This document shows, piece after piece, positions 1 through 64,000 of a DNA stretch of 64,000 nucleotides. The stretch is taken from sequence record OQ708376.1; one strand, 5' to 3'. Made by a program: the position numbers and the translations under genes. The number at the start of each line of letters is the position of its first letter. The first letter of the stretch is position 1. The notes beneath the pieces were generated by a model that did not search any database, had not been told where the DNA came from, and saw only the letters and a list, made by a program, of their open reading frames with translations. Source of the stretch: Escherichia phage vB_EcoM_CRJP21.

Positions 1-2
1 AC

Positions 3-1022
3 AGCAAATGTCCACTTTGTATGTCTGAATTAGAACATAACGAACATACTTCTTCAATTAAAGACAAAATCCAAAGTACTATTAATGATCTTCAAGCTAA
101 AATTGATAGTTCTTCTTCTGAAATTGAAACATTACTTCAAGAAATTGATAGTATTGAGATTTTTGATATGCCACCTAAGCCCGTGACATATTATAATACA
201 CTTTCAGAAGCACAAATGCATGAACATAAGCTTCAAGAATTGGTCAGAAAGAGTGAAGAAGAACAAATAAACATCTATGCAAATGAACTTATGTCATCAT
301 ATGATGAACTTAACTCATATGAACTAATGGAAGTTCCAGATACATTAAACAAATATGAAGTTAAAGAGTTAGAAATGACTGTAAATTCATTATCACAGCA
401 ATTAGATCGTGAATTGAAGACTACTAACACATTTATTAGCCAAATTAATACCCTGAAGACTGATTCTTTAGTACCAATTGATTATAGCGACTATAATAAT
501 CTTGATAAAATGTCAAATCACCAAGATTTCTTGGTTAAATTACTTTTAAACAAGGATTCTTATGTCCGTAAACGTATTATTGAGCAAAATATATCATATT
601 TGAATACACGACTTCAGTACTATATCGATATGTGCGGTTCTGAGCATAATGTTGTGTTTTTGAATGATTTGAGTGTTGAAATTGAGAAGAGTGGACAGTA
701 CTTTGACTATAAACAGCTTAGTAGAGGTGAGCGTACAAGGGTAAACATCGCATTATCTTGTGCTTTCCGTGATACATATGAGTCATTATACCAAAGTATT
801 AATATTCTTATCATTGATGAGATGATTGACCAAGGTCTTGACTCAAGTGGTGTTCTACGTGTGTGGTCTATCTTCCAAGATATGGCTGCTGTACGTGGTA
901 AGAACGTTTATGCTATTTCCCACAGAGAAGAGTTACTATCTAAGACTGAAAAAATCCTCAAAGTTGTTAAAGAGGACGGTTTCAGTACTGTTGAATATGC
1001 AACCCTTGACGATGTTTTCTAA
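3..1022 (+). CDS. Rad50/SbcC-like recombination ATPase, C-terminal part (T4 gp46-like); 5' end upstream of window
   Basis: Frame open to window edge; signature-like LSRGER, Walker B/D-loop ILIIDEMIDQGLD, H-loop AISHRE. Confidence 0.7.
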   Translation, partial: SKCPLCMSELEHNEHTSSIKDKIQSTINDLQAKIDSSSSEIETLLQEIDSIEIFDMPPKPVTYYNTLSEAQMHEHKLQELVRKSEEEQINIYANELMSSYDELNSYELMEVPDTLNKYEVKELEMTVNSLSQQLDRELKTTNTFISQINTLKTDSLVPIDYSDYNNLDKMSNHQDFLVKLLLNKDSYVRKRIIEQNISYLNTRLQYYIDMCGSEHNVVFLNDLSVEIEKSGQYFDYKQLSRGERTRVNIALSCAFRDTYESLYQSINILIIDEMIDQGLDSSGVLRVWSIFQDMAAVRGKNVYAISHREELLSKTEKILKVVKEDGFSTVEYATLDDVF

Positions 1023-1030
1023 TTAAAGAT

Positions 1031-1057
1031 AAAGGGAGCCTTAGCTCCCTTTTTTTA
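1031..1057 (+). terminator. Rho-independent terminator between convergent genes
   Basis: Stem gggagc/gctccc (1034-1039/1044-1049) followed by T7 run; overlaps stop of minus-strand gene. Confidence 0.6.
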
Positions 1058-1532
1058 TATCAACCATATTTAATTTACCGTCCTTAATCAGCTTTCTAGC
1101 TTGCTTTACACGAGCAGTAGTGTTACTACCAGGGACAACTCCTAACCCTTCCAGAATCGCGTTTTGCTGTGTTGCTGGAAGCCTTTTAAACTTATTAACA
1201 TCCACAGTTAGTGCAGTGTGATGTATAACTTGTTCATCGTCAGGAATGCTGTTATTACGCTCTAAGTAATCAGCAAGATTTCTGAGTACCTCATATAATG
1301 GTTTATCAGTTAAGTGCTTCATATATCGATTGAAGCTGTTTTGTACCTTTCCTTCCCAAGCATTGACTTCATTTTGAAGAACTTGTCTACAATGTTGGTT
1401 ACCATAGTGGTAGTGATCCAGTACTGGTTTAGTTATTGGTTCTTTAATTATAGGATCTATTCCATTTTGTTTCTTTAGTAATTTGTTTCGATAGTTTGCA
1501 GCATCCTTACTATCTTTTAATCTTTTTTTCAT
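1041..1532 (-). CDS. Recombination endonuclease VII (Holliday junction resolvase), T4 gp49-like
   Basis: LDHYHYGNQHCRQVLQNEVNAWEGKVQNSFNR aligns with T4 endo VII LDHDHELNG...CNLCNAAEGQMKHKFNR. Confidence 0.75.
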   Translation of the reverse strand: MKKRLKDSKDAANYRNKLLKKQNGIDPIIKEPITKPVLDHYHYGNQHCRQVLQNEVNAWEGKVQNSFNRYMKHLTDKPLYEVLRNLADYLERNNSIPDDEQVIHHTALTVDVNKFKRLPATQQNAILEGLGVVPGSNTTARVKQARKLIKDGKLNMVDIKKGS

Positions 1533-1642
1533 AATTCCTCACCAAACTATTTGTTATCAAAATATTTATAGATTAGTTATTTGCAATATTTTAAGTACTT
1601 AATGAATATTTTTATAAAAATAGTGAGACAACTTTAAAGTTT

Positions 1643-1653
1643 GTGCTATAATG
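1643..1653 (+). promoter_or_regulatory. Extended -10 promoter TGTGCTATAAT (recurrent motif)
   Basis: Exact TGTGCTATAAT; same 11-mer recurs at 23535, 28841, 38871, 50957 with variants at 34018 and 45262. Confidence 0.5.
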
Positions 1654-1659
1654 TTTGTT

Positions 1660-2113
1660 GTAGTAATGACAATCCTGTTGAATGCAGAAATGCATATAAA
1701 TTAGAACCTGATCCTATCGAAAATGTAGATGGCAGATGAGCAGTTCAACAGTGCGATGAGCAAAAGAAACCCGTTAGATGTGGGCATAGTTTGAACCCCT
1801 CACGGCAATGCGGCTCAATAAAGAACTCCGATAAGCATACAGAGAGTTCCTCGATAGACATATAAGGATCGCACCTTACCAGATTTGCTAAGGGAGTTTA
1901 TTAAGTGATTTTAATAAACAGCCTGAAGTTTGATTGTATAGACTTTCAGGTGAGTGTCAGGATGATTAAGACTGACGACCGTTGCACATGACTGCGATAG
2001 AGAGAAACAGAGCAACCCGCTTTCGTTCTTAATATATTTTTAAGAAATTCGCAATACAATAAATGCTGAAACCATCAGCGTCAAGAAATAGAGACTTCAT
2101 TGTCTCTTTTTTA
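1660..2113 (+). ncRNA. Candidate structured non-coding transcript (~450 nt), function unknown; alternatively a replication-origin transcript
   Basis: No ORF of 60 aa or more on either strand across 1533-2370; bounded by promoter 1643-1653 and hairpin+T-run at 2090-2113; visibly GC-richer than flanks. Confidence 0.3.
2090..2113 (+). terminator. Rho-independent terminator
   Basis: Stem agagac/gtctct (2090-2095/2102-2107) followed by TTTTTTATT. Confidence 0.45.
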
Positions 2114-2330
2114 TTGTCTTCATTCCCCTGCGGGGGGATGAAAATGTCCTCAACAAATCCCGTCAAGTATTAAATCTTTTAAAGTTCTTTATAATTAATT
2201 TAATTAAATGAATATGAGTTACGTAGTAACGAATATTCTTCAGCTAACGAATGAAATGAGTTAGATGAATCCAATAATATTAAAATTAATCCTTTCATAA
2301 TTCAATTCAAATAATTCTGTAGTTTAAAAC

Positions 2331-2360
2331 CAAAAAAAAAACCAGCAACAATGTGCTGGC
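2331..2360 (-). terminator. Rho-independent terminator for minus-strand operon
   Basis: On minus strand: hairpin ccagca...tgctgg (2342-2359) followed by U10 (plus-strand A-run 2332-2341), just downstream of gene ending at 2371. Confidence 0.6.
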
Positions 2361-2370
2361 TATATGAAAA

Positions 2371-2580
2371 TTAGTGCTTCTCGTTTTGTTTTTTAATTTT
2401 TTTATTAAAAGACTTAACTAATAAGTCTCTATCTATTAATGGCATATTAAGGAGTGTTCCATAGTCAATGTTATCCATATATACAGAACATTCCATTAGT
2501 GCATTTTTGATTTCTGACTTATTCAGTTCTATCTCCTTCAGTACTTCTTGTATTTCTTCAGGAGATGACTGGAGAAGCAT
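2371..2580 (-). CDS. Hypothetical protein (69 aa)
   Basis: ORF start overlaps stop of upstream ORF at 2580; followed by terminator. Confidence 0.45.
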   Translation of the reverse strand: MLLQSSPEEIQEVLKEIELNKSEIKNALMECSVYMDNIDYGTLLNMPLIDRDLLVKSFNKKIKKQNEKH

Positions 2581-3416
2581 TACTCGAAAAAATGACTAGG
2601 ATCATATTTTAGTCCATCAATTTCCCATTGATGATTACATCCATCACATTCTACTTCCATACTATGAGATACACCAATTTCAAGTACTTCATCCATTTTT
2701 TCACGAATTAGTTTAAGTACTCCCTTCGATTGTTGTCCAAGCCATTCATTAATAAATTCTTTTTCAACTACTTCATCACCATCTGGTGTTATAATTTTTG
2801 CAATAACTCCACCAATCATATCGAAGTTAAGTTGAGCCATGTTTTCAAATACTTCAGAAAATATTTTTACTTTTTCATCTTTATCAATATCAGCAGTTTC
2901 AAGAAACTTAGTCTTCTGCTGCTCACTGAACATGCGTTCAGCAAACGATGAATATTCTTTCCATGTCAGTGGTCTAAATTCTAAACGTAGTCCATTATCT
3001 AAATCAATTGATGGGATTTCTTCAAATGCTTGTGCAGTTTCAAGAAGATATGATAGATTACGTTCAAATCGACCTTCTTTTTCACATTCAGGACATACAA
3101 CGTTAATATCATATGTTTCTTCTTTAGAAGCAACTTTAATAGCAATAAGAAGCATTTCAACGTCATTTACATACAACTCATCAGCGTCAATTACATTAGG
3201 AACACAGTTTTCAATAACACGGGATACTGCATCTCCGTTTAGTAACATATCGGGGGTATTAAGTGTCATTTCATCACGTGCACTACGTGCACAAACTCCA
3301 CATTTGACACCTTTTGGACCTAGAACTCCTTCTTTATAAGGAATAACGCCGTTTGTAACTAACTTAGTACTGATCTCTTCAATTTTAGTGTACTTAGCAA
3401 GTGGATTCATAGCCAT
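2580..3416 (-). CDS. Hypothetical Cys-rich protein (three CxxC pairs), putative zinc-binding
   Basis: 278-aa ORF; CGVC, CPEC, CDGC motifs; divergent from virion gene block. Confidence 0.55.
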   Translation of the reverse strand: MAMNPLAKYTKIEEISTKLVTNGVIPYKEGVLGPKGVKCGVCARSARDEMTLNTPDMLLNGDAVSRVIENCVPNVIDADELYVNDVEMLLIAIKVASKEETYDINVVCPECEKEGRFERNLSYLLETAQAFEEIPSIDLDNGLRLEFRPLTWKEYSSFAERMFSEQQKTKFLETADIDKDEKVKIFSEVFENMAQLNFDMIGGVIAKIITPDGDEVVEKEFINEWLGQQSKGVLKLIREKMDEVLEIGVSHSMEVECDGCNHQWEIDGLKYDPSHFFE

Positions 3417-3546
3417 TTTATTAAATCTCCATGTAATAAATGTGTTTTAGTATTTATAAGACTAAAAAAGATTAAATTAAACTAATTTTTATATTCTCTA
3501 TAGTTTCATAAATATTTCTATAATACATCTATTAAAAGGGAATGTT

Positions 3547-5751
3547 ATGGCTGGAAATACAAGTGATTACCTACTCCAGCAGTTGGTTAATCAAACTAAA
3601 GATAACAACGATAGTTTGAGTGCTATTCGTGAGTTATTGGCTGAAAATATAAAAAATGATAGAAAGAAATCCGGTTCTAAAAGTGGAAAACGTAATGGAA
3701 GTAATTCATCAAGTACTGGAAACCGTGGCTCTCGAACAAATAACAAAGCTGATGATGGTAAAGAATTTGGAAAAATATTCAAATCATTATCATCTGAAGT
3801 ATCGAATGTCGGCAAAACTATGATGAGTACGTCTGCAAACGTTAGCAATGTTGTAAACTCACTAGGAATGAGTGCATCTTCATTTGCTGGTTCATTAGCA
3901 ATGATCCCAGGTCCAGTTGGTGCAGCAGCATCTGCATTCAAATTGGTCGCTGACGCTGGTTTAGCAGTTTATAATGTGTTAAATGCACAGCTTGAAGTTT
4001 ATAATAGAATAAACAGTGCTGGTGTCGCTCTATCTGAAGGTTACGGCTCCATATTAAAAGGTGCTGGTGCATCAATGATGAGTATTGATGCATTTGGTGA
4101 AGCATTACAAACTCATAGTGCCGTTGTTGCACAATTAGATGGTGCATATGGTGATGGTGTTTCTACATTTGGTAAATTATTGGGTACTGTGCAACAAGCA
4201 CAAAATCAATTAGGTTTATATGGTGTTTCTCAAAAAACATTAACTGATTTAACTGCACGTAATATTAAATTCCAAAAGCAATTTGGTGGAAGAGAAATGT
4301 TACGTAGTATGGATCAAGCAAAAAGTACTGAACAGTTTATCATGAGCATGACTAAGTTCAGTAAAAGCATGGGTGAGTCAGTTGATGCACTATTAAATAA
4401 AACACAAAACTTAGATAAATCATTAGACACACGTTCAATGCAAATCGCATTACAAAACTATTCTGGATTATCTAGTAAAGCAGCAGTTGCAACATCAAAA
4501 GCATTTAACGAAGCGGCTGCCAGTATGGGTGATGCTGGTGCAGATTTTCTACGTTTAATTTCACATCGTTTAACTATTGGTGGAGTACCAGATGATTTAT
4601 TGACTCCAGTACTGAACCAATTTGCTGATTTAGGTGAGAACTTGGTACGTAGTGGTGTTACTGATTCACAAGAAATTCGCCGTCAACAATTGGAATTTGT
4701 TAAAAAGAACAAAGAACTAATAAAGCAAGATTTATTAAATCAGATACAATTAGGAAACACTACAGCAGCAACCTTCAACCAACAGCTACTTGATATGGAA
4801 GCTGCGATTAATGATCCTAAGAGTCAACCAGCAGATAAACTAACACAATTCACGGATAGATTCAATAGATGGATTAGTAAAGAATTTACTGAACCATTTA
4901 ATAAAATGTATGCAGATACACAAAATTCTATTGCGGATTACCTTACTGATATTGCAGACCGTACTGATGGTGCATGGGAATTTATCGGAGAGTTAGCACT
5001 TGATGGTTTTGGTTTGGTTCCTATTGCGAAAGATGCAGTTGCGTATTTGGATAGGATTGGTGGTGAGTTTGAGCAGTGGTTAGAAGGGTTAGGTACTGAA
5101 ATTTTTGGTAGTGGATATAATAAAGTTTCAGAAGCATTTGATAGCTTTATGAATAACCTAATGGATCTTCCTGGTAAACTTTGGGATTCTGTTAAAGGTT
5201 GGTTTGGTGGTTCAGACGACAAAGTAAAAGTAGAAAACAATTCTGTTACCGATGGTGCAGAAAAAGTTAATAATTATTTTGAAGAAAAAATGAATTCATT
5301 TGGTGATTATATTTCTAGTTCATTTGATGGTTTTTTAAAATGGAATTCAAGTAGAAACTTTAAACAACCAAAACCCCTTGATGAATCAGTTGCTGAAAAA
5401 CTTATTAGTAGTGGTCTTGAAAATAAGCCAAGAGCTACTGCGAGAATTGAAAAATCTGAACATGTTGCACCATATGTAACGATAACTCCAAAAACATTTG
5501 ACAAATCAGCATGGGGACCAAATGATCTACCAATTCAAGCTGAACCGGACGATTATGAGTCCATGAAAGCGATGATAAATAGTGGTAGTAGTATGGCAAA
5601 TGCTAATAATAATGCCACAATATCAGAAGACATGAAAGAGTTACTTAAAAAACTTGCTGATGTTAATGAGCAATCTCTATCTGCTGTACAACAGACAAAT
5701 AACTATCTAAGAACTATCTCTGAAAACACTCAAGGTGAGAGAAACAGTTAA
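3547..5751 (+). CDS. Hypothetical large virion-associated protein (possible internal head or ejection protein)
   Basis: 734-aa ORF; RBS aaggga; low-complexity S/G/N-rich N-terminus, Ala/Gly-rich segment; immediately upstream of portal gene; no recognised sheath/tube motifs. Confidence 0.5.
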   Translation: MAGNTSDYLLQQLVNQTKDNNDSLSAIRELLAENIKNDRKKSGSKSGKRNGSNSSSTGNRGSRTNNKADDGKEFGKIFKSLSSEVSNVGKTMMSTSANVSNVVNSLGMSASSFAGSLAMIPGPVGAAASAFKLVADAGLAVYNVLNAQLEVYNRINSAGVALSEGYGSILKGAGASMMSIDAFGEALQTHSAVVAQLDGAYGDGVSTFGKLLGTVQQAQNQLGLYGVSQKTLTDLTARNIKFQKQFGGREMLRSMDQAKSTEQFIMSMTKFSKSMGESVDALLNKTQNLDKSLDTRSMQIALQNYSGLSSKAAVATSKAFNEAAASMGDAGADFLRLISHRLTIGGVPDDLLTPVLNQFADLGENLVRSGVTDSQEIRRQQLEFVKKNKELIKQDLLNQIQLGNTTAATFNQQLLDMEAAINDPKSQPADKLTQFTDRFNRWISKEFTEPFNKMYADTQNSIADYLTDIADRTDGAWEFIGELALDGFGLVPIAKDAVAYLDRIGGEFEQWLEGLGTEIFGSGYNKVSEAFDSFMNNLMDLPGKLWDSVKGWFGGSDDKVKVENNSVTDGAEKVNNYFEEKMNSFGDYISSSFDGFLKWNSSRNFKQPKPLDESVAEKLISSGLENKPRATARIEKSEHVAPYVTITPKTFDKSAWGPNDLPIQAEPDDYESMKAMINSGSSMANANNNATISEDMKELLKKLADVNEQSLSAVQQTNNYLRTISENTQGERNS

Positions 5752-5762
5752 GGACGAAAATA

Positions 5763-7502
5763 ATGAGTTGGAAACGACATATGACAGTGGGAAGGTCTAA
5801 ACTATCGACCATCCCAAATCAGTCCAGTAATAGCAATAAATCAACAGGAACGAAAACAAATTTCGCTTCCTATCTTCCTGTTGTATATAATGGATTGGCA
5901 AATCGTACTGAGCGTTATAGTCAGTATGAGCAAATGGACCAAGATCCTGAAATTAGAACTGCATTGAATATAATTGCTGACTTTTGTACTCAAAGTACTG
6001 AAGATTTTGGTTTACCATATAAAATCAAATATAAAGATGATATTGGTGATACTGAAGTAACGACTATTGAAGATCGTTTAGATGCATGGACTGAACAAAA
6101 TGATTTTAAAACACGAATGTATGAAATTGTGCGTGGTCTTCTGAAATATGGTGATCAATTTTTCATTCGAGATCCAGAAACATTCGATTGGTATTGGGTA
6201 AGTCCCAAAAATGTTGAGCAAGTATTTGTTAACGAAGCCACTGGTAAAACACCAGTAATTTATTATATACGTGACGTATCATTAAATTTGAAAGATAAAG
6301 TTTTTAGTAACCTTCAAGTAGGATTTGATAAAACCGCTTATCCAGGAGCTATTCCAACAACAATGGGTGGTGGTGGTTCAGTAGCTGCTGGTGGTGCATC
6401 TGGTTTTACAAGTCAAGGAAATACGGCTGACCCATTCAGTACTAACGGTCAATTAGACGTTATTCCTGTTGGTGCAGAACACGTAATTCATCTAACACTA
6501 AATACAGGACAAGATGGGGTATGGCCTTTTGGTACTAGTATACTTGAGGACGTATTTAAAGTCTATAAGCAAAAAGAACTTCTGGAAGATAGTATCATAA
6601 TTTATCGTGTACAACGTGCACCTGAGCGTCGTGTATTTAAAATTGATGTTGGTGATATGCAAGCACACCAAGCGATGGCTTATGTTGAAAGATTTAAAAA
6701 TGAAATCCACCAGCGTAGAATACCTTCAAACAAAGGTGGAAGTACTTCACTAATGGATGCAGCGTATAATCCATTAAGCATTTTAGAAGACTACTTTTTC
6801 CCACAAACTTCTGAAGGTCGTGGTTCAGATGTTCAAACATTACCAGGCGGTGATAACTTAGGACAAATTGATGACTTACGTTATTTCAATAATAAATTGA
6901 TTCGTGGTCTTCAAATACCAGCTTCATATCTACCACAAGGTCCAGATGATGGTGGTGTTTCATTATTTGGTGATGGTGCTACACAAGCTATGGCAAGTGA
7001 ATTGCGATTCAATAATCAATGTATGCGTTATCAACGTTTAGTTGCAAAACATTTTGATGCTGAATTCAAAAGATTTATGGTTAAAAATGGATATAACATT
7101 AGTACTTCATCTTTTGAAGTTATTATGAATCCACCTATTAACTTAGCTTCTTATCGTAAAGCTGAACTAGATGCTAAACTAATTAATACATATCTTCCTC
7201 TTAATGACTTGCCTTATATGGCAAAACAAACAATTCTTGAAAAAATGGGCTTTTCTAAAGCTGATATTGTTAAGAATGAACAAATGTGGTTACAAGAGAA
7301 TCCACAAGATGGTTCCCAACCTTCTGGTGGTGAAGAAGATTCCGCAGGATTGCAGTCTGTTGGTATTGATGCTCCAAATGATCCTGGAATGGATCTTGGT
7401 ATTGATGGAGAAGGTAATTTGGAAAGTGCTGATGCCGAATACCAAGAGCAACAGAGTGGAAGTGGTGGTTTCGACCCTAATAATTTAGGCAATTCTTTTT
7501 AA
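5763..7502 (+). CDS. Portal vertex protein (T4 gp20-like)
   Basis: LEDSIIIYRVQRAPERRVFKIDVGDM matches T4 gp20 [33 protein letters not shown]...DVQTLPGGDN matches EDYWLQ...EVDTLPGADN. Confidence 0.9.
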   Translation: MSWKRHMTVGRSKLSTIPNQSSNSNKSTGTKTNFASYLPVVYNGLANRTERYSQYEQMDQDPEIRTALNIIADFCTQSTEDFGLPYKIKYKDDIGDTEVTTIEDRLDAWTEQNDFKTRMYEIVRGLLKYGDQFFIRDPETFDWYWVSPKNVEQVFVNEATGKTPVIYYIRDVSLNLKDKVFSNLQVGFDKTAYPGAIPTTMGGGGSVAAGGASGFTSQGNTADPFSTNGQLDVIPVGAEHVIHLTLNTGQDGVWPFGTSILEDVFKVYKQKELLEDSIIIYRVQRAPERRVFKIDVGDMQAHQAMAYVERFKNEIHQRRIPSNKGGSTSLMDAAYNPLSILEDYFFPQTSEGRGSDVQTLPGGDNLGQIDDLRYFNNKLIRGLQIPASYLPQGPDDGGVSLFGDGATQAMASELRFNNQCMRYQRLVAKHFDAEFKRFMVKNGYNISTSSFEVIMNPPINLASYRKAELDAKLINTYLPLNDLPYMAKQTILEKMGFSKADIVKNEQMWLQENPQDGSQPSGGEEDSAGLQSVGIDAPNDPGMDLGIDGEGNLESADAEYQEQQSGSGGFDPNNLGNSF

Positions 7503-7523
7503 ACATAAATAACAATGTATAAG

Positions 7524-7549
7524 AATGAGGGTTTATTTTTACCCTCATT
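7524..7549 (+). terminator. Hairpin after portal gene (possible attenuating terminator)
   Basis: Stem aatgagggt/accctcatt with T-rich loop; no clean T-run after stem. Confidence 0.35.
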
Positions 7550-7575
7550 TATAATGCATATTTCAAGGAGATCAA

Positions 7576-7803
7576 ATGTTAAAGGACATCTTTGAATCTA
7601 GCAGTGATTCAATGTACGACCCTGAAGATGATCAGAACGTATATAAAATTACTGATTCCAGAAAACCGAAACTAACATTACAAGTATTAAACAACTTAAG
7701 AAAGTACCGTGAATTTAAAGCACATGAAGAACAACGCCGCAAAAATGTGGTTGCAGTTGTTTATGCCGCTGCACCAACAGGTGACGGTTCTGGGTTAATG
7801 TAA
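7576..7803 (+). CDS. Hypothetical small protein (possible prohead core protein by position)
   Basis: 75-aa ORF with RBS aaggag; sits between portal and protease where T4 has gp67/gp68. Confidence 0.45.
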   Translation: MLKDIFESSSDSMYDPEDDQNVYKITDSRKPKLTLQVLNNLRKYREFKAHEEQRRKNVVAVVYAAAPTGDGSGLM

Positions 7804-7904
7804 ACCGAAAATCGCACTTTTTAAAGCTTTTAAAAAAGGCGATTTTATTCAGTACTAAATAATATCATACTTTATACGAATGTAATATATCTATGGAGGA
7901 TATA

Positions 7905-8753
7905 ATGGCGAATTTAAAACTACTACAAGAAGCAATTGCGGCGTTTGCAAATGGCGAACAAGATATTGCTGATAAAAAAATGCGTAAGTATTTCGTTGAG
8001 CAAGCTCAAGAAATTAACAAACAACTAGAAGAAAGCATGGAAGATGAAGACGACGATGAAGATTGTGAAGTCGAAGTTAAAGTCAAAGATGAAGAAAAGC
8101 TTGACGAAGATTTTGATGTACAACCAGACGAAGGTCTAAATGCTGAAATCGAATACACCCTTGGTGAAGAAGATGAAAGTGCAGAAGAAGAAGTTGAATT
8201 CTCTGCTGATGCAGATGGTGACGGTGAAGACGATGTTGACGTTGAAGTGAAAGCTGATGCTGATGTTCCTTCCGAAGACCAATGGGAATCAATCCAAGAT
8301 GCTTTCCGTGGCCTACAACAAATGTTTGATGAAATCGGTGACGGTGAAGTTGATCTAGATTCTGAAGAAGAAGTAGAAGATAGCGAAGAAGAAGTTGGTG
8401 TTGACGGTGACGACGAATTTGCTGATGTTGAATTCGGCGATGAAAAATTCGGTGAATCCTTCAAACTAGAAAAAGTTGCTCCAGTTGATAAGAAAGAAAA
8501 AGCTGGCACTCATTCCAAATCTCCAGTAGCACCAGAAGCTAAATCTCCAGTAGCAGGAGCAGAGCCAGTTAAATTCGCTAAGAAAACTGACCAAGCCCCA
8601 CTACTAGACCTAGATGATAAATCTGTTCTACCAAAAGATAGCCTAGATCTTGGTAAAAATGCTCGCGGTGAAATGAAAGATGTTAAAGCACCAAAAACTA
8701 CTGCATCTAATTCTAAATCACCACTAAGCAAAGCACAACCTAAACTAAAATAA
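7905..8753 (+). CDS. Highly acidic protein, putative prohead core/scaffold component
   Basis: D/E-rich ORF in head module; RBS ggagg; upstream leader shares conserved element with capsid gene leader. Confidence 0.55.
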   Translation: MANLKLLQEAIAAFANGEQDIADKKMRKYFVEQAQEINKQLEESMEDEDDDEDCEVEVKVKDEEKLDEDFDVQPDEGLNAEIEYTLGEEDESAEEEVEFSADADGDGEDDVDVEVKADADVPSEDQWESIQDAFRGLQQMFDEIGDGEVDLDSEEEVEDSEEEVGVDGDDEFADVEFGDEKFGESFKLEKVAPVDKKEKAGTHSKSPVAPEAKSPVAGAEPVKFAKKTDQAPLLDLDDKSVLPKDSLDLGKNARGEMKDVKAPKTTASNSKSPLSKAQPKLK

Positions 8754-8773
8754 ATATCTGAAAGGAGATCATT

Positions 8774-9397
8774 ATGAGTAGTATGATTCGTGAATGGTCT
8801 TCATTCAATGATTCTAAAGTTGTTTTGGAACATCGTGATAATGGATTTGGTGGGCGTGACTGCTATCTTCGTGGTATTGCTATTCAAGCCGACCAACGAA
8901 ATTTGAACGAGAGAATTTACCCTTTATCTGAAATTACAAGGGCAGTAAATAACATGAACCAGCGTTTAGCTAAAGGTGAAAGCATTCTTGTTGAATGTGA
9001 CCATCCAGAAACACTAACTATTAACCTAGACCGTGTAGCAGCAATGATTACTAAGGTTTGGATGGAAGGTGCTAATGGTATGGCAGAAATCAAACTACTT
9101 GATACTGCACATGGTCAGAATATCCGTAAAATGCTAGAGGCTGGTGTAAAACTTGGTGTAAGTTCTCGCGGTTCCGGTAACGTTGATTATAATGGAATAG
9201 TTTCTGATTTTGAAATTATCACTATTGATATTGTTGCTCAACCTAGTGCTCCAGAAGCATACCCAACAGCGGTATTTGAATCTCTGATGAGTAAGTACGG
9301 ATCACCTTGTAATAGTTCTAAAAAAATCACTGAATCTAAAAAAGTAAATAATTTAGATTCTGAAATATACGATTTTTTCAAGAAATTAAAAGGTTAA
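8774..9397 (+). CDS. Prohead core protease (T4 gp21-like)
   Basis: 207 aa (T4 gp21 ~212 aa), position between portal and scaffold/capsid genes; N-terminal region resembles gp21 as recalled. Confidence 0.6.
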   Translation: MSSMIREWSSFNDSKVVLEHRDNGFGGRDCYLRGIAIQADQRNLNERIYPLSEITRAVNNMNQRLAKGESILVECDHPETLTINLDRVAAMITKVWMEGANGMAEIKLLDTAHGQNIRKMLEAGVKLGVSSRGSGNVDYNGIVSDFEIITIDIVAQPSAPEAYPTAVFESLMSKYGSPCNSSKKITESKKVNNLDSEIYDFFKKLKG

Positions 9398-9463
9398 CAT
9401 TTTAAAAATATAAATATCTGTATGTTGAAGTACAGATATTTCAGTACTTAAAGGAGAGAACGA

Positions 9464-10579
9464 ATGTCTAAATTAGAAAAGCTTCTAAAAGAATCATCTC
9501 TTTCTGATGAGGCAAAACAGCTAATTCAGGAAGCATGGAATGAAGAAAAGAATACACTAGCCGCAGAGATGCGTGAAGAAATGAAAGGCCGTTATCAGCA
9601 AGATTTGGCTGAACTAACCGAAGGTTTGAACACGATGGTTACTCAAGTCATTGCTGAAGAAATGGGTGCTGTATATGAAGAGAAAAAACGTCTCGTTGAA
9701 GATCGTGTAACTCTACGTAAAACACTAAGCAATTTCTCTGCGTTTTCAAACTCTGTTTTGGCTGAAGAAGTTAAACAAATGCGTAAAGAACGTAAGCATC
9801 TTCATGAATGCATGGGTAAATTCGTTAATTTTTCTAACGGTATCCTAGCAGAAGAGCTAAAAGAATTCCACACTGAAAAACGCCAACTAGTAGAAACTCG
9901 CGTTAAACTACTTGCTGAAGGTTCACGTCAAATTGCTGAAGCTCGTAATAACTTCATCAAACGTACATCTGAAAGTGCTGCTAAATATATTGCAGAAACC
10001 ACTCAGAAGAATCTATATGCGTTGAAACAAGATCTAGTGGAAGCAAAACAAAATATGTTTGGTCGTAAAATCTTTGAAGCATTTGCTCAAGAGTTTAATG
10101 TCAAACAATTTAATGAAAACTCATTGCTACGTTCCCTAACTGAATCAATTAAATCTAAAGAAGATGAAATTGCTCAAGTTAAGCAAGAACTACATGAAAC
10201 TGCTAATGCCGTTAAAGCTGCTAAAACCAAACTACGTATTATGGAAGATGCACAAGCACGTAATGCGATTATGTCTGAACTAGTAAAACCACTAACTGCA
10301 CAGCAAAAACAAATTATGGAATCCCTTCTAGCTACTTCACCTACTGAAAAGCTTAAAGAAGATTTCAGCAAGTACCATAAGTCAGTACTTAACGGTACTA
10401 AAGTAAATGAATCTGCTACCACTCGTCAAGCAGTTCAGTCTTCCGCTAAGAAAACTCTTGCAGAAGGTAAAGTAATCACTGGCAACCGTCAGGCTATTGT
10501 TGAAAGCGAAGAAATGACCGCTGACGATATGGCATTCCTAAAAGAACTCGATGTTCTTTCAGGTATCAATAAAAAATAA
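9464..10579 (+). CDS. Prohead scaffold protein (gp22-like, coiled-coil)
   Basis: K/E/A/Q-rich helical protein immediately upstream of major capsid gene; late-promoter-like TATAAATA at 9409-9416. Confidence 0.55.
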   Translation: MSKLEKLLKESSLSDEAKQLIQEAWNEEKNTLAAEMREEMKGRYQQDLAELTEGLNTMVTQVIAEEMGAVYEEKKRLVEDRVTLRKTLSNFSAFSNSVLAEEVKQMRKERKHLHECMGKFVNFSNGILAEELKEFHTEKRQLVETRVKLLAEGSRQIAEARNNFIKRTSESAAKYIAETTQKNLYALKQDLVEAKQNMFGRKIFEAFAQEFNVKQFNENSLLRSLTESIKSKEDEIAQVKQELHETANAVKAAKTKLRIMEDAQARNAIMSELVKPLTAQQKQIMESLLATSPTEKLKEDFSKYHKSVLNGTKVNESATTRQAVQSSAKKTLAEGKVITGNRQAIVESEEMTADDMAFLKELDVLSGINKK

Positions 10580-10617
10580 ACATTTTAAAGCATTTTAATA
10601 ATCAAATTTTTCAGTTC

Positions 10618-10625
10618 TATAAATA
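10618..10625 (+). promoter_or_regulatory. T4-type late promoter core TATAAATA upstream of capsid gene
   Basis: Exact TATAAATA about 45 nt upstream of ATG 10671; embedded in leader element shared with 7847-7907. Confidence 0.5.
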
Positions 10626-10670
10626 ATATCATACTGAAAAACGAATATAACATCTTTAAGGAGATATATA

Positions 10671-11846
10671 ATGTCACAACTACTAAATGAATCCAAATGG
10701 GTAGCAGTAAAAGAGAAACTAGTTGAAGGTCTACAGGGTACTCGTAAGTCTGTAATGGAAACTGTTCTTGATAACCATCGTAAAGTTATGCTAACTGAAT
10801 CCGCAACTTCTGGTGCAACTACCGCTGGTAACATCGCTACTCTAAACAAAGTGATTCTACCAATTATGCGTCGTGTAATGCCAACCGTTATTGCTAACGA
10901 AATCATCGGTGTTCAACCAATGACTGGTCCAGTTGGTCAGATCCACACCCTACGTGTGCAATATGCTGATAACGCACCTGGTGTTATCGCTGGTGAAGAA
11001 ATGCTTTCTCCATACAAAATCGCTAAATCCTACTCTGGTGATCTAAATGCGGATAATAGCAACCCACAAGCTGCTCCTACTAGCCAACTAGAAGGTACTA
11101 TGGGTCGTCGCGTTAACATCCGTATTCTACGTGAAACTGTTGAAGCGAAATCTCGTCGTCTATCTGCACGTTGGACTGTTGAATCTGCACAAGATGCTCA
11201 ATCCCAACATGGTGTTGACGTTGAAGCAGAACTAATGGCTGCAATCGCTCAAGAAGTTACCGTAGAAATCGACCAAGAGCTACTAAGCCGTCTACGTGCA
11301 CTACCTGGTGCTGCTGCTGTAACTTATGACCAATCTAAAGTTACTGGTGTTGCAACCTTCGTTGGTGATGAGCACGCTGCTCTAGCAACTCTAATTAACC
11401 GTCAAGCAAACGAAGTTGCTCGTCGTACTAAGCGTGGTGCTGCAAACTGGGCTGTTGTTTCCCCAACTGCACTAACCATTCTACAATCTGCTACTACTTC
11501 TAGCTTTGCACGTACCACTGAAGGTACTTTCGAAGCACCAACTAACGTTAAGTTTGTAGGTACTCTAAACAGCACTATGCGTATTTTTGTTGATACTTAT
11601 GCAAGTGATGCAGAAGATATTCTAATTGGTTATAAAGGTAATGCAGAAACTGATGCTGGTGTGTTCTATTGCCCATACATCCCACTAATGGCTTCCGGTA
11701 CTGTAATGGACCCTAACACTGGGGAATTGGTCACAACTTTCTTAACCAGGTATGGTTATGTTCAGTTGACCGATAGCACCAGTTCACTAGGTAACGCTGC
11801 GGACTACTACAGCAAAATCGCTATCAAAAACGTTACTTTCATGTAA
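10671..11846 (+). CDS. Major capsid protein (T4 gp23-like)
   Basis: IANEIIGVQPMTGPVGQIHTLRVQY matches T4 gp23 IAFDICGVQPMNSPTGQVFALRAVY; ETVEAKSRRLSARWTVESAQD and GYKGNAETDAGVFYCPYIPL also match gp23. Confidence 0.9.
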   Translation: MSQLLNESKWVAVKEKLVEGLQGTRKSVMETVLDNHRKVMLTESATSGATTAGNIATLNKVILPIMRRVMPTVIANEIIGVQPMTGPVGQIHTLRVQYADNAPGVIAGEEMLSPYKIAKSYSGDLNADNSNPQAAPTSQLEGTMGRRVNIRILRETVEAKSRRLSARWTVESAQDAQSQHGVDVEAELMAAIAQEVTVEIDQELLSRLRALPGAAAVTYDQSKVTGVATFVGDEHAALATLINRQANEVARRTKRGAANWAVVSPTALTILQSATTSSFARTTEGTFEAPTNVKFVGTLNSTMRIFVDTYASDAEDILIGYKGNAETDAGVFYCPYIPLMASGTVMDPNTGELVTTFLTRYGYVQLTDSTSSLGNAADYYSKIAIKNVTFM

Positions 11847-11890
11847 TTGTAATAGATTTAAAAGATTTAATCAAAAAAAATAAAAACAAT

Positions 11891-11920
11891 AGGGACTCTT
11901 CGGAGTCCCTTTTCTTTTTA
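11891..11920 (+). terminator. Strong rho-independent terminator after capsid gene
   Basis: agggactc-ttcg-gagtccct hairpin followed by TTTTCTTTTT. Confidence 0.8.
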
Positions 11921-11931
11921 TTAAAAAACCC

Positions 11932-11960
11932 TTGACACAATGTTCTGGAATGTATATAAT
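11932..11960 (+). promoter_or_regulatory. Consensus sigma70-type promoter (TTGACA-N17-TATAAT)
   Basis: TTGACA 11932-11937, 17-nt spacer, TATAAT 11955-11960. Confidence 0.65.
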
Positions 11961-11992
11961 ACGCACATACACGAAAATAAAGAGACAAAATT

Positions 11993-13090
11993 ATGCCAAA
12001 CGTAAGTATCACCAAAGAAGAGTTTATCAGCAAAATGACTGCTAAGTATGGTGAATTTGATTTCAGTACTTTAGTATTCAAAGCAAGTAAGACAACAGTG
12101 AAATGTAACAAGTGTGGAAAAGAAAACACCAAACCTGCACTTCGTCACATTGCATGTACATGTGCATCATGTTATTCAAACATGTCACAACGTTCAAACA
12201 ACGACACATTCATCAGTACTGTAGAAACTAAATTTGGAAAAGATAAATTCAAATTTGATAAACTAAATTACACTAATGCTATATCAAAAGTAACAATTTT
12301 CTGCACAGATGAAGATCACAATGATTACTTTGAAATTACACCCAATAAATTTCTTTCTGGTAAAGGATGCCCCGTATGTAATAAAAATGAAGCATACAGT
12401 ACTGAAGAGTTCAAAGAAAAAGTAAAAGATAATTATGGTGATTTATTGGATTTAACTAACACGGTGTATGTAAATCAAAAAACTAAAGTAACTGTGTATT
12501 GTAACGCAGGTAATCATGAATGGACAGTTGATCCAAAAACTTTACTTGTTGGTAAGACTGGATGTGGTACATGCTCCGGTAAAGGCGGTCGAAGTACTGA
12601 ACGTTTCATTGAACTTGTGTCGCCTATCCATAACCATAAGTATGATTATAGCTTGGTGGATTACAAGACTAGTGATGAACATGTGGATATTATTTGTCCT
12701 GAACATGGTGTCTTTAAACAAATACCCAAATCTCATATGGCAGGAAGAGGATGTCCATCATGTGGTGAGTATGGTTATCAACCATCAAAGCCTGGATATT
12801 TCTATGTACAAAAACTATCTAATAACTCAAAAGTCGTTTACAAATACGGAATTACCGGAGACATGAAGAGACGAATTCATGAACAAAGTCGCAATTCTGA
12901 GTTCGAGCATGAAGTACTGGTAGAACGTTACTTTGAGGATGGTAATAAACCATTATTATTGGAAAAGTTTATCAAGCAATACATTGAAAGTGGTGTTGTA
13001 AGTACTGAAGAGTTACCGTCAGGATTTACTGAAACATTTGATGCTAAGTATCTTGAAAGTGTTTTAGAAATTGTAAATACTTTTAAGTAA
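11993..13090 (+). CDS. Multi-zinc-ribbon protein with C-terminal T5orf172/GIY-YIG-like domain
   Basis: Four repeats of the type GKGCPVCNK / GKTGCGTCSGK / GRGCPSCGE; C-terminus GYFYV...KYGITGDMKRRIHEQ...FTETFD resembles T5orf172 domain. Confidence 0.55.
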   Translation: MPNVSITKEEFISKMTAKYGEFDFSTLVFKASKTTVKCNKCGKENTKPALRHIACTCASCYSNMSQRSNNDTFISTVETKFGKDKFKFDKLNYTNAISKVTIFCTDEDHNDYFEITPNKFLSGKGCPVCNKNEAYSTEEFKEKVKDNYGDLLDLTNTVYVNQKTKVTVYCNAGNHEWTVDPKTLLVGKTGCGTCSGKGGRSTERFIELVSPIHNHKYDYSLVDYKTSDEHVDIICPEHGVFKQIPKSHMAGRGCPSCGEYGYQPSKPGYFYVQKLSNNSKVVYKYGITGDMKRRIHEQSRNSEFEHEVLVERYFEDGNKPLLLEKFIKQYIESGVVSTEELPSGFTETFDAKYLESVLEIVNTFK

Positions 13091-13113
13091 ACAATCTAAA
13101 GGAGTTGACACGG

Positions 13114-13464
13114 ATGTTAACTGTATACAAATTTAACAAAGAAGAGTACTTAAAGAGTCAGTACTCAAATATAGAAATAAATGTTCCTTATGGTACGTTA
13201 GTTGGATATGATGAAGCCACTGAAACATTGTATTATAATGATGATAGATTGGATTATAGTTTAGATTCTTTTATAGAAGATATACTAAACACACATACTG
13301 AAGATATGTTATATGAAGAATACATAGATCATTATAGGGAACGTATGTCACAATTACACTCAGACGCTCCAGTACTAAACATTACACAAGAACCTTCTGA
13401 ATTTCAGCCCCATAATCCTTTTCAACGTTTAATAGATATTGGTTTGAAATTCACTATTAGTTGA
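13114..13464 (+). CDS. Hypothetical protein
   Basis: ORF with RBS GGAG at 13101-13104 and ATG 13114. Confidence 0.45.
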   Translation: MLTVYKFNKEEYLKSQYSNIEINVPYGTLVGYDEATETLYYNDDRLDYSLDSFIEDILNTHTEDMLYEEYIDHYRERMSQLHSDAPVLNITQEPSEFQPHNPFQRLIDIGLKFTIS

Positions 13465-13503
13465 TAGATAAATATCTCCATATTAATGATGGAGATTGAA
13501 TCT

Positions 13504-13812
13504 ATGTCACAGATATGTTATGTTATAATAAATTCTGCATGGCCTGAGTATGTTAAAATTGGTTTTACTTCAAAATCAGAAATGACAGAACGTCTAAGAA
13601 CGTATCAGACTGCTACACCATTTCGTGACTTTGAAGTATATCATGAAGTTCATTTTGATGATGCACGTTTGGCTGAAAAAGAAATACATAAAAGGCTTAA
13701 GCAGATGAATGCAACTAGACAACCCAATACCGAGTGGTTTAAAATGTCTAAAAAGATAGCAGCCAACATTATTGATTCCGTATGGGATGATATGGATAAC
13801 GACTTGCTATAG
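13504..13812 (+). CDS. T5orf172-domain (GIY-YIG superfamily) protein
   Basis: CYVIINSAWPEYVKIGFTS...ERLRTYQT...TEWFKMS matches T5orf172/MUG113 pattern. Confidence 0.6.
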   Translation: MSQICYVIINSAWPEYVKIGFTSKSEMTERLRTYQTATPFRDFEVYHEVHFDDARLAEKEIHKRLKQMNATRQPNTEWFKMSKKIAANIIDSVWDDMDNDLL

Positions 13813-13852
13813 GAATAAATATAGTATATATTAATCATAAAGGGATTTATAC

Positions 13853-15463
13853 ATGAGCATAAGTTTTAATAACCCATTGGATACAATGACCAGTACTGGT
13901 GCTAATGGATCTTTAGAACTAATAGTGCTTGGTGGTACACCAACTAACCCAAGACCTATTCGTTTTAACTCGTCATCAGTTATCATACCAGTACAAACTT
14001 TACCAACTGGTGAACAAGGTGCAATGGTCTTTGATAGAAACGAGTTAGTTTTGAAGTATCATAACGGTACTAGTTGGATTGCAGTATACGATACTGATAC
14101 CATTTTAGAACCAATTAGAATTTCACTTGATGAAGTAAATAGAAAACTAAATTTAAAAGTAGAAAGTGTAACTTATAGTAGTAGTACTGTTCCTAGTGCA
14201 AGTATTAGTGGAACAAACTTAAACATTGTATTCCCTACTGCTTCTAGTGGTGGTTCTGGTCCAACTGGTCTTTACACTTCACTTAAACCTGGTGCTATTA
14301 CACAATATTCATTGACTTCTGGTCAATCTGTTGCTAGTATACGTGAACAAATGTCAGGACAATCGAATGGACAAAGTGGGAGAAACGGTTCACAAGGTGC
14401 TCCGTGGAAAACGTCTGACGGTTGGTGTTTTGCTGATGGTATGTGGTGGCAATGGGAGGGGGAAAATGGTACAATTACCAAACAAGTACCAAACCTTAAC
14501 CAAAACGCGTACTTAAAAGGGATATCCACATCAGGTGTAACTAAAACTGATAGTGTTATTGGTAGTAGCGGTAATATTAGCGGCACAGTATTAAGTGTTG
14601 CCCAATTACCATCACACTCATTTAGTTTTAGTGGGACCACAGGGGCTGCTGGTCGTCATGGTCATAGTCAAGCACTAAAAGGTATGGACCGTAGTGGTCT
14701 AAATGCGTTAACTTCAAGTAATGATAACGGTATACCAACTGTAATCAATAACATTAACGAAGCACCAGACCACATTCACTCATTTAGTGGAAACACTAAC
14801 ACACTTGGTGGAAACCAACCACACTATCATGGTATTAGTAACATTGATGTGGAACACTTTAACGTTGCATATCTATATAACATTGCTGAATCTAACGTCG
14901 CATTGAGTGAAAAAGTTGCAAACACTCGTTATGTACTAAAAACTGGTGATACAATGACTGGTTCATTGACTATTGCAAACAGTGCGTCAATTAAGTCAAA
15001 TGATACATCATTAGTTCTATATTTCCGTAACGCAAGCGGTGGTGAGCGTGCGGCAGTGTATCATAACTCTTCAAATAATACATTGAGATTACGTTCCGGT
15101 GGAGCAGAAGTTACTGTAAACTCTTCTGGTACGTTAGCTGCTCCATCATTAACTGTTTCTAACAACTCAGCTACTGTTGGTGGTAAAAATATTGTTCGTT
15201 CAATTAACGGTACTGCTGCTGATGCTAGTGGCAACGTTACTTTGCAAATTAGTACTAATAACGTACAAAGTATTCGTTTGAGTGCACGTATTGAAACAAG
15301 TAAAATACCTGATTCTTCATGGACATATACACCAGAAGGTGCATTTATGGATGGCGTATGGATTTCTGTTAATGGTAGTTCAGGCACTCACTTAGAACGA
15401 ATTAGTTATCGCTATGTTCAAATGCAAATAAATGGTAACTGGGAAACAGTACGTCAACAATAA
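13853..15463 (+). CDS. Tail fiber protein
   Basis: 536-aa ORF; tail-fiber hallmark KTGDTMTGSLTI; HxH motifs (PDHIHSF, PHYHGI); followed by Tfa-type gene. Confidence 0.6.
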   Translation: MSISFNNPLDTMTSTGANGSLELIVLGGTPTNPRPIRFNSSSVIIPVQTLPTGEQGAMVFDRNELVLKYHNGTSWIAVYDTDTILEPIRISLDEVNRKLNLKVESVTYSSSTVPSASISGTNLNIVFPTASSGGSGPTGLYTSLKPGAITQYSLTSGQSVASIREQMSGQSNGQSGRNGSQGAPWKTSDGWCFADGMWWQWEGENGTITKQVPNLNQNAYLKGISTSGVTKTDSVIGSSGNISGTVLSVAQLPSHSFSFSGTTGAAGRHGHSQALKGMDRSGLNALTSSNDNGIPTVINNINEAPDHIHSFSGNTNTLGGNQPHYHGISNIDVEHFNVAYLYNIAESNVALSEKVANTRYVLKTGDTMTGSLTIANSASIKSNDTSLVLYFRNASGGERAAVYHNSSNNTLRLRSGGAEVTVNSSGTLAAPSLTVSNNSATVGGKNIVRSINGTAADASGNVTLQISTNNVQSIRLSARIETSKIPDSSWTYTPEGAFMDGVWISVNGSSGTHLERISYRYVQMQINGNWETVRQQ

Positions 15464-15473
15464 GGAATGTGTA

Positions 15474-15989
15474 ATGCAACTAACAAATTTTAAGATGTAT
15501 GAAAAAGAAGGTGGTAATCCTAATTCTTTGTATATGATGTCCGATGAAGGTATGGATTGGTATGAATCTCGTGAATTGTTTGACATTAATAAAGCAAAAT
15601 TTATGTATGATACTAATGGTTTAATTGTTTCAGCATCATATAACATTTATGATCTAGTACCTTTAGGTTTTAGTGTTTCTGAAATTGAATATGATGGTGA
15701 TATTAACAAACTTTATGGTATGGTTTACGATGGAAATACTATTCATGACTATATTGAAACTAAAGAAGAAAAAATTGAACGCCTAAAAAATGAATTATCT
15801 AATTTGAAATACATTGCAATTCAAGAACTTGGACACTTAAAAACTGCTATGGATCTTGAGTTAGCAACTGATGAAGAAGCTGTATTGTTTGTAAAATTGA
15901 AAGATTATGTAACGCAATTGAATTCAATCAAACCAGCAGACATGATCAAGAAAACATTTTCATTTCCAGTTAAACCGGAAAAAAAATGA
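15474..15989 (+). CDS. Tail fiber assembly protein (lambda Tfa-like)
   Basis: C-terminal LELATDEEAVLFVKLKDYVTQLNSIKP resembles lambda Tfa [31 protein letters not shown]. Confidence 0.55.
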   Translation: MQLTNFKMYEKEGGNPNSLYMMSDEGMDWYESRELFDINKAKFMYDTNGLIVSASYNIYDLVPLGFSVSEIEYDGDINKLYGMVYDGNTIHDYIETKEEKIERLKNELSNLKYIAIQELGHLKTAMDLELATDEEAVLFVKLKDYVTQLNSIKPADMIKKTFSFPVKPEKK

Positions 15990-16022
15990 GACAACACGTA
16001 AAGACGTGATACAATTAAGTCA

Positions 16023-16054
16023 TCTCACCGATTGTGGTGAGGTGACATTTTTTT
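16023..16054 (+). terminator. Rho-independent terminator
   Basis: ctcacc...ggtgag hairpin followed by CATTTTTTTG. Confidence 0.6.
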
Positions 16055-16079
16055 GAAAACACACATGGAGAAATACAAA

Positions 16080-16382
16080 ATGGCTAAATCTAAAAAAGAA
16101 GTTAAAGTTGAAATTCGTGATCTAAACGATGAACAACGTAAACGTCTCGGCGATGCACTTAACAACATTGTTGTACAACTAACTTTCATTGATGATACCA
16201 AAGCATCCTTATCTGATTTTGTTTCTAGTGTTTCTGATGAACTTGGTATCGATGCATCTGATATCAAACAAGCTGCACAACGTATGTACAAAGGTGATTA
16301 CTTTGACAAACAAAATAAACTCGATAATATCGAAACTATTCTTAGTGTTACTAATAATCTTCCACAAGCAGATGATTACTAA
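16080..16382 (+). CDS. Hypothetical protein
   Basis: ORF with RBS GGAG 16066-16069; between two terminators, upstream of DNA polymerase. Confidence 0.5.
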   Translation: MAKSKKEVKVEIRDLNDEQRKRLGDALNNIVVQLTFIDDTKASLSDFVSSVSDELGIDASDIKQAAQRMYKGDYFDKQNKLDNIETILSVTNNLPQADDY

Positions 16383-16404
16383 TTAGTACTAAAATATATT
16401 AAAT

Positions 16405-16432
16405 AGCCTCCAATGACGGAGGCTTTCTTTTT
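16405..16432 (+). terminator. Rho-independent terminator
   Basis: agcctcc-aatgac-ggaggct hairpin followed by TTCTTTTT. Confidence 0.7.
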
Positions 16433-16461
16433 AACTTAATAAACGTAAGGGAATACAAACG

Positions 16462-19400
16462 ATGTATATCGATGCTTATATGGAACGTAAACGTACTGGT
16501 GATATTCTTCATGTAGTTGAACGTAAGAATGGTAAACGTATTCTACGCGAATTAGAACCAGTATATGAATATTATGTTGAATCCCCACAAGGAACACATA
16601 AAACTGTTTATGGTACAATGGCTAAACATTTTGAGTTTCAAACTCAAGCTCAAATGAATAAAAGTGTAGAGAAACACAAAAGTGAAGGTCTACGTATTTT
16701 TGAAAGTGATTGTAACATTACATTTAAAACATTAGCCAAAGAATATATGGGAAAAGGCTCACCCGATTTGAACATCGTGTTCTTCGATATCGAGACTGAT
16801 TTCCATAAGAAATTTGGTTATGCTCCACCATCAGACCCGTTTAACCGAGTAACCGCTATTTCTCTATATCAATCATGGACTGGAAAGGATTATGTACTTA
16901 CTTTACCACCTGCTGATATGGAAATTTATGAAGCACAAGATATTGTTCGCCAACTAAATGAAGAAACAAACGATCCTAACAGTACTGTAATTTTATATAC
17001 AGACGAAAAGGAAATGTTTATGGAATTCTTTAGTTTAATTGATGATTCTGATGTTATTTCAGGATGGAATAGTGAATTCTTTGATATTCCATATATGATC
17101 AATCGAACTAAAAAAATCTTCAATGAAGCAACAACTGCTCGTTGGTGTTTATGGAATAAAAAACCAAATTCACGTGAAGCAGACAACTTTGGTAAAACTG
17201 TTCAAACATATGATCTGGTAGGTCGCGTCCATCTTGATTATTTGGCTTTGTATAAGAAACATGCTGGTCAAGTTGAACAATCTTATAAACTAGATTATAT
17301 TGCTGAAAAAGTAACTAAAGAAAATAAAGTATCATATGAAGGTTCATTGGATAAACTTTACAGAGAGGATTACATTACTTTCTTGCGTTATTCTAAACAG
17401 GATAGTATTCTTCTTAAAAAGATTGATGCTAAATGTGACTATATCAACCTACACAATCGACTTGCACACAAAGAATGTGTACTTATCAGCACAACAATGG
17501 GTTCAGTAGCACTAATCGACACTGCTATTATCAACTTAGCACATACTCGTGGTGAAGTTGTTTTTAACAAAGCACCTAAAGATGATCTTGAGTTTGATCC
17601 AGAAATGGAATATTATGGTGAAGATGGTGAAGATGAAGATGAGAAAATTAGTGCAAAAGCAGCAGGTGCATGGGTACAAGATCCAGTACTAGGACTTGTA
17701 AGTGACCTTGGGTGTACTGACTTTAACTCTCTTTACCCTACAGTTCTACGCACTTTGGGTATGAGTACTGAATGTATTCTTGGTCAATTACGTCAAGATT
17801 ACACCGATGCGTATCTTGCAGCTAAAATCCAAGAACAGAAGAACAAATCTAAATCTAAATCATTTGAACCAGATTGGACTGCGGCATGGCATGGTTTATT
17901 TGCTGCTGTTGAATTTACAATGGTTCATGAAAAGTCAGAAGAAACATTGATTGTTGATTTAGAAGATGGGAGTTCTTTTAAAGCAACGGGCAAAGAGCTA
18001 TATGATATTATTTTTGCAGAAGATAGTACTATTGTACTTAGTGCAAACGGAACACTTTTTGATAAGTCTAAGTCTGGTGTAATTCCTGACATTCTAACTC
18101 AATGGTATTCTGAACGTAAAGCACAGCAAAAAATGGTCATTGACTACAAACATATGTATACTGATGGTTGGGAGTTTAATGGCTATGAAAAAGTCGAACC
18201 ACTACTATCAAACTATACCCCTGGTACAATGTTTAGAACTAATATTCATGATAATGATCCTGTATACTTACTTCGTAAAGAAATTGGTAAAGGACAATGG
18301 GATGAAGTTGCTAAGTTGATTGTAGAAAATGGTTTAGTACTAAAAGATGGTCGTATTTTCTGTCCTAAAGAAGAAAAAGATTACTTCAAACAACGTAGTG
18401 CTTTCTGGAAACAGAACCAACAGATTCGTAAGATTCTTCTAAACAGTCTATATGGTGCACTATTGAACAAAGGTTCTCGTTTCTTTGACAAACGTTTAGG
18501 TCAATCCGTAACATTAACTGGACGTTCTATGACCAAACATATGGCAAGTCGTATCAATGAGATTACTACTGGTGTATATAATCACCAAGGTGGTTCAGTA
18601 ATTTATGGTGATACTGACTCAGTTTACTTTAGTGTAACGCATTATCTGAAAGAACAAGGTATTCCATATAATCTATCTAAAGAAGAGATTGTTGATATGT
18701 ATATTAAAATTGGTGAAGAAGTTGGTGAATCTTTCCCATCATTTATGCATGAGATGTTCAACACTGGTATTGAAAAAGGTAAGATTGTTGGTGCAGACCT
18801 TGAGATGGTTGGTTCACGTGGCCTATTCTTGAAGAAAAAACGTTATGCAATTCTGAAGTACTGGGAAGATGGGTTCCGTAAAGATATTGATGGTAAACCA
18901 GGTGAAATCAAAGCGATGGGTCTTGAAATTAAACGCTCAGACACGCCAAAATACATCCAGAACTTCCTAGAAGAGACTCTAATCGCATTACTGGTAGGTG
19001 AGAGTGAACAGCAGCTAAAACAGCGTGTACGTGAGTTTAAGGACGTATTTAAGGATATGCCTGTACATGAAAAAGGTTCACCAAAAACTGTAAAAAACTA
19101 CACTAATTTAGAGGCTGAATATCAGCTAACTGGTAAGTGTAAAGTTGGTCACGTTCTTGCTGGTATCCAATGGAACCGTCTACGTGAAGTTTATGATGAT
19201 AAATCTGTTCCAGAAGTAACAGATGGAACAAAAGTAATTGTCTGTAACTTAAAAGATAATCCTATGGGAATTAAAGCTGTTGGATATCCAATTGACTGTG
19301 TTGAGTATCTACCAGAATGGTTCTTGGAACTACCATTTGATACTGAAAAAATGGAAGAGATTGTTCTAACTAAAAAATTAGAGAATATTTTTGGTATTTT

Positions 19401-19467
19401 GGATATGGATATTGGTATTCATGAAAAAAGTACTGCGTCAGTAAACAATGGATTCTTCACTTGGTAA
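16462..19467 (+). CDS. DNA polymerase, family B (T4 gp43-like)
   Basis: Exo I FFDIETD; pol motif A DFNSLYPT; motif B KILLNSLYGAL; motif C YGDTDSVYF. Confidence 0.95.
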   Translation: MYIDAYMERKRTGDILHVVERKNGKRILRELEPVYEYYVESPQGTHKTVYGTMAKHFEFQTQAQMNKSVEKHKSEGLRIFESDCNITFKTLAKEYMGKGSPDLNIVFFDIETDFHKKFGYAPPSDPFNRVTAISLYQSWTGKDYVLTLPPADMEIYEAQDIVRQLNEETNDPNSTVILYTDEKEMFMEFFSLIDDSDVISGWNSEFFDIPYMINRTKKIFNEATTARWCLWNKKPNSREADNFGKTVQTYDLVGRVHLDYLALYKKHAGQVEQSYKLDYIAEKVTKENKVSYEGSLDKLYREDYITFLRYSKQDSILLKKIDAKCDYINLHNRLAHKECVLISTTMGSVALIDTAIINLAHTRGEVVFNKAPKDDLEFDPEMEYYGEDGEDEDEKISAKAAGAWVQDPVLGLVSDLGCTDFNSLYPTVLRTLGMSTECILGQLRQDYTDAYLAAKIQEQKNKSKSKSFEPDWTAAWHGLFAAVEFTMVHEKSEETLIVDLEDGSSFKATGKELYDIIFAEDSTIVLSANGTLFDKSKSGVIPDILTQWYSERKAQQKMVIDYKHMYTDGWEFNGYEKVEPLLSNYTPGTMFRTNIHDNDPVYLLRKEIGKGQWDEVAKLIVENGLVLKDGRIFCPKEEKDYFKQRSAFWKQNQQIRKILLNSLYGALLNKGSRFFDKRLGQSVTLTGRSMTKHMASRINEITTGVYNHQGGSVIYGDTDSVYFSVTHYLKEQGIPYNLSKEEIVDMYIKIGEEVGESFPSFMHEMFNTGIEKGKIVGADLEMVGSRGLFLKKKRYAILKYWEDGFRKDIDGKPGEIKAMGLEIKRSDTPKYIQNFLEETLIALLVGESEQQLKQRVREFKDVFKDMPVHEKGSPKTVKNYTNLEAEYQLTGKCKVGHVLAGIQWNRLREVYDDKSVPEVTDGTKVIVCNLKDNPMGIKAVGYPIDCVEYLPEWFLELPFDTEKMEEIVLTKKLENIFGILDMDIGIHEKSTASVNNGFFTW

Positions 19468-19620
19468 GGAGTAATAATATGGTTATTGTAAATGAAATTG
19501 AACTAAACTATGATGAAGTAAACGATACTTTCACTAATGAGATGTTGAATCTTACTGAAGAAAGTGTAAATGAGGCATGGGAAAAATATGTAGAATGGAC
19601 TTCATTACAAGGTAAAAATA

Positions 19621-19917
19621 ATGAGTAATATATATAAGCGTATTGGTGAAGTATTAGAAGGTAATGGTATCATTAATTCTGTACTAGCATATGATAATGA
19701 TGAAGAAGTAGTTCTAATTGGTGCGGGTTTTACTCGCACTGGTTCAGTGGAAGTTGACGGAGAGATTGCTGATGTTTACACTCTTGTGAAAAAGCGTAAA
19801 GTTGTTTTTGTCGATGATGTACATACATTAAAAGACTTGAAAAAATTACGCGATAAAATTGGCATGAGTTCTACAATTGATAAGCCTTATCTTCAACGTT
19901 GGAATACAAAATACTGA
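19621..19917 (+). CDS. Hypothetical protein
   Basis: 98-aa ORF downstream of polymerase. Confidence 0.4.
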   Translation: MSNIYKRIGEVLEGNGIINSVLAYDNDEEVVLIGAGFTRTGSVEVDGEIADVYTLVKKRKVVFVDDVHTLKDLKKLRDKIGMSSTIDKPYLQRWNTKY

Positions 19918-20018
19918 TAAAAAATTGAGACAAGCATCATTTTTGAGATATAATGGTGCTTGTAGTAATCTTACATAAAAACATTTTTTGATTAACAAAT
20001 AAAACGGAGAATTATATA

Positions 20019-20750
20019 ATGGATCTACGCAACGTACTACGTGACCTCGTAAACACAACCAGTGGTATTGACTTCTCTTGTATTGCAGTAAGCAGTGAAG
20101 ACCGTGGTGAAGGACAACGTGTATATCTAGAAGCGTACACAGATGACCGAACTCTTGTAATGCGAGCATATACTAAAGAAGATGTTCCTGAAGTTCAGGG
20201 TCGTTTTGGCTTAGGTAATCTAGGTCTTCTTCAGGGTCTAATGTCTCTAAAAACATACAGTACCGAAGGAACCACAATCACATCAAATGTTAAAGATGGT
20301 TCAGTTAAAAGTCTGGCATTTAAATCTGAAGATGCAAGCACTACATTTATGGTACAAGCTGAAAAACTTATTCCAGTTCAACCACGTTTTCATGAACAAC
20401 CATATGACGTACAGGTTATTCCTAGTGCAGCAAAAGTTCAGGAACTAAAGAGTTTTTCTGGTGTATTTAAATCTTTTAGTTCTCTTGTAACTCCGTATAC
20501 TGAAGGCGACACCCTATACTTTCACGTTGGTGAGAAAAACAAAAGTAACCACGTTGGTTCTCTAGCTTTTTCTAAAACTGAAGGTGAATTAGGTCTTGGT
20601 TTTGGTTATAATATTGATCGCGTACTTCAAGCATTATCTCGCGTATCTAATGCCGAATCAGTATCACTTGGTATTACTAAAACTGGTATGCTAAATGTAA
20701 CACTAGATACTGGAATTGCAGTATACAAATTTTACGTAACAGGCTGCTAA
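20019..20750 (+). CDS. Sliding clamp (T4 gp45-like)
   Basis: 243 aa; N-terminus L..LVNTTSGIDF resembles T4 gp45 LLKNFATINSGIM; RBS aacggag. Confidence 0.6.
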   Translation: MDLRNVLRDLVNTTSGIDFSCIAVSSEDRGEGQRVYLEAYTDDRTLVMRAYTKEDVPEVQGRFGLGNLGLLQGLMSLKTYSTEGTTITSNVKDGSVKSLAFKSEDASTTFMVQAEKLIPVQPRFHEQPYDVQVIPSAAKVQELKSFSGVFKSFSSLVTPYTEGDTLYFHVGEKNKSNHVGSLAFSKTEGELGLGFGYNIDRVLQALSRVSNAESVSLGITKTGMLNVTLDTGIAVYKFYVTGC

Positions 20751-20760
20751 TATAAATAAC

Positions 20761-20779
20761 GGGGAACACTATGTTCCCC
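20761..20779 (+). repeat. Palindromic hairpin GGGGAACAC-TA-TGTTCCCC (recurs at 63607-63625)
   Basis: Near-identical palindrome after the clamp gene and after the topoisomerase gene; TATAAATA immediately upstream (20751-20758). Confidence 0.5.
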
Positions 20780-20814
20780 AAATTAGTTTGATTTAAAAAG
20801 TAAAGGAATACAAA

Positions 20815-21021
20815 ATGCCATTATATACATATCGTTGTGAAAAAGAAGAATGCAAACATAGCATGGAAAAAATTGTTAAAATTGCAAATCGTGATGAACC
20901 TCATGATTGTCCTAAATGTAATGGTGAAAAAACTATGAAGTTGGAAGTGTTCACTCCAGGTGATAAGGGTGCTAATCTTTATTTCCGTGGAAAATGGTTT
21001 GCAAATACTGGAGGTTACTGA
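20815..21021 (+). CDS. FmdB-family zinc-ribbon protein
   Basis: MPLYTYRCEKEEC...CPKCNG matches the FmdB-type CxxC...CxxC zinc-ribbon N-terminus. Confidence 0.55.
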   Translation: MPLYTYRCEKEECKHSMEKIVKIANRDEPHDCPKCNGEKTMKLEVFTPGDKGANLYFRGKWFANTGGY

Positions 21022-21022
21022 T

Positions 21023-21322
21023 ATGAAAATTAAAATGATTAATGATTACGTTCTTGTTCGACAAATTGAAGCACAGAATAAAAGTACTGGTGGTATTATT
21101 CTAGGTAATGTTGAACCACCATGTATTGGGATGGTAATTTCCGTTGGTCCAGGTAAAATTCTTCCGAACGGACAACTAGCAGAACATAATATTAAAGAAG
21201 GTGATATGGTTGTGTTTGGTCGTTCATCTTTGAACACACCACTGACTGAAGATCTTGGTGGGGGCGAAGATACATATTATGTAATGAAAATCGAAGAGAT
21301 TTTTGGTAAGAAAAATGGCTAA
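21023..21322 (+). CDS. groES: Co-chaperonin GroES homolog (functional analog of T4 gp31)
   Basis: KSTGGIILGN...VISVGPGKILPNG...GDMVVFG aligns with E. coli GroES KSAGGIVLTG...VLAVGNGRILENG...GDIVIF; RBS GGAGG. Confidence 0.85.
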   Translation: MKIKMINDYVLVRQIEAQNKSTGGIILGNVEPPCIGMVISVGPGKILPNGQLAEHNIKEGDMVVFGRSSLNTPLTEDLGGGEDTYYVMKIEEIFGKKNG

Positions 21323-22040
21323 AAAGAAATTTATTCCATTTTGGATGGTCCCTGCTCACTGGGGACTTTCTGGAAAGGCAAAAGAGATAGCTAAAGCATA
21401 CTACTACAATGATGATTATGAAGCTGATATGAAAGTTGCTGAATTGACATATCTAACTCCATATGAAGTTGAAGTGGCCCAATTGGATATTAAAAAGAAA
21501 TATAGCGTAATTGGAGATTTGGAATATCTAATTGCTGTACTTGATGTTGAACTAAAATATTCTAAAATTACTCGTGAACAGTATGATGTTAAAGTTCTTG
21601 ATGCAAAACTAAGTATTGGAGTTATTACAGAAAAAGAATATGATATGGAAATCATTGAGTTAATGCCAGAAGGTGATGAAAAAAGGCTTAAGGCTATTGA
21701 ATTTGCATATCGTTACGATGAAATCACACAAAGTGAATATTCTAAGGAAATATACACACTTCGTAAAGAACCTTGGATTGATTTGGATGTTGTTCTTGAT
21801 CCTGAAACTAATGAAGTTGAGTTTGTATTTGACTATAATGAATATTTCTGGAAAAAGTTGAAAGCTGAAGGTCATCCAGGAAATGATGAAGAAGAAATTA
21901 TCGATAACTTTGTGAGAGACTTGGGGCGTAAACTTGCTACGGATGATTTCAGTGATGATTACGACACAAAGCTGGTGAGTGCGAACGAAGGATTAGACAA
22001 GCTACCTGGTTTGCCTGAAGGATTTCGTTCATATAGATAA
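21303..22040 (+). CDS. Hypothetical protein with short internal repeats
   Basis: Repeated ~13-aa units (ITREQYDVKVLDAKL / ITEKEYDMEIIEL / ITQSEYSKEIYTL). Confidence 0.5.
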   Translation: MVRKMAKKKFIPFWMVPAHWGLSGKAKEIAKAYYYNDDYEADMKVAELTYLTPYEVEVAQLDIKKKYSVIGDLEYLIAVLDVELKYSKITREQYDVKVLDAKLSIGVITEKEYDMEIIELMPEGDEKRLKAIEFAYRYDEITQSEYSKEIYTLRKEPWIDLDVVLDPETNEVEFVFDYNEYFWKKLKAEGHPGNDEEEIIDNFVRDLGRKLATDDFSDDYDTKLVSANEGLDKLPGLPEGFRSYR

Positions 22041-22045
22041 CATAT

Positions 22046-22082
22046 AAAAAAAAAGGAGAGCAAATGCTCTCCTTTTCTTTTG
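22046..22082. terminator. Bidirectional rho-independent terminator
   Basis: A9 - ggagagc-aaat-gctctcc - TTTTCTTTT between convergent genes. Confidence 0.75.
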
Positions 22083-22089
22083 AAAAATA

Positions 22090-22779
22090 TTAAACCAATG
22101 CTGGGATGTATTGGAAAAGTTTAACACCGAAATCACCTGCTGCATCAGCAGATTGGGAACGTAGGTAAACTTCGGTAACACCATCTTTAGCAAGTAGTGG
22201 AACACCAGTTAGATCATCAATTAGTAGACGGCCTTCTTCGGATTCAGTACTTGGTACACCTTGTGGTGATTTAAGATCTTTGTTAAAGACACCAGCACGT
22301 TCAACTAGGAAGGTTACAACGGAAGCATCAGCAATACTAACTGAACCTGCACTCAATACACCATCAGGTGCGTTGGTGAAACCAGTAACTGGAAATACTT
22401 CAAGACCATTACCTGCGATGTTAGAGGTAGCGATGATAACCGCACGTTGTTGAACAACATCGACAATACGTTTAACGTTAGTTTGTGCTGCATAAGATGC
22501 ATTGTAATCAGCTTCTAGTGTGCCAAGAACAAATGCAGTTCCATCAATACGTTTGATACCTTTATCATTTAGATATGCTAGAATTTCTTCTGGAATATCA
22601 GTGTTTAGAAAACGTTGTAGACCAGCATAAGAAGAAACTGCACCAGTAACTAGAACGTTTACGTTTCCTAGCTTACTGATAGCAATGGATGCTAGGGCGT
22701 TAGTGCCACAAAAGTAACCTAGAATACGTTCAAAGGAATAACCATTGATACGTTCAAAAGAAGTATTAGTATATGACAT
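22090..22779 (-). CDS. Hypothetical protein, paralog of adjacent gene (likely virion structural)
   Basis: Shares QQRAV(L/I)...T(F)(I/L)xERxxVFNK core with the 22794-23393 product; RBS aggagg. Confidence 0.55.
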   Translation of the reverse strand: MSYTNTSFERINGYSFERILGYFCGTNALASIAISKLGNVNVLVTGAVSSYAGLQRFLNTDIPEEILAYLNDKGIKRIDGTAFVLGTLEADYNASYAAQTNVKRIVDVVQQRAVIIATSNIAGNGLEVFPVTGFTNAPDGVLSAGSVSIADASVVTFLVERAGVFNKDLKSPQGVPSTESEEGRLLIDDLTGVPLLAKDGVTEVYLRSQSADAAGDFGVKLFQYIPALV

Positions 22780-22793
22780 AATCTATCCTCCTA

Positions 22794-23393
22794 TTATAGT
22801 TGAACAGGAAGAGCAGCACGTACTTTAATTGCTACAGCAGTAGATGCACCTGCATCACCAACACCATCAGTACCTTGACTTACGAAAGTTTTGGTACGGA
22901 AAACTTTAGCTTGAGCGATAGACTTAGCTAGGTCAACAGTTGGATCAACTGGAGCAGGACATGCTGAACCAGGACGAACTTCTTGCTTGTTAAATACGTC
23001 TTGACGTTCACAGATGAAAGTCAATGCAACAGAATTAGCACCACCTGCTACATCAGCACCACTAGTGCCGAACGCAACTACGTTTGGATTAGCATTTTTG
23101 AAATCAGCAGGAATAACAACTTCTGAATCAAGAGCTAGTAGAGAGGTAGTCACTAGAACTGCACGTTGTTGTAGTAGTTGGGTAACCATGAATAGGTTAT
23201 ATTGAGCATTACTTAGAGCAGTTTGATACGCTTCAGCTTGAACATCAGAACCGTCAGAAGTAACTTTGGTAGTACCTAGTTCAACATCAGTTGGTAGATC
23301 GATTACGATGGTAACGAAACCGTTATTACCACCCCACCATTCGCGAGCAACGCTAGACATACCATAGTTACGGTTAAAAGAATTAAGACTCAT
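22794..23393 (-). CDS. Hypothetical protein, paralog of adjacent gene (likely virion structural)
   Basis: Tandem paralog of the 22090-22779 product; RBS aaggag; upstream palindrome gcaggtatatcctgc. Confidence 0.55.
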   Translation of the reverse strand: MSLNSFNRNYGMSSVAREWWGGNNGFVTIVIDLPTDVELGTTKVTSDGSDVQAEAYQTALSNAQYNLFMVTQLLQQRAVLVTTSLLALDSEVVIPADFKNANPNVVAFGTSGADVAGGANSVALTFICERQDVFNKQEVRPGSACPAPVDPTVDLAKSIAQAKVFRTKTFVSQGTDGVGDAGASTAVAIKVRAALPVQL

Positions 23394-23534
23394 GAAAATC
23401 TCCTTGTCAAATTTTGTGCAGGTATATCCTGCTTAAAGTTATTTATCAAAAAATATCACTAGCATTTAAATTTACTGAGATATTTAATGAATTTCTATGA
23501 TATTATTTATCAAATCTGGGAAAGTGATTCAAGA

Positions 23535-23545
23535 TGTGCTATAAT
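23535..23545 (+). promoter_or_regulatory. Extended -10 promoter TGTGCTATAAT
   Basis: Exact 11-mer upstream of FEN/RNase H gene. Confidence 0.5.
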
Positions 23546-23554
23546 TATTAATGA

Positions 23555-28812
<5,258 letters not shown>

Positions 28813-28840
28813 TTAAAAAATATGGGACAGTATAAAAACC

Positions 28841-28851
28841 TGTGCTATAAT
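28841..28851 (+). promoter_or_regulatory. Extended -10 promoter TGTGCTATAAT (second TGnTATAAT at 28768-28776)
   Basis: Exact 11-mer about 90 nt upstream of SSB gene. Confidence 0.5.
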
Positions 28852-28938
28852 GTAAAACGTTGAAGGAACAATGAAGTTTCTGAAACATTGAAGCCAATTA
28901 ACAAATAACAAAGAAACCCAAAATCAAGGAAGATATAT

Positions 28939-29991
28939 ATGAAATCTCTAGCTGAAATTCGTGCACACCTAAAAGCAGAACAAGAAAAAGCAGAAGCTCA
29001 AAAGAATGGTACATTTACTGGCGAGCGTAAAGCTGATTCGTTCTTAGCTTTCTGGAACGTACCTTATAACGAACCACTAAACCTACGTTTTCTACCAGAT
29101 GCAGATGAGTCTAACCCATTCTTCTGGCGTGAACGTGACATGATTAACCTAACTTTCAATGGTGTAGTCGGTATGCACACTGATAAAGTTACCGTTCAAG
29201 TACCTTGTAACGAAATGTGGGTTCCTAAATCCTGTCCGGTTCTGAAAGAAGTACGTCAATGGTTCCAAAGTGCGAATGAAACAGGGAACGAAGAACTAAA
29301 AGCAATGGCTGGTCGTTACTGGAAGAAGAAAACCTATCTAATGCAATGTTTTATTGCTCCTGATAGCGTTGCAGTAAAAGACGACATTGCACCAGAAAAT
29401 CCAATTCGTCGTATTCTGGCTAACAAAGATATCTTTGATAAAGTTAAATCCATCCTGCTAAACCCAGGCATCAAAGAGTCTCCAACTCACTACGTTCAAG
29501 GTCGTGATTTTGGTATTGTTAAAACTAAGAATGGTGGTGGTTATAATAGCTACGACATGTCTCAATTCTCCATGTCTGAGCGTCCACTAAACGAAGAAGA
29601 ACTAGCAGCAATTGAAAAATATGGCCTATACAATCTAAATGATTTTATGCCAAAACAACCAACTCCAGAAGAGTTGAAAGCAATTGAAGAAATGTTCGAA
29701 GCATCAGTAAATGGTGAAGCATATGATCCAGCACGTTGGGCATTTGCATATCGTCCAGCAGGTGTACCAAAACCTAACTCTGGAACTGTTACTGAATCAA
29801 AACCAACTCCTGCTCCAGTACAACAAGAGTCAGAACCTGCACCAGTAGCACCTACTGCTCCAGTTACACCAGCCCCACAAGCTGCTCCAGTAACTCCAGT
29901 CGCTACCCCAGCAGCAACCACTCCTGAAGCACCAAAAGAACAACTATCTGCATCTGCACTAGTTGCTCGTTTGAAACAACAAGGTAAGTAA
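28939..29991 (+). CDS. Single-stranded DNA-binding protein (T4 gp32-like) with Pro/Ala/Thr-rich C-terminal tail
   Basis: LNLRFLPDADESNPFF resembles gp32 AVIRFLPSKNDEQAPF; His/Cys cluster HTDKVTVQVPCNEMWVPKSCP; located upstream of uvsX. Confidence 0.6.
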   Translation: MKSLAEIRAHLKAEQEKAEAQKNGTFTGERKADSFLAFWNVPYNEPLNLRFLPDADESNPFFWRERDMINLTFNGVVGMHTDKVTVQVPCNEMWVPKSCPVLKEVRQWFQSANETGNEELKAMAGRYWKKKTYLMQCFIAPDSVAVKDDIAPENPIRRILANKDIFDKVKSILLNPGIKESPTHYVQGRDFGIVKTKNGGGYNSYDMSQFSMSERPLNEEELAAIEKYGLYNLNDFMPKQPTPEELKAIEEMFEASVNGEAYDPARWAFAYRPAGVPKPNSGTVTESKPTPAPVQQESEPAPVAPTAPVTPAPQAAPVTPVATPAATTPEAPKEQLSASALVARLKQQGK

Positions 29992-30009
29992 TAGTTTTTG
30001 AAAAGTTAA

Positions 30010-30037
30010 GGGGCAACGGAGTTTGCCCCGTTTTATT
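30010..30037 (+). terminator. Rho-independent terminator
   Basis: ggggcaa-cggag-tttgcccc followed by GTTTTATTT. Confidence 0.75.
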
Positions 30038-30060
30038 TCATAAAATTCAAGGAGCGAATT

Positions 30061-31179
30061 ATGAAAATGACAAGTGGTTTTGCGAACATTCTTAAAAACA
30101 GTACTGGTAGTGTTAAAAAGAATACTGGTGTTAGTGTTGGTTTTCATGATCCAGATACATGGGTTAGTACTGGTAACTACGCACTAAATTATCGCATCAG
30201 TGGCTATTTTGACCGTGGTATCCCACTAGGCAAAGTAACTATGTTTGCTGGTGAATCAGGTAGTGGTAAATCTTTTATCGTATCTGGTAATATTGCACGT
30301 GAAGCTCAAAAACAAGGCATCTTTGTTGTTATGATTGACTCAGAGAACGCATTGGATTCAGATTGGCTTCAAGCACTTGGTGTTGACACTTCTGAAGAAA
30401 AACTTTTGAAAGTCAATATGGGTATGATTGGTGACGTTGCAAAATTCACCTATGAGTTCATTGAAGGATATCGTAAAGAATACGAAAATACACCTAAAGA
30501 TGAACGTCAAAAAGTATTGTTTATTATTGATTCAATTGGTATGCTAAACACTGAAGTAGCCAATGATCAAATGAAAGCGGGTAACCTTAAAGGTGACATG
30601 GGTCATAAACCCAAACAGCTTAAAGCATATATCACAAACTGTGTAAACTCTATTGGTTCATTGAACATTGGTATGGTTTGCGTTAACCACAGTTATGAAT
30701 CTCAGGACATGTTTAACCCAGATCCTAAAGTTTCAGGTGGTAGTGGTTTGATTTATGCTTCATCTATGGTTATCGCAATGGGTAAATTAAAACTTAAAGA
30801 AGATGAAGACGGAAATAAAACTTCCGAAGTAAATGGTATTCGTGCTAAATGTAAAGTCATGAAGACTCGTTACAACAAGCCGTTTGAAGATGTAGAAATT
30901 AAAATTCCTTGGGATAAAGGTATGGACCCACGTAGTGGTCTACTAGATATGTTTGAAAAATACGGTCTAATCACTAAATCAGGTAACCGTCTATTGTATG
31001 TTGATATTGTAACTGGCGAACAGATTCTAAAATATCGCAAAGAGTGGATGCGTAATGAAGATTCATGTCTTGATTTGGTAATGCATCAATTTAAAAATCA
31101 TCCTTTGATTGAAGAAGTTAAAGAAGAAGAAAAAGGTGATGAAACTTTTGGTACTGATGTGGATATTAGTGAGGAATAA
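30061..31179 (+). CDS. uvsX: RecA-like recombinase UvsX
   Basis: Walker A GESGSGKS; MDPRSGLLDM matches T4 UvsX IDPYSGLLDM; CVNHSYESQDMF matches AINHTYETQEMF. Confidence 0.9.
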   Translation: MKMTSGFANILKNSTGSVKKNTGVSVGFHDPDTWVSTGNYALNYRISGYFDRGIPLGKVTMFAGESGSGKSFIVSGNIAREAQKQGIFVVMIDSENALDSDWLQALGVDTSEEKLLKVNMGMIGDVAKFTYEFIEGYRKEYENTPKDERQKVLFIIDSIGMLNTEVANDQMKAGNLKGDMGHKPKQLKAYITNCVNSIGSLNIGMVCVNHSYESQDMFNPDPKVSGGSGLIYASSMVIAMGKLKLKEDEDGNKTSEVNGIRAKCKVMKTRYNKPFEDVEIKIPWDKGMDPRSGLLDMFEKYGLITKSGNRLLYVDIVTGEQILKYRKEWMRNEDSCLDLVMHQFKNHPLIEEVKEEEKGDETFGTDVDISEE

Positions 31180-31640
31180 TGAAACCTTGGCATTGGATTA
31201 TCAAAGATGATAAATCTAAAATTATTGAAATGATTGAGTTCTTTAACAAAGAAGTTGAAGAAGCTCGTCGTGAAGTAAAGAAGATTGGCATCATTGAAAA
31301 AATTGCTCAAGAGATTCCTGGCTGGCATGAGACGCGTCTAAGCCAGCTTCAAGAACTTGAAGCAGTATTGGAAATGTTAGAAATTGAAATGCGTCAGGTA
31401 CAAGCCGAGAAGTTCAAATACTTTCTCGAAGGATACCGCCGTGCACTATCTTCATCTGACTGTAAAAAGTATGTTGAAGGTGATAAAGATGTTTGTGAGT
31501 TAGCAGAACTTATAAACGAGGTATCTTATATAAGAAATACATATTCAAGTATTGTTAAATCCTTAGAGATGAAAGCTTTTCAGTTAAACAATATTGTGAG
31601 ACTACGTGCCGCTGGTATTGAGGATGCACGTTTAGAATAA
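31179..31640 (+). CDS. Hypothetical protein, possible recombination mediator UvsY-like
   Basis: 153 aa directly downstream of uvsX; weak C-terminal resemblance to T4 UvsY. Confidence 0.35.
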   Translation: MKPWHWIIKDDKSKIIEMIEFFNKEVEEARREVKKIGIIEKIAQEIPGWHETRLSQLQELEAVLEMLEIEMRQVQAEKFKYFLEGYRRALSSSDCKKYVEGDKDVCELAELINEVSYIRNTYSSIVKSLEMKAFQLNNIVRLRAAGIEDARLE

Positions 31641-31650
31641 TTATCATTAA

Positions 31651-31674
31651 GGACGCATATCGCGTCCTTTTTCT
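31651..31674 (+). terminator. Rho-independent terminator
   Basis: ggacgc-atatc-gcgtcc followed by TTTTTC. Confidence 0.7.
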
Positions 31675-31687
31675 ATGCGAGAATAAA

Positions 31688-32506
31688 ATGACAAAATTAA
31701 ATGAGTTTTTATCAAATGTAGCAGTTCTAGATACTGAAACTACTGGGGTTGAGAGTGAAGATGATATTATTGAATTTAGTATCTCGTATCCACATACTTC
31801 ACATGAAAACATTGATACTATTGATAACTATACATTGAGATACAAACCCTTGAAAGATATTCCACCAGAGGCATCTGCTGTACACTTTATCAGTACTGAG
31901 GATGTAGCTAATTGTGTTGGGTATAAAGATGATTTAGATAACATTGATGCACTTATGGGATGCCGTAAGTATTTTGTTGGTCATAATGTACAATTTGACC
32001 GTAGAATGATGGTAGATAACGAATATAAATATCGTAACTCAATTTCACAGTACTTACTTGATGAAAATAAATGGATTTGTACCCTTCGTCTTGCTAAGAA
32101 AATGTTCGCAGAAGATATTGAATTTAAAAACTTAACTCTAAGTTATTTGTGGTATAAGTTTGGATGTTATCGTGATGTTCATCGACCTGTTAATGCACAC
32201 GCAGCAAAAGACGATGTGTTCATGTGTTATCAGGTTCTAATCAAATTAGTTGAAATTGCAATCGAACGTGGACATATTGAACCTAATGGTGATATTGGTG
32301 AGCAAATTGTAACTTTCTGCAACACACCAATGCGTTATCAATTCATGCCATTTGGTAAACACAAAGGTGAGCCAATGAGTACAGTTCCATTGAATTACAT
32401 TGAATGGATGATTACTAATAGTGACATTTTAGATGCAAGTAACCCTAACTGTGATAAAGATTTAGTATATACATTTGAGTACGAATATAATACTCGAACT
32501 AATTAA
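31688..32506 (+). CDS. DEDDh 3'-5' exonuclease (DnaQ/DexA-like) with C-terminal DUF3820-like motif
   Basis: Exo I VLDTETTG; Exo II VGHNVQFDRRMM; Exo III HRPVNAHAAKDD; C-terminal FGKHKGEPMSTVPLNYIEWM. Confidence 0.75.
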   Translation: MTKLNEFLSNVAVLDTETTGVESEDDIIEFSISYPHTSHENIDTIDNYTLRYKPLKDIPPEASAVHFISTEDVANCVGYKDDLDNIDALMGCRKYFVGHNVQFDRRMMVDNEYKYRNSISQYLLDENKWICTLRLAKKMFAEDIEFKNLTLSYLWYKFGCYRDVHRPVNAHAAKDDVFMCYQVLIKLVEIAIERGHIEPNGDIGEQIVTFCNTPMRYQFMPFGKHKGEPMSTVPLNYIEWMITNSDILDASNPNCDKDLVYTFEYEYNTRTN

Positions 32507-32521
32507 TAAAGGTAATCATGG

Positions 32522-34006
32522 ATGAAAACTTGTAAGTTAACCTTATTGGATGAGGTGAATTGTAAATTTGAGGGACTTGATCCCTCAATTAGACAAAAGA
32601 TGATTCGTGCAACTGAATATGTGTTGCCATATGCAAAGTTCACACCAGCAGGACGTATTGGACGTTGGGATGGTAAAGTTCAGTTTATGAATTTAGGCGG
32701 GACAACTTATTATCATATGTTAGATAAGTTATTGCCTATTCTTGATGAAGCTAAGATTGACATTGAATTAGTAGATCATAGGGTAGATTATGGATTTAAA
32801 TTTGACCCTATTGATGAAGATATTTTTAGTGATGTTGTATTCGGTGCAGGACACCACATGGAAGGTAAATCCATAAAACTGCGTGAACATCAAGTTAATG
32901 CGGTTAATGCATGTTTGGCTAATCCACACGGACTACTATTGGCAGCTACTGGTGCAGGTAAAACTCTCATTACTGCTGCATTGTCAAAGAAAGTGCAAGA
33001 GTATGGACGTTCTGTTATAATAGTACCAAGTACTGATTTAGTACAACAAACATATGATGACTATATTATGTGTGGCTTGGACACTGGTATGTTCTATGGT
33101 TCACAAAAAGATTTCGGTCACCAACATACAATCACGACTTGGCAATCTTTTAACTCTCTTTGGAAGAAAACCAAAAAAGGTGAAATAGAATTAACAGAAC
33201 AAGACGTGAATGATTTTATCGATGGAGTAGTTTGTGTTATCGTTGATGAGTGTCAAGGTGCAGGCGGTGACGCATTAGTTCAAGTACTTTCTAAAGTTAT
33301 GAATAACGTACCATTACGTTGGGGTCTTACTGGAACAATTCCTAAAGATCCGGTAGTTGCCGCGAAAATCAAATGTAATGTTGGTGATGTTATATTTAAA
33401 ATAACTGCAAAGGAATTACAAGATAAACAAATACTAAGTACATGTAATGTGAATTGCATCAAACTAAAAAGTAGTATGAAGTTTGCATCATATGCTGAAG
33501 AGTTGAAATACTTAGTAACTGACAGAGATAGGATGGCATATGTAGCGTCATTGATATCTGCGTTATCTGAATCAGGAAACACTTTAGTTTTAGTAGATAG
33601 ACTTGAAGCAGGTGAGTTGCTATGTGAATTTTTAGGCATTCCCAAATCAGAATTCGTTCGTGGAGAAACTAAAAAGAAAGATCGAGAATCATCTTATGGT
33701 GAAATTCGTTGGGCTGATAATAAAATACTTATTGCGACATACGGCGTTGCCAGTACTGGTATTAGTATTTCAAGGTTATATAATGTAGTATTGATTGAGC
33801 CAGGAAAAAGTTTTGTAAGAACTATACAGTCAATTGGACGTGGATTACGCCGAGCAGAAGATAAAGATCACGTAGAAATATATGATATTAGTGGTTCTAA
33901 TAAGTATAGTGCAAAGCATTTACGAGAACGTTTAGCTTACTATAAGGAAGCACAATATCCTCATAGTATTATAGATGTTAAAGATTGGGAAAACACAGCG
34001 GGATAA
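32522..34006 (+). CDS. uvsW: SF2 DNA/RNA helicase UvsW
   Basis: Motif I ATGAGKT; motif II VDECQ; LIATYGVASTGISI...IQSIGRGLR matches T4 UvsW VASYGVFSTGISV...LQTIGRVLR; N-terminal WDGK. Confidence 0.85.
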   Translation: MKTCKLTLLDEVNCKFEGLDPSIRQKMIRATEYVLPYAKFTPAGRIGRWDGKVQFMNLGGTTYYHMLDKLLPILDEAKIDIELVDHRVDYGFKFDPIDEDIFSDVVFGAGHHMEGKSIKLREHQVNAVNACLANPHGLLLAATGAGKTLITAALSKKVQEYGRSVIIVPSTDLVQQTYDDYIMCGLDTGMFYGSQKDFGHQHTITTWQSFNSLWKKTKKGEIELTEQDVNDFIDGVVCVIVDECQGAGGDALVQVLSKVMNNVPLRWGLTGTIPKDPVVAAKIKCNVGDVIFKITAKELQDKQILSTCNVNCIKLKSSMKFASYAEELKYLVTDRDRMAYVASLISALSESGNTLVLVDRLEAGELLCEFLGIPKSEFVRGETKKKDRESSYGEIRWADNKILIATYGVASTGISISRLYNVVLIEPGKSFVRTIQSIGRGLRRAEDKDHVEIYDISGSNKYSAKHLRERLAYYKEAQYPHSIIDVKDWENTAG

Positions 34007-34028
34007 ACCCGCTGTTTGTGATATAATG
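34002..34028 (+). promoter_or_regulatory. Hairpin followed by extended -10 promoter variant TGTGATATAAT
   Basis: Hairpin cagcggg-ataaa-cccgctg then TGTGATATAAT at 34018-34028. Confidence 0.45.
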
Positions 34029-34061
34029 TGTCATATGACAACAACAAGGACGTAAAATAAA

Positions 34062-34490
34062 ATGGAATTGAGATCTAGTATTGCTTTTATCTGTGACCAA
34101 GAAACTTTAGAAGTTATGGATGTATTGTTGAACGATGATGGTATTATGGATGACATGGTATCTTCTCTTGACTATATACCTGAGCTAGAAACGGATGATA
34201 CTAACGTATGGAGATGTAATATTGATAGTGATTCTTGGATTAATATCTATGAATTACAAACACGAATTGATTCTAAAGTAGAATCATTGAAATATGATAT
34301 CATCTATGCAAGTACTGACACGAAAACTTTTATTGATGTAGTAAGTCTAAGTGGTAATTTTGATTCATATCTGGATACTGATGTAGATAAAATTCAAGAG
34401 ATGTGTGAAACTTATGGACTTGAATTTTATGGTGTAGAAGACCAAGATGATGAAGAATATTATGATGACGAAGAAGATTCGCAGTACTAA
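34062..34490 (+). CDS. Hypothetical acidic protein
   Basis: ORF with RBS aaggacg. Confidence 0.45.
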   Translation: MELRSSIAFICDQETLEVMDVLLNDDGIMDDMVSSLDYIPELETDDTNVWRCNIDSDSWINIYELQTRIDSKVESLKYDIIYASTDTKTFIDVVSLSGNFDSYLDTDVDKIQEMCETYGLEFYGVEDQDDEEYYDDEEDSQY

Positions 34491-34499
34491 GGAGATGAC

Positions 34500-34997
34500 A
34501 TGAACGTATTAACACCTGAAAATAATTCTTTTGACATGGATTTAGTAACAGAACATATCCCTGAAGAAATGTATTGTGTTTTGGATCTAAGCCCAAATGG
34601 TGAATCTGATTTTTATTTTAGACATATTCTAAACACCGTATCATTTAATAGTATTAGTGCTGATCTTCAAATTGGTGAAAAGATTATTCAAGTGCCTCTA
34701 GGATGGCAAATTATGTTAGGTGATGAAGAAACTGGTATGGTTGAGATGTGTACAATTGAAAACATTCTTAACATGAAAGAACCAAAAGCTTTTGTTTACA
34801 ATCCTATCCGTTCAATGTATCCTAAGTTTGAACCAGTCAAAGTACTACGTGTATTTGCATTAACTACAAAGTGGCAGATACCAATGTTACCTAAAAAGAA
34901 TTTACTATGCGTCCCACTACATAGTGGTGAAAATCCACCATGTGTGTACTTTGCAGATGAAAACGAAAAAATTCAAGATTTGTATCTAGGAGTATAA
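34500..34997 (+). CDS. Hypothetical protein
   Basis: ORF with RBS aaggag. Confidence 0.45.
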   Translation: MNVLTPENNSFDMDLVTEHIPEEMYCVLDLSPNGESDFYFRHILNTVSFNSISADLQIGEKIIQVPLGWQIMLGDEETGMVEMCTIENILNMKEPKAFVYNPIRSMYPKFEPVKVLRVFALTTKWQIPMLPKKNLLCVPLHSGENPPCVYFADENEKIQDLYLGV

Positions 34998-35001
34998 AAT
35001 A

Positions 35002-35847
35002 GTGTTTGATTTCAGTGATATTAAAAATAAGTCGGTCGATGATGATGAAAAACCAACACAGCATTCTTTTTCTATTGCTGAATTTCTAAAACACATTGAC
35101 CGTGCTGATTATAAGTACTATAATGACATGACCGAAAAAGAACGAAAAGAGTTTACTCCATATACTGTTTTGCGATGGGTAAGCTCTTTAGATGATTCGT
35201 TACAAGTAACCTACCCTAGTAGTAAAGTTGAAAGTGTATTTGGAAAATGGAAATCTGGTGGTAAAGAAGCACTGACTGAACTAGTTACTGAATTAAAGTC
35301 TTCAGGGACAAATGTTTCATCAGTAACTAAGTACTGTCATAGTGATTATGATTGGCGTATTAAATTTGCAGTCCAATCAAAAGATGACGCACAAAAATTA
35401 ATATCCTCAATGGTCGAATTTGGCGTATCAGGTTCAGAAATTGTTTCATTAGTAGATACTGAAGTTGTCAAATACCAACTTATTATGCTAAATGATATGG
35501 TTAATGATGGATTTTGGGATATGAAAGAACATCCAGAATTAGTATATCAGCTTATGTGTTCAGTCCATGATATGATTGGTGGACAAGAAATGCCACGTAA
35601 CTGGTTAAACTTTTCTAAGAATTTCAAAAAGGCAAATAACGAATTATTTGAGTTAATTAAAAGCTCACAACCTGATACTATATCTACTCAAATGAATGAA
35701 GATGAGTACAAAATTGTTCTATTGCAGTATGATAAAAAAACATTTGAGACATTTCTTGACAATAATGGTTTTCAAGATAATGAAAAGAAATCTATGATGA
35801 AATTGTTTAAAGAAGAATGTAAAAAATATGGCAAAGAAATCAAGTAA
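35002..35847 (+). CDS. Hypothetical protein
   Basis: ORF with GTG start and RBS ggag. Confidence 0.4.
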   Translation: MFDFSDIKNKSVDDDEKPTQHSFSIAEFLKHIDRADYKYYNDMTEKERKEFTPYTVLRWVSSLDDSLQVTYPSSKVESVFGKWKSGGKEALTELVTELKSSGTNVSSVTKYCHSDYDWRIKFAVQSKDDAQKLISSMVEFGVSGSEIVSLVDTEVVKYQLIMLNDMVNDGFWDMKEHPELVYQLMCSVHDMIGGQEMPRNWLNFSKNFKKANNELFELIKSSQPDTISTQMNEDEYKIVLLQYDKKTFETFLDNNGFQDNEKKSMMKLFKEECKKYGKEIK

Positions 35848-36538
35848 TAAAGTATATACCTGTAGATTTTGTGATCGTGAATTTAAACGTGAAGAAACTG
35901 TAAACACACATAAATGTATAAAACGTGACCGATACGAAGACCGCCAAAGCCGCCAGATGATGGAGGCTTTTCGTATATATATGCAATTTATGGAATTGAA
36001 TAAGTTCCCATTTAAAAAAGGCGTAGAGCCTTTTATTGCTTTTATAAAGTCAAAGTACTTTAATGATTTTTATAGTTTTGCCGAATACTATTTGAATAAT
36101 AGAGATATTATTAATGTGGACGAGTTTGTAAAGTACTTGATTATCAATAACAAACCAATCACGGAATGGAGTACATATAAAGCAAAAGATGAATGGATAT
36201 TAAAAACAATTCGTGCCGAGCACCCAAAAGAAGCAATTGCAAGAAGTGTTATCTCACTGGTTGAATGGGCTGAAAATTTGAATGTACAATGGAATACTTT
36301 CTTTGAAAATGTAAGTTCTGCCCGTGCAATTGCATGGATTGAGAGTGGTAAAATTTCACCTTGGATTATCTGGCTTGCTCCTAAAAAAAGTACTAATAAG
36401 TTTTTTAAAAAACTATCAAACTCAGAAATTGAATATATACTTAAATACATCGATCCAAGTTATTTTGAAATCAAAACTATAAAATACAAAAAGGATTGTG
36501 ATGAAATTAAGATTATGCTATGTGAGGCAGGATTATGA
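35828..36538 (+). CDS. Hypothetical protein with N-terminal C2HC-type zinc-finger-like motif
   Basis: YTCRFCDREFKREETVNTHKC near N-terminus. Confidence 0.45.
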   Translation: MAKKSSNKVYTCRFCDREFKREETVNTHKCIKRDRYEDRQSRQMMEAFRIYMQFMELNKFPFKKGVEPFIAFIKSKYFNDFYSFAEYYLNNRDIINVDEFVKYLIINNKPITEWSTYKAKDEWILKTIRAEHPKEAIARSVISLVEWAENLNVQWNTFFENVSSARAIAWIESGKISPWIIWLAPKKSTNKFFKKLSNSEIEYILKYIDPSYFEIKTIKYKKDCDEIKIMLCEAGL

Positions 36539-36864
36539 ATGGAAAAAGTATATATAATAAAATACCAGAAGGGTATGTACCTGTACCTAAAGAACAAAAA
36601 TCAAAACAAATATCTCTACTTAGACAAGGATCTATTACTGAAATAACTTTAGATGGTAAAACATTTCAAGTTCATGATCCTGCTCGTATTGAAAAAATTA
36701 TTTCTTTGGTAGAAAGACACGAAGAACGCTTTTTCAGTTTAAGTCAAGAATTGGCAAAGACAAAACAAAATTGTAGATTATTAGAGAATCAAATATCAAC
36801 TTTGACTAATACAGTTAAACAGTTACAGGAGCAAATAAAAAATGCAGGATTCGACCGATTCTAA
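36535..36864 (+). CDS. Hypothetical coiled-coil protein
   Basis: ORF overlapping stop of upstream gene. Confidence 0.4.
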   Translation: MNGKSIYNKIPEGYVPVPKEQKSKQISLLRQGSITEITLDGKTFQVHDPARIEKIISLVERHEERFFSLSQELAKTKQNCRLLENQISTLTNTVKQLQEQIKNAGFDRF

Positions 36865-37480
36865 ACATTATAGAAAAGCCCGAACTGATATTGACATTGA
36901 CTTCAAGGATAGTAAAAGCGTAATCGCTAAACTTCCATGTGTGCGAAGTACTGAAAAAATTACGGAGGATGGTTTAATCCCCCATAATAGTGGTGTTCAT
37001 TTTGATAATATACCTATTGATCCAATCACTGGATTGGCAAGTATACAATATAAAGAAGCTGAAAGGTTAGGGTATCAAAAAGTTGATATTCTTTCACAGT
37101 CAGCTTACATGTATGTTCGTGATAGAGAGCATTTAAAAGAACTAATGAATCAGGAACCAAATTGGGATCTATTGTTAGAACCCGAAATTGTAGAACATCT
37201 ATCGCAAATTAAAAAACATGTAACTTTATTAAATGTATGGAAGCCTAAATCTATAGACGAACTAGCAATGTTTATTGCAATGATTCGCCCAGGAAAAAGG
37301 CAGTGCCAAAGTATGAACACATGGGACGAAGTTAAAGCTACCATATGGGATTATAGTACTATAGGCACTGACCAAGCAGGAAATAAATTACGATATTTCA
37401 AAAAGCCACATGCTTACGCATATAGCTTAATGATTGTTGTACAACTAAATGCTTTAGTTGAACATCTTACTTCTTCTTAA
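36842..37480 (+). CDS. Hypothetical protein with weak resemblance to a segment of DNA polymerase III alpha
   Basis: KVDILSQ...ELAMFIAMIRPG loosely resembles DnaE KMDFLGL...DMIALVALFRPGP; memory-based and unverified. Confidence 0.35.
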   Translation: MQDSTDSKHYRKARTDIDIDFKDSKSVIAKLPCVRSTEKITEDGLIPHNSGVHFDNIPIDPITGLASIQYKEAERLGYQKVDILSQSAYMYVRDREHLKELMNQEPNWDLLLEPEIVEHLSQIKKHVTLLNVWKPKSIDELAMFIAMIRPGKRQCQSMNTWDEVKATIWDYSTIGTDQAGNKLRYFKKPHAYAYSLMIVVQLNALVEHLTSS

Positions 37481-37820
37481 GAGCCACATTACGACGCTTG
37501 ATGCGTTTCTGTGGCAAATTGCTTAAAGAAACTACTGGACCACATACGAAATTCACCGACGGTGTATCGAATCTCTGTGTGTACGGTTCAAATTTCTCCA
37601 TCTCTTCTTGAAAGAATAGACAAACTGGAATGGTTCTATTACTTTGCCACCACCAATCGTGTGCTATACCTAACAATTCGTCTTGCATTGAATCATCCAT
37701 ATCATCGAAACAGTAAAGAGTTGTATACTGTTTGCTTTTGATTTTGATGATACCAACAAACGTTTTACCATCATACTGGATTACAGTAATGAATGGTGGA
37801 ATAGTGTTATATTGATTCAT
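37467..37820 (-). CDS. Hypothetical protein (isolated minus-strand gene)
   Basis: 117-aa ORF; overlaps 3' end of convergent + gene by 14 nt; basic C-terminus. Confidence 0.4.
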   Translation of the reverse strand: MNQYNTIPPFITVIQYDGKTFVGIIKIKSKQYTTLYCFDDMDDSMQDELLGIAHDWWWQSNRTIPVCLFFQEEMEKFEPYTQRFDTPSVNFVCGPVVSLSNLPQKRIKRRNVALKKK

Positions 37821-37877
37821 ATTAGTTCCATAAATATTAGTATAAATTTATACCTATTATTTATGGAAGGAAAAACT

Positions 37878-38855
37878 ATGGCTCATCACGGCGTGTTTAT
37901 GTACCCTTATAATCAGGAAGTATCATTGGGCAATTTTAATATGCCATATAGCAATGAAAAACTAACTATATATAGAGGGGCAAATAATAATTTATCTTTT
38001 ACTGTTCACAACGCTGATGGAAAATATACTTTATTGAAAGATAATGAATATCTTACATTTATGATTTTTGATGCACGAAATAATACTAAACTATTTGATG
38101 TTGTATTAGAAAAACAAGAACCCAGTTGGTTATCAGAAAGTGGACAAGCAAGACAAACATTAGGAAATAAAAAGAAAGTATATTATGGATGTATTGTTCC
38201 AGCAGGAGTTATTCAAGATACCAGTCCTGGTTCAAAATATAGATGGAGCATTACTAAAGTAACAATGGATGGTTCACTTATAGAACCAACACAATATCTA
38301 TATACAGGGATGAACTTTGAGGCATCAGCAGAGCTAATAATTTCAGACCAAGCAGCACCTGTATTTGTCCCCAGTACTGAAATATCAGTTAATAAAAATC
38401 CAGCATGGACAACTATAAAGCGTTTATATCATGAACCAATTGGAAATGGTATGATTGGTGAATATGATATTCTCGCATCAACTCCACTACCAGCACAAAT
38501 GCAGTTTGGATTAGTAGATGGATTAAGTAGTATTGCAATCTATTTTGATAAATTTATTGGTAGAATACAGCTACAAGGGTGCTTGTGTAACAACGTACCT
38601 AATGATAATGAAAACTATAAATGGTTTATTATTAAATTAGATGGAAAGGATTATATTGAAAATGGAATTGATTCAGAAGGTTTTCCAAAAGAACTTGACG
38701 GAATACAAGCATTTAATTTTAAAGGAAATTATATGTGGTTACGTTTGGTGGTTGCTATTCATCCCAAAATTGTTCCAGTACCATATGACTATGCTGCTGT
38801 CCGAAAAGTGTATGACCCTTTCCTAACAGTACCTAAAATTTTGATACGTAGATGA
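37878..38855 (+). CDS. Hypothetical protein
   Basis: ORF with RBS ggaagga; track ORF begins at 37812 but the first ATG with an SD is 37878. Confidence 0.45.
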   Translation: MAHHGVFMYPYNQEVSLGNFNMPYSNEKLTIYRGANNNLSFTVHNADGKYTLLKDNEYLTFMIFDARNNTKLFDVVLEKQEPSWLSESGQARQTLGNKKKVYYGCIVPAGVIQDTSPGSKYRWSITKVTMDGSLIEPTQYLYTGMNFEASAELIISDQAAPVFVPSTEISVNKNPAWTTIKRLYHEPIGNGMIGEYDILASTPLPAQMQFGLVDGLSSIAIYFDKFIGRIQLQGCLCNNVPNDNENYKWFIIKLDGKDYIENGIDSEGFPKELDGIQAFNFKGNYMWLRLVVAIHPKIVPVPYDYAAVRKVYDPFLTVPKILIRR

Positions 38856-38870
38856 GACAAAACTAGAAGG

Positions 38871-38881
38871 TGTGCTATAAT
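38871..38881 (+). promoter_or_regulatory. Extended -10 promoter TGTGCTATAAT
   Basis: Exact 11-mer 30 nt upstream of primase ATG. Confidence 0.5.
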
Positions 38882-38910
38882 CATTTGTAAGAAAAGACAA
38901 GGATTAACTT

Positions 38911-39966
38911 ATGAACGCTGTACAAAACATAATGGCACAAATTATGAATGATCCAGTACCTGCGATTGGTACATGGTCACAACACAACTGTCCAGCTTGT
39001 GTGTTCAGAGGACATTCAAGGCCGGATACAAAGCACCGTGGTAATCATATGTTCAATGCAGATGGTTCCGTTTCATATAACTGCTTTAACTGTAGTTTAA
39101 AAACTGGTTGGCAACCAGGAAAATATATGAGCAAAGATATGGAGTCTTTGCTCATTTCTTTTGGTGCACAAGATAAAGAAATAGAATTAGTTAAGTTTTA
39201 TATTAAAGAAATGGTTGACAGCGGTGATTTTGCTGCACAAGAAACTGTTGCATCAAAATTGTATGACCGAGTAACAGTACGTGATTTGCCATCAAATGCA
39301 AAAACATTTTGGGAATGGGCTTCTTTACCTGAAGATAAAATTCCACAAGAATTTATAAGTGTTTTGCATAATGTCAATGAAAGAAACCCATATCTGTTAG
39401 ACTTAGAATTATATTGGTCACCTAATAAAGAACATAAAATGTATGACAGATTTATTATTCCATATTTCATGAATGGTAAAATTATTGGTTATACTGCACG
39501 ACATAAATTAAAAGATCCTGGAAGTACATACAGGTTCATAAATCAAGTAAGTACTAATATACTATATAACTATGATTTATTAAAAGATGAACGAATAAAA
39601 ACAATTTTAGTATGTGAGGGTCCGTTAGACGCAGCATTAATGGGTGGTGTATCTGCTAATAACTTTAAATTATCAAACGTACAGATTGATGTATTAAAAG
39701 ATGCACAGCAAAAAGGTAAAAAAATAGTTATTGTTCCAGATAGAGATAAAGATGGATTAATAACTATAGACCAAGCACTTGAAAATGGATTCAGTGTTTC
39801 CTTCCCAGACTTTGGTGCTGTAAGAGAAGGTAGTACAATACGTCATATCAAAGACTTTGAAGAAGCTTGTGCACGATTTGGTAGGTTATTTTGTTTACAA
39901 TTAATACATGATAGTATAGTAGATGAGCCATTTTATATTAAAGCTCAAACGGATAAATGGATGTAA
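38911..39966 (+). CDS. DNA primase (T4 gp61-like)
   Basis: Zinc ribbon CPACVF...CFNC; TOPRIM LVCEGPLDA...VIVPDRDKDG, compare T4 gp61 YVLEGPIDS...VLDNEPRHPD. Confidence 0.85.
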   Translation: MNAVQNIMAQIMNDPVPAIGTWSQHNCPACVFRGHSRPDTKHRGNHMFNADGSVSYNCFNCSLKTGWQPGKYMSKDMESLLISFGAQDKEIELVKFYIKEMVDSGDFAAQETVASKLYDRVTVRDLPSNAKTFWEWASLPEDKIPQEFISVLHNVNERNPYLLDLELYWSPNKEHKMYDRFIIPYFMNGKIIGYTARHKLKDPGSTYRFINQVSTNILYNYDLLKDERIKTILVCEGPLDAALMGGVSANNFKLSNVQIDVLKDAQQKGKKIVIVPDRDKDGLITIDQALENGFSVSFPDFGAVREGSTIRHIKDFEEACARFGRLFCLQLIHDSIVDEPFYIKAQTDKWM

Positions 39967-39988
39967 TACATATAATGAGGGAACATAG

Positions 39989-41509
39989 ATGATTCAAAGC
40001 ACAGTGGATGTGAAACAATATGGGATTAATGCACAACAATACTTATTATCTCAGATTTTCAGTAATCCTGATTTATATGTACGTTGTAAAAATATCCTTA
40101 AACCAGAATATTTTGATAAAACATTTCATGAAAGTATTCAATACGTGCATGATTATGCTGCAAAATATAGTTCATCACCTACTTTGAAAGATATTGAAGT
40201 TAAAGGTGGTTATCAATACGATCAATATGAAGTTCAAGAATTACATAAACAATCAGTACTTGATACCTGTGGTGAATTTTGTCGCCATAAAGCATTAGCT
40301 TTAGCCGTTGAAAAAGGAATGGAACTTGTCCATCAGAAAAAATATGGTGGAATCGAAGAACTAATCCGAGAAGCAATGTTGGTAACGGTACAGAATGAGT
40401 TAGGTTTGGATATTTTTGAAAACCCTGAAGATACAATCCGCTCACTCAGTACAATGCAAGGATCATTTAAGAGTGGTTGGGAAACTCTTGATTACAAACT
40501 TTTCGGTGGATTTGGGCGTAGAGAGTTAGAGATCTTTGCTGCTGCATCAGGTGGTGGTAAATCAGTAGTACTGCAAAATTTAGCAGTTAACTTTGCGAAA
40601 GCTGGAATGAATGGTGCATACATTTCACTTGAACTAGCTGAAGAGTTGGTTGCTGTTCGTATCTATGGTATGATGACTGAATCAAAACTCAGTAACGTAA
40701 AAAATGAAGCTGAAAAGATTGGATTTGCTGTTAAAGTTGAAGGTAAAAACAGTGGTATGTTGCGTATTAAACGCTTACCTGAATCTGTAACAACCACAGA
40801 CGATATTGAAAGTTATCTACGTGAATTACAAATTAAGATGGAAATCAAACTTGATTATGTATGCGTGGACTATTTGGATCTATTAACTTCTAATCGTCTT
40901 GGACCAAATGATAAATCCAATACATTTACTAAAGATAAATTTGTATCAGAAGAATTACGTGCTCTTGCATCCAAAATGGATTTGACTGTTTTCACTGCAT
41001 CTCAGTTTAACCGTAGTGGTATGGACGAAGATAAGAAAAGTCAAAGTCAGATTGCTGGTGGTATTTCAAAAATTTATACTGCTGATAACGTAATTTATAT
41101 TGAAGCAAAAAAAGAAACTGGCGAACTATGGTTTGATTTCCAAAAAACACGTAACAGTAGTGCAGTAGGTTCCCGTTTGCGTATGTCATATGATATTGAT
41201 TCATTGAGAGTTCTTGACCACGCAACTACAGTACAACAAATGGAAACCGAAGGTAATGGATTCCGTCACAGCGGTGTTTCTAAGATTGGTGGAGGGAACA
41301 TGGCGTTACCACCCAGCACTATGCAAACATTACGTCATTCGCTTTCTGGTGCAGCTAAATCACCATCTGTGCAACCTGACAATACAGTAACACTAAATAC
41401 TGATAGTGCTCCTAACTCTACGACACAAAACGAAATACAGAATCCACAGACACATGCTGGTACTGATCGTGTTCATGCAATGAAGCAATGGTTAAATCAA
41501 AGGAAATGA
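39989..41509 (+). CDS. Replicative DNA helicase (DnaB family, T4 gp41-like)
   Basis: Walker A AAASGGGKS; Walker B YVCVDYLDLL; SQFNRSG motif. Confidence 0.9.
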   Translation: MIQSTVDVKQYGINAQQYLLSQIFSNPDLYVRCKNILKPEYFDKTFHESIQYVHDYAAKYSSSPTLKDIEVKGGYQYDQYEVQELHKQSVLDTCGEFCRHKALALAVEKGMELVHQKKYGGIEELIREAMLVTVQNELGLDIFENPEDTIRSLSTMQGSFKSGWETLDYKLFGGFGRRELEIFAAASGGGKSVVLQNLAVNFAKAGMNGAYISLELAEELVAVRIYGMMTESKLSNVKNEAEKIGFAVKVEGKNSGMLRIKRLPESVTTTDDIESYLRELQIKMEIKLDYVCVDYLDLLTSNRLGPNDKSNTFTKDKFVSEELRALASKMDLTVFTASQFNRSGMDEDKKSQSQIAGGISKIYTADNVIYIEAKKETGELWFDFQKTRNSSAVGSRLRMSYDIDSLRVLDHATTVQQMETEGNGFRHSGVSKIGGGNMALPPSTMQTLRHSLSGAAKSPSVQPDNTVTLNTDSAPNSTTQNEIQNPQTHAGTDRVHAMKQWLNQRK

Positions 41510-41512
41510 TAA

Positions 41513-41785
41513 ATGTCTAGTAAATCCAATAAAAAGAATCTACTTGATAGTATAGTTGACTATACGCCAGAGAAAGATACATTACAGAGTTTTAGTAATC
41601 GTGCCGACCACGCAATAAACTCTGTGATTCATTTATTGGAGAGCATTGAAGATGAGTTTAACCAAACTGATGCTGAAGATTTAAAAAAACGCTTATTTCT
41701 AAGTATAAAAAACCGAGATTATAAAAAGTTTCAAAAAGGGTTAGAGAATATAGCACTTGATGAAAAACGTAATAAAGGAAATTAA
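41513..41785 (+). CDS. Hypothetical protein
   Basis: ORF with RBS aaaggaaatg. Confidence 0.4.
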   Translation: MSSKSNKKNLLDSIVDYTPEKDTLQSFSNRADHAINSVIHLLESIEDEFNQTDAEDLKKRLFLSIKNRDYKKFQKGLENIALDEKRNKGN

Positions 41786-41951
41786 TATGAAGAAAAAGAA
41801 TATCAAAGAAAATGCATCTTCTGGAGCTACTTCAGCAGGTGCTATTGCATCAGTCAGTACTGGTTTACATTATCCATTACATCGTAGATTGCCTCCTACT
41901 AACTTCTTTGGATACAAAGTCGTAGAGAAAAAAGATAAGGACAAAGAATGA
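41786..41951 (+). CDS. Hypothetical small protein
   Basis: ATG 41786 preceded by aaaggaaatt; track ORF extends upstream. Confidence 0.35.
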
Positions 41952-42340
41952 AACCATATACATTCTACACAATTCACACTGTAGTAGATATTGGTGATGG
42001 TAAAACCCCAACAATCATAGATTCTAAGTTCACTGGTGCTATGAACTTGTCTAGGTTGTTGGAAGCTATTATGGTATATGACTATCCAATGATGGTAAGC
42101 GTTGTTAAAAATGAAGTCGATTTATATAAAGATAATAATTCATCTTTTTATAACATGCCAATTTCTTGGGGAAAATGTACCATAAGCACATTCAAATTCG
42201 CATTACCAATGGATGTCGAACTTCGTTTGAATGGTATACCATTGGTTCTACCAACCGAATTAAATGGAAAACGAATAACAAAATTTATCACATCTGGTGA
42301 TGATATTAACATTAGCATCAGCAAACAGACCTTTTCTTAA
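41948..42340 (+). CDS. Hypothetical protein
   Basis: ORF overlapping stop of upstream gene (ATGA overlap). Confidence 0.45.
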   Translation: MKPYTFYTIHTVVDIGDGKTPTIIDSKFTGAMNLSRLLEAIMVYDYPMMVSVVKNEVDLYKDNNSSFYNMPISWGKCTISTFKFALPMDVELRLNGIPLVLPTELNGKRITKFITSGDDINISISKQTFS

Positions 42341-42342
42341 TT

Positions 42343-43341
42343 GTGATAAATATCATAAAGCAAGACAGAGGTCTTTTTATTTTATATGGAGAAATTATGG
42401 ATATAAACCAAACAGCAACTGAACTTCAAAAGTTCGCAGATGCACATAATTTGAATGTTGATGTTTCTGTTATTCTTGATAATATGGATGCAGGTGATTT
42501 TATCACTTTAAATTCTGCGATTGATAATTCTGACAATCGTGAAATATTCCAAATTTTACAAAAATACAAAGCACAGATGAGTGAATGTTATAATTATTTT
42601 AGTACTAAAAATGTTAACAAACATATTAATGAAAGCACTGAACTTCATAGTATTGTTGATTCAATGTCACTAAAGCAATTAGCAGAAGAGTATCATAAAA
42701 ATTATACATATTCAGATATAACAAAACTAACCACACAAGAATTAAAAGCAATTGTATTTGAAGATTTACAAAATCAAGCCACACAAATGCAAGCAAAACA
42801 AATTGCTAAAATGAATGTTTCTCAGGGTCAACAACAAGTCAATCCACAAACTCAAGCTAAAATGAAACAAGCTGAGTTGCAAAGAAATGCTAATAATATG
42901 AAAGTTAGTGTTCCTGGTACACAAAGCGGGACAGATTCGGTTGAACCTGTAGTTGGTGTTGACCCAGGACAAACACCGGAGCAATCATTAGTTATTACTA
43001 AAAGTGGGACTAAGCCAAATGAGTTGAACGTTTTTCCTTTGAGTGATGTTAATCCTATTGATAATCAAAATAATCCAATTCGTGAAGAAAAATCTCCACA
43101 AGAAATTAACAGTGAACTTATGGCTAATTCCAGTTTAGAGCCTGATAGTAATCCTGATACACCATCACCATTGTCACATCACGCACCTGGTATGGGCGAA
43201 ATGATACATGCAATTTCTGATATTGAAAAAGAAGATGATATCTATGGTGATGAAAGTGTTATGGCAAACACATCACAATCTGATAATGATGACATGGTAG
43301 ACCAAATTATCGATTTCTGTCATCGTATGCGAGGTCGTTAA
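42343..43341 (+). CDS. Hypothetical protein
   Basis: 332-aa ORF; likely true start ATG near 42397. Confidence 0.45.
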   Translation: MINIIKQDRGLFILYGEIMDINQTATELQKFADAHNLNVDVSVILDNMDAGDFITLNSAIDNSDNREIFQILQKYKAQMSECYNYFSTKNVNKHINESTELHSIVDSMSLKQLAEEYHKNYTYSDITKLTTQELKAIVFEDLQNQATQMQAKQIAKMNVSQGQQQVNPQTQAKMKQAELQRNANNMKVSVPGTQSGTDSVEPVVGVDPGQTPEQSLVITKSGTKPNELNVFPLSDVNPIDNQNNPIREEKSPQEINSELMANSSLEPDSNPDTPSPLSHHAPGMGEMIHAISDIEKEDDIYGDESVMANTSQSDNDDMVDQIIDFCHRMRGR

Positions 43342-43559
43342 TGAGAACAGTACTAAATGTGCATGGTCACAATACAATGGTTTCTAATGAAGAATATAAA
43401 CTATTACAAAAGATAAAAGCACGCGGTACTGTTCCAGTTGAAAAGGTAAATGAATATTATCAGGAATTAGCTGATAAGATGGTATCACGTGGTGTTCTAA
43501 ATAAAATAGAAAATGATGACGGTACTGAATCTTACCAAACAGTTAGGAGTAGTAAATGA
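43341..43559 (+). CDS. Hypothetical protein
   Basis: ORF overlapping upstream stop. Confidence 0.4.
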   Translation: MRTVLNVHGHNTMVSNEEYKLLQKIKARGTVPVEKVNEYYQELADKMVSRGVLNKIENDDGTESYQTVRSSK

Positions 43560-44227
43560 ATTACGAATATGATCAACAATCAGTTAATCAGATGGCTGAT
43601 TTGTTAAGTGGATTGAATGACATTGAAGCTGGTGAAACACATAACGCATCGGGGGTTCCATATAAAACTGGTGGTGATATCGGTGCTATGGCTTCTATTT
43701 TAACTTCATTAAATGAAGCAGGTATGGATTATGGTGAACCACAACATCCACATATGGTTCAATACAATTCTCCGTATAATGAACATTTATCAGGGAATTC
43801 ACCAGTACCTTCGCCACGACCATCACAAGCACCTCTTAAACCAAAAACTAATTGGAGTTTAGTGGAAGAAAAAGTACAAGGTACTAAATCTACTAAAGTT
43901 TATAGCATTAAGTGTAATCATAGTTCACAAATTATCATGAATAATATTATGATGTATGAAGCAGCACTTACATTAGTTAATCTTCTTAATGAAGGAAGAA
44001 TGTTGACAGATGCAAAAGTACTTGGTATAATCAGTTCGGGTCTTCAATACACGAATGTGATTAGTGAAGCATTGAAAGCAGCCCAGAAACGTCAACGCGT
44101 ACTTAATGAATCGAAGTATGATGAAGCAAAAGATTTAGATATAATTATTGCAGAAAAGAAAGCTGAAGCGTATAAATTAAAAGAGCGTGTATTAAACTTT
44201 CTAAAAGGCGAAGGTTATATAAAGTAA
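43556..44227 (+). CDS. Hypothetical protein
   Basis: ORF with RBS aggag. Confidence 0.45.
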   Translation: MNYEYDQQSVNQMADLLSGLNDIEAGETHNASGVPYKTGGDIGAMASILTSLNEAGMDYGEPQHPHMVQYNSPYNEHLSGNSPVPSPRPSQAPLKPKTNWSLVEEKVQGTKSTKVYSIKCNHSSQIIMNNIMMYEAALTLVNLLNEGRMLTDAKVLGIISSGLQYTNVISEALKAAQKRQRVLNESKYDEAKDLDIIIAEKKAEAYKLKERVLNFLKGEGYIK

Positions 44228-44259
44228 ATAAATGAGTGATATTTTATAAGGAAATACAA

Positions 44260-44892
44260 ATGTCAAAATATAAAAAACTAATGGAAGCAGCTTCTCGTGC
44301 AGAAGCTATGAAGTTTATTCAACTAAATGAATCTAATATTGAAAAAGCAGAAATTGTTCTTTCAGTAAAAGGTGAGATTGTGGATAAACTCCAACGTCAA
44401 TCTGAGGTTATTAACAACATGGGTGTTGACGTACTAGGCCCATTACTTGACCGTATTAAAGCCGAGCAAGGTCTAGATGCTGCACAAAATTTTAGTGATA
44501 ATGTTCGCCATCTACTACAACATGCAGTTACTACCTTAATGGATGTAAAAGACAAAATCAGTACTGAAACACTTAAACTAACTGGTGATATCACTGACGG
44601 TCCAGATGTTTCTGATATTGGAAGTGAAGATGTTGATATTGATATTGCAGCAGATACCCCAACTTTTGATATGGATGCAGACGCAGACTTTGAAGAAGAC
44701 ATTATCTCTGAGCCAGTACCAACTGAACGTGAAATGAAAGAATCTGTTAAACCAAGTAAAGTTGGTGTAAAAATGGAAAGTATTCGCGGAACTGTGGGTA
44801 CTAAATACTTTAGTTCAAAAGAAGAAATGAAAACATGGCTTTCTGAGAATGAAAAGAAAGTTAAACGTGTTCTAGGATACGTTAAAAAATAA
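44260..44892 (+). CDS. Hypothetical acidic protein
   Basis: ATG 44260 with RBS aaggaaat. Confidence 0.45.
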   Translation: MSKYKKLMEAASRAEAMKFIQLNESNIEKAEIVLSVKGEIVDKLQRQSEVINNMGVDVLGPLLDRIKAEQGLDAAQNFSDNVRHLLQHAVTTLMDVKDKISTETLKLTGDITDGPDVSDIGSEDVDIDIAADTPTFDMDADADFEEDIISEPVPTEREMKESVKPSKVGVKMESIRGTVGTKYFSSKEEMKTWLSENEKKVKRVLGYVKK

Positions 44893-44908
44893 TTAAGGAC
44901 AATTCTAC

Positions 44909-45244
44909 ATGAGATTTCGTGATCTTACTGAAGAGGCTCCTGGTAAAGATATACGCAATATGATTACTACTATTGCGTTGTCTTTAGTGTCCACGGGTCG
45001 AGAAGAAGTAAATGTTCAATCTTTGATTTCTGAAATTAAAAAGAGAACCAACATCGATGTTCCATACAATGTAATGATGGACATTTTGAATTCCCTTCCT
45101 TTTGTACAGGATGCTAATTCTGATGTTGTAACTTTTGCAGGAAATTCAGCAGAAGGTTCAGAAGAAGTCGAGCAAGATTCTGAAGAGCAAGTTGAAGATT
45201 GGGCCACAAAAGCTGCTGTGACAGCAAATAAACAAAAAAACTGA
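44909..45244 (+). CDS. Hypothetical protein
   Basis: ORF with RBS aaggac. Confidence 0.45.
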   Translation: MRFRDLTEEAPGKDIRNMITTIALSLVSTGREEVNVQSLISEIKKRTNIDVPYNVMMDILNSLPFVQDANSDVVTFAGNSAEGSEEVEQDSEEQVEDWATKAAVTANKQKN

Positions 45245-45261
45245 GACAAATTAAAATATAA

Positions 45262-45270
45262 TGCTATAAT
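45262..45270 (+). promoter_or_regulatory. Extended -10 promoter variant ATGCTATAAT
   Basis: TGCTATAAT directly upstream of the aggag RBS of the nuclease gene. Confidence 0.4.
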
Positions 45271-45283
45271 TAGGAGTACACGG

Positions 45284-46003
45284 ATGTACACACCACCAAT
45301 TGTTAGCAGATATACATATGTTGGTTACAATAGAATTGAAGGCGGCCCAGAAGGTCGCCTTTATTCAACTCCAACAGGTAATCTGCCGTCAGTAACAACA
45401 ATTCTAAGTGCGACTTCGAATGACGAAGGTTTAAAGAAATGGAGAGAATTTGTTGGTGAAGAAAAGGCTAATGAGATTACATTAGAAGCATGTACAGTTG
45501 GTACTTTTATGCATGAGAACTTGGAATTTAGATTGGAAGGAAAGCCAGACCATGAAGGCGGTATGCCAATTCGAGTTCTTGCACGTAGAATGGCTGACAA
45601 AATTCAGCAAGAAGCATGGCCTAGAATTAATGAAGTATGGGGACAGGAAGTCCCATTGTACTATGAAGGTTTATGGGCCGGAACAACTGATTTAGTAGGT
45701 GTTCATGATGGAATCCCAACCATTATGGATTATAAAAATTCCCGTAAAGTTAAGAAGTGGGGACAAATCGAAAATTATCGTATGCAAATTGCAGCATATG
45801 CATTAGCCCATAATCAAATGTTTGGTACTAATATAGAACGTGGTGTGATTTTCATCTGTGTAAGAAAAGATCCTAACAATCTACAATATCAAGAGTTTGT
45901 CATAGAAGGTCAAGACTTCAAAGATGCAGTCAATATGTGGATTGAACGTGTAGAACAATACTATATTTTACGTGGAGAAATTGAATCAAATGGAGCAGCA
46001 TAA
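45284..46003 (+). CDS. PD-(D/E)xK family nuclease (lambda Exo / YqaJ-like)
   Basis: GTTDLVGVHDG...IMDYKNS...QIAAYA fits the D...(D/E)xK...QxxxY active-site pattern. Confidence 0.45.
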   Translation: MYTPPIVSRYTYVGYNRIEGGPEGRLYSTPTGNLPSVTTILSATSNDEGLKKWREFVGEEKANEITLEACTVGTFMHENLEFRLEGKPDHEGGMPIRVLARRMADKIQQEAWPRINEVWGQEVPLYYEGLWAGTTDLVGVHDGIPTIMDYKNSRKVKKWGQIENYRMQIAAYALAHNQMFGTNIERGVIFICVRKDPNNLQYQEFVIEGQDFKDAVNMWIERVEQYYILRGEIESNGAA

Positions 46004-46544
46004 AAAAATGAAACAAGATCTATATACAATTCGTGCACTAGTAAGTAAAGGTTATGATTTAGAAGAAGTAATTAAACTTAGTGAAGAAGAGATTGATAAA
46101 CTTGATTTATCAAATAAGCTAATTCTAAATATCAAAGATTATAAACAACGTGGTGCTAAACCTGTTGAAGAAATTAAAGAACAAATTGCACAAGATATTA
46201 GTGTTGATGAAGTATCACGCAATGTACCACCAGAAGTTATCCAAGAGTATGTTGTTGATAGTGAAGAACAAGTTAAAGTTTCTGAAGAAGTTGAAATTAT
46301 TGCAGAAGAACTTGCTCCTGAATTGGAAGAAGATGAAGTCGTTATTGAGCGTGTTGTTTCATCTAAAGAAGATTTGGACATTATCAAAGAAGCATTACAG
46401 ACTAAAGAATTTAAAAGTGTTTCCAACTATGTTAAACATTTAAAATCTTTAGTACCAGAACAAATTTTATCTTCTGTAGATAGCTCAGTTGTATCTCAAC
46501 TAATTAATGAGCGTATTGCGGAAGTTAAAGAAAAAGCTAAATAA
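45990..46544 (+). CDS. Hypothetical acidic protein
   Basis: ORF overlapping upstream gene end; E/K-rich. Confidence 0.4.
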   Translation: MEQHKKMKQDLYTIRALVSKGYDLEEVIKLSEEEIDKLDLSNKLILNIKDYKQRGAKPVEEIKEQIAQDISVDEVSRNVPPEVIQEYVVDSEEQVKVSEEVEIIAEELAPELEEDEVVIERVVSSKEDLDIIKEALQTKEFKSVSNYVKHLKSLVPEQILSSVDSSVVSQLINERIAEVKEKAK

Positions 46545-46572
46545 TCCTATAATACTATAGGAGATAGTTTTT

Positions 46573-47154
46573 ATGGCACAACAACAAATTGCTTTACAAC
46601 AAGTAAGAACTGGTAAACAGAGAGACTTACCTGATGCATTAGAAAAAGGTCAGATAGGATTCAGTACTGATGTGGGTCGTGTTTTTATTGGCCTTCCATC
46701 ATCATCTGACCCCGCCAGCTTAGTTGCAGGTAGAACTTGGACTACTGATCCAAATTCAGGTAAAGAAAACGTAGAAATAATTACAGAATTTTCACCGTGG
46801 AGAACGGTATCAAAAATAATTAACAGACCGTTTAAAGTTGATCTTCCACAAAATCAAGAAAGTATAGAAGTTATTCTTGAAAGTGAAAGTAGAGTATTCA
46901 TCGATTATATTGCATATGATGATACCGAAACGGTTTTGGAATCAGGAACTATTCAAATTGTAGCTGCTGGTACAAACACGATGATTGCACAGTCAAATAA
47001 TACAAATAGAACTGACGCAATTATTTCTATCTCATTTGAAGATCCTGCATATGATTCTACAACTGGAAATATGCAATTTAACATAGTTAACTCGGATTAT
47101 TTAAATTCAGGATATCATATAGAATTTGTATATCGTGGGTGGGACAAACCTTAA
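46573..47154 (+). CDS. Hypothetical protein
   Basis: ORF with RBS aggag; followed by terminator. Confidence 0.5.
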   Translation: MAQQQIALQQVRTGKQRDLPDALEKGQIGFSTDVGRVFIGLPSSSDPASLVAGRTWTTDPNSGKENVEIITEFSPWRTVSKIINRPFKVDLPQNQESIEVILESESRVFIDYIAYDDTETVLESGTIQIVAAGTNTMIAQSNNTNRTDAIISISFEDPAYDSTTGNMQFNIVNSDYLNSGYHIEFVYRGWDKP

Positions 47155-47173
47155 AAGGCGTCCCGCCTTTTTC
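47153..47173 (+). terminator. Rho-independent terminator
   Basis: aaaaggcg-tcc-cgccttttt. Confidence 0.65.
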
Positions 47174-47217
47174 TTCCACTAAAAAAAGAAATTTACATCA
47201 AAAAACAAGGATGACAC

Positions 47218-49536
47218 ATGATTAACGTAACCAAGCGTAATGGAATGAAAGAGCCGTTATCATTGGATAAGATCCATCAAATTTTATTTTTCGCTGCTGA
47301 AGGTTTAAGTGGTATTTCAGTTTCTGAAATTGAAATCCGAGCACAGCTTCAGTTTTATGAAGGTATTGAAACTAGTACTATTCATGATATTCTTATTAAA
47401 GCAGCAGCAGAACTTATTTCAGAAGATACACCTAATTACCAATATGTTGCTGGAAGACTATTAAACTATAGTATTCGTAAGCAAGTATATGGGCAGTATG
47501 ACCCAATTAAATATACTGCTCATCTTCAAGAAATGGTTGATACCAAAATATATGATCCTGAAATTCTTGAGAAATATACTCTTCAAGAAATAGAAGAGCT
47601 TGGACGTTATATCAAACATAAACGTGACGATAAATTTACTTATGTTGCTATGCGTCAGTGGGAAGGAAAGTATCTTTATAAAAACCGAGTCACTAAGAAA
47701 ATTTATGAAACCCCACAAATGGCATATATGACTATTGCAGCAATCATCTTTATGGAGTATGATCGTTCTGTACGTATGTCATATGTTAAAAAGTTTTATG
47801 ACGCAGTAAGTAATTTTGACATCAGTCTTCCTACGCCTATTATGGCTGGTCTACGTACAAATACACGTCAGTTTAGCTCTTGTGTAGTACTAAACGTTGG
47901 TGACAGCTTGGATAGTATTGGTTCCTCTAACCACGCTATTCTACGTTATATTTCACGTAAAGCTGGTCTTGGTATTAATATGGGCCGCATTCGTGCTCTG
48001 GACTCCGAGATTCGTTCAGGTGATGCAGTACACACTGGGCTGATTCCGTTCATTGCAGCTACTGCTAAGACTGTTAAAAGCTGTTCACAAGGTGGTGTTC
48101 GTGGTGGTGCAGCAACTGTTCACTTCCCATTGTGGCATTTGGAATTTGATAACTTGGTAGTCCTTAAAAATAACAAAGGTACTGAGTTTAACCGTGTGCG
48201 TCAACTGGACTATTGTTTCCAAGTAAACAAAACTTTATATCAACGTTTGGTTGATGGAAAGAATATTACATTCTTTAGTCCTAATGAAGTCCCTGGGCTA
48301 TATGAAGCATTTTGTTCTGACCAAAAAGAATTTGAAAAACTATATAAAAAATACGAAGCTGACCAAAGCATCCGTAAAAAATCCGTTCCTGCTGTGGAAG
48401 TATTCAGTACTCTAATGACTGAACGTGCAGAAACTGGTCGTATCTATATTCAAAATATTGACCATGCAAACACTCACTCAACATTTATTGAATCAATTGC
48501 TCCAATCGAACAATCCAACTTGTGTCAAGAAATCGCACTACCATCTGTGCCATTTGATGATATTAATACTGGTGAAGGTTTGATTAGCCTATGTACTTTG
48601 AGTGCAATTAACTGGGGTAACTTTGATAAACCAGAAGATATGGAAACTGCGTGTGATCTTTCTGTTCGTGCTCTTGATTCACTATTGGACTATCAAGACT
48701 ACCCAGTAGTTCATGCTGACCGTGCTACAAAAATGTATCGTCCACTAGGTGTTGGTATTATTAACTTTGCATACTTCCTTGCTAAACGTGGTTTACGTTA
48801 TAATGAAGCAGCACTAGAAACAGTTAACGAGTGGGCCGAGGCATGGTCTTACTATCTAATTAAATCTTCTGTACAGCTTGCTAAAGAGAAAGGTAAGTGT
48901 GAAGGATTTGATAATCTAAAATATGCCAAAGGTATCCTTCCAATCGATACTTATAAATCGGACATTGATGAATTAGTAACTAAAGAACTAAAACAAGATT
49001 GGGAATCCTTACGTGCCGATATCAAAGAATATGGTATTCGTAACGCAACAACAATGGCATTAATGCCAGCAGAAACAAGTGCACAAATCAGTAACAGTAC
49101 TAACGGTATTGAAAAGCCACGTTCTCTTGTAACGAAGAAACTATCTAAGGATGGTATTCTTAAACAAGTAGTTCCAGAAATCAATAAGTTGAAAAACAAA
49201 TATGATTTACTATGGGATCAGAAAGATAACATTGGTTATCTACAAATCTGTGGTGTTCTACAAAAATACATTGACCAAAGTATCAGTGTTAATACTAGTT
49301 ATAACCCAATACACTTCCCTGATGGTAAGTTGCCAATGTCAACTCTTCTAACTGAACTTATGTATGCATATAAAGTTGGTTTGAAAAATCTTTATTATCA
49401 TAATACAAATGATGGTTCAGATGAAGTAGACGTTGAAAAAGTACTGAAAGAAGCTGCCAAACCAGAATCTGGACAATTTGTATTACCATCACTTCCTGAT
49501 TTGGATGAAGGTGATTGTGATAGTTGTAAAATCTAA
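47218..49536 (+). CDS. nrdA: Ribonucleoside-diphosphate reductase alpha subunit (class Ia NrdA)
   Basis: N-terminal ATP-cone VTKRNGMKEPLSLDKI; active-site NLCQEIALP; C-terminal redox pair CDSC; 772 aa. Confidence 0.95.
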   Translation: MINVTKRNGMKEPLSLDKIHQILFFAAEGLSGISVSEIEIRAQLQFYEGIETSTIHDILIKAAAELISEDTPNYQYVAGRLLNYSIRKQVYGQYDPIKYTAHLQEMVDTKIYDPEILEKYTLQEIEELGRYIKHKRDDKFTYVAMRQWEGKYLYKNRVTKKIYETPQMAYMTIAAIIFMEYDRSVRMSYVKKFYDAVSNFDISLPTPIMAGLRTNTRQFSSCVVLNVGDSLDSIGSSNHAILRYISRKAGLGINMGRIRALDSEIRSGDAVHTGLIPFIAATAKTVKSCSQGGVRGGAATVHFPLWHLEFDNLVVLKNNKGTEFNRVRQLDYCFQVNKTLYQRLVDGKNITFFSPNEVPGLYEAFCSDQKEFEKLYKKYEADQSIRKKSVPAVEVFSTLMTERAETGRIYIQNIDHANTHSTFIESIAPIEQSNLCQEIALPSVPFDDINTGEGLISLCTLSAINWGNFDKPEDMETACDLSVRALDSLLDYQDYPVVHADRATKMYRPLGVGIINFAYFLAKRGLRYNEAALETVNEWAEAWSYYLIKSSVQLAKEKGKCEGFDNLKYAKGILPIDTYKSDIDELVTKELKQDWESLRADIKEYGIRNATTMALMPAETSAQISNSTNGIEKPRSLVTKKLSKDGILKQVVPEINKLKNKYDLLWDQKDNIGYLQICGVLQKYIDQSISVNTSYNPIHFPDGKLPMSTLLTELMYAYKVGLKNLYYHNTNDGSDEVDVEKVLKEAAKPESGQFVLPSLPDLDEGDCDSCKI

Positions 49537-49542
49537 TTTAAG

Positions 49543-49569
49543 ATCCCGCTTCGGCGGGATTATTATTTC
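49543..49569 (+). terminator. Rho-independent terminator
   Basis: atcccgc-ttcg-gcgggat followed by TATTATTTC. Confidence 0.7.
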
Positions 49570-49590
49570 AAAATATATAAAGGAATATAT

Positions 49591-50715
49591 ATGTCAGTTT
49601 TCAAAATTAACGAGAAGTCTCACCTAGAAAAAAATATGTTTTTTGATGAAAGTGTTGATATCCAACGCTTTGAAAGTAACAAATACTCTACACTTGAAAA
49701 ACTAACAGAGCAACAGAAAAGTTTCTTCTGGACTCCTGGTGAAGTTGACGTATCTAAAGATAAAATTGATTTTGCCAACCTTAATGATTCCGAGAAGCAC
49801 ATTTTTACCTCTAACTTGAAACGTCAAATTCTTCTTGATTCCGTACAAGGTCGTGGTCCAAACCTAATGTTACTTCCATATGCATCTCTACCTGAACTAG
49901 AGAACTTTATAGAGACATGGGCATTCTTTGAAGGTGCGATTCATAGCAAATCATACACTCACATTATTCGTAACATTTATCCTAATCCATCTGAAGTATT
50001 TGATACTATGTTGGACATTCCAGAAATCACAGATTGTGCGGCTGATGTTTCCAAATACTACGATGAACTTGATGTATTAGGAACTTTATACCGTGCATTG
50101 GGAGTTGGGACACATACAATCAATGGTGAAACAGTTGAAATTAGTTTGTACGAACTAAAGAAAAAACTTTGGTTGTGTCTGAATAGTATTAACATTCTTG
50201 AAGGTGTTCGTTTTTATGCAAGCTTTGCGTGTTCTTGGGCGTTTGCTGAAAACAATCTAATGGAAGGTAATGCTAAGATTATCCGTCTAATCTGTCGTGA
50301 TGAAAACCTACACCTAGCAGCAACCCAAATGATTCTACGTCTTCTGAAAAAAGAAGATCCAGATATGGTAAAAATAGCAGAAGAGTGTTATGATGAAGTA
50401 CTGGAAATGTTTATGTCTGCTATCCGTCAAGAAGAAGCTTGGGCAGACTTCCTCTTTAAAGATGGTTCAATCATTGGGCTGAATGCAGAAATCCTAAAAC
50501 AATATGTTCGTTGGATTGGTTCTAAGCGTATGACTGCACTAGGAATTAAATGTCCATATACCGTATCTAAGAGTAACCCACTACCTTGGACTGAGCATTG
50601 GGTTAGTGGTGGTTCAGTACAAGTTGCACCACAAGAAACTGAAATAAGTTCTTATATCATTGGTGGTATTGTGAATGATATCCAAGTAGATACATTCACA
50701 CCATTCAAACTATAA
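49591..50715 (+). CDS. nrdB: Ribonucleoside-diphosphate reductase beta subunit (NrdB)
   Basis: Di-iron/radical site region VRFYASFACSWAFAENNLMEGNAKIIRLICRDENLHL; 374 aa, directly after nrdA. Confidence 0.95.
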   Translation: MSVFKINEKSHLEKNMFFDESVDIQRFESNKYSTLEKLTEQQKSFFWTPGEVDVSKDKIDFANLNDSEKHIFTSNLKRQILLDSVQGRGPNLMLLPYASLPELENFIETWAFFEGAIHSKSYTHIIRNIYPNPSEVFDTMLDIPEITDCAADVSKYYDELDVLGTLYRALGVGTHTINGETVEISLYELKKKLWLCLNSINILEGVRFYASFACSWAFAENNLMEGNAKIIRLICRDENLHLAATQMILRLLKKEDPDMVKIAEECYDEVLEMFMSAIRQEEAWADFLFKDGSIIGLNAEILKQYVRWIGSKRMTALGIKCPYTVSKSNPLPWTEHWVSGGSVQVAPQETEISSYIIGGIVNDIQVDTFTPFKL

Positions 50716-50727
50716 ATTGTAACTAAC

Positions 50728-50752
50728 AGGGATTCTATGAATCCCTTTTCTT
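50728..50752 (+). terminator. Rho-independent terminator
   Basis: agggattc-tat-gaatccct followed by TTTCTT. Confidence 0.7.
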
Positions 50753-50890
50753 ATGGGTATAATATATGAAAGATATTTTTACAATAGATGCTAATGTTAT
50801 ATATGATTTTTATCTTACTGGTGGTGTAAAGGTAACGGGTACTGTGATTGATGTTTGTGATAATGGTATAATCTTAAGTGATGGCACTAG

Positions 50891-52366
<1,476 letters not shown>

Positions 52367-52367
52367 T

Positions 52368-52400
52368 AAAAAAGGAGCAACAAAATGTTGCTCCTTTTAT
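52368..52400. terminator. Bidirectional rho-independent terminator
   Basis: A-run - ggagcaaca-aaa-tgttgctcc - TTTTATTTC between convergent genes. Confidence 0.75.
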
Positions 52401-52401
52401 T

Positions 52402-53804
<1,403 letters not shown>

Positions 53805-53889
53805 TGTTAATCTCCAATCTTATTGTTATTTTTATAAAGTATTTACCCAATTTTACGTTTTACATAGTTTATATGGAGAAAGAAGTAAT

Positions 53890-55192
<1,303 letters not shown>

Positions 55193-55198
55193 CTTGAA

Positions 55199-56563
55199 AT
55201 GTATAAATCAGTCGAGGGAATGATGAGTAAAATTAAGCTTACGGATAAGCAACAAGAAATCTTTGATGATTTTATAGATCGTGTTTACAACTATGCAGGT
55301 AAAACAATTTCAGTTTTATCTGCACCAGCAGGAACTGGAAAAACATTCACTACTGCTGAGATTGTAAAAGCACTATGTAAAAATTATAATATTGCAGTAA
55401 CTTCACCTACACATAAAGCCAATGCTGTTATTCGTAATATGCTAATTAATAATGCTGGTCTTACTAAGGAAGATGCACAAGTTAGTACTATACACTCTTT
55501 TTTAGGATTAAAATTAGTATATGAAAAGAATCGTCAAGTACTGAAGCATGATCCACAAAGTAAAGTTAGTAATACTAACGTTGACATTCTTATTGTTGAT
55601 GAGTGTAGTATGATTTCAGATGAACTATTCCAGCACATACAAGACCAATTGTGGCGTGTCCGTCGAGCAGTTTTATTCATTGGTGATCGTTGTCAATTGC
55701 CTCCAGTTGAGTCAGAAGGAACAATGGGCGAGACTAAATTGTCTCCTACGTTTGATGTACCTGTTCAATATGAGTTAACTGAGGTTTTACGACAAGCATT
55801 AGATAATCCGATTCTGGCAGTTGCAACTGCTATTCGTGAGTGTATTGGAACTAGTAAAAATCCATTTGATATTATGCACCAAACATATGGTTTAAGCACT
55901 ATTACACCTATTGATGATGAAGATTTGTTTTTGAATGTTTATCGTGAATTCATTATGGAAAACAAGGGGTCATCTAAAAAAATATTTGATTTCGTAAATG
56001 AAAATAAAATCTTAGCATATACTAACTATAGAGTTAATTTGGCTAATATCTACATTAGAAGTCAACTATTTGAAGTACCAGATGAATTTACTAAAGGTGA
56101 GCCAATTGTTTTTGAAAGCATAACTGAGAATAGTCCATATGTAGTACAACAAATTATACAATGTCCTGAAGTAAAACGTGAAAGTTTCATGGGAATAGAT
56201 TGTTGGCAATTCCGTTTACCTAATGGTAGTTATATTTTAGGTGTAGGACCAGAAACAAGAATTGCAATGGACGAAAAACTTGATAAACTTGTTAAGGATA
56301 TTGAGAAAAAAGAAATAAATCCATTGACAAAGAAACCATATATGTGGCAGGATTACTATGTAATTAAGAACAAATTACATATCATCAATTATCCTTATGC
56401 AACCACTGTTCATAAATCACAAGGAAGTACTTTTGATAACATTTGGTTTGATACTGATTTTATTGAACGTATTGGTACAAATGATACTAAGTGTAGAATT
56501 TTATACACTGCCATGACACGCCCACGCTATAGTGTTATGTTGAGGCAAAATGCACGATTCTAA
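55199..56563 (+). CDS. SF1 DNA helicase (Dda/RecD-like)
   Basis: Walker A SAPAGTGKT; Walker B ILIVDECSMI; motif V-VI ATTVHKSQGSTFDNIW. Confidence 0.85.
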   Translation: MYKSVEGMMSKIKLTDKQQEIFDDFIDRVYNYAGKTISVLSAPAGTGKTFTTAEIVKALCKNYNIAVTSPTHKANAVIRNMLINNAGLTKEDAQVSTIHSFLGLKLVYEKNRQVLKHDPQSKVSNTNVDILIVDECSMISDELFQHIQDQLWRVRRAVLFIGDRCQLPPVESEGTMGETKLSPTFDVPVQYELTEVLRQALDNPILAVATAIRECIGTSKNPFDIMHQTYGLSTITPIDDEDLFLNVYREFIMENKGSSKKIFDFVNENKILAYTNYRVNLANIYIRSQLFEVPDEFTKGEPIVFESITENSPYVVQQIIQCPEVKRESFMGIDCWQFRLPNGSYILGVGPETRIAMDEKLDKLVKDIEKKEINPLTKKPYMWQDYYVIKNKLHIINYPYATTVHKSQGSTFDNIWFDTDFIERIGTNDTKCRILYTAMTRPRYSVMLRQNARF

Positions 56564-56646
56564 AAGACTAAATGTTATACGTAAATATTTTTGATTTTTA
56601 ATAATAAATAATCAAAAGTGTTTTGTATTATGGAGAAGAATATACA

Positions 56647-57213
56647 ATGAACAATTTACTACAAGTATTTAAAATTGAAGTTGCAGGGACGAACCTAGAT
56701 AATATCCCATATTATATGTATGGTGATTATGATTCATCTTCCCCAACAACCGCACCGACTGACCAGCAAACTATTGATAAGTCAATTGCACTTTTGCGTT
56801 ACCTACAACTTTCTCGTTTGCTTTCAACTTATTCAGTACCAGTTTATAGCAATGTTGAATTTGCTACACCAGGAACTGCAAAAACGATTCCAACTGGTGC
56901 AACAATCACCGTTGGATATATTAGTTATCAACCTTTTCTTAGTACTTTGAGTGTTGAAGAACAAGCAGCACTAACTACTGAAGATATGAAAACAGCAAAA
57001 GCTGCTGAGATTATCCAAACACTAATCAATGATTCATTGAAAGGTAATGGCACTAATGCACTAGAAAATGAAGAAATTACTGTACAAAAAACCATACAAC
57101 GTATCAAGAATGCTCTTACTACGAGTACTGTTGATTTCATTGAGTATGAGAACGTGTATCTTAATGTTCCTTCTGTTTCTGATGCATCTGTAGTATCTTA
57201 CGTTAAATTATAA
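56647..57213 (+). CDS. Hypothetical protein
   Basis: RBS GGAG 56632-56635; ATG 56647. Confidence 0.45.
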   Translation: MNNLLQVFKIEVAGTNLDNIPYYMYGDYDSSSPTTAPTDQQTIDKSIALLRYLQLSRLLSTYSVPVYSNVEFATPGTAKTIPTGATITVGYISYQPFLSTLSVEEQAALTTEDMKTAKAAEIIQTLINDSLKGNGTNALENEEITVQKTIQRIKNALTTSTVDFIEYENVYLNVPSVSDASVVSYVKL

Positions 57214-57236
57214 TTTTATAACATGGAGTTCTTGAC

Positions 57237-57431
57237 ATGACTGACAAAACATTTTATGATCGTATTATTGAAGACAAGGGAGTTTTTGATAAGGTAGTTT
57301 ATGACCTAGAACTTATGATCAAAGACGCACCGAACCCCCGTGTGCGAACCCAAGCAGAATTTGCAAAAACTTATCTTGTTCAAGTTCAAGCAATCTGTGA
57401 AGCAATTAAAAAACACAATGATAGTGCTTGA
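57237..57431 (+). CDS. Hypothetical small protein
   Basis: RBS ggag; 64 aa. Confidence 0.4.
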   Translation: MTDKTFYDRIIEDKGVFDKVVYDLELMIKDAPNPRVRTQAEFAKTYLVQVQAICEAIKKHNDSA

Positions 57432-57456
57432 CAGAACTAATGTTCTATCCTATAAT
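57428..57456 (+). promoter_or_regulatory. Consensus sigma70-type promoter (TTGACA-N17-TATAAT) for IF3/ClpS unit
   Basis: TTGACA 57428-57433, 17-nt spacer, TATAAT 57451-57456; about 45 nt upstream of ATG 57501. Confidence 0.65.
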
Positions 57457-57500
57457 TACTATCGAACAAAACATTAAAATCATATTGGAGCTTTTATTAC

Positions 57501-58563
<1,063 letters not shown>

Positions 58564-58575
58564 AATATAGACTTA

Positions 58576-60740
<2,165 letters not shown>

Positions 60741-60741
<1 letters not shown>

Positions 60742-61532
60742 TGCCAAGTAAGAGTAAAAGTCAGGCTAAATTCTTCGCAGCCGCCGCACACAATCCAGAA
60801 TTTGCAAAGAAAGCTGGAATTTCGCAAAGTGCTGCTAAAGAATGGAATGCCGCTGATGAAAAGGAAGGAAATCTTAAAAAAAGTTCTAAACTTCCTAATA
60901 AAGTAAAAGAAGCAAGTATGCGTAGTTTAGTCGATATTGTACAAGATGCAGAATTAGCTGATACAGACGACAGAACTTGTGATATAATGGATTCATGTGA
61001 AGACGACAAAGATAAGTTGGATGAAATGCCACAACGTTTCGATAGTTTTCAAGGTCAAGACCGAGACGAGTTTGTCGATAAAACTGCCGAAATGACAGGT
61101 AAGCACAACATGGTTAAGTTCGCAGAACATAAAGACTATGATGTATATATGAACAAAAACGGTACTGGATTTATCGCTTACGATAAGTCTGGTAAACAGC
61201 TTGCTATAGTTAGTGGGCATTTATCCAATGATGCAGTACTTGGTGTTCAAAACGTTTTTGAAATTGCCGCAACTGCATCTAAAACTGGAACTAAAGGTAT
61301 AATTTATAATATTTTTATGGATATGATATCACATGGTATTAAAGTTCTGAGTGATAGTCTGCATACTGATGATGCAATTAAATTCTGGACCCGTTTAATT
61401 GGTTCCCATCAAGTTTATATTGTTGGTGGTGGTGAAGTACTTGCAAAGGCGAGTCCAGATAAGGTTCATAAGTACTGGAGTGATGATGAATCAAGTCCAA
61501 GTGCCGAACTTCAACTTATGTTAGTAAAATAA
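60741..61532 (+). CDS. Hypothetical protein with DUF3008-like N-terminus
   Basis: N-terminus MPSKSKSQAKFFAAAAHNPEFAKKAG; RBS agggag. Confidence 0.45.
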
Positions 61533-61537
61533 TAATA

Positions 61538-61570
61538 TATCGGGACAAATTGTTCCGATATTTTTTTTTG
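61538..61570 (+). terminator. Rho-independent terminator
   Basis: tatcgggacaa-a-ttgttccgata followed by T9. Confidence 0.75.
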
Positions 61571-61631
61571 AGACAAACAAAACATTGGTGATACAATGTT
61601 TTATGACAAAGAGACATGATAAGGAATTCAA

Positions 61632-63596
61632 ATGGCTAAGAAAGAAAGTGCTGTTCTACAGGAACATGATGTTCAACGACTAAATGATTATCAACATGCT
61701 CGTTTGCGTACCGAGATGTATCTTGGTTCTCGTTCAGTGCATGAAAGTCAAGTACTGATTTTTGGCGAATCAGGTTATGAGGTTAAGAACGTAGAATGGG
61801 TTCCTGCAATTCTTACTGCTACACGTGAAATTATTGATAACAGCTTAGATGAATTTAAAAAAGCTGGAACCAAAGAACCTGTTTTGAAAGTTGATTTCAA
61901 TGAAGAAGAACTATCATTTGACATTAGTGACAATGGACGTGGTATTCCAATTGATTATGTTCCAGAGTATCAAAAAAACTTGTGTACTATGGTAATGACT
62001 GAAACAAAAACAGGCCGTAACTTTGACGATTCAAAACGTGATGAAACGATTGGTCAGAATGGTTTAGGTGGTTCTGTTGCAATGATTGTCAGTTCTAAGG
62101 CAGAGTTAGAAATTCATCGCCAAGGTCGTCCGTATAAAACACAAAGTAGTAATGATGGTTATGATGGGTTTTATAAGTTCAATCAGAAGTTTGAGGAAGG
62201 AACTATTATGTTCCCTGAGCTTCATGTACACGAACCTACTATTAGAAAGGTACAAACCGATAAAACTGGAACAACAATTCGTTTTACTTTGAGTAAAGAA
62301 GTTTTTCCAAACAGAAAACTACCAACCGAATTACTTTATAGTATTCTTAAAGAAATGGCAGCAGCTAACCCAACTTATAAAATCTTTCTGAACGGGAAAC
62401 GTATTGCTATTAAAGGAAACACTGAAAAAGCACTCTTCAATGCATCTAAATTAATGCAGTTGAATGTTAAAGATGATTCATTCAATTTTAACAGTACTTT
62501 TTATATTGTTCCTAATGCAGTAGCTGGCATGAACACGAATTTCCATATGCATGGGTTGGTTAACAATGCTCCTGCATTTGATGGTGGTACACATCTTGAT
62601 ACATTCAAGAAATTCTTCTCACTCGGTGTAGGAACTGCACTAGAGAAAGAATCTAAGAAACGTAGGATGAAACCTAATCGTTCTGATATTGAAGAAGGTT
62701 TGTTGATTTATAATGTCACAACTATGAAAGCACCTTCATTCAACTCACAGATTAAATCTAAACTAACTAATGAAAACGTAATCCGTCCAATTCAACAAGC
62801 TATGAGTACCGAATGGTTTGATGAATTAGTTAAGAAGAACAAAGAATGGGTTGATGAAATCTTCGAACGTTGTGCTGCCCGTACAAATAAGAAAGATGCA
62901 GAAGAAGATCGTCGCCTAGCAAAGAAACTTCTAAAAGGTAAAGTTGCAAAACTATTGGATAGTACTGGAACAGACCGTTCACAGTGTATTCTATTGATTG
63001 CAGAAGGTGACTCTGCAATTTCCAACATGGCTAGTGCTCGTATACCAAGTATTCATGGTATTCTACCATTGCGTGGGAAAATTATGAACGTCAGTGGTAC
63101 TGAGAAAACCAAAGAATTAATGGATTCAATGGCTTTACATGATATAATGGCTAGTATCAACTTAGTTCCAGGTGTTAAAGCAGAACGTTCTGAACTAAAC
63201 TATGGTAAGCTTTACATCTGTGCTGATGAAGATGAAGATGGGAAGAACATTGGTGCTCTAGTGTGTAACTTCTTATTTAAATTCTGGCCTGAATTGTTTC
63301 AAGACCCAGAAAATCCATTTGTGTATGTATTCAAAACACCATTTATCATTCTTGAGAAAGGTAAAGAATCAAAATACTACTATGGTCATAATGTGCATGA
63401 ATATAACCCAGATGATTGGAAAGGCTGGAAAGCAACGCGTGCAAAAGGTTTAGGAACTTTAGAAAAAGCAAACTTCCGTGATGCATTCACTAATAGTGTT
63501 GCAGTAGCGATCACCGATGATGGCCGTCTTGGTGAAACTCTTGATTTGATTTTCAACAAGAAACGTGCAGATGATCGTAAGAACTGGATGGAATAA
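61632..63596 (+). CDS. DNA topoisomerase II large subunit (GyrB-like ATPase + TOPRIM; T4 gp39-like)
   Basis: GHKL motifs EIIDNSLDE and DNGRGIP; TOPRIM LLIAEGDSA and ICADEDEDGKNIG. Confidence 0.9.
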   Translation: MAKKESAVLQEHDVQRLNDYQHARLRTEMYLGSRSVHESQVLIFGESGYEVKNVEWVPAILTATREIIDNSLDEFKKAGTKEPVLKVDFNEEELSFDISDNGRGIPIDYVPEYQKNLCTMVMTETKTGRNFDDSKRDETIGQNGLGGSVAMIVSSKAELEIHRQGRPYKTQSSNDGYDGFYKFNQKFEEGTIMFPELHVHEPTIRKVQTDKTGTTIRFTLSKEVFPNRKLPTELLYSILKEMAAANPTYKIFLNGKRIAIKGNTEKALFNASKLMQLNVKDDSFNFNSTFYIVPNAVAGMNTNFHMHGLVNNAPAFDGGTHLDTFKKFFSLGVGTALEKESKKRRMKPNRSDIEEGLLIYNVTTMKAPSFNSQIKSKLTNENVIRPIQQAMSTEWFDELVKKNKEWVDEIFERCAARTNKKDAEEDRRLAKKLLKGKVAKLLDSTGTDRSQCILLIAEGDSAISNMASARIPSIHGILPLRGKIMNVSGTEKTKELMDSMALHDIMASINLVPGVKAERSELNYGKLYICADEDEDGKNIGALVCNFLFKFWPELFQDPENPFVYVFKTPFIILEKGKESKYYYGHNVHEYNPDDWKGWKATRAKGLGTLEKANFRDAFTNSVAVAITDDGRLGETLDLIFNKKRADDRKNWME

Positions 63597-63606
63597 TATA
63601 GACTAA

Positions 63607-63630
63607 TGGGGAACATGGTGTTCCCCTTTT
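63607..63630 (+). terminator. Rho-independent terminator (second copy of GGGGAACA...TGTTCCCC palindrome)
   Basis: ggggaaca-tgg-tgttcccc followed by TTTT. Confidence 0.65.
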
Positions 63631-63646
63631 ACCAAGAGACAATGGA

Positions 63647-64000
63647 ATGGCTAAAAGTAAAAAAACAGAAAATCATAATATCGATAACCAAACACTAACT
63701 CTACTAGATTATAACAGTTCTGATTATGTGAATACAACATCACTAGAATATTCGATGTATACACTAGACCGTGCTATTCCTGGAATTGATGGTCTAAAGA
63801 GTTCACAACGTAAAGCAATCTTCACATTATCTAAAATTAGTGGGGAAATTAAAACAGTATCATGTGCTGGAAAAATGATTAGTGATGGTATCTATCTTCA
63901 TGGGGACACGTCAGCATCAGGAACACTTCAAAATCTAGCATCTCCAGTAGCTAACAACTATCCTCTTATTGGAAAACGTGGTGGTTTTGGTACACAAGTA
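63647..64000 (+). CDS. DNA topoisomerase II DNA-breakage/reunion subunit (GyrA-like; T4 gp52-like), 3' end beyond window
   Basis: YSMYTLDRAIPGIDGLKSSQRKAIF...HGDTSASGTLQNLA...NYPLIGKRGGFGTQ matches the GyrA/ParC N-terminal region; ORF open at window end. Confidence 0.85.
   Translation, partial: MAKSKKTENHNIDNQTLTLLDYNSSDYVNTTSLEYSMYTLDRAIPGIDGLKSSQRKAIFTLSKISGEIKTVSCAGKMISDGIYLHGDTSASGTLQNLASPVANNYPLIGKRGGFGTQV

Follow-up and report, generated by a model that had tools for sequence, protein, structure and literature searches.

A large, pseudoknotted, apparently non-coding RNA family of jumbo phages and bacterial islands, possibly linked to replication origins

The DNA analysed here (the window: 64,000 nucleotides of Escherichia phage vB_EcoM_CRJP21, record OQ708376.1, one strand, 5' to 3') belongs to a 121Q-type jumbo coliphage (Asteriusvirus) and contains, at positions 1533–2370, an 838-nt gap in which neither strand holds an open reading frame (ORF) of 60 amino acids or more; what is encoded there was the question. 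The gap is the longest ORF-free stretch of the window, the next ones measuring 250 and 167 nt, and its GC content is 0.41–0.44 across 1700–2000 against 0.24–0.29 in the flanks, as a preliminary description of the locus had stated on both points; that description had offered a structured RNA of about 450 nt or a replication origin. Folding of the 455-nt segment gave z −2.8 against shuffled sequences, which is weak taken alone, and the decisive support for a structured RNA is comparative and does not come from single-sequence folding. On the comparison of sequences, positions 1642–2264 (plus strand) appear to be a self-contained gene for a large structured non-coding RNA of a previously uncatalogued family, for which a literature search found no published description. 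Searches with blastn and nhmmer found no second copy inside the window. The promoter of the gene and its neighbours on either side are as follows.

1041–1532, minus strand: neighbouring endonuclease VII gene, transcribed away from the RNA gene; a landmark for the syntenic position of this copy (copy A)
1623–1652, plus strand: promoter, with an upstream box GTGAGACA (1623–1630), a gap of about 17 nt and an extended −10 element TGTGCTATAAT (1642–1652)
2340–2361, minus strand: terminator of a convergent minus-strand operon (genes 2371–2580 and 2580–3416), annotated in phage G17

The terminator at 2340–2361 belongs to the neighbour and lies outside the RNA unit. The promoter had been noticed before, on the correct strand, with its element placed at 1643–1653 instead of 1642–1652. 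Its class is the phage-type sigma70 promoter (upstream TGrGAmA box plus extended −10): TGTGNTATAAT occurs seven times in the window, always on the plus strand (0.49 expected), each time with a TGrGAmA box about 17 nt to its 5' side. The start of the RNA is predicted near 1659, and the position of TATAAT/TATACT is invariant in 56 of 56 aligned copies. The promoters of some paralogue groups are overlapped by a terminator lying upstream, an arrangement that would fix the 5' end of the RNA; the promoters of copies in bacterial islands (below) retain the phage-type upstream box. The same promoter class was described for phages CBB and GAP32, and in CBB it lies mainly upstream of DNA-synthesis genes (PMC5259590).

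For the comparison, 102 distinct full-length homologues were collected. The sequence is kept in 70–71 phage records from nine host genera, with a core that is 67–75% identical across genera in non-coding DNA. Pattern matches in metagenomes were true family members in 80 of 80 cases; IMG/VR matches outside jumbo-phage contigs were rejected as GC-rich chance matches. The structure model, built on a 56-sequence alignment, has 20 helices including four pseudoknots (PK1–PK4) and is 92.3% paired (36–43% in slid controls), and compensatory (double) changes were found at 78 of 105 pairs, so that the covariation analysis against related phages proposed in the preliminary description came out in favour of the RNA; none of 500 shuffles reached the observed scores. 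Homologues differ by insertions and deletions whose lengths are not divisible by three and which are located in helices, and substitutions keep base pairs, not codons. The predicted RNA measures about 455 nt to an internal terminator and about 610 nt with a conserved 3' domain. The elements of the core, all on the plus strand, are listed below.

1659–2113, plus strand: structured RNA core of about 455 nt, bounded by the predicted start and the last nucleotide of the internal T-run, supported by covariation
1675–1751, plus strand: PK1, CUGUUGAA (1675–1682) with UUCAACAG (1744–1751), supported by covariation
1757–1817, plus strand: helix H4 (1757–1761 with 1813–1817), 100% paired, four of five pairs compensatory
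1823–1849, plus strand: hairpin H6, 95.7% paired, five of five pairs compensatory
1834–1838 with 1885–1889, plus strand: PK2, H6 loop AGCAU with UUGCU, 72% paired (weaker than the other elements, partly limited by the alignment), double changes at five of five pairs
1823–1896 region, plus strand: invariant GAUAGACAUAU, hairpin H7 (1863–1878) and invariant AAGGGAG (1890–1896)
1896–1918, plus strand: variable hairpin Hv; other copies have an inserted module with loop UACAAUAUAGAUCCGUC
1922–1949, plus strand: hairpin Hx, eight of eight pairs compensatory, with a loop AUUGUAU (1933–1939) that forms PK3
1933–1939 with 2054–2060, plus strand: PK3, AUUGUAU with AUACAAU, 99.7% paired, seven of seven pairs compensatory
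1954–2060, plus strand: 3' core domain, comprising H9 (1954–1979), PK4, H11, H12, H13 and the partner strand of PK3
1981–1985 with 2012–2016, plus strand: PK4, GUUGC with GCAAC, 100% paired
1993–1997 with 2049–2053 and 2000–2024, plus strand: H11 and H12, both 100% paired
2026–2046, plus strand: H13

In PK1 (A3 columns 67–74 with 170–177; 91.5% paired, double changes at 7 of 8 pairs) the segment UUCAACAG sits in a loop closed by a GCA/UGC stem (1740–1742 with 1752–1754), and the span encloses a hairpin (1683–1695) and helix H1 (1708–1735). Single columns illustrate the pairing changes: column pair 165/179 of H3 is UA in 34 sequences, AU in 12 and CG in 10, and column pair 529/561 of the 3' core domain is CG in 31 and UA in 24. 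Enclosed by H4 are an invariant GAAACCCGU, helix H5 (1771–1774 with 1802–1805; 100% paired), an inner hairpin that is replaced or deleted in some copies, and an invariant ACGGCAAUGCGGC. The GCAAC strand of PK4 lies in the 15-nt conserved loop of H12. Among copies, the hairpin module with loop UACAAUAUAGAUCCGUC is found at one or the other of two peripheral sites, and several single-stranded loops, AAACAGAGCAACCCG and UCGAAAAUGUAG among them, are invariant.

Where the RNA ends was decided by the region 3' of the core, which holds the following elements.

2067–2113 region, plus strand: local hairpin and the first copy of a repeated motif (AUCAGCGUCAAG, ending at 2084)
2090–2113, plus strand: intrinsic-terminator-like hairpin (2090–2107; 6 bp, −7.9 kcal/mol, z −3.6) and U-run (2108–2113)
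2119–2142, plus strand: G-hairpin, UUCAUUCCCC-UGC-GGGGGGAUGAA, −16.9 kcal/mol, z −4.6
2149–2167, plus strand: CUCAACAAAUCCCGUCAAG, containing the second copy of the repeated motif; together with the G-hairpin, the first part of the family-wide 3' domain
2168–2214, plus strand: AU-rich spacer; together with the linker and the two hairpins below, the second part of the family-wide 3' domain
2217–2231, plus strand: hairpin GUUAC-GUA-GUAAC, covarying across the family
Between 2217–2231 and 2244–2264, plus strand: linker GAAUAUUCUUCAG
2244–2264, plus strand: hairpin CUAAC-(11 nt)-GUUAG, covarying across the family

The hairpin with T-run reported earlier at 2090–2113 is thus real. It covaries where present, is missing in copies B and C of 121Q and in the 30k and 335k copies of Serratia phage BF, and in island copies stands without the U-run; it is an optional internal element, and the conserved unit continues to about 2264. 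In the G-hairpin (helix 19) the G6 run is invariant and the 5' arm varies only between C and U; this pattern marks tolerance of G.U pairs and fixes the RNA strand as plus. The two copies of the CGUCA motif change in parallel, and no consistent complementary segment was found as their pairing partner; a GAUG–CGUC pairing proposed by RNAalifold was rejected, being invariant and broken in K64-1. The linker motif AAWATTCTTWGRC occurred 41 times in 2.57 Mb of fetched DNA, in 40 cases on the strand of an RNA core and no more than 260 nt to its 3' side, which ties the 3' domain specifically to the core, and island copies retain the domain even where no co-oriented gene follows. With conserved RNA structure lying 3' of the hairpin and U-run, read-through would have to be frequent. 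The direct repeats containing TAACGAAT that had been described at 2208–2275 exist as sequence and are in fact arms and loops of the two covarying hairpins (compare helix 20 of the model) at 2217–2231 and 2244–2264. The preliminary description was therefore right in part: its RNA of about 450 nt with its own promoter has strong conservation and covariation behind it, and the extent (to about 2264), the role of the T-run and the nature of the repeats had to be revised.

Membership of a known RNA class, or an overlooked coding function, was examined next to this result. At the gathering threshold, Rfam 15 (4227 models) matched nothing in the 64-kb window and nothing in 11 related loci (72 kb), a scan that the preliminary description had suggested; at E values up to 10 only terminator-like small-RNA fragments and noise appeared. 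Covariance models of ROOL, GOLLD and OLE, which the RNA resembles only in general character (size, ornate fold, association with phages), did not match, nor did the Rfam antitermination families. ARAGORN found no tRNA or tmRNA gene in the window (Rfam tmRNA reached only 5.5 bits, E 9.9), RNase P RNA gave no match at E up to 10 on either a 1.1-kb or a 151-nt stretch, and there was no Intron_gpI match, the element being intergenic with its own promoter and without flanking exons in every context; the earlier statement, made by eye, that the locus matches no tRNA, tmRNA, RNase P RNA or group I intron was correct. A stretch of about 25 nt (ACGACCGUUGCA ... ACAGAGCAACCCGC) resembles by eye what we take to be part of the specificity domain of E. 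coli RNase P RNA, which is only a lead. The E. coli rRNA leader or 16S rRNA had been suspected from GGGGAUGA...CGUCAAGU and AAUUCUUUGA and was rejected, as blastn against 5,426 E. coli genomes gave no match in an rRNA operon and matched only island copies. Homology to ncRNA002 of phage PA5oct was likewise rejected (no nhmmer match; invariant motifs of the family absent). It is scarcely credible that the locus holds one or more overlooked protein genes or a degenerate group I intron, RNase P RNA or tmRNA: in several GenBank records as many as four 'hypothetical proteins' are placed over the region, and the RNase P resemblance speaks for a known class, but the longest ORF is 45 amino acids, frames are broken by indels, substitutions compensate base pairs, and the Rfam and ARAGORN searches returned nothing of these classes. 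The overlooked gene that the preliminary description had named as grounds for giving up its reading is accordingly not supported, and the 'hypothetical proteins' annotated across the RNA are spurious.

The distribution of copies bears on what the RNA does. Giant phages of the RaK2/121Q type carry three to five diverged paralogues each, all on one strand and co-oriented with the bulk of the genes; the copy in the window (copy A) is one of four in 121Q-type phages, those of 121Q lying at about 90.3, 192.8, 247.4 and 326.6 kb. The four to five matching places per record might have been promoter matches, a view that was rejected when they proved to be true paralogues. This multiplicity and the island copies (below) lay beyond what the preliminary description, made from the window alone, could show. 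Paralogues are about 65–70% identical and orthologues cluster by genomic position: each paralogue is kept at its syntenic position across genera (copy A beside endonuclease VII likewise in CBB, GAP32, Munch and XaC1), and copies are not homogenised. In five-copy genomes the copies are 44–86 kb apart (P for the minimum gap 0.001–0.02), although the related phage genomes are syntenic and the even spacing is thus effectively one evolutionary observation; RaK2 and K64-1 have three detected copies, unevenly spaced. No conserved protein gene was found beside the copies, the downstream genes differing between paralogue groups.

Single copies were also found in small integrase-bearing chromosomal islands of E. 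coli, Serratia, Enterobacter and relatives, where the RNA is AT-rich cargo. The copy in an E. coli island is 80% identical to the 174k copy of Serratia phage BF, and this similarity of sequence suggests that the island RNA was captured from a phage. One island also carries candidate defence genes of the PDC-M45 type (DuOB, DUF488, DUF4326). No replication gene was seen in the RNA-bearing islands, and none of the island proteins has a phage homologue; phages and islands share no candidate protein partner. Among 72,556 plasmids no homologue was found; the element is therefore not a replicon that depends on host factors only, and a plasmid origin was rejected on the same ground.

From the non-homogenised syntenic copies, their common orientation and their even spacing where there are five, we infer that the site of action of the RNA is its own locus or close to it, which would set it apart from a housekeeping RNA that diffuses freely. 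The likeliest single mechanism, put forward tentatively and by analogy, is that of a structured pre-primer for R-loop replication origins, which we regard as possible and still short of probable. An RNA gene with a locus-linked role, with the origin pre-primer as its likeliest mechanism, is jointly the best explanation, and in our judgement its chances of being right or wrong are about evenly balanced. Such a pre-primer would work partly as T4 oriF/oriG do and partly as does ColE1 RNA II, a transcript of about 550 nt whose fold, with the involvement of a G-rich segment, decides whether it becomes a primer in a persistent hybrid. The element would be transcribed by the host polymerase, the folded core and the invariant G6 run would favour a stable RNA–DNA hybrid beside the AU-rich spacer, and phage RNase H and the replisome would then start leading-strand synthesis; one-copy islands might be amplified, or might interfere, upon infection by such a phage. 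The arrangement looked for in an R-loop origin, a promoter-driven predicted transcript immediately 5' of an A+T-rich element, is present, with the promoter at 1642–1652, the AU-rich spacer at 2168–2214 after the G-hairpin and a GC content of 0.25–0.29 in 2100–2400. Features that favour an origin are the even, co-oriented copies, the promoter class linked to DNA synthesis, the invariant G6 and the AT-rich spacer. Against an origin, GC skew did not shift at the copies (0.102 upstream, 0.110 downstream, p 0.64; 13 copies, 4-kb flanks) and plasmids hold no homologue. Neither a skew shift nor plasmid replication is obligatory for R-loop origins: T4 oriA and oriC likewise lack skew shifts. T4 has at least five early origins, of which oriF and oriG consist of a middle promoter and an AT-rich DNA unwinding element (DUE) with an R-loop primer; a plasmid that carries one of these is replicated in infected cells only, and the T4 origins have no common sequence motif and need no specific RNA structure (PMC3016281). 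Other points also count against an origin: a primer ending at the U-run leaves the conserved RNA hairpins downstream unexplained, RaK2 and K64-1 have their three detected copies unevenly spaced, and folds this complex are met more often in ribozymes or RNP scaffolds. We know of nothing like four pseudoknots and invariant loops in the known origin transcripts (T4 oriF, ColE1 RNA II). The most specific version, in which the pseudoknotted pre-primer RNA would license R-loop initiation at five even sites on a 350-kb chromosome and islands would have captured a copy for amplification or sabotage, is rather doubtful; if true, it would be without precedent both as an origin whose defining feature is a conserved RNA tertiary structure and as a satellite or defence element that mimics the origin of a jumbo phage.

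The complexity of the fold, with its four pseudoknots and the invariant loops, is what a structured RNA acting in trans would account for, be it a ribozyme, an RNP subunit or an RNA-only assembly comparable to OLE, ROOL and GOLLD, and such a role is a genuine possibility, if not a probable one. Paralogues would then serve dosage or different specificities, and island copies would be expressed cargo or decoys. The swapping hairpin module resembles peripheral elements of large ribozymes, the RNA has its own promoter (in some groups with the overlapping terminator upstream), and island copies are complete units that no co-oriented gene follows; moreover, phages and prophages are already known to carry large ornate RNAs without an assigned function, ROOL and GOLLD being often associated with these and of unknown function at discovery (PMC12286853). 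Action in trans does not, however, predict the even spacing, the lack of homogenisation or the fixed syntenic position of every paralogue, and it meets no candidate protein partner common to phages and islands.

Antitermination in cis, in which the nascent RNA would modify the host RNA polymerase in the manner of HK022 put, EAR or the rrn leader and a transcription unit of tens of kilobases would begin with each copy, would account for the RNA-level conservation 3' of a canonical hairpin and U-run inside the unit. Most copies are followed by co-oriented genes, in most paralogue groups with a gene start 10–30 nt past the last hairpin, and host factors are all that phages and islands share; the hairpin followed by CUCWACAAAU loosely recalls, as we presume, the order boxB–boxA. 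Antitermination is nonetheless unlikely: known antitermination RNAs measure about 70–120 nt against 600 here, no Rfam antitermination family matched, and convergent genes lie behind copy A and the Serratia island copies, as does a convergent repressor gene in island type 1. A phage RNA that sequesters a host or defence factor, of which islands would express a captured copy that interferes with the phage or protects the island, appears quite improbable. Single copies as AT-rich island cargo, the island with PDC-M45-type candidate defence genes, the 80% identity to the BF 174k copy and the retained phage-type promoter box would suit such a decoy, but it would need neither the even spacing nor, as a sponge, the elaborate fold, and no link was found to any known RNA-based defence or counter-defence system.

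The family is new, with more than 100 members and very strong covariation. To our knowledge, few large RNAs combine numerous pseudoknots with invariant loops, and those that do have all proved to be ribozymes, RNP cores or unexpected RNA-only machines. Two genomic traits, the even, co-oriented and non-homogenised paralogues in 350-kb genomes and the capture by integrase-bearing islands, make the function testable, and tractable hosts exist (E. coli phages 121Q, PBECO4 and phAPEC6; E. coli strain LR-29-1). If linked to origins, the RNA would open the almost unstudied question of how jumbo T4-like phages begin to replicate; if acting in trans, it would be a new class beside the few large structured RNAs known from bacteria and phages, and a good target for cryo-EM. 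Annotation pipelines do not recognise it, and several GenBank records carry the spurious proteins.

Compared with known systems, T4 oriF/oriG and ColE1 RNA II share with these loci a promoter-driven transcript beside A+T-rich DNA, and the T4 origins in addition a phage-specific (middle-type) promoter with a standard −10; in contrast, more than 100 homologues here keep a four-pseudoknot fold, and the RNA loci come without skew shift or plasmid homologue. HK022 put, EAR and the nut/rrn leaders are likewise cis RNA structures just past a promoter, with terminators read through and host RNA polymerase as the partner, but are five to ten times smaller. RNase P RNA and group I introns are similar in size, with a pseudoknotted core, invariant junction nucleotides and peripheral hairpins that are gained, lost and moved between members; they differ in that the RNA described here has no covariance match to them at E = 10, no flanking exons and no mappable P4-type architecture. 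The ncRNA002 of PA5oct (451 nt, up to 5% of phage reads in RNA-seq) is also an ORF-free transcript of about 450 nt, from a Pseudomonas jumbo phage distantly related to the RaK2/121Q group (PMC7318152), though not homologous. Closest in kind are ROOL, GOLLD and OLE (also raiA and HEARO), with 500–800 nt, many helices, pseudoknots and strong covariation. We know of no report of three to five diverged, evenly spaced paralogues per genome for the ROOL, GOLLD and OLE classes, and the hosts, unlike theirs, are Enterobacterales and their jumbo phages.

The stretch at 1533-2370 has no reading frame reaching 60 aa (longest, 45 aa), and its 838 nt make it much the longest gap of this kind in the window, followed at a distance by gaps of 250 and 167 nt; its interior is GC-enriched (0.41-0.44 at 1700-2000 vs ~0.25 in the flanks), and the preliminary description of the locus was confirmed in these observations. 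The neighbouring genes are:

upstream of the stretch: gp47/gp46-like recombination nuclease genes
1041-1532, - strand: endonuclease VII gene, upstream
2371-2580, - strand: hypothetical gene (121Q annotation), downstream
2580-3416, - strand: baseplate hub subunit (121Q annotation), downstream
after these two minus-strand genes, + strand: structural gene

Escherichia phage 121Q matched all 838 nt with 99.8% identity and window 1640-2180 with 100% identity, and PBECO4, phAPEC6, slurp01, G17 and other Asteriusvirus jumbo coliphages (~350 kb) were at least 99.4% identical to the stretch. By blastn, all RaK2-like jumbo phages in the collection (70-71 records) carry the RNA core (window ~1690-2175) in non-coding DNA, with 67-75% identity; hosts were Escherichia, Klebsiella, Salmonella, Erwinia, Yersinia, Cronobacter, Pectobacterium, Serratia and Xanthomonas. 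Further copies were collected by pattern scans of IMG/VR, GTDB genomes and JGI/ENA metagenomes and confirmed with nhmmer, giving 102 distinct full-length family sequences; all 80 metagenome pattern matches were true members (80/80), and IMG/VR matches outside jumbo-sized contigs were discarded as GC-rich chance matches. A protein-coding gene or a known RNA class is effectively excluded, because indels among homologues are many and not multiples of three, substitutions keep base pairs and not codons, neither the window nor any of 11 related loci reached the gathering threshold of an Rfam 15 model, 1.1-kb and 151-nt stretches had no meaningful Rfam match up to E = 10, and ARAGORN found no tRNA or tmRNA. 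Up to four hypothetical CDSs are placed over the RNA gene in GenBank PQ390715, PQ330092, PP886230, OR699282 and several Salmonella phage SD records; these 'hypothetical protein' annotations are almost certainly spurious calls, and the UE-S1 record carries a 'repeat_region' there instead.

The preliminary description had offered a structured ncRNA or a replication origin, and the former is borne out by covariation in related phages. In an initial RNAalifold prediction from 18 sequences, 42 of the 70 pairs showed compensatory changes. RNAalifold combined with an all-against-all covariation scan on A3, an alignment of 56 distinct RNA copies, gave a 20-helix, 105-pair model that includes four pseudoknots (PK1-PK4), in which 92.3% of cells are paired (36-43% in controls with the 3' partners slid by 1-3 columns), 78 of the 105 pairs have changed on both sides and the covariation score is 0.539 (slid controls, 0.07-0.10); none of 500 shuffles reached any observed measure. 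Helices H11, H12 and H4 are each 100% paired, and all pairs of H6 and Hx are compensatory. The elements of the + strand unit are:

1642-1652: TGTGCTATAAT promoter
1675-1682 with 1744-1751: PK1, CUGUUGAA with UUCAACAG
1834-1838 with 1885-1889: PK2, 72% paired, the weakest of the pseudoknots
1933-1939 (hairpin loop) with 2054-2060: PK3, AUUGUAU with AUACAAU, 99.7% paired, 7/7 compensatory
1981-1985 with 2012-2016: PK4, GUUGC with GCAAC within a 15-nt conserved loop, 100% paired, one column CG 31 and UA 24 times
2073-2084 and 2157-2167: AUC(A)NCGUCAR segments (A3 columns 654-663 and 747-756)
2090-2113: hairpin with T-run
2119-2142: G-hairpin
to 2167: CUCAACAAAUCCCGUCAAG, then an AU-rich spacer
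2217-2231 and 2244-2264: two covarying hairpins with a AAWATTCTTWGRC linker between them

In the G-hairpin six G's are invariant and the opposite arm varies between C and U only, the pattern expected under G.U tolerance, so that selection acts on the + strand RNA and not on DNA or on the minus strand. Depending on the copy, one or both of two alternative peripheral sites are occupied by a hairpin module whose loop, UACAAUAUAGAUCCGUC, is conserved (A3 columns ~405-450 and ~590-615; examples at L001:4117-4663, L006:2444-3010, and L213:12225-12260 and 12385-12410, the L numbers denoting loci from phage and bacterial genomes); this module is at neither site in the window copy and lies in hairpin H13 of the UE-S1 orthologue. 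Such swapping of peripheral modules is typical of large, globular RNAs. We have very little doubt that the locus is a structured RNA gene, that is, a self-contained, promoter-driven unit for a large pseudoknotted RNA.

The promoter proposed for this unit is present, and its TGTGNTATAAT motif occurs seven times in the window, on the + strand only (0.49 expected), with a TGrGAmA box ~17 nt upstream in 7/7 copies. The six other exact copies are at 23535, 28841, 34017, 38871, 50957 and 60978 (all +); two of them coincide with the ORF-free gaps that rank next in length (50716-50965 and 23394-23560). These promoters match the 'divergent RpoD-like' TGAAACG class of phages CBB and GAP32, which is located mainly upstream of DNA-synthesis genes (PMC5259590). 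In the '30k' and '93k' paralogue groups, named by kb position, a strong hairpin with a U-run directly follows the -10 box (L152:2413-2455, L132:2925-2965 and others; A3 columns 17-50), so that the terminator of the upstream operon overlaps the RNA promoter and start site; this arrangement would insulate the RNA and set its 5' end.

The hairpin and T-run at 2090-2113 are a bona fide terminator-like site, as had been proposed, present in some paralogues only: 121Q copies B and C, BF 30k and BF 335k are without it, and copies in bacterial islands have the hairpin without the U-run. Conservation across the family continues past it through the G-hairpin, CUCAACAAAUCCCGUCAAG, the AU-rich spacer and the two covarying hairpins. 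The supposed direct repeats downstream are real as sequence, but they are the arms of these two hairpins and not repeats as such. AAWATTCTTWGRC occurs 41 times in 2.57 Mb of collected DNA, and in 40 cases a same-strand RNA core lies no more than 260 nt upstream, so the 3' domain is part of the element; a core RNA of ~455 nt and a read-through form of ~610 nt are predicted. The two AUC(A)NCGUCAR segments (direct repeats of 10-12 nt) flank the terminator hairpin and the G-hairpin and change in parallel across lineages (CAUCGUCAG with UCUCGUCAG, CACCGUCAG with CCCCGUCAG, CAGUGUCAG with CCGUGUCAA, GAGCUUCAAG with CGCCUUCAAG); CGUC is replaced, for instance, by CUUC in K64-1/RaK2 copies and by CGAC in one Serratia island copy. 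A pairing partner common to both segments was sought and none was found; the parallel changes hint that the RNA switches conformation, that a protein site is repeated or that the segments are template-jumping repeats.

Several diverged RNA copies are present in each related genome, and within a record they share one strand:

121Q: 90.3, 192.8, 247.4 and 326.6 kb (window copy at 326.6 kb)
BF: 30, 93, 174, 259 and 335 kb
CBB: 32, 94, 174, 258 and 336 kb
GAP32 and Yen9-04: positions resembling BF and CBB
RaK2 / K64-1: three places, from separate searches (~7, 191 and 280 kb)

Paralogues are only ~65-70% identical to each other and same-position orthologues group together across genera, so the copies are not homogenised. 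Gaps in five-copy genomes are 44-86 kb; the chance of such a minimum gap for five random points on a circle is 0.001-0.02 (0.05 for the four copies of 121Q), and as the five-copy genomes are syntenic, the even spacing is essentially one observation. Downstream genes are unrelated from one paralogue group to another. In the '258k' group (L004, L005, L008, L009, L141) the next gene, 100-200 nt after the RNA, varies among close phages (ADP-ribosylglycohydrolase or unrelated proteins of 79-208 aa), and this site is a gene-turnover hotspot.

The RNA was also found in two of 5,426 complete E. coli genomes. In strain LR-29-1 (NZ_AP027515; L213:7752-18650) a copy with 80% identity to BF 174k is located in a ~10-kb island adjoining ffs, together with an IS3-disrupted integrase, genes for membrane and secreted proteins, genes of unknown type, a resolvase and a candidate defence set, a DuOB / DUF488 / DUF4326-mSLOG trio that matches the PADLOC candidate defence system PDC-M45. 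GTDB species genomes contained eight more full-length copies (Silvania, two Serratia, Enterobacter chinensis, Buttiauxella, two unnamed Enterobacteriaceae and one probably mis-binned contig). In a 'Clostridium sp.' MAG, one 2.8-kb contig (L228, DPOH01000171) has a full-length RNA sharing 98% identity with the enterobacterial island type; mis-binning is the probable reason, rather than an occurrence in a Firmicute. Metagenomes gave many more copies of one island type, with the order recombinase (tyrosine or large serine), RNA, convergent cI/LexA-like repressor gene, Ner-like gene, membrane protein, LprI-like protein and resolvase; the repressor, Ner-like and LprI-like assignments are putative, being read from the protein sequences. 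Both the phage-type promoter box and the 3' hairpins are retained in island copies, even though these are not followed by a co-oriented gene. A perfect 13-bp inverted repeat (CCCTATAAATATC-GGTA-GATATTTATAGGG) ~40 nt upstream of the island promoter (L215:2700-2735; equivalents in L221, L223, L228 and L229) may be the operator of the cI-like repressor, in which case the island RNA would be inducible. No replication genes were seen in the island loci, none of the proteins tested was common to islands and phages, and 72,556 plasmids contained 0 homologues.

A role that depends on position in the chromosome is favoured by the even spacing of the paralogues, their shared orientation and the fact that each has been retained independently, and we consider the chances evenly balanced that the RNA acts in such a locus-linked way. 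As the mechanism, an R-loop origin firing from the RNA transcript is a tentative proposal, possible although doubtful. In ColE1, whether a primer forms can depend on how the ~550-nt RNA II transcript folds. Of the early origins of T4, at least five in number, oriF and oriG consist of a phage-specific promoter and an A+T-rich unwinding element, and plasmids with oriF or oriG replicate in infected cells only (PMC3016281). Origin firing from R-loops is the best-documented precedent in the T4 superfamily for a position-tied role. An origin would be in keeping with the promoter class, with the G6 run that never varies and precedes AU-rich sequence, and with islands that show no replication genes; against it stand the conserved RNA structure past the U-run and the lack of a GC-skew shift at 13 copies, and we know of no origin RNA so elaborate.

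A trans-acting ribozyme, RNP or RNA-only assembly, which we regard as about as likely as the origin, gives the best account of the fold and the worst of the genomic arrangement. Read-through of the internal terminator would be accounted for by an antitermination leader, an improbable reading that leaves the copies facing convergent genes unexplained, and a decoy or anti-defence role is very unlikely. The RNA is not described in the literature searched, including the genome papers for CBB, RaK2, UE-S1 and Sharanji, and was filed as a new class without an Rfam model; its likeness to ROOL, GOLLD and OLE is one of kind only.

Follow-up and report, generated by a model that had tools for sequence, protein, structure and literature searches.

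Two old copies of a putative T4-type late-promoter-plus-leader cassette precede the acidic virion protein and major capsid genes of a 121Q-like jumbo coliphage

Introduction

The head-gene block of Escherichia phage vB_EcoM_CRJP21 raises the question of why two of its genes, one for an acidic virion protein and the other for the major capsid protein, are preceded by closely similar DNA. The stretch analyzed here, referred to as the window, comprises 64,000 nt of record OQ708376.1, and its source is a 121Q/G17-like jumbo coliphage (Asteriusvirus). A first-pass annotation of the window had described the shared sequence as a near-identical element of about 60 nt, and had read it as the conserved promoter and translation-initiation leader of a co-regulated late regulon. 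Our analysis confirmed the observation and partly supported the interpretation: we read the shared sequence as one late-promoter-plus-leader cassette that is present in two old copies, in an ordinary T4-style arrangement. The arrangement is not new in kind, as the same motif was predicted earlier for the related phages CBB and GAP32.

Results

The element shared by the acidic and capsid genes is real. Positions 7848-7907 and 10610-10673 match in 50 of 64 alignment columns (78%), and the pair, with a score of 42.5, was the top outlier when all 2850 pairs of 98-nt upstream regions within the window were used as control (mean 9.7, sd 2.2). The description as near-identical holds for the first ~27 nt (23/27 matching) but not beyond. 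Homology is also longer than 60 nt: 7816-7907 matches 10580-10673 in 74 of 97 columns (76%), which covers the ~95-nt upstream regions throughout. The 15-mer AAATAATATCATACT is present exactly in both cassettes, with no other exact copy in the window; when up to 3 mismatches were allowed there were 17 matches against 10.8 expected, that is, no enrichment. Both cassettes contain strong ribosome-binding sites, and 14 phages from several genera have them at corresponding positions. In Sharanji, IA-38 and Turkey5 the extended cassette was found twice per 350-kb genome, and in EC.P1 at three places. In turn, ACGAAT, which had been listed as a conserved part of the element, differs even in close relatives (ATGAAT in Turkey3, AGGAAT in A4). 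The features of the region are collected in Table 1, where the start codon of the acidic gene is taken as in the G17 annotation.

Table 1. Features of the head-gene block and its flanks (positions in the window).
Feature	Position	Strand	Remarks
ATAAATA right after portal stop; candidate late promoter of small gene 7576-7803	7505-7511	+	CATAAATA 7504-7511
Stem-loop within small-gene leader	7515-7559	+	-20.3 kcal/mol, z = -3.7
Terminator-like hairpin and U-tract, small gene/acidic gene gap	7808-7849	+	-12.5 kcal/mol, z = -3.3
TTCAGTACT with AGTACT at 7851-7856	7848-7856	+	not promoter-specific
CTAAATA variant -10-type box, acidic cassette	7855-7861	+	within ACTAAATA 7854-7861
Predicted 38-nt 5' UTR, acidic gene	7867-7904	+	predicted +1 A7867; GGAGG 7895-7899
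Acidic virion protein gene, T4 gene 68 position	7905-8753	+	phrog_15696, virion structural protein
ATAAATA over acidic-gene stop; candidate protease-gene promoter	8750-8756	+	AATAAATA 8749-8756
TATAAATA box, putative scaffold gene promoter	9409-9416	+	orthologous site is Porf_256 in CBB paper (PMC5259590)
Conserved stem-loop over scaffold promoter 3' end	9412-9441	+	-13.4 kcal/mol, z = -2.7
TTCAGTACT in scaffold leader (AGTACT word)	9440-9448	+	sequence match
Upstream part of capsid cassette	10580-10609	+	homologous to acidic terminator-loop region; no fold, 0 kcal/mol
TTCAGTTCT, counterpart of TTCAGTACT	10610-10618	+	4 to 7 nt from box, varying by genus
TATAAATA box, putative major capsid promoter	10618-10625	+	core ATAAATA 10619-10625
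Predicted 40-nt 5' UTR, capsid gene	10631-10670	+	UAAGGAG 10657-10663, 7-nt spacer
Major capsid protein gene (gp23 family)	10671-11846	+	PF07068, E = 1.3e-89
Strong intrinsic terminator ending head-gene block	11891-11920	+	-19.6 kcal/mol, z = -4.5

The functional core of the cassette is ATAAATA, a 7-mer with 21 copies in the window. Of these, 17 are in non-coding DNA and 15 sit 17-87 nt 5' of a start codon on the same strand, in an upstream non-coding zone amounting to 1.9% of strand positions (p = 8.5e-22). None of its 21 one-mismatch variants behaves alike in the window. The total is below expectation (21 vs 36.8 +/- 6.1), the word having been purged from genes, and the 8-mer TATAAATA per se is not enriched in the window (7 observed, 10 expected). 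G17 has five copies in the adjacent 17.5 kb, all of them intergenic and 5' of structural genes. The products encoded 3' of the boxes are portal-block, head, tail-fibre and virion structural proteins; in the head-gene cluster the exact box precedes four genes, and the variant ACTAAATA the fifth, the acidic gene. This distribution supports the view that a T4-type box would drive a late regulon in this phage. Of the co-regulated regulon proposed in the first-pass annotation, then, what stands is the clustering of the box before virion genes, but the ~60-nt element is not its common promoter: it has two copies per genome, and the remaining late genes would share no more than the 7-mer and an A at the start.

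In a profile of 23 sites, the predicted +1, located 6 nt past the box, is A in 18 and a purine in 21. Position -5 is A/T in 21/23, G is never found at -5 or -4, and -13 is without base preference. No conserved -35 element appeared in this profile, just weak T-richness at -24..-19, and the head block gave no good matches to sigma-70 promoters. The start at A7867 was deduced from the T4 rule, by which the box occupies -13..-6, and from the A at the same offset in the profile. Start sites and timing are inferred because the literature searched yielded no mapped transcript 5' ends or time courses for RaK2-like phages; the RNA-seq paper on PA5oct gives sigma-70-like motifs only.

The T4-type core that had been pointed out in the capsid copy is indeed there, and this box is unchanged in 12 phages; a 2-nt alignment gap turns it into the ACTAAATA of the acidic copy. 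The box of the acidic cassette is TATAAATA or AATAAATA in Munch, Hallingskeid, EJP2, CBB, GAP32, XbC2, Yen9-04 and BF, and CTAAATA in the 121Q-like phages and in RaK2/Muenster. CTAAATA has 10 copies in the window, lies upstream only at the acidic gene and shows no upstream enrichment.

Regarding the other genes of the block, the related motifs described before the protease and scaffold genes were recovered as TAAATATCTG at 8751-8760 and 9411-9420, and as TTCAGTACT in the scaffold leader. The candidate protease promoter would leave a leader of merely ~12 nt; its box is present in the 121Q-like, Munch, Hallingskeid and EJP2 lineages and missing from CBB, GAP32, Yen9-04 and RaK2. The small-gene box is conserved at its place in all 14 related phages, as CTAAATA in Munch, and the stem in its leader is replaced in other genera by a different sequence at the same location. 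The scaffold stem-loop has 11 pairs, and its cross-genus changes stay G-U compatible on the + strand. As for hairpin 7808-7849, the Munch annotation has a terminator at its place, and its outer pairs vary on both sides across genera; its A/U-rich stem is broken by internal loops, and it is absent from the list produced by a terminator consensus scan. The terminator that ends the block has the form of an intrinsic terminator, a G+C-containing hairpin running straight into a U-tract: its stem is of 8 bp, 5 of them G-C, and its tail is TTTTCTTTTT. It is kept in all relatives and is annotated in G17. A hairpin around the acidic ribosome-binding site is weak (-4.6 kcal/mol, z = -0.5), and the capsid 5' UTR is predicted to be unstructured (-1.8 kcal/mol, z = +0.6), with no consensus structure. 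The Rfam search of 7400-12100 gave a single weak sub-threshold match, over the terminator (11831-11920, E = 0.56).

In G17, a 99.7%-identical genome, a gp55-family sigma of 279 aa (G17_00333) is encoded ~2.9 kb outside the window start. Its hits are phrog_12791 (E = 2.4e-154) and phrog_234 (E = 8.4e-18), the latter annotated as 'late sigma transcription factor'; Pfam and PDB sequence searches gave none. Its gene adjoins gp47/46-like genes, a synteny that CBB shares. Since no homologs of the co-activator gp33 or the sliding clamp gp45 were detected in CBB by its authors (PMC5259590), activation may differ from that of T4.

Discussion

We consider it probable (about 0.8) that the two elements are paralogous cassettes, in each of which a late promoter of the T4 type is followed by a short 5' UTR with a strong ribosome-binding site. 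Late in infection, the host RNA polymerase with the phage gp55-family sigma would recognize ATAAATA at -12 to -6, melt the next 5 bp, which are A/T-rich, and initiate at the A six bases past the box, which is A10631 in the capsid cassette and A7867 in the acidic one. With UAAGGAG or GGAGG 5-7 nt 5' of the ATG, the A/U-rich leader of 38-40 nt produced in this way would be expected to give very high translation. Together with the small-, protease- and scaffold-gene boxes, hairpin 7808-7849 and terminator 11891-11920, the cassettes would form a T4-like multi-promoter head block. Regarding their history, the acidic-gene cassette may be the older one, the capsid copy being a duplicate that would predate the divergence of the enterobacterial RaK2-like genera and would have lost the terminator stem. 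In PA5oct the cassette is found solely before the ortholog of the acidic gene.

The following features of a T4-type late promoter are found here: the box or a close variant, no conserved -35, an A/T-rich downstream stretch with a predicted purine start, placement at virion genes, and a gp55-family sigma. As in the gp55-dependent late promoters of T4, where the box lies at -13..-6 and an upstream element is not needed, a lone -10-type A/T box is located about one helical turn 5' of the predicted start and is directly followed by the A/T-rich stretch; boxes precede virion genes on either strand. The head genes have separate putative promoters in the order portal, small core proteins, protease, scaffold, capsid, just as genes 20, 21, 22, 23 and 24 of T4 each have a late promoter of their own. 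Furthermore, one box lies on the upstream stop codon, like T4 P22 on the gene 21 stop, and the sigma gene is beside gp46/47 homologs in both cases. There are also differences. The core here has 7 bp and a free -13, whereas the T4 TATAAATA has T or A at -13; the T4-type family match is confined to residues 125-262 of the 279-aa sigma; and the capsid promoter is intergenic with a predicted 40-nt leader, unlike T4 P23, which lies inside gene 22, 142 nt upstream.

The conservation of the leaders could also be explained by an operator. The shared blocks, namely CATAC at the start site, ATATCT ahead of the ribosome-binding site and the GGAG-ATATA spacer, would then be bound by a dedicated phage factor that co-ordinates the amounts of capsid and acidic protein. 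This factor could bind the DNA, in the manner of T4 DsbA at late promoters, or regulate translation on the mRNA. Across genera the capsid leader indeed keeps 81-93% identity, whereas capsid third-codon positions have 66-73% and the DNA 5' of the capsid box 50-60%, and the same blocks are found in both cassettes of every genus. In addition, the Vibrio phage cassettes share another start-proximal sequence, TATAAATA(G/A)AGTTATATAAA, and T4 DsbA reportedly binds A/T-rich sites overlapping two late promoters. We nevertheless regard this explanation as rather unlikely, given that the conserved blocks fall on generic sites (start site, ribosome-binding site, spacer), that folding and alignment showed no stable or covarying RNA structure and Rfam no match to one, and that no candidate factor was identified. 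Moreover, in promoter plus leader the orthologs (identity 0.73-0.98) are closer to each other than the paralogs (0.66-0.78), which indicates that the copies are not being kept identical.

The same comparison bears on a recent origin of the similarity in the 121Q-like lineage, through gene conversion or recombination between the intergenic regions, or through a small repeated or mobile element. Within-genome cassette scores are about twice as high in this lineage (40-44.5 in the window, UE-S1, Turkey3 and A4) as in other genera (19.5-24.5), and in the window, UE-S1 and Turkey3, though not in A4, the capsid copy has replaced ATAAC by ATATC, the form found in the acidic copy. An old duplication by itself does not explain this higher similarity. 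However, the extra identity amounts to a few substitutions, the positions of the cassettes are identical in all genera, RaK2 also retains the upstream TTTTTAA(G/C)GC..TTTTAA similarity, and orthologs exceed paralogs. Dispersed repeats or mobile elements have many scattered copies with defined ends, and the cassette occupies just two or three places per genome. We regard a recent origin of the similarity as unlikely and retain the paralogous promoter-plus-leader cassettes as the preferred reading.

A third proposal concerns TTCAGT(A/T)CT, which would be a -35-like or UP-like upstream element of strong late promoters. It lies immediately 5' of the box in both cassettes and in the capsid copies of RaK2 and A4, and the T-richness at -24 to -19 of the 23 late promoters could be read in the same sense. 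Its distribution largely refutes this proposal, which we consider very unlikely. The window holds 25 copies against 2.0 expected, most of them within genes, on both strands and with flanks that are not conserved; the first-pass annotation had itself named a similar frequency of its motif inside coding regions as an argument against its reading, and TTCAGTACT fails that test. The palindrome AGTACT is in excess throughout the genome (103 observed, about 18 expected), in this phage clade only; TTCAGTACT forms part of that excess and is no promoter element. In coding DNA AGTACT is 3-fold above synonymous-codon shuffles, and it occurs in 4 of the 23 promoter windows, where about 2 are expected. Furthermore, the distance to the box ranges from 4 to 7 nt by genus, other sequence stands there in Munch and CBB, most other late promoters are without it, and T4-type late promoters require no upstream element. 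Finally, chance likeness of two A/T-rich intergenic regions, conceivable in a window of 34% G+C with its loose matches to the 15-mer, is practically excluded, as the pair lies ~15 sd above the control mean and both cassettes are conserved across genera.

In CBB, ATAAATA followed by A/T-rich DNA is the predicted late 'promoter 3' (Buttimer et al. 2017, PMC5259590), and the same late-promoter motif had been predicted earlier for GAP32, as cited there. The 7-mer, its placement before structural genes and the proposed role are identical to those described here, and CTAAATA variants are also among the published CBB promoters (PMC5259590). On the other hand, the published list is without entries for the capsid gene CBB_257 and the acidic-protein gene CBB_254, and a paralogous cassette is not described in that paper (PMC5259590). 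No comparable promoter analysis of 121Q-like coliphages was found in the literature searched. The Aeromonas phage Aeh1 has, according to an in-silico result, the late consensus (A/G)CTAAATA; the acidic copy ACTAAATA is of this type, with A/G-C at -13/-12, although CTAAATA in the window is otherwise not tied to gene starts.

The T7 gene 10 leader is a strong ribosome-binding site with an upstream enhancer role. Like the capsid leader of the window, it is A/U-rich, precedes the major capsid gene and contains CUUUAAG..GGAGAUAUA..AUG, reading CTTTAAGAAGGAGATATACATATG in T7 and CTTTAAGGAGATATATAATG here. The promoter, the polymerase and the 5' part of the leader are different, and the epsilon sequence TTAACTTTA is absent as such, the window having TAACATCTTTA. 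A gene 10-type enhancer, with epsilon UUAACUUUA 5' of a strong ribosome-binding site, is not found either, as the window reads UAACAUCUUUAAGGAG. The resemblance, limited to CUUUAAG and GGAGAUAUA, is short and probably convergent rather than due to homology.

Two copies of one element in the head-gene block

The window is 99-99.7% identical to the Escherichia jumbo phages UB, 121Q, G17, Sharanji and PBECO4 (Asteriusvirus, RaK2-like), and the two cassettes under study sit in a T4-like head-gene block with the order of T4 genes 20-67-68-21-22-23. The first-pass annotation had described a near-identical element of about 60 nt before the acidic virion-protein gene and the major capsid gene. This element is real: 7848-7907 and 10610-10673 match in 50 of 64 alignment columns (78%), including 23 of 27 in the 5' part, and the 15-mer AAATAATATCATACT is exact in both and occurs nowhere else in the window. 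Furthermore, the homology extends upstream beyond the span first described (7816-7907 against 10580-10673; 74 of 97 columns). When the 98-nt regions 5' of 76 genes in the window were compared by all-against-all local alignment (2850 pairs), the cassette pair obtained the top score, 42.5 against a mean of 9.7 (sd 2.2). A dispersed repeat was rejected, since a search of complete 350-kb genomes of the group located the element at two places only (three in one record).

The T4-type core attributed to the capsid copy is likewise present, as TATAAATA (the 8-mer form of the box) at 10618-10625; the acidic-gene copy, aligned with a 2-nt gap, reads ACTAAATA there (7854-7861). The related motifs before the protease and scaffold genes were correctly placed, with TAAATATCTG at 8751-8760 and 9411-9420 and TTCAGTACT at 9440-9448. 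The observation is therefore confirmed, and its interpretation as a co-regulated late regulon was right in outline: the T4-type box and the strong translation starts stand, whereas the 60-nt element and TTCAGTACT, the short arm 5' of the box, do not hold as a common regulon signal. The result is a usable predicted transcription map for the 121Q-like head module, which places start sites, five late boxes and two terminators, one strong and one putative.

Features of the head-gene block and related elements in the window
Feature	Position	Strand	Details
Portal gene	5763-7502		Portal_T4
Box, then leader stem-loop	7505-7511; stem-loop 7515-7559	+	-20.3 kcal/mol
75-aa protein gene	7576-7803
Terminator-like hairpin and U-tract	7808-7849	+	-12.5 kcal/mol, z = -3.3; pair changes on both sides across genera
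Acidic-gene cassette	box 7855-7861	+	predicted +1 A7867; 38-nt leader; GGAGG 7895-7899
Acidic virion structural protein gene	7905-8753
Box over acidic-gene stop codon	8750-8756	+	some lineages only
Prohead protease gene	8774-9397		Peptidase_S77
Scaffold box	9409-9416	+	overlapped by conserved stem-loop 9412-9441
Scaffold protein gene	9464-10579
Capsid cassette	box 10618-10625	+	predicted +1 A10631; 40-nt leader; UAAGGAG 10657-10663; 7-nt spacer
Major capsid protein gene	10671-11846		Gp23
Strong terminator	11891-11920	+	then perfect TTGACA-17-TATAAT promoter of next gene
Sigma-70-like repeat family	1615-1654; 19917-19956; 23507-23545; 28739-28778; 28814-28853; 33986-34028; 45233-45272; 50932-50968
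AGTACT, examples	7851-7856; 9443-9448; 12065-13006

The box over the acidic-gene stop codon has a counterpart in T4, where P22 lies over the stop of gene 21. The stem-loop at the scaffold box (-13.4 kcal/mol) points to an RNA-level role, for example in processing, stabilisation or attenuation, because the substitutions between genera remain G-U compatible on the + strand. Because it shares sequence with the 3' end of the scaffold promoter box, this stem-loop could fold fully only in read-through RNA coming from upstream.

Directly after the capsid terminator, the gene at 11993-13090 has its own perfect sigma-70 promoter (TTGACA-17-TATAAT, 11932-11960) within the late block. Its product of 365 aa contains repeated CxxC...STE(E/R)F modules (DUF4379 in the Turkey3 annotation), and the 1.1-kb gene carries six AGTACT sites. 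In UE-S1 a different sequence follows the terminator, a sign of an insertion that may be endonuclease-like. A second promoter class is formed by a direct-repeat family, (T/G)G(A/G)GACA, about 17 nt and TG(C/A)TATAAT, which is sigma-70-like with an extended -10. Early or middle activity is probable for both this family and the promoter at 11932-11960; in CBB, a "divergent RpoD-like" class described by its authors is comparable (PMC5259590).

ATAAATA as the probable late-promoter core

The functional core of the promoter is the 7-mer ATAAATA. It has 21 copies over both strands of the window, 17 of them non-coding, and 15 of the 21 lie 17-87 nt upstream of a same-strand start codon, a zone that comprises 1.9% of strand positions (p = 8.5e-22). 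No upstream enrichment was found in the window for any of 21 one-mismatch variants, CTAAATA included. The 7-mer is rarer overall than expected (21 against 36.8 +/- 6.1 in dinucleotide shuffles) and has therefore been purged from coding DNA. Counted globally in the window, the 8-mer TATAAATA shows no enrichment (7 observed, 10.1 expected); the signal of the box emerges only on splitting the 7-mer counts by location. In G17, a 99.7%-identical genome that covers the DNA beyond the window start, all five copies in the adjoining 17.5 kb lie between genes, 5' of ones for baseplate or structural proteins. The genes downstream of the boxes encode tail fibre, virion structural proteins, baseplate hub and head proteins.

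Alignment of 23 sites revealed neither a -35 element nor a base preference at -13. At -5, 21 of the 23 have A or T, and six bases 3' of the box there is an A in 18 sites and a purine in 21. Published T4 late promoters, with the box at -13 to -6, agree with these sites in being A/T-rich downstream of the box and in having no -35. All start sites and the late timing proposed here are predictions; a literature search for mapped start sites in the RaK2-like group found none. The motif itself is already published for sister genera, in line with the T4 paradigm: ATAAATA was predicted as late promoter in CBB and GAP32, with CTAAATA variants among those listed, and the sites given for CBB contain that of the scaffold gene but lack those of the capsid and acidic genes (PMC5259590). 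What is new is that the cassette exists as two paralogous copies, that the capsid leader is strongly conserved and predicted to be unstructured, and that the acidic gene has a variant box. The strict 7-mer can be used for late-gene annotation in poorly annotated 350-kb genomes.

Two divergent back-to-back late-promoter pairs (37830-37864 and 3451-3514) ranked next after the cassette pair when all upstream regions were aligned with one another. In one of them the ATAAATA boxes, at 37830(+) and 37858(-), face each other across a near-palindromic 21-nt spacer.

A late sigma factor is encoded in G17 about 2.9 kb beyond the window start (279 aa; L015:2923-3762), adjoining gp47/46-like genes, an arrangement shared with T4. 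Two PHROG families match it, "sigma factor for late transcription" at E = 2.4e-154 and "late sigma transcription factor" at E = 8.4e-18, and Pfam and PDB sequence searches gave no match. The T4-type family match of this gp55-like sigma is confined to residues 125-262, leaving an N-terminal extension of about 120 aa. The CBB authors did not detect gp33 and gp45 homologs in that phage (PMC5259590). These promoters would allow a direct study of T4-type late activation independent of the clamp.

Conservation and origin of the two cassettes

For comparison we took the corresponding intergenic regions of 13 relatives (UE-S1, Turkey3, A4, Munch, Hallingskeid, EJP2, CBB, GAP32, XbC2, Yen9-04, Serratia BF, RaK2 and Muenster), and all 13 have both cassettes. 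The features common to the cassettes are ATAAATAA, CATAC (C at -1, A at +1), ATATCT 5' of the ribosome-binding site and GGAG..ATA-ATG. Across genera, the box-to-ATG stretch of the capsid cassette shares 81-93% identity with that of the window; by comparison, third-codon positions of the capsid gene are 66-73% identical and the DNA upstream of its box 50-60%, so the leader is under purifying selection. Folding predictions leave this leader unstructured (-1.8 kcal/mol, z = +0.6), and no consensus RNA structure was found for it across genera. Its 3' end, CUUUAAGGAGAUAUAUAAUG, resembles the T7 gene 10 leader. These features would suit a site where translation starts with high efficiency. For the engineering of phages of this kind, the capsid cassette, which in about 65 nt combines the box, the conserved leader and UAAGGAG, is a compact candidate part for strong late expression. 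The acidic-gene leader is less constrained (71-77% identity), and the one structure in it is a weak hairpin around the ribosome-binding site, invariant and without covariation (z = -0.5). An Rfam scan of 7400-12100 gave nothing relevant.

The two upstream regions resemble each other in every phage (scores of 19.5-24.5 against 8-18 for other pairs), and in the 121Q-like lineage their similarity reaches 40-44.5, about twice that of other genera. Over promoter and leader, identity is 0.73-0.98 between orthologs, 0.66-0.78 between paralogs and about 0.55-0.62 between unrelated A/T-rich leaders. Because orthologs are more alike than paralogs, the pair appears to be an old duplication without pervasive gene conversion, possibly with a few lineage-specific convergent or converted positions. 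In the distant relative PA5oct (L018:4922-9038), the genes for the acidic protein, protease, scaffold and capsid are packed tightly together, 13-20 nt apart and without boxes between them, behind a single upstream terminator-plus-TATAAATA cassette. The acidic-gene cassette looks ancestral, since in PA5oct the terminator with GATATAAATAATATAC...AAAGGAG precedes the acidic-gene ortholog only. Homology to the terminator-loop region (TTTTAAAGC.TTTTAA) persists in the capsid copy, although this copy cannot fold (0 kcal/mol), as would be expected of a duplicated cassette whose terminator has decayed. Paralogous cassettes are present in a related Vibrio phage as well, where the start-proximal sequence is another one. 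About 10 of the 15 ATAAATA copies of PA5oct lie within genes rather than being confined to intergenic DNA, so its late-promoter rule may differ; the PA5oct paper reports only TATAATA/TTGAC as motifs.

Before the acidic gene, CTAAATA is found in the 121Q-like phages and in RaK2/Muenster, and ATAAATA in the other genera compared. The variant may weaken the acidic-gene promoter, since CTAAATA has no general upstream enrichment in the window. Two points argue that it is still functional. The late consensus reported for Aeh1, (A/G)CTAAATA, matches the variant and speaks for a working promoter. In addition, RaK2 has a terminator-like hairpin before the acidic-gene box site and lacks a separate box for the protease gene, so that both genes would presumably be promoterless otherwise.

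A genome-wide excess of AGTACT

The arm TTCAGTACT, taken in the first-pass annotation as part of the promoter and leader element, is no promoter element: TTCAGTWCT has 25 copies in the window (2.0 expected), mostly within genes, on either strand relative to the gene and with flanks that are not conserved. Such a distribution refutes this part of the element by the test that the first-pass annotation had itself set. By k-mer analysis the enriched core is the palindrome AGTACT, with 103 copies against 18.3 +/- 4.2 expected, about 5-fold. It is by far the top hexamer palindrome of the window (4.8-fold, against 2.2-fold for the next). The preferred flanking bases are a 5' C and a 3' G, with CAGTACTG as the best form; at -1 of the half-sites C occurs in 86 of 206 and G in 10 of 206 (background 17% each). 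We consider this excess a more interesting finding than the promoter cassette.

Neither codon usage nor amino-acid order explains the excess, since the 94 coding copies compare with 30.7 +/- 5.0 in synonymous-codon shuffles (about 3-fold) and 21.8 +/- 4.5 under codon permutation. The coding copies come from all three reading frames, and density in non-coding DNA equals that in coding DNA. Moreover, AGTACT distorts codon-pair choice and even dipeptide frequency: AGT-ACT accounts for 57 of 108 Ser-Thr codon pairs (18.5 expected), and Ser-Thr is 1.33-fold over expectation while Thr-Ser is at 0.81-fold. The excess is 3-7-fold in every enterobacterial RaK2-like relative sampled, with site positions in part conserved and in part turned over. 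It is absent from T4 (8 against 17 expected), from 22 kb of PA5oct (0 against 7.5) and from the related Vibrio phage (3 against 2.7), counts that rule out a general trait of the T4 superfamily. A literature search for this excess found nothing.

Tentatively, with a probability of roughly 0.3, we read the TTCAGTACT arm as one instance of a clade-specific genome-wide signal, in which AGTACT would be the site where a dedicated dimeric protein of the phage binds, nicks or modifies the DNA. Such sites could possibly organise the 350-kb genome; alternatively, they could serve as entry points through which DNA metabolism is linked to late transcription in phages with no recognisable gp45/gp33 system. 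A tie to late promoters themselves was not supported, since AGTACT occurs in 4 of 23 promoter windows, with about 2 expected. Biased short-patch repair of deaminated methyl-cytosine was not supported either, because AGTATT/AATACT are not depleted (86 against 81.6; z = 0.4).

Other hexamer palindromes deviate in the opposite direction. CCATGG, CAGCTG, AGGCCT, AGCGCT and ACCGGT are absent from the window (each 0 against about 5.9 expected), and TCTAGA and TTCGAA are depleted in coding DNA, which is consistent with restriction-site avoidance.

Follow-up and report, generated by a model that had tools for sequence, protein, structure and literature searches.

A conserved pair of paralogous virion proteins in RaK2-like jumbo phages: candidate accessory proteins of the capsid surface

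A minus-strand operon, found in the 64,000 nt of Escherichia phage vB_EcoM_CRJP21 that we analysed (record OQ708376.1; hereafter the window), would make two ancient paralogous structural proteins of the RaK2-like jumbo myophages, of 199 and 229 amino acids, late and at a very high level. We tentatively read the two as hetero-oligomeric accessory proteins of the capsid surface, i.e., as decoration or cement proteins. The gene pair and its place among the abundant virion proteins are already present in the literature and databases, and the result is a refinement of the annotation of a known pair, not a new system. New here are a 15-nt motif shared with the gene of the major capsid protein (MCP), a capsid-like codon bias, and the preservation of the pair, of its order and of its synteny in very distant relatives. 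To these are added the firm rejection of the idea of a tail tube, a conserved hairpin in the leader and a specific, testable placement in the particle.

Organization of the operon

Both genes were taken from the open reading frame list. The first one (22794-23393, minus strand) encodes the 199-aa virion protein, with a computed mass of 20.9 kDa, a pI of 4.8 and a GRAVY of +0.1, and the second one (22090-22779, minus strand) encodes its 229-aa paralogue (24.3 kDa, pI 4.6 and GRAVY +0.2, likewise computed). They are separated by a spacer of 14 nt that contains the AGGAGG ribosome-binding site of the second gene (22787-22792, minus strand), which implies that the two are co-transcribed. The ribosome-binding site of the first gene, AAGGAG (23400-23405, minus strand), is kept in all 12 diverged leaders. 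At the other end of the operon, an intrinsic terminator (22046-22081, minus strand) is formed by a GC stem with an A-run before and a T-run after it; it is therefore bidirectional and can serve both convergent units, being common to the operon and to the plus-strand gene at 21315-22040. Between 3547 and 52366, the plus strand carries nearly all genes.

A first-pass annotation had described this locus as a two-gene minus-strand unit with strong ribosome-binding sites and a bidirectional terminator, inside an otherwise plus-strand region, and all these elements were found again at the positions given above. It had also reported a 5' palindrome, gcaggatatacctgc, as part of the unit; the palindrome is real, but its site at 23418-23432 belongs to the 5' leader and falls outside the interval 22090-23393.

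Late-promoter-like motifs and leader hairpin

The divergent intergenic region located 5' of the operon measures 218 nt and harbors two copies of TGATAAATA on the operon strand. The proximal late-promoter-like motif, TGATAAATA at 23440-23448 (minus strand), corresponds to a (T)GATAAATAAC found at the same position in 10 of the 12 diverged leaders. The distal one is a late-promoter-like 15-mer, ATAAATAATATCATA, at 23496-23510 (minus strand), identical to the 15-mer upstream of the MCP gene: the 64 kb contain exactly two perfect copies, this one and that at 10619-10633 (plus strand), 38 nt before the MCP start. Copies with one mismatch occur at 7855-7869 and 27425-27439, upstream of virion structural protein genes that start at 7893 and 27461, respectively. 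In a shuffle control for the 15-mer, none of the 100 shuffles reached seven or more matches. The late promoter of T4 is TATAAATA, and the motif formed by TGATAAATA and ATAAATAATATCATA resembles it. Plain counts of TATAAATA and TGATAAATA in the window are not above chance, and only the longer 15-mer is informative.

With zero or one mismatch, the 15-mer stands just 5' of four virion-protein units, and this looks like a class of late promoters of the T4 type. The replication genes of the window, including those for FEN/RNase H, SSB and primase among others, have extended -10 elements (TGnTATAAT) upstream, and a scan of the pair locus for the sigma-70 consensus remained at background level. Because the operon has the 15-mer in common with the MCP gene, while the replication genes carry TGnTATAAT, it would belong to the late class and is probably co-regulated with the MCP gene. 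The literature searched contained no promoter report for this clade. Shorter ATAAATA motifs are seen upstream of many other structural genes of the window.

In the MFE fold, the palindrome of the leader (23418-23432, minus strand) forms a hairpin, GCAGG-ATATA-CCTGC, 7 nt downstream of the proximal motif. The leaders of 12 diverged loci follow the same order, made of (T)GATAAATAAC, about 5-7 nt, the hairpin, an A-rich spacer, AAGGAG and ATG. The stem is GCAGG/CCTGC at most loci, GTAAG/CTTAC in RaK2, CCAGG/CCTGG in a Vibrio phage and GGAC/GTCC in a metagenomic relative (L024). In the alignment, both partners have changed in three of the six pairs. Pairing is seen in 85.5% of the hairpin cells, compared to 25-36% after a shift of the partner by one to three columns, and this although the two most distant sequences are out of register. 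The hairpin was present in the MFE folds of all four sequences tested. The mRNA probably starts at the hairpin or close to it. A stem-loop near the transcription start is the classic arrangement of a 5' mRNA stabiliser and, by analogy, this hairpin probably stabilises the mRNA of the pair and helps to reach a high yield.

Two full-length paralogues of a small family

According to BLASTP, the 199-aa and 229-aa proteins share 35% identity over 89 aa (E 8e-9), and the aligned part includes QQRAV(L/I)(V/I)xTS and TF(I/L)xERxxVFNK, the two motifs of the common core on which the pair had initially been recognized. Orthologue alignments were then built separately for each protein and compared profile to profile with hhalign, which related the two families over essentially their whole length (184 columns, 98.7% probability, E 3e-16). 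The families differ substantially at one place only, where the 229-aa form has an additional helix-loop-helix of about 29 residues. Over both families, 12 residues never vary; they include, in the numbering of the 199-aa protein, R8 and G11 of the N-terminal arm as well as Q76-R77-x-V79, S84 and E129-R130. Both proteins also match over their full length PHROG 9326, a family of virion structural proteins of RaK2-like jumbo phages, with residues 1-199 of the shorter one (E 1.3e-86) and residues 3-229 of the longer one (E 4.5e-86) aligned on positions 1-195 of the profile. The two proteins are full-length paralogues and ancient duplicates.

An exhaustive profile search among 1.84 billion representative proteins retrieved 42 clusters only, and the family is therefore small and restricted to the clade. 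A match to a large protein of 1054 aa with Laminin_G/He_PIG repeats (P0143, E 7e-6) looks spurious and was discarded. In Pfam, the two proteins and 57 family members had chance-level matches only, including GLMA_C at E 0.097, and no support was obtained for the label 'hemagglutinin repeat' carried by the phAPEC6 record; a sequence-profile search of the PDB produced nothing below E 0.4. Some distant metagenomic homologues (P0130, P0131 and P0134; L029 4409-5281) are of a long form of 290-300 aa, which keeps the family core otherwise and adds near the C-terminus a segment of about 70 residues with repeated GG(S/T)GY...V..G and no Pfam match.

Orthologues and synteny

The pair locus is 99.5-99.7% identical to that of the Asteriusvirus jumbo coliphages (PBECO4, 121Q, phAPEC6, UB and others), with 99.6% for PBECO4 and a DNA identity of 99.5% for phAPEC6, and the 199-aa protein is 100% identical in 121Q, PBECO4 and phAPEC6. 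The orthologues of the 199-aa and 229-aa proteins are, respectively, gp618 and gp617 of 121Q, gp504 and gp505 of PBECO4, gp210 and gp211 of phAPEC6, ORF107w and ORF106w of RaK2, and CBB_271 and CBB_270. RaK2, 121Q, phAPEC6, CBB and GAP32 (GAP32_264/265, PHROG 9326) thus have the same pair as here, alike in order, orientation and flanking genes, and the RaK2 proteins are 69% identical to those described here. The records of these five phages give 'virion structural protein' as function and go no further.

Synteny was examined in Alcyoneusvirus, Mimasvirus, Eneladusvirus, a Vibrio jumbo phage and metagenomic contigs (profile match of about E 1e-16). Both paralogues are retained in every relative examined, the short one followed by the long one, on the strand opposite to their neighbours, and always flanked by the FEN/RNase H gene on one side and, on the other, by a gp506-like gene, after which comes GroES. 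Head or tail genes were sought in the neighbourhood of the pair in distant relatives, where the block made of FEN, the pair, the gp506-like gene and GroES was found everywhere; since this block is invariant, synteny does not help to decide where in the particle the proteins are located. The duplication is old and neither copy was lost, which suggests that the two paralogues are probably non-redundant. Given that both copies were retained through the whole history of the clade, we infer as the simplest reading that the 199-aa and 229-aa proteins act together as a hetero-oligomer.

At the equivalent position, the distant Vibrio phage 2.275.O (MG592671.1; L026 1135-3206) has three tandem genes encoding 227, 184 and 234 aa. 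A search of BFVD with the model of the 199-aa protein matched two proteins with adjacent UniProt accessions, of 184 aa (E 6e-16) and 227 aa (E 1e-4). These lengths are those of two of the three genes, which suggests that the lineage of Vibrio phage 2.275.O has a third paralogue.

Abundance in virions and codon bias

In RaK2, ORF106w and ORF107w were detected in virions as "two distantly related proteins"; they count among five proteins given by name with the SDS-PAGE figure, alongside MCP, sheath and gp528w, and migrate at their predicted size as distinct gel bands (PMC3622015). This migration indicates that they are not cleaved and argues, indirectly, against processing. A T4-type protease site (L/I-x-E) was also sought in the N-terminal arm, whose conserved motif F-(E/N/D)-R-x-x-G does not fit it. 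In the virions of phAPEC6, gp210 and gp211 reached 69.8% and 69.9% sequence coverage and ranked third and fourth of 62 proteins, to be compared with 74.9% for the MCP and 68.0% for the sheath (PMC7247149). CBB_270 showed the highest coverage (91.3%) of 55 virion proteins, CBB_271 being covered at 56.4% (PMC5259590). With orthologues highly covered in three independent virion proteomes (phAPEC6, CBB and RaK2), the suggestion of the first-pass annotation that these are abundant virion proteins is borne out.

The genes of the pair are also biased toward the codons of the MCP gene. The share of CTA among leucine codons is 0.83 in the MCP gene (10671-11846), 0.73 and 0.68 in the pair, 0.78 in the gene at 7893-8753, 0.71 in the SSB gene (28939-29991) and 0.54 in the one at 9464-10579 (where the putative scaffold gp226c of phAPEC6 is located), compared to less than 0.35 in most other genes of the window. 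AGA is absent from this whole CTA-rich class, i.e., from the MCP gene, those at 7893-8753 and 9464-10579, SSB and the pair. The 64 kb contain no tRNA gene. When all 73 genes of the window were scored by the log-odds of MCP codon usage versus the rest, the pair ranked second and third, behind the MCP gene itself, which is self-scored. In RaK2, 28 non-MCP genes were scored in the same way: the orthologues of the pair came first and third, and the sheath gene (-0.17) and the three tube genes (-0.21 to -0.43) scored lower.

Provided that codon bias reflects expression, a bias higher than that of sheath and tube would mean that the output of the pair exceeds that of tail proteins present in about 150 copies and comes nearer to that of the MCP, present in 1620 copies. 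Taking mass spectrometry coverage and codon bias as the proxies that they are, the copy number of the pair would be on the scale of the capsid, with hundreds to more than 1000 copies per particle, and not on that of the tail. The late promoter motif shared with the capsid gene and the capsid-like codon bias both agree with the abundance of the pair.

Predicted fold

AlphaFold2 models of both proteins were built on an alignment of 57 sequences, and are of reasonable confidence, with a pLDDT of 85.7 for the 199-aa and 79.7 for the 229-aa protein. Each begins with a low-confidence N-terminal arm of about 20 residues, after which come a strand, a helix of 26 residues and a mixed sheet accompanied by a second helix. 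The proteins are thus predicted to consist of an arm that is disordered but conserved in sequence (F-x-R-x-x-G) and of a compact alpha+beta two-layer sandwich. The first-pass annotation had taken their composition as beta-rich; the models are not simply so, being mixed alpha+beta with the 26-residue helix in each protein.

Fold comparison of the models revealed no close structural relative. All Foldseek matches in BFVD were to unnamed or uncharacterised proteins; the strongest were apparent family members, and the weak ones included a protein of Agrobacterium phage Atu_ph07. The HK97 fold, with its spine helix, A and P domains and E-loop, was not recognized in the pair, nor was the beta-sandwich fold of the tube type, and neither fold nor sequence is similar to the known decoration folds (the beta-tulip of gpD, Soc, the Ig-like Hoc/pb10 and the OB-fold of Dec). 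That the pair could not be assigned to a known head or tail family, as reported earlier, thus holds after Pfam scans, PDB profile search, structure prediction and Foldseek, all of which were without a characterised match.

Location in the particle

Capsids of the RaK2/121Q type have T=28, contain about 350 kb of DNA and bear accessory densities that have no assigned gene. Maps of the phAPEC6 and 121Q capsids at 10 A display two such outer features. One is an elongated protein with a copy number close to that of the MCP, which builds a hexagonal network and has contacts with its neighbour that span the local two-fold axes; the other, which occupies each hexamer centre, is a protein shaped like a dimer and carrying fibres. 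Mass spectrometry gave the authors of the phAPEC6 study no assignment for the elongated density, and they did not exclude that it is a domain of the MCP. We consider it possible, and would stop short of calling it probable, that the pair forms hetero-oligomeric decoration or cement proteins on this surface, since the proteins are abundant, late, uncleaved and encoded outside the head-gene block, since their N-terminal arm is conserved, flexible and suited to docking, and since two related subunits would suit a pseudo-two-fold contact. The proteins would then sit outside the T=28 capsid, either as the elongated protein of the two-fold network or as the dimer-shaped fibre anchor at hexamer centres, and the conserved arm would dock onto the shell or onto the other member of the pair. 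The narrower proposal, that a pseudo-symmetric heterodimer of an undescribed alpha+beta fold makes this outer lattice or fibre anchor, is put forward with slightly more reserve.

The pair is similar in several respects to lambda gpD, T4 Soc and Hoc, T5 pb10 and Dec of phage L, which are also small, abundant, late, unprocessed and encoded away from the head block, as exemplified by soc and hoc of T4, located apart from the head genes; a further point of likeness is the flexible arm at the N-terminus, which could serve for docking on the shell. Unlike these proteins, with which it shares neither sequence nor fold, the pair consists of two obligatorily co-retained paralogues and not of one protein. 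Against the capsid surface stand the lack of any match to the fold of a known decoration protein and the fact that an inner body would require hundreds of copies too. Literature searches retrieved no high-resolution structure for the RaK2-like clade. Other phAPEC6 proteins compete for the same densities, namely gp347 (14 kDa, 75% coverage), gp306c (16.9 kDa, 66%) and gp253 (41 kDa, 66%) (PMC7247149).

The heads of 121Q and phAPEC6 contain a radiation-sensitive rod of 91 x 18 nm around which the DNA is spooled, and the pair might build this inner body or belong to it, which we regard as unlikely. The rod would need hundreds of copies of proteins of 20-25 kDa, in line with the abundance and codon bias of the pair, and in phiKZ, whose inner body is likewise made of abundant head-associated proteins, these proteins are described as paralogous families with tandem genes. 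However, internal proteins of T4 and phiKZ are usually processed by the prohead protease, and the pair shows no sign of processing, ORF106w and ORF107w of RaK2 running at their full predicted size. Moreover, the authors of the phAPEC6 study saw no sequence similarity between the phiKZ inner body and phAPEC6 proteins, the pair is mildly hydrophobic (positive GRAVY for both proteins), unlike the candidate core protein encoded at 7893-8753, and its genes lie outside the block of portal, protease, scaffold and MCP. An abundant accessory of the tail or neck, such as a sheath decoration or the anchor of the hair-like tail fibres, appears more doubtful still: tails of these phages do bear fibre rings and extra decoration densities, and the RaK2 pair is a visible gel band beside the sheath, but the tail decorations described are few, with 12 elongated proteins at each of two levels, whereas the codon bias of the pair exceeds that of the sheath (about 150 copies) and tube genes and its mass spectrometry coverage equals that of the MCP.

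That one of the two is the tail tube protein was proposed in 2013 for RaK2 on the basis of a size of 21-25 kDa, of abundance and of predicted beta content (PMC3622015). The pair is indeed comparable to the T4 gp19/Hcp tube in size and abundance, but differs from it by its predicted fold, by the absence of a profile match and by genes that are not beside the sheath gene. Pfam and PHROG scans of the pair and 57 family members gave no tube family beyond chance level, and tube paralogues are encoded elsewhere: directly downstream of its sheath gene, RaK2 has three tube genes, ORF042-044, about 70 kb from ORF106w/107w, annotated as tail-tube in RefSeq and matching the tail-tube PHROGs 4542, 45 and 13438 in our profile check. 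Their phAPEC6 orthologues, gp273c, gp274c and gp275c, attributed by mass match only, were found in virions at 9-30% coverage (PMC7247149). The tube family was present in 92 phage records, 11 of them from Pseudomonas phages, and the 199-aa protein in 73, none from Pseudomonas phages, a difference that is only suggestive as the sensitivities of the searches differ. We thus reject the tail tube, whose remaining probability is minimal. Almost as improbable is that the pair corresponds to very abundant late non-structural proteins, e.g., assembly chaperones, that co-purify with virions. The location of the genes among replication and chaperone genes (GroES, FEN/RNase H) would fit this view, as would the occurrence of SSB, a RecA-like protein and thymidylate synthase in the same virion preparations, but such carried-over proteins reach 7-17% coverage versus about 70-91% for the pair, which moreover recurs in three preparations from three genera and gives distinct bands on the RaK2 gel.

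If the placement on the capsid surface is true, the heterodimer would be a decoration or cement protein of the capsid that belongs to a new structural class, particular to the RaK2-like clade. Few other proteins reach an abundance that could explain the accessory densities. With the tail tube rejected, the operon apparently co-regulated with the MCP gene and a codon bias that matches that of this gene, the pair is a concrete and testable candidate for the reinforcement or decoration of a large capsid; it would also be a convenient handle for display or engineering on relatives of phages considered for therapy.

Other features of the window

The gene at 7893-8753 (plus strand), located between the portal and prohead protease genes, encodes a 286-aa virion structural protein (phrog_15696) that is very acidic and hydrophilic (89 D+E, pI 4.05, GRAVY -0.94), with an MCP-like codon bias and the one-mismatch late 15-mer upstream. 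Its product is a plausible component of the prohead core or inner body.

Directly after the MCP gene, a 365-aa ORF (11993-13090, plus strand) has no counterpart at this place in PBECO4, whose map is about 1.15 kb shorter. It matches phrog_681 (endonuclease, E 9e-77) and phrog_559 (HNH endonuclease) as well as treble-clef zinc-finger and T5orf172 domains, and possesses its own sigma-70-like promoter, ttgaca-N17-tataat. A mobile homing endonuclease is its probable product.

A 243-aa protein (20019-20750, plus strand), encoded between the genes for DNA polymerase and GroES, belongs to phrog_12062 and has no Pfam match. Although its gene has replication genes as neighbours, its phAPEC6 orthologue, gp215c, was detected in virions with 5 peptides and 26% coverage (PMC7247149). 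In the large terminase region, the annotation of which varies among relatives, a 234-aa ORF (25109-25813, plus strand) overlaps the start of the 546-aa terminase gene (25788-27428, plus strand); both ORFs are annotated as terminase in CBB, and RaK2 has one terminase gene of 2670 nt and an ORF of 681 nt.

Follow-up and report, generated by a model that had tools for sequence, protein, structure and literature searches.

A gp32-family single-stranded-DNA-binding protein with a neutral Pro/Ala/Thr-rich linker and a conserved basic C-terminal helix, the probable counterpart of the T4-type terminal motif

Introduction

gp32 is the textbook SSB (the protein that binds single-stranded DNA) of phages, a monomer that forms cooperative filaments, and its acidic C-terminal domain is taken as the hub of both partner recruitment and self-regulation. 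The SSB of Escherichia coli is a homotetramer, and the tail of T7 gp2.5 is acidic, with a terminal aromatic residue. Ala/Pro-rich linkers, such as the lipoyl-domain linkers of 2-oxo-acid dehydrogenase E2 and the Pro-rich spacer of TonB, are expected to be extended, semi-rigid and non-sticky.

An earlier note on the locus that is studied here had regarded the acidic C-terminus of T4 gp32 as the recruiter of replication and recombination partners, a premise that has to be qualified: the one partner contact of T4 gp32 that has been structurally mapped, i.e. the contact with Dda, is made by an amphipathic helix at residues 248-270 and not by charge alone, and the acidic stretch at residues 273-301 is a proposed regulator of ssDNA binding (PMC11551737); residues 281-301 were omitted from the first peptide screen (He et al. 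2024, PMC11551737). In E. coli SSB, a disordered linker of 56 residues carries a 9-residue tip that docks on partner proteins (PMC7145534), and the C-terminal tail of T7 gp2.5 is described as mediating partner contacts and modulating DNA binding (PMC10359462).

Here, we compare with these systems the product of an open reading frame of Escherichia phage vB_EcoM_CRJP21, located at 28939..29991 (+) of the window, i.e. of the whole 64-kb stretch of DNA that was analysed; the frame has an ATG start and consists of 350 amino acid codons and a stop codon. The source phage is 99.9% identical to the jumbo coliphages PBECO4/121Q (the value for 121Q is given as 99.7-99.9%), and in phages 121Q, phAPEC6 and JP4, the SSB as annotated is 99.7% identical to that of CRJP21.

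A gp32-family core with a partly conserved zinc site

The product is a true gp32-family SSB with an OB-fold core, as the earlier note had proposed. Profile and fold comparisons are needed to see this, since a direct phmmer search of the PDB sequences is barely significant (1gpc, E 0.03). PF08804 (gp32) matches residues 49-248 with profile positions 7-200 of 208, its score of 30.4 bits (E 5e-7) exceeding the cutoff of 26.8; the PHROG match is phrog_1192, “single strand DNA binding protein” (E 2.9e-101), and the alignment of the SSB family profile with T4 gp32 by hhalign has a probability of 95.3% (E 2e-8). The Pfam scan gives gp32 alone, with no bacterial-type SSB domain (PF00436). When the AlphaFold2 model is compared with the PDB by Foldseek, the best six matches are all gp32 cores (2a1k, 1gpc, 8gme and 2atq; E 9e-10 for RB69 2a1k and 4e-9 for T4 1gpc), with target-normalised TM values of 0.60-0.70 and a probability of 1.00; the next-ranked match has an E of 0.07. 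Identity with T4/RB69 gp32 in the structural alignment is about 16%.

The core extends over residues 31-277 (29029..29769, +), as delimited by the model (pLDDT 88-98), Foldseek, hhalign and conservation, and has in common with T4/RB69 gp32 the OB fold, the RFLP motif and two zinc-site cysteines. The RFLP motif, which had been recognised in the bare sequence, is located at residues 50-53, R50-P53 being aligned by hhalign to T4 R46-P49; the other landmarks are the YW-KKK basic cluster at residues 127-131, where the conserved YW pair is followed by KKKT at residues 129-132, and the conserved YDPxRWxxYRPAGV at residues 262-276. The latter occupies the position of the Dda-binding helix of T4 (residues 248-270), of which no counterpart was identified in the SSB.

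The His/Cys zinc cluster of the earlier note holds for its cysteines and fails for the rest: C90 and C99 are invariant and aligned to T4 C77 and C87, but T4 H64 and T4 C90 are replaced by N74 and L102 (CPVL, not CPVC; Leu in 97/119 homologues), and H80 is kept in 57/119 homologues. Judged by these alignments, the T4-type zinc site is half conserved, with two of its four ligands. The gp32 proteins of S-RIM2 and AG3 are devoid of the zinc-site cysteines, so the zinc subdomain is not defining for the gp32 family as a whole.

Upstream of the core, a predicted N-terminal helix (residues 4-22, SLAEIRAHLKAEQEKAEAQ; 28948..29004, +; pLDDT ~74 in the AlphaFold model) is the putative counterpart of the cooperativity (B) domain of T4 gp32. 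M1, R8 and A9 are near-invariant among the homologues, and the pattern S-x-A-E-[IL]-R-A-x-L is conserved; the T4 equivalent is STAELAAQM, and S-x-A-E-[LI]-x-A-x-[LM] describes both. The KRKST “LAST” motif of T4 is absent from the N-terminus of the SSB, which reads MKSLAEIRAHLK.

A disordered, near-neutral linker

The core is followed by a disordered, near-neutral Pro/Ala/Thr/Val-rich linker (residues 278-335; 29770..29943, +; pLDDT 43-59). The low complexity that had been noted for this part of the tail is distinctive at the scale of the window: P/A/T/V make up 74% of residues 278-331, the maximum being 52% among 15,470 windows of 54 aa from the other long open reading frames, and the composition is unique within the 64 kb. 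In Ala, Pro, Thr and Val makeup, the linker resembles those of E2 and TonB, to which the protein is unrelated, the likeness being physico-chemical alone.

Among close homologues, the linker is 30-97 aa long (58 in the query; family median 56-57), A/P/T/Q/V make up 74% of it, and its median net charge is -1 to -2; that length varies while composition and near-neutral charge persist is the behaviour expected of a spacer. The query linker contains a few Glu residues (net -3), so that a weak electrostatic fold-back may occur. Homologue P0006 exemplifies the uneven conservation of the protein, with 95% identity to the query in the core, 39% in the linker and 100% in the tip. The Pro/Ala/Thr makeup is confined to one subclade; in deeper relatives, the same tip sits on linkers that are Ser/Thr-rich or strongly acidic. 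In some homologues, the tip motif recurs inside the linker as a second copy, as is seen with modular short linear motifs, and some distant members of the clade carry an internal DDDIPF-like linker motif, which is absent from the query.

The DNA of the linker contains an imperfect 27-nt tandem repeat (29840..29900, +; TRF period 27, 2.3 copies; APVAPTAPV / TPAPQAAPV ...) within a direct-repeat family of 4 copies, and strains that are 97-99% identical differ at the repeat by in-frame indels, giving proteins of 341-355 aa; linker identity among the homologues falls to about 10%. All of this would suit a neutral low-complexity expansion through replication slippage, in which the core alone matters, but we consider that explanation improbable, since slippage accounts for the variation of the linker and not for its retention: no full-length member analysed is without a linker, which measures 19-97 residues and in each case leads to the conserved tip, its composition is held within the close family, and the tip must stay in frame.

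The idea that the tail reflects an error of sequencing or annotation, an acidic tail being masked by a frameshift near the 3' end, is practically untenable and has been rejected: past 29640, the other two frames are filled with stop codons and contain no acidic stretch, the same frame occurs in >20 independently sequenced phage genomes, and the tip stays in frame in hundreds of metagenomic homologues and is conserved at overall identities as low as about 45%.

A conserved basic tip in place of the acidic tail

The linker ends in a conserved, amphipathic, basic C-terminal tip at residues 336-350, LSASALVARLKQQGK (29944..29988, +). In the AlphaFold2 model, residues 280-336 are disordered and a helix is predicted at residues 338-348 with moderate confidence (pLDDT of the tip about 67); the last 20 residues have a net charge of +3, in agreement with the short basic terminal helix of the earlier description. 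The motif S-[AT]-[AS]-[DA]-L-[LV]-A-[RK]-L-[KR] is found in every homologue (119/119), at a distance of 8-14 residues from the end. When the C-termini are aligned across relatives, the linker is hypervariable and the tip persists, in 118/118 close homologues and in 90 of the 95 distant representatives whose tails were inspected, out of 285 that a profile search had retrieved at E <= 1e-30 and that were clustered at 50% identity.

The absence of an acidic C-terminus, already remarked upon from the sequence, is borne out by the comparison: the net charge over the last 60 residues is 0 in the SSB and -11 in T4, -14 in KP15, -11 in S-RIM2, -11 in Acj61, -11 in P-TIM68 and -12 in Pm5461. By this charge comparison, the SSB is devoid of the acidic C-terminal (A) domain, and the missing part is the polyanionic segment. 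The tail of T4 is Ser/Asp-rich and acidic, whereas that of the SSB is neutral, Pro/Ala/Thr-rich and without aromatic residues, and the charge of the tip is -6 in T4 and +3 in the SSB.

The tip and the N-terminus have been compared with other proteins by ungapped position-specific scoring matrices (PSSMs), set against empirical null distributions. A 9-column core of the tip was used because T4 gp32 ends four residues past the anchor, and a 13-column version gave a score of -2.8, a register artefact. The tip PSSM matches the gp32 C-termini of T4, KP15, Acj61, K567 and Pm5461 in register, with scores of 8.6-12.0 bits; p is 0.0005-0.003 when random windows serve as the null and 0.0008-0.017 when the tails of these same proteins are shuffled. 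The matched termini include DLDDLLNDL in T4, SLDDLLDEI in Acj61 and SVDDILNDL in Pm5461. The C-terminus of the query ends in ...SASALVARLKQQGK and fits a D/A-Phi-Phi-x-x-Phi terminal motif, a criterion that is proposed in this analysis; the disordered C-terminal region of T4 gp32 ends in the same motif. Matches to cyanophage-type gp32 termini are weak (p 0.01-0.04), and the Phe/Trp-anchored tips of AG3, K440, F365 and XacN1 are not matched.

The fit in register points to a common hydrophobic core of the terminal motif, of which the charge alone has been switched, and the basic helix is thus probably the charge-switched counterpart of the terminal motif of T4 gp32; the likeness rests on a 9-column motif, and may reflect the convergence of short amphipathic helices. 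The earlier note had suggested a different interaction mode for this phage; the acidic domain is absent, as it had observed, and the tip is probably not new. A β-clamp-binding motif (QLxLxL) in KEQLSASAL was considered and rejected, being off consensus, with Gln-Leu conserved in the closest subclade alone.

The tail could also serve as a virion-incorporation signal, if the SSB were packaged in the capsid and the tail or its tip directed it there, or bound packaged DNA or internal proteins. Against this, the known capsid-targeting signals of T4 are N-terminal, and the tip is common to T4-type gp32 proteins, of which we know of no report as virion components; an abundant DNA-binding protein, moreover, commonly turns up in virion proteomics as a contaminant or a passive passenger. 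We regard the signal as very unlikely, even though the records of 121Q and PA5oct call the SSB homologue a “structural protein” and mass spectrometry of purified phAPEC6 virions found Gp204, the SSB that is 99.7% identical to the query, with 4 peptides and 17% coverage, as well as the neighbouring RecA-like protein (PMC7247149); the peptide counts are low.

Resemblance of the tip to the N-terminal peptide

Within the query, the best match of the tip PSSM outside the tip is the N-terminal helix of the protein itself, at KSLAEIRAHLKAE. For the N-termini of the family, the median score is 9.7 bits (p 0.001 relative to random windows and 0.0095 relative to shuffled N-termini), and when the whole gp32 proteins of T4, Acj61, F365 and K440 are scanned, the tip PSSM scores best on the N-terminal B peptide. 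The 9-mers of the tip and of the N-terminus align in register as [ST]-x-A-[ED]-[IL]-x-A-[KR]-[LI], their BLOSUM sum being 7.7, versus -4.2 for scrambled tips. In T4 gp32, the N-terminus contacts a core helix at residues 141-152 (PMC11551737), which is aligned to a conserved core helix of the SSB, at residues 163-173.

This suggestive resemblance to the cooperativity peptide raises an alternative, in which the tip copies or mimics that peptide on a tether and binds the same surface on a neighbouring core or on its own; it would then tune filament cooperativity, end-capping or bridging of ssDNA-bound SSB, and not recruit other proteins. We consider this unlikely, if the most serious of the alternatives: the query's own N-terminus matches the tip PSSM marginally (6.5 bits, p 0.017 and 0.053), the two peptides are alike in being amphipathic helices rich in Ala, Lys and Leu, two hydrophobic columns are imposed by the anchoring regular expression, N-terminus and tip co-vary weakly from protein to protein (p 0.046 by BLOSUM score and 0.13 by identity, uncorrected for phylogeny), and removal of the C-domain of T4 gp32 leaves its cooperativity undiminished (PMC12893549).

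Somewhat more doubtful still is the extension of this mimicry to the gp32 superfamily, T4 included, whose C-terminal motif would be a tethered N-peptide mimic that competes for, or supplements, the docking site on a neighbouring core. If it were true, the motif would be a built-in regulator of the cooperativity and turnover of gp32 filaments, the jumbo-phage clade would present the mechanism in a “clean” form (neutral spacer, no polyanionic segment, basic tip), and a structural basis would be at hand for what the gp32 C-domain does in filament dynamics, a matter of long debate.

Proposed organisation of the protein

Our preferred reading, which we hold to be somewhat favoured by the evidence as a whole, is that of a replication and recombination SSB in which an entropic spacer tethers a tip for protein interaction to the core. 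The protein would consist of four modules: an N-terminal cooperativity-type helix, presented as homologous to the T4 cooperativity peptide; the ssDNA-binding core; a spacer of ~58 residues that is fast-evolving, compositionally constrained, nearly uncharged, disordered and, as we propose, stiff; and a positive, amphipathic C-terminal helix of 11-15 residues, the putative counterpart of the D-Phi-Phi-x-x-Phi that ends T4-type gp32. The spacer would hold the tip out from the SSB-coated ssDNA, and the tip would dock on a protein surface as a tethered short linear motif, the candidate partners being UvsX, UvsY, a helicase or another SSB monomer.

The same presumed logic applies to the linker and tip of E. 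coli SSB, where an OB core is likewise followed by a disordered, Pro-rich, variable linker and a short conserved terminal peptide; however, E. coli SSB belongs to another OB-fold family, and its tip is the acidic DDDIPF with a terminal Phe, whereas that of the phage SSB is a basic amphipathic helix. A DDDIPF-like acidic tip is absent from the SSB, whose C-terminus is basic and whose linker contains neither aromatic residues nor an acidic-Pro-Phe motif. T7 gp2.5 is also a phage SSB with a functional C-terminal tail, but of a different fold family and with no long neutral spacer.

In T4 gp32, the polyanionic Ser/Asp segment is believed to bend back onto the DNA-binding cleft; since the SSB does not contain such a segment, we infer a loss of electrostatic self-inhibition. 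Given that Dda binds the helix at residues 248-270 of T4 gp32 and that the acidic stretch at residues 273-301 is the proposed regulator, the lost acidity predicts the loss of a self-regulating flap more directly than it predicts a new mode of recruitment.

A large natural clade is found without the acidic segment, yet with strict conservation of the terminal amphipathic helix. This argues for the helix, as opposed to the charge, as the part of the tail that is ancient and cannot be dispensed with. The neutral, acidic and mixed linkers that occur on the same tip form a natural separation-of-function set, which could separate the contribution of the polyanionic segment (autoinhibition, DNA mimicry) from the binding of the tip. 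In the absence of the acidic flap, a gp32 homologue may also differ in its helix-destabilising and recombinase-loading properties, and such differences would be relevant to isothermal amplification chemistries based on gp32, UvsX and UvsY.

Neighbouring genes and flanking elements

Two of the candidate partners are encoded directly downstream of the SSB: a UvsX/RecA-like recombinase (30061..31179, +; Pfam RecA E 1e-14, phrog_97) and a UvsY-like recombination mediator (31179..31640, +; Pfam UvsY, whose 25.3 bits exceed the cutoff of 22.8, and phrog_231, E 1e-25). The C-terminal tail of the UvsX-like protein is acidic, the net charge of its last 30 residues being -8, and -8 and -11 in relatives. 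In 121Q, genes for a DnaQ-like exonuclease, a UvsW-like helicase, a primase, a gp41-like helicase and a Dda-like helicase are located 3' of UvsX/UvsY; as in T4, the SSB gene is thus found amid UvsX, UvsY, a gp41-like helicase and a Dda-like helicase. No domain of the gp59 helicase loader was found by Pfam and PHROG in ten unassigned open reading frames of the replication module, and a tblastn search with Pm5461 gp59 matched 1,911 phage records, with no phage of the RaK2/121Q type among the 30 matches listed. The synteny of the SSB with UvsX, UvsY, the DnaQ-like exonuclease and the UvsW-like helicase is conserved in distant homologues, and the UvsX-like gene adjoins that of the SSB in distant relatives too.

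A consensus scan places two putative promoter-like sites of the form GGGACA-N16-TATAAT upstream of the SSB gene, the first at 28749..28776 (+), with TG before the -10 hexamer, and the second at 28824..28851 (+), ~88 nt before the start codon, from which it is separated by a long A-rich leader; the exact pattern occurs 2 times in the 64-kb window, versus 0 expected. At the other end of the gene, directly 3' of the stop codon, an intrinsic-terminator-like hairpin, GGGGCAACGGAGTTTGCCCC, is followed by a T-run (30010..30039, +).

Membership of the gp32 family and the zinc site

The gene of the 350-residue SSB (28939–29991, + strand, ATG start), its family and its annotation are already known: the region is 99.7–99.9% identical to the Escherichia jumbo phages PBECO4, 121Q, phAPEC6 and further Asteriusvirus members, and the RefSeq versions of the Asteriusvirus records label the gene 'single strand DNA binding protein'. 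Tails of SSBs are known to vary; in the literature that we have searched, we have found no description of a modular tail anatomy in this large jumbo-phage clade, of the conservation of the tip of the tail, or of the match of this tip to the T4-type terminus.

Four lines of evidence place the protein in the gp32 family, in agreement with an earlier note made from the sequence alone: Pfam PF08804 (gp32; 30.4 bits, curated cutoff 26.8), PHROG 1192 (SSB; E 2.9e-101), the hhalign comparison of a profile of 92 homologues with T4 gp32 (probability 95.3%, E 2e-8), and the fold of an AlphaFold2 model built on the 92-homologue alignment (pLDDT 88–98 over residues ~31–270), whose six closest PDB structures are, without exception, gp32 cores (including RB69 2a1k, E 9e-10; T4 1gpc, E 4e-9; the gp32-Dda complex 8gme; and 2atq), the first match after them having E 0.07. 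The RFLP motif is located as proposed, with R50–P53 aligned with T4 R46–P49 (hhalign).

The His/Cys zinc cluster of the same proposal is only half retained, in two cysteines: C90 and C99, invariant in 119 homologues, align with T4 C77 and C87 (hhalign), whereas T4 C90 corresponds to L102 (CPVL, not CPVC; Leu in 97 of the 119), T4 H64 corresponds to N74 (hhalign), and H80, probably the histidine that had been counted, occurs in only 57 of the 119. In 89/119 homologues, His, Asp or Glu occupies position 80, and E92 never varies. The gp32 of cyanophage S-RIM2 and of Ackermannviridae AG3 lacks these zinc-site cysteines altogether, and a complete zinc site is thus not a feature of every family member.

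Composition and conservation of the tail

Residues 278–331 are 74% Pro/Ala/Thr/Val, and none of the other 54-residue windows in the long ORFs of the 64-kb window (15,470) exceeds 52%; in the model, residues 280 to 336 are disordered (pLDDT 43–59) and are followed by a predicted helix at 338–348 (pLDDT about 67). The net charge is 0 over the last 60 residues and +3 over the last 20; in nine of twelve T4-type gp32 proteins taken from GenBank records, the last 60 residues carry −7 to −14, the less acidic ones being XacN1 (−6), AG3 and F365 (both −2). The low-complexity tail, its short basic end helix and the lack of an acidic tail have thus all held as first described. A frameshift that hides an acidic tail is refuted, since stop codons crowd both other frames 3' of 29640. 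A Gly/Ala/Val/Thr-rich antisense ORF of 119 codons (29562–29921, − strand) only mirrors the strand that codes for Pro/Ala/Thr, and is not likely to be a gene.

The comparison of C-termini across relatives has revealed that the tail consists of two parts with opposite behaviour, a variable linker (residues 278–335) and a conserved tip of about 15 residues (336–350). In the 119 homologues, obtained by word-indexed search, the segment that follows the YDPxRWxxYRPAGV motif is about 30 to 98 residues long and its sequence diverges fast (identity between our protein and homologue P0006 is 95% in the core, 39% in the linker); the composition (A/P/T/Q/V, 74%) and the near-neutral charge (median −1 to −2) of the linker are kept. 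The tip motif S-[AT]-[AS]-[DA]-L-[LV]-A-[RK]-L-[KR]-[AN] occurs in 119/119, always 8–14 residues from the end. Strains that are 97–99% identical differ by in-frame indels (proteins of 341–355 residues) and the linker DNA holds imperfect 27-nt tandem repeats, hence slippage is the likely source of the variation; neutral, slippage-driven expansion explains the variability of the linker, but leaves unexplained its universal retention with a conserved tip in frame.

An exhaustive profile search has returned 1,011 representatives when clustered at 50%, 285 of them with E <= 1e-30; a distant set is formed by 95 full-length new ones. The tip persists in 90 of these, typically as ...D-I-L-A-x-I-R-x-R..., while the composition of the linker is not conserved (median P/A/T/V 0.44): its net charge is −8 or lower, down to −18, in 15/95, and an internal acidic-Pro-Phe/Trp motif occurs in 14/95. 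Compared with these varied, acidic or motif-bearing linkers, the subclade of our protein is the stripped-down version, with a neutral, aromatic-free spacer and the tip. The internal motif (DDDIPFDT, EDDDPPFDT, DEDDVPFES; P0109, P0110, P0149, P0122, P0132, P0139 and others), absent from our protein, resembles the C-terminal tip of E. coli SSB, DDDIPF, and may act as a host-SSB-partner mimic; KP15 gp32 also carries one (EDDGVPFDLDD). Several members (P0020, P0023, P0025, P0102, P0121, P0153, P0191, P0234 and others) carry the amphipathic tip motif twice, within the linker and again at the terminus (in P0191, ...ADLLAKLKK...STADLLAKLKARQQG), which marks the motif as a duplicable module.

The tip and the termini of T4-type gp32

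A short motif likewise closes the twelve T4-type proteins, in which a Phi-Phi-x-x-Phi triad (Phi, hydrophobic residue) comes after an acidic residue, with ends such as DLDDLLNDL (T4), DLDKLLDM (KP15), SLDDLLDEI (Acj61), SVDDILNDLI (Pm5461), LDALLADLELDG (K567) and MSYFARLAEED (S-RIM2). With a 9-column position-specific profile (PSSM) built from the jumbo-clade tips alone, the extreme C-termini of five Straboviridae gp32 score 8.6–12.0 bits in the expected register (p 0.0005–0.003 against random windows, 0.0008–0.017 against shuffles of their own tails), and those of three cyanophage-type gp32 score 2.6–6.0 bits (p 0.01–0.04 and 0.007–0.02, respectively); the Phe/Trp-anchored tips of AG3, K440, F365 and XacN1 do not match this PSSM (−4.7 to −0.1 bits; p 0.13–0.42 and 0.15–0.47). 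On these alignments, the short basic helix most probably corresponds to the terminal motif of T4, its charged positions switched (SVDDILNDL in Pm5461 versus SVDDLLSMIRNRK in P0109), though the likeness may instead reflect convergence of short amphipathic helices. The comparison draws attention to a conserved motif at the terminus of a textbook protein; the neutral-linker and acidic-linker variants constitute a natural set for testing what the acidic domain does.

The main rival, that the tip mimics the N-terminal cooperativity peptide, we regard as unlikely. The best match of a tip PSSM in our protein outside the tip is its own N-terminal helix, the N-termini of the family score a median of 9.7 bits (p 0.001 and 0.0095), the best whole-protein match in T4, Acj61, F365 and K440 is the N-terminal B peptide, and the N-terminal and tip 9-mers share, in register, [ST]-x-A-[ED]-[IL]-x-A-[KR]-[LI]; however, the match is marginal for our protein alone (p 0.017 and 0.053), the N-terminal peptide co-varies weakly with the tip, and the cooperativity of T4 gp32 is not reduced when the C-domain is removed (PMC12893549).

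Proposed mechanism

The reading that we favour, with somewhat better than even confidence, is that the protein would serve as the replication and recombination SSB of the phage: by homology, the core would bind to ssDNA and the helix at the N-terminus would mediate cooperativity, the Pro/Ala/Thr-rich stretch would act as an extended, non-sticky entropic spacer, and the conserved basic amphipathic tip as a tethered interaction peptide, the same logic as in E. coli SSB, with its 56-residue linker and 9-residue tip (PMC7145534). Since it lacks the polyanionic segment, the protein is predicted to show little or no T4-type electrostatic fold-back onto the DNA cleft.

In T4, Dda is recruited through an amphipathic helix at gp32 248–270 (A255, V258, L262, F265), and He et al. 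(2024) have proposed that the acidic stretch 273–301 instead serves ssDNA-binding functions (PMC11551737), which fits earlier models of a C-domain folded back close to the DNA cleft (PMC12893549, PMC5892887); their first peptide screen omitted 281–301, the stretch that holds the terminal DDLLNDL motif (PMC11551737). In a low-resolution structure, the N-terminal helix of one gp32 lies against core helix 141–152 of its neighbour (PMC11551737), which aligns with the conserved helix 163–173 of our protein.

Candidate partners of the tip are the adjacent UvsX-like recombinase, UvsY, helicases and the SSB core itself. The acidic C-terminal tail of the UvsX-like protein is kept in three syntenic loci (30061–31179 in the window, and 7326–8414 and 7244–8389 in L014 and L016, the SSB-uvsX loci of two distant relatives), with net charges of −8, −8 and −11 over the last 30 residues, and may complement the charge of the basic tip. 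The L016 recombinase ends in ...NIEDQPF, similar to an SSB tip.

That the tail is a virion-targeting signal is possible, if weakly supported: mass spectrometry of purified virions has detected the phAPEC6 orthologue (Gp204, 99.7% identical) through 4 peptides (PMC7247149), which is where the label 'structural protein' in the records of 121Q and PA5oct comes from. The same virions also yielded the neighbouring RecA-like protein, gp205, and a topoisomerase subunit (PMC7247149), and the presence of the SSB may reflect either real packaging or carry-over.

Gene neighbourhood and putative transcription signals

The SSB gene is preceded by genes for the terminase large subunit and a ~430-residue virion protein (27461–28747, + strand; no Pfam domain, phrog_13484 'virion structural protein'), and is followed by the UvsX/RecA-like recombinase (30061–31179, +) and a UvsY-like mediator (31179–31640, +); in 121Q, a DnaQ-like exonuclease, a UvsW-like helicase, polymerase fragments, a primase, and gp41-like and Dda-like helicases lie beyond. 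The ~430-residue protein is syntenic between large terminase and SSB in the distant relatives (L014 4595–5887; L016 4302–5612), an odd site for a structural gene, within a replication/recombination block. The stop codon of uvsX and the start codon of uvsY overlap (31176–31182, ATGA-type junction at 31179), a hint that recombinase and mediator are translationally coupled.

Two promoter-like sites (28749–28776 and 28824–28851, + strand) are located 5' of the SSB gene, 75 nt apart, both GGGACA-N16-TATAAT with TG before the −10 hexamer and an identical, unusual −35-like hexamer; the 64-kb window holds no further exact copy of this pattern, for which 0 occurrences are expected. An A-rich leader of ~88 nt comes after them, reminiscent of the unstructured operator in the mRNA of T4 gene 32. 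Directly 3' of the stop codon, a strong, bidirectional, intrinsic-terminator-like hairpin (GGGGCAACGGAGTTTGCCCC with a T-run; 30010–30039, both strands) gives the SSB gene, set between the structural gene and uvsX, the look of a separate transcription unit.
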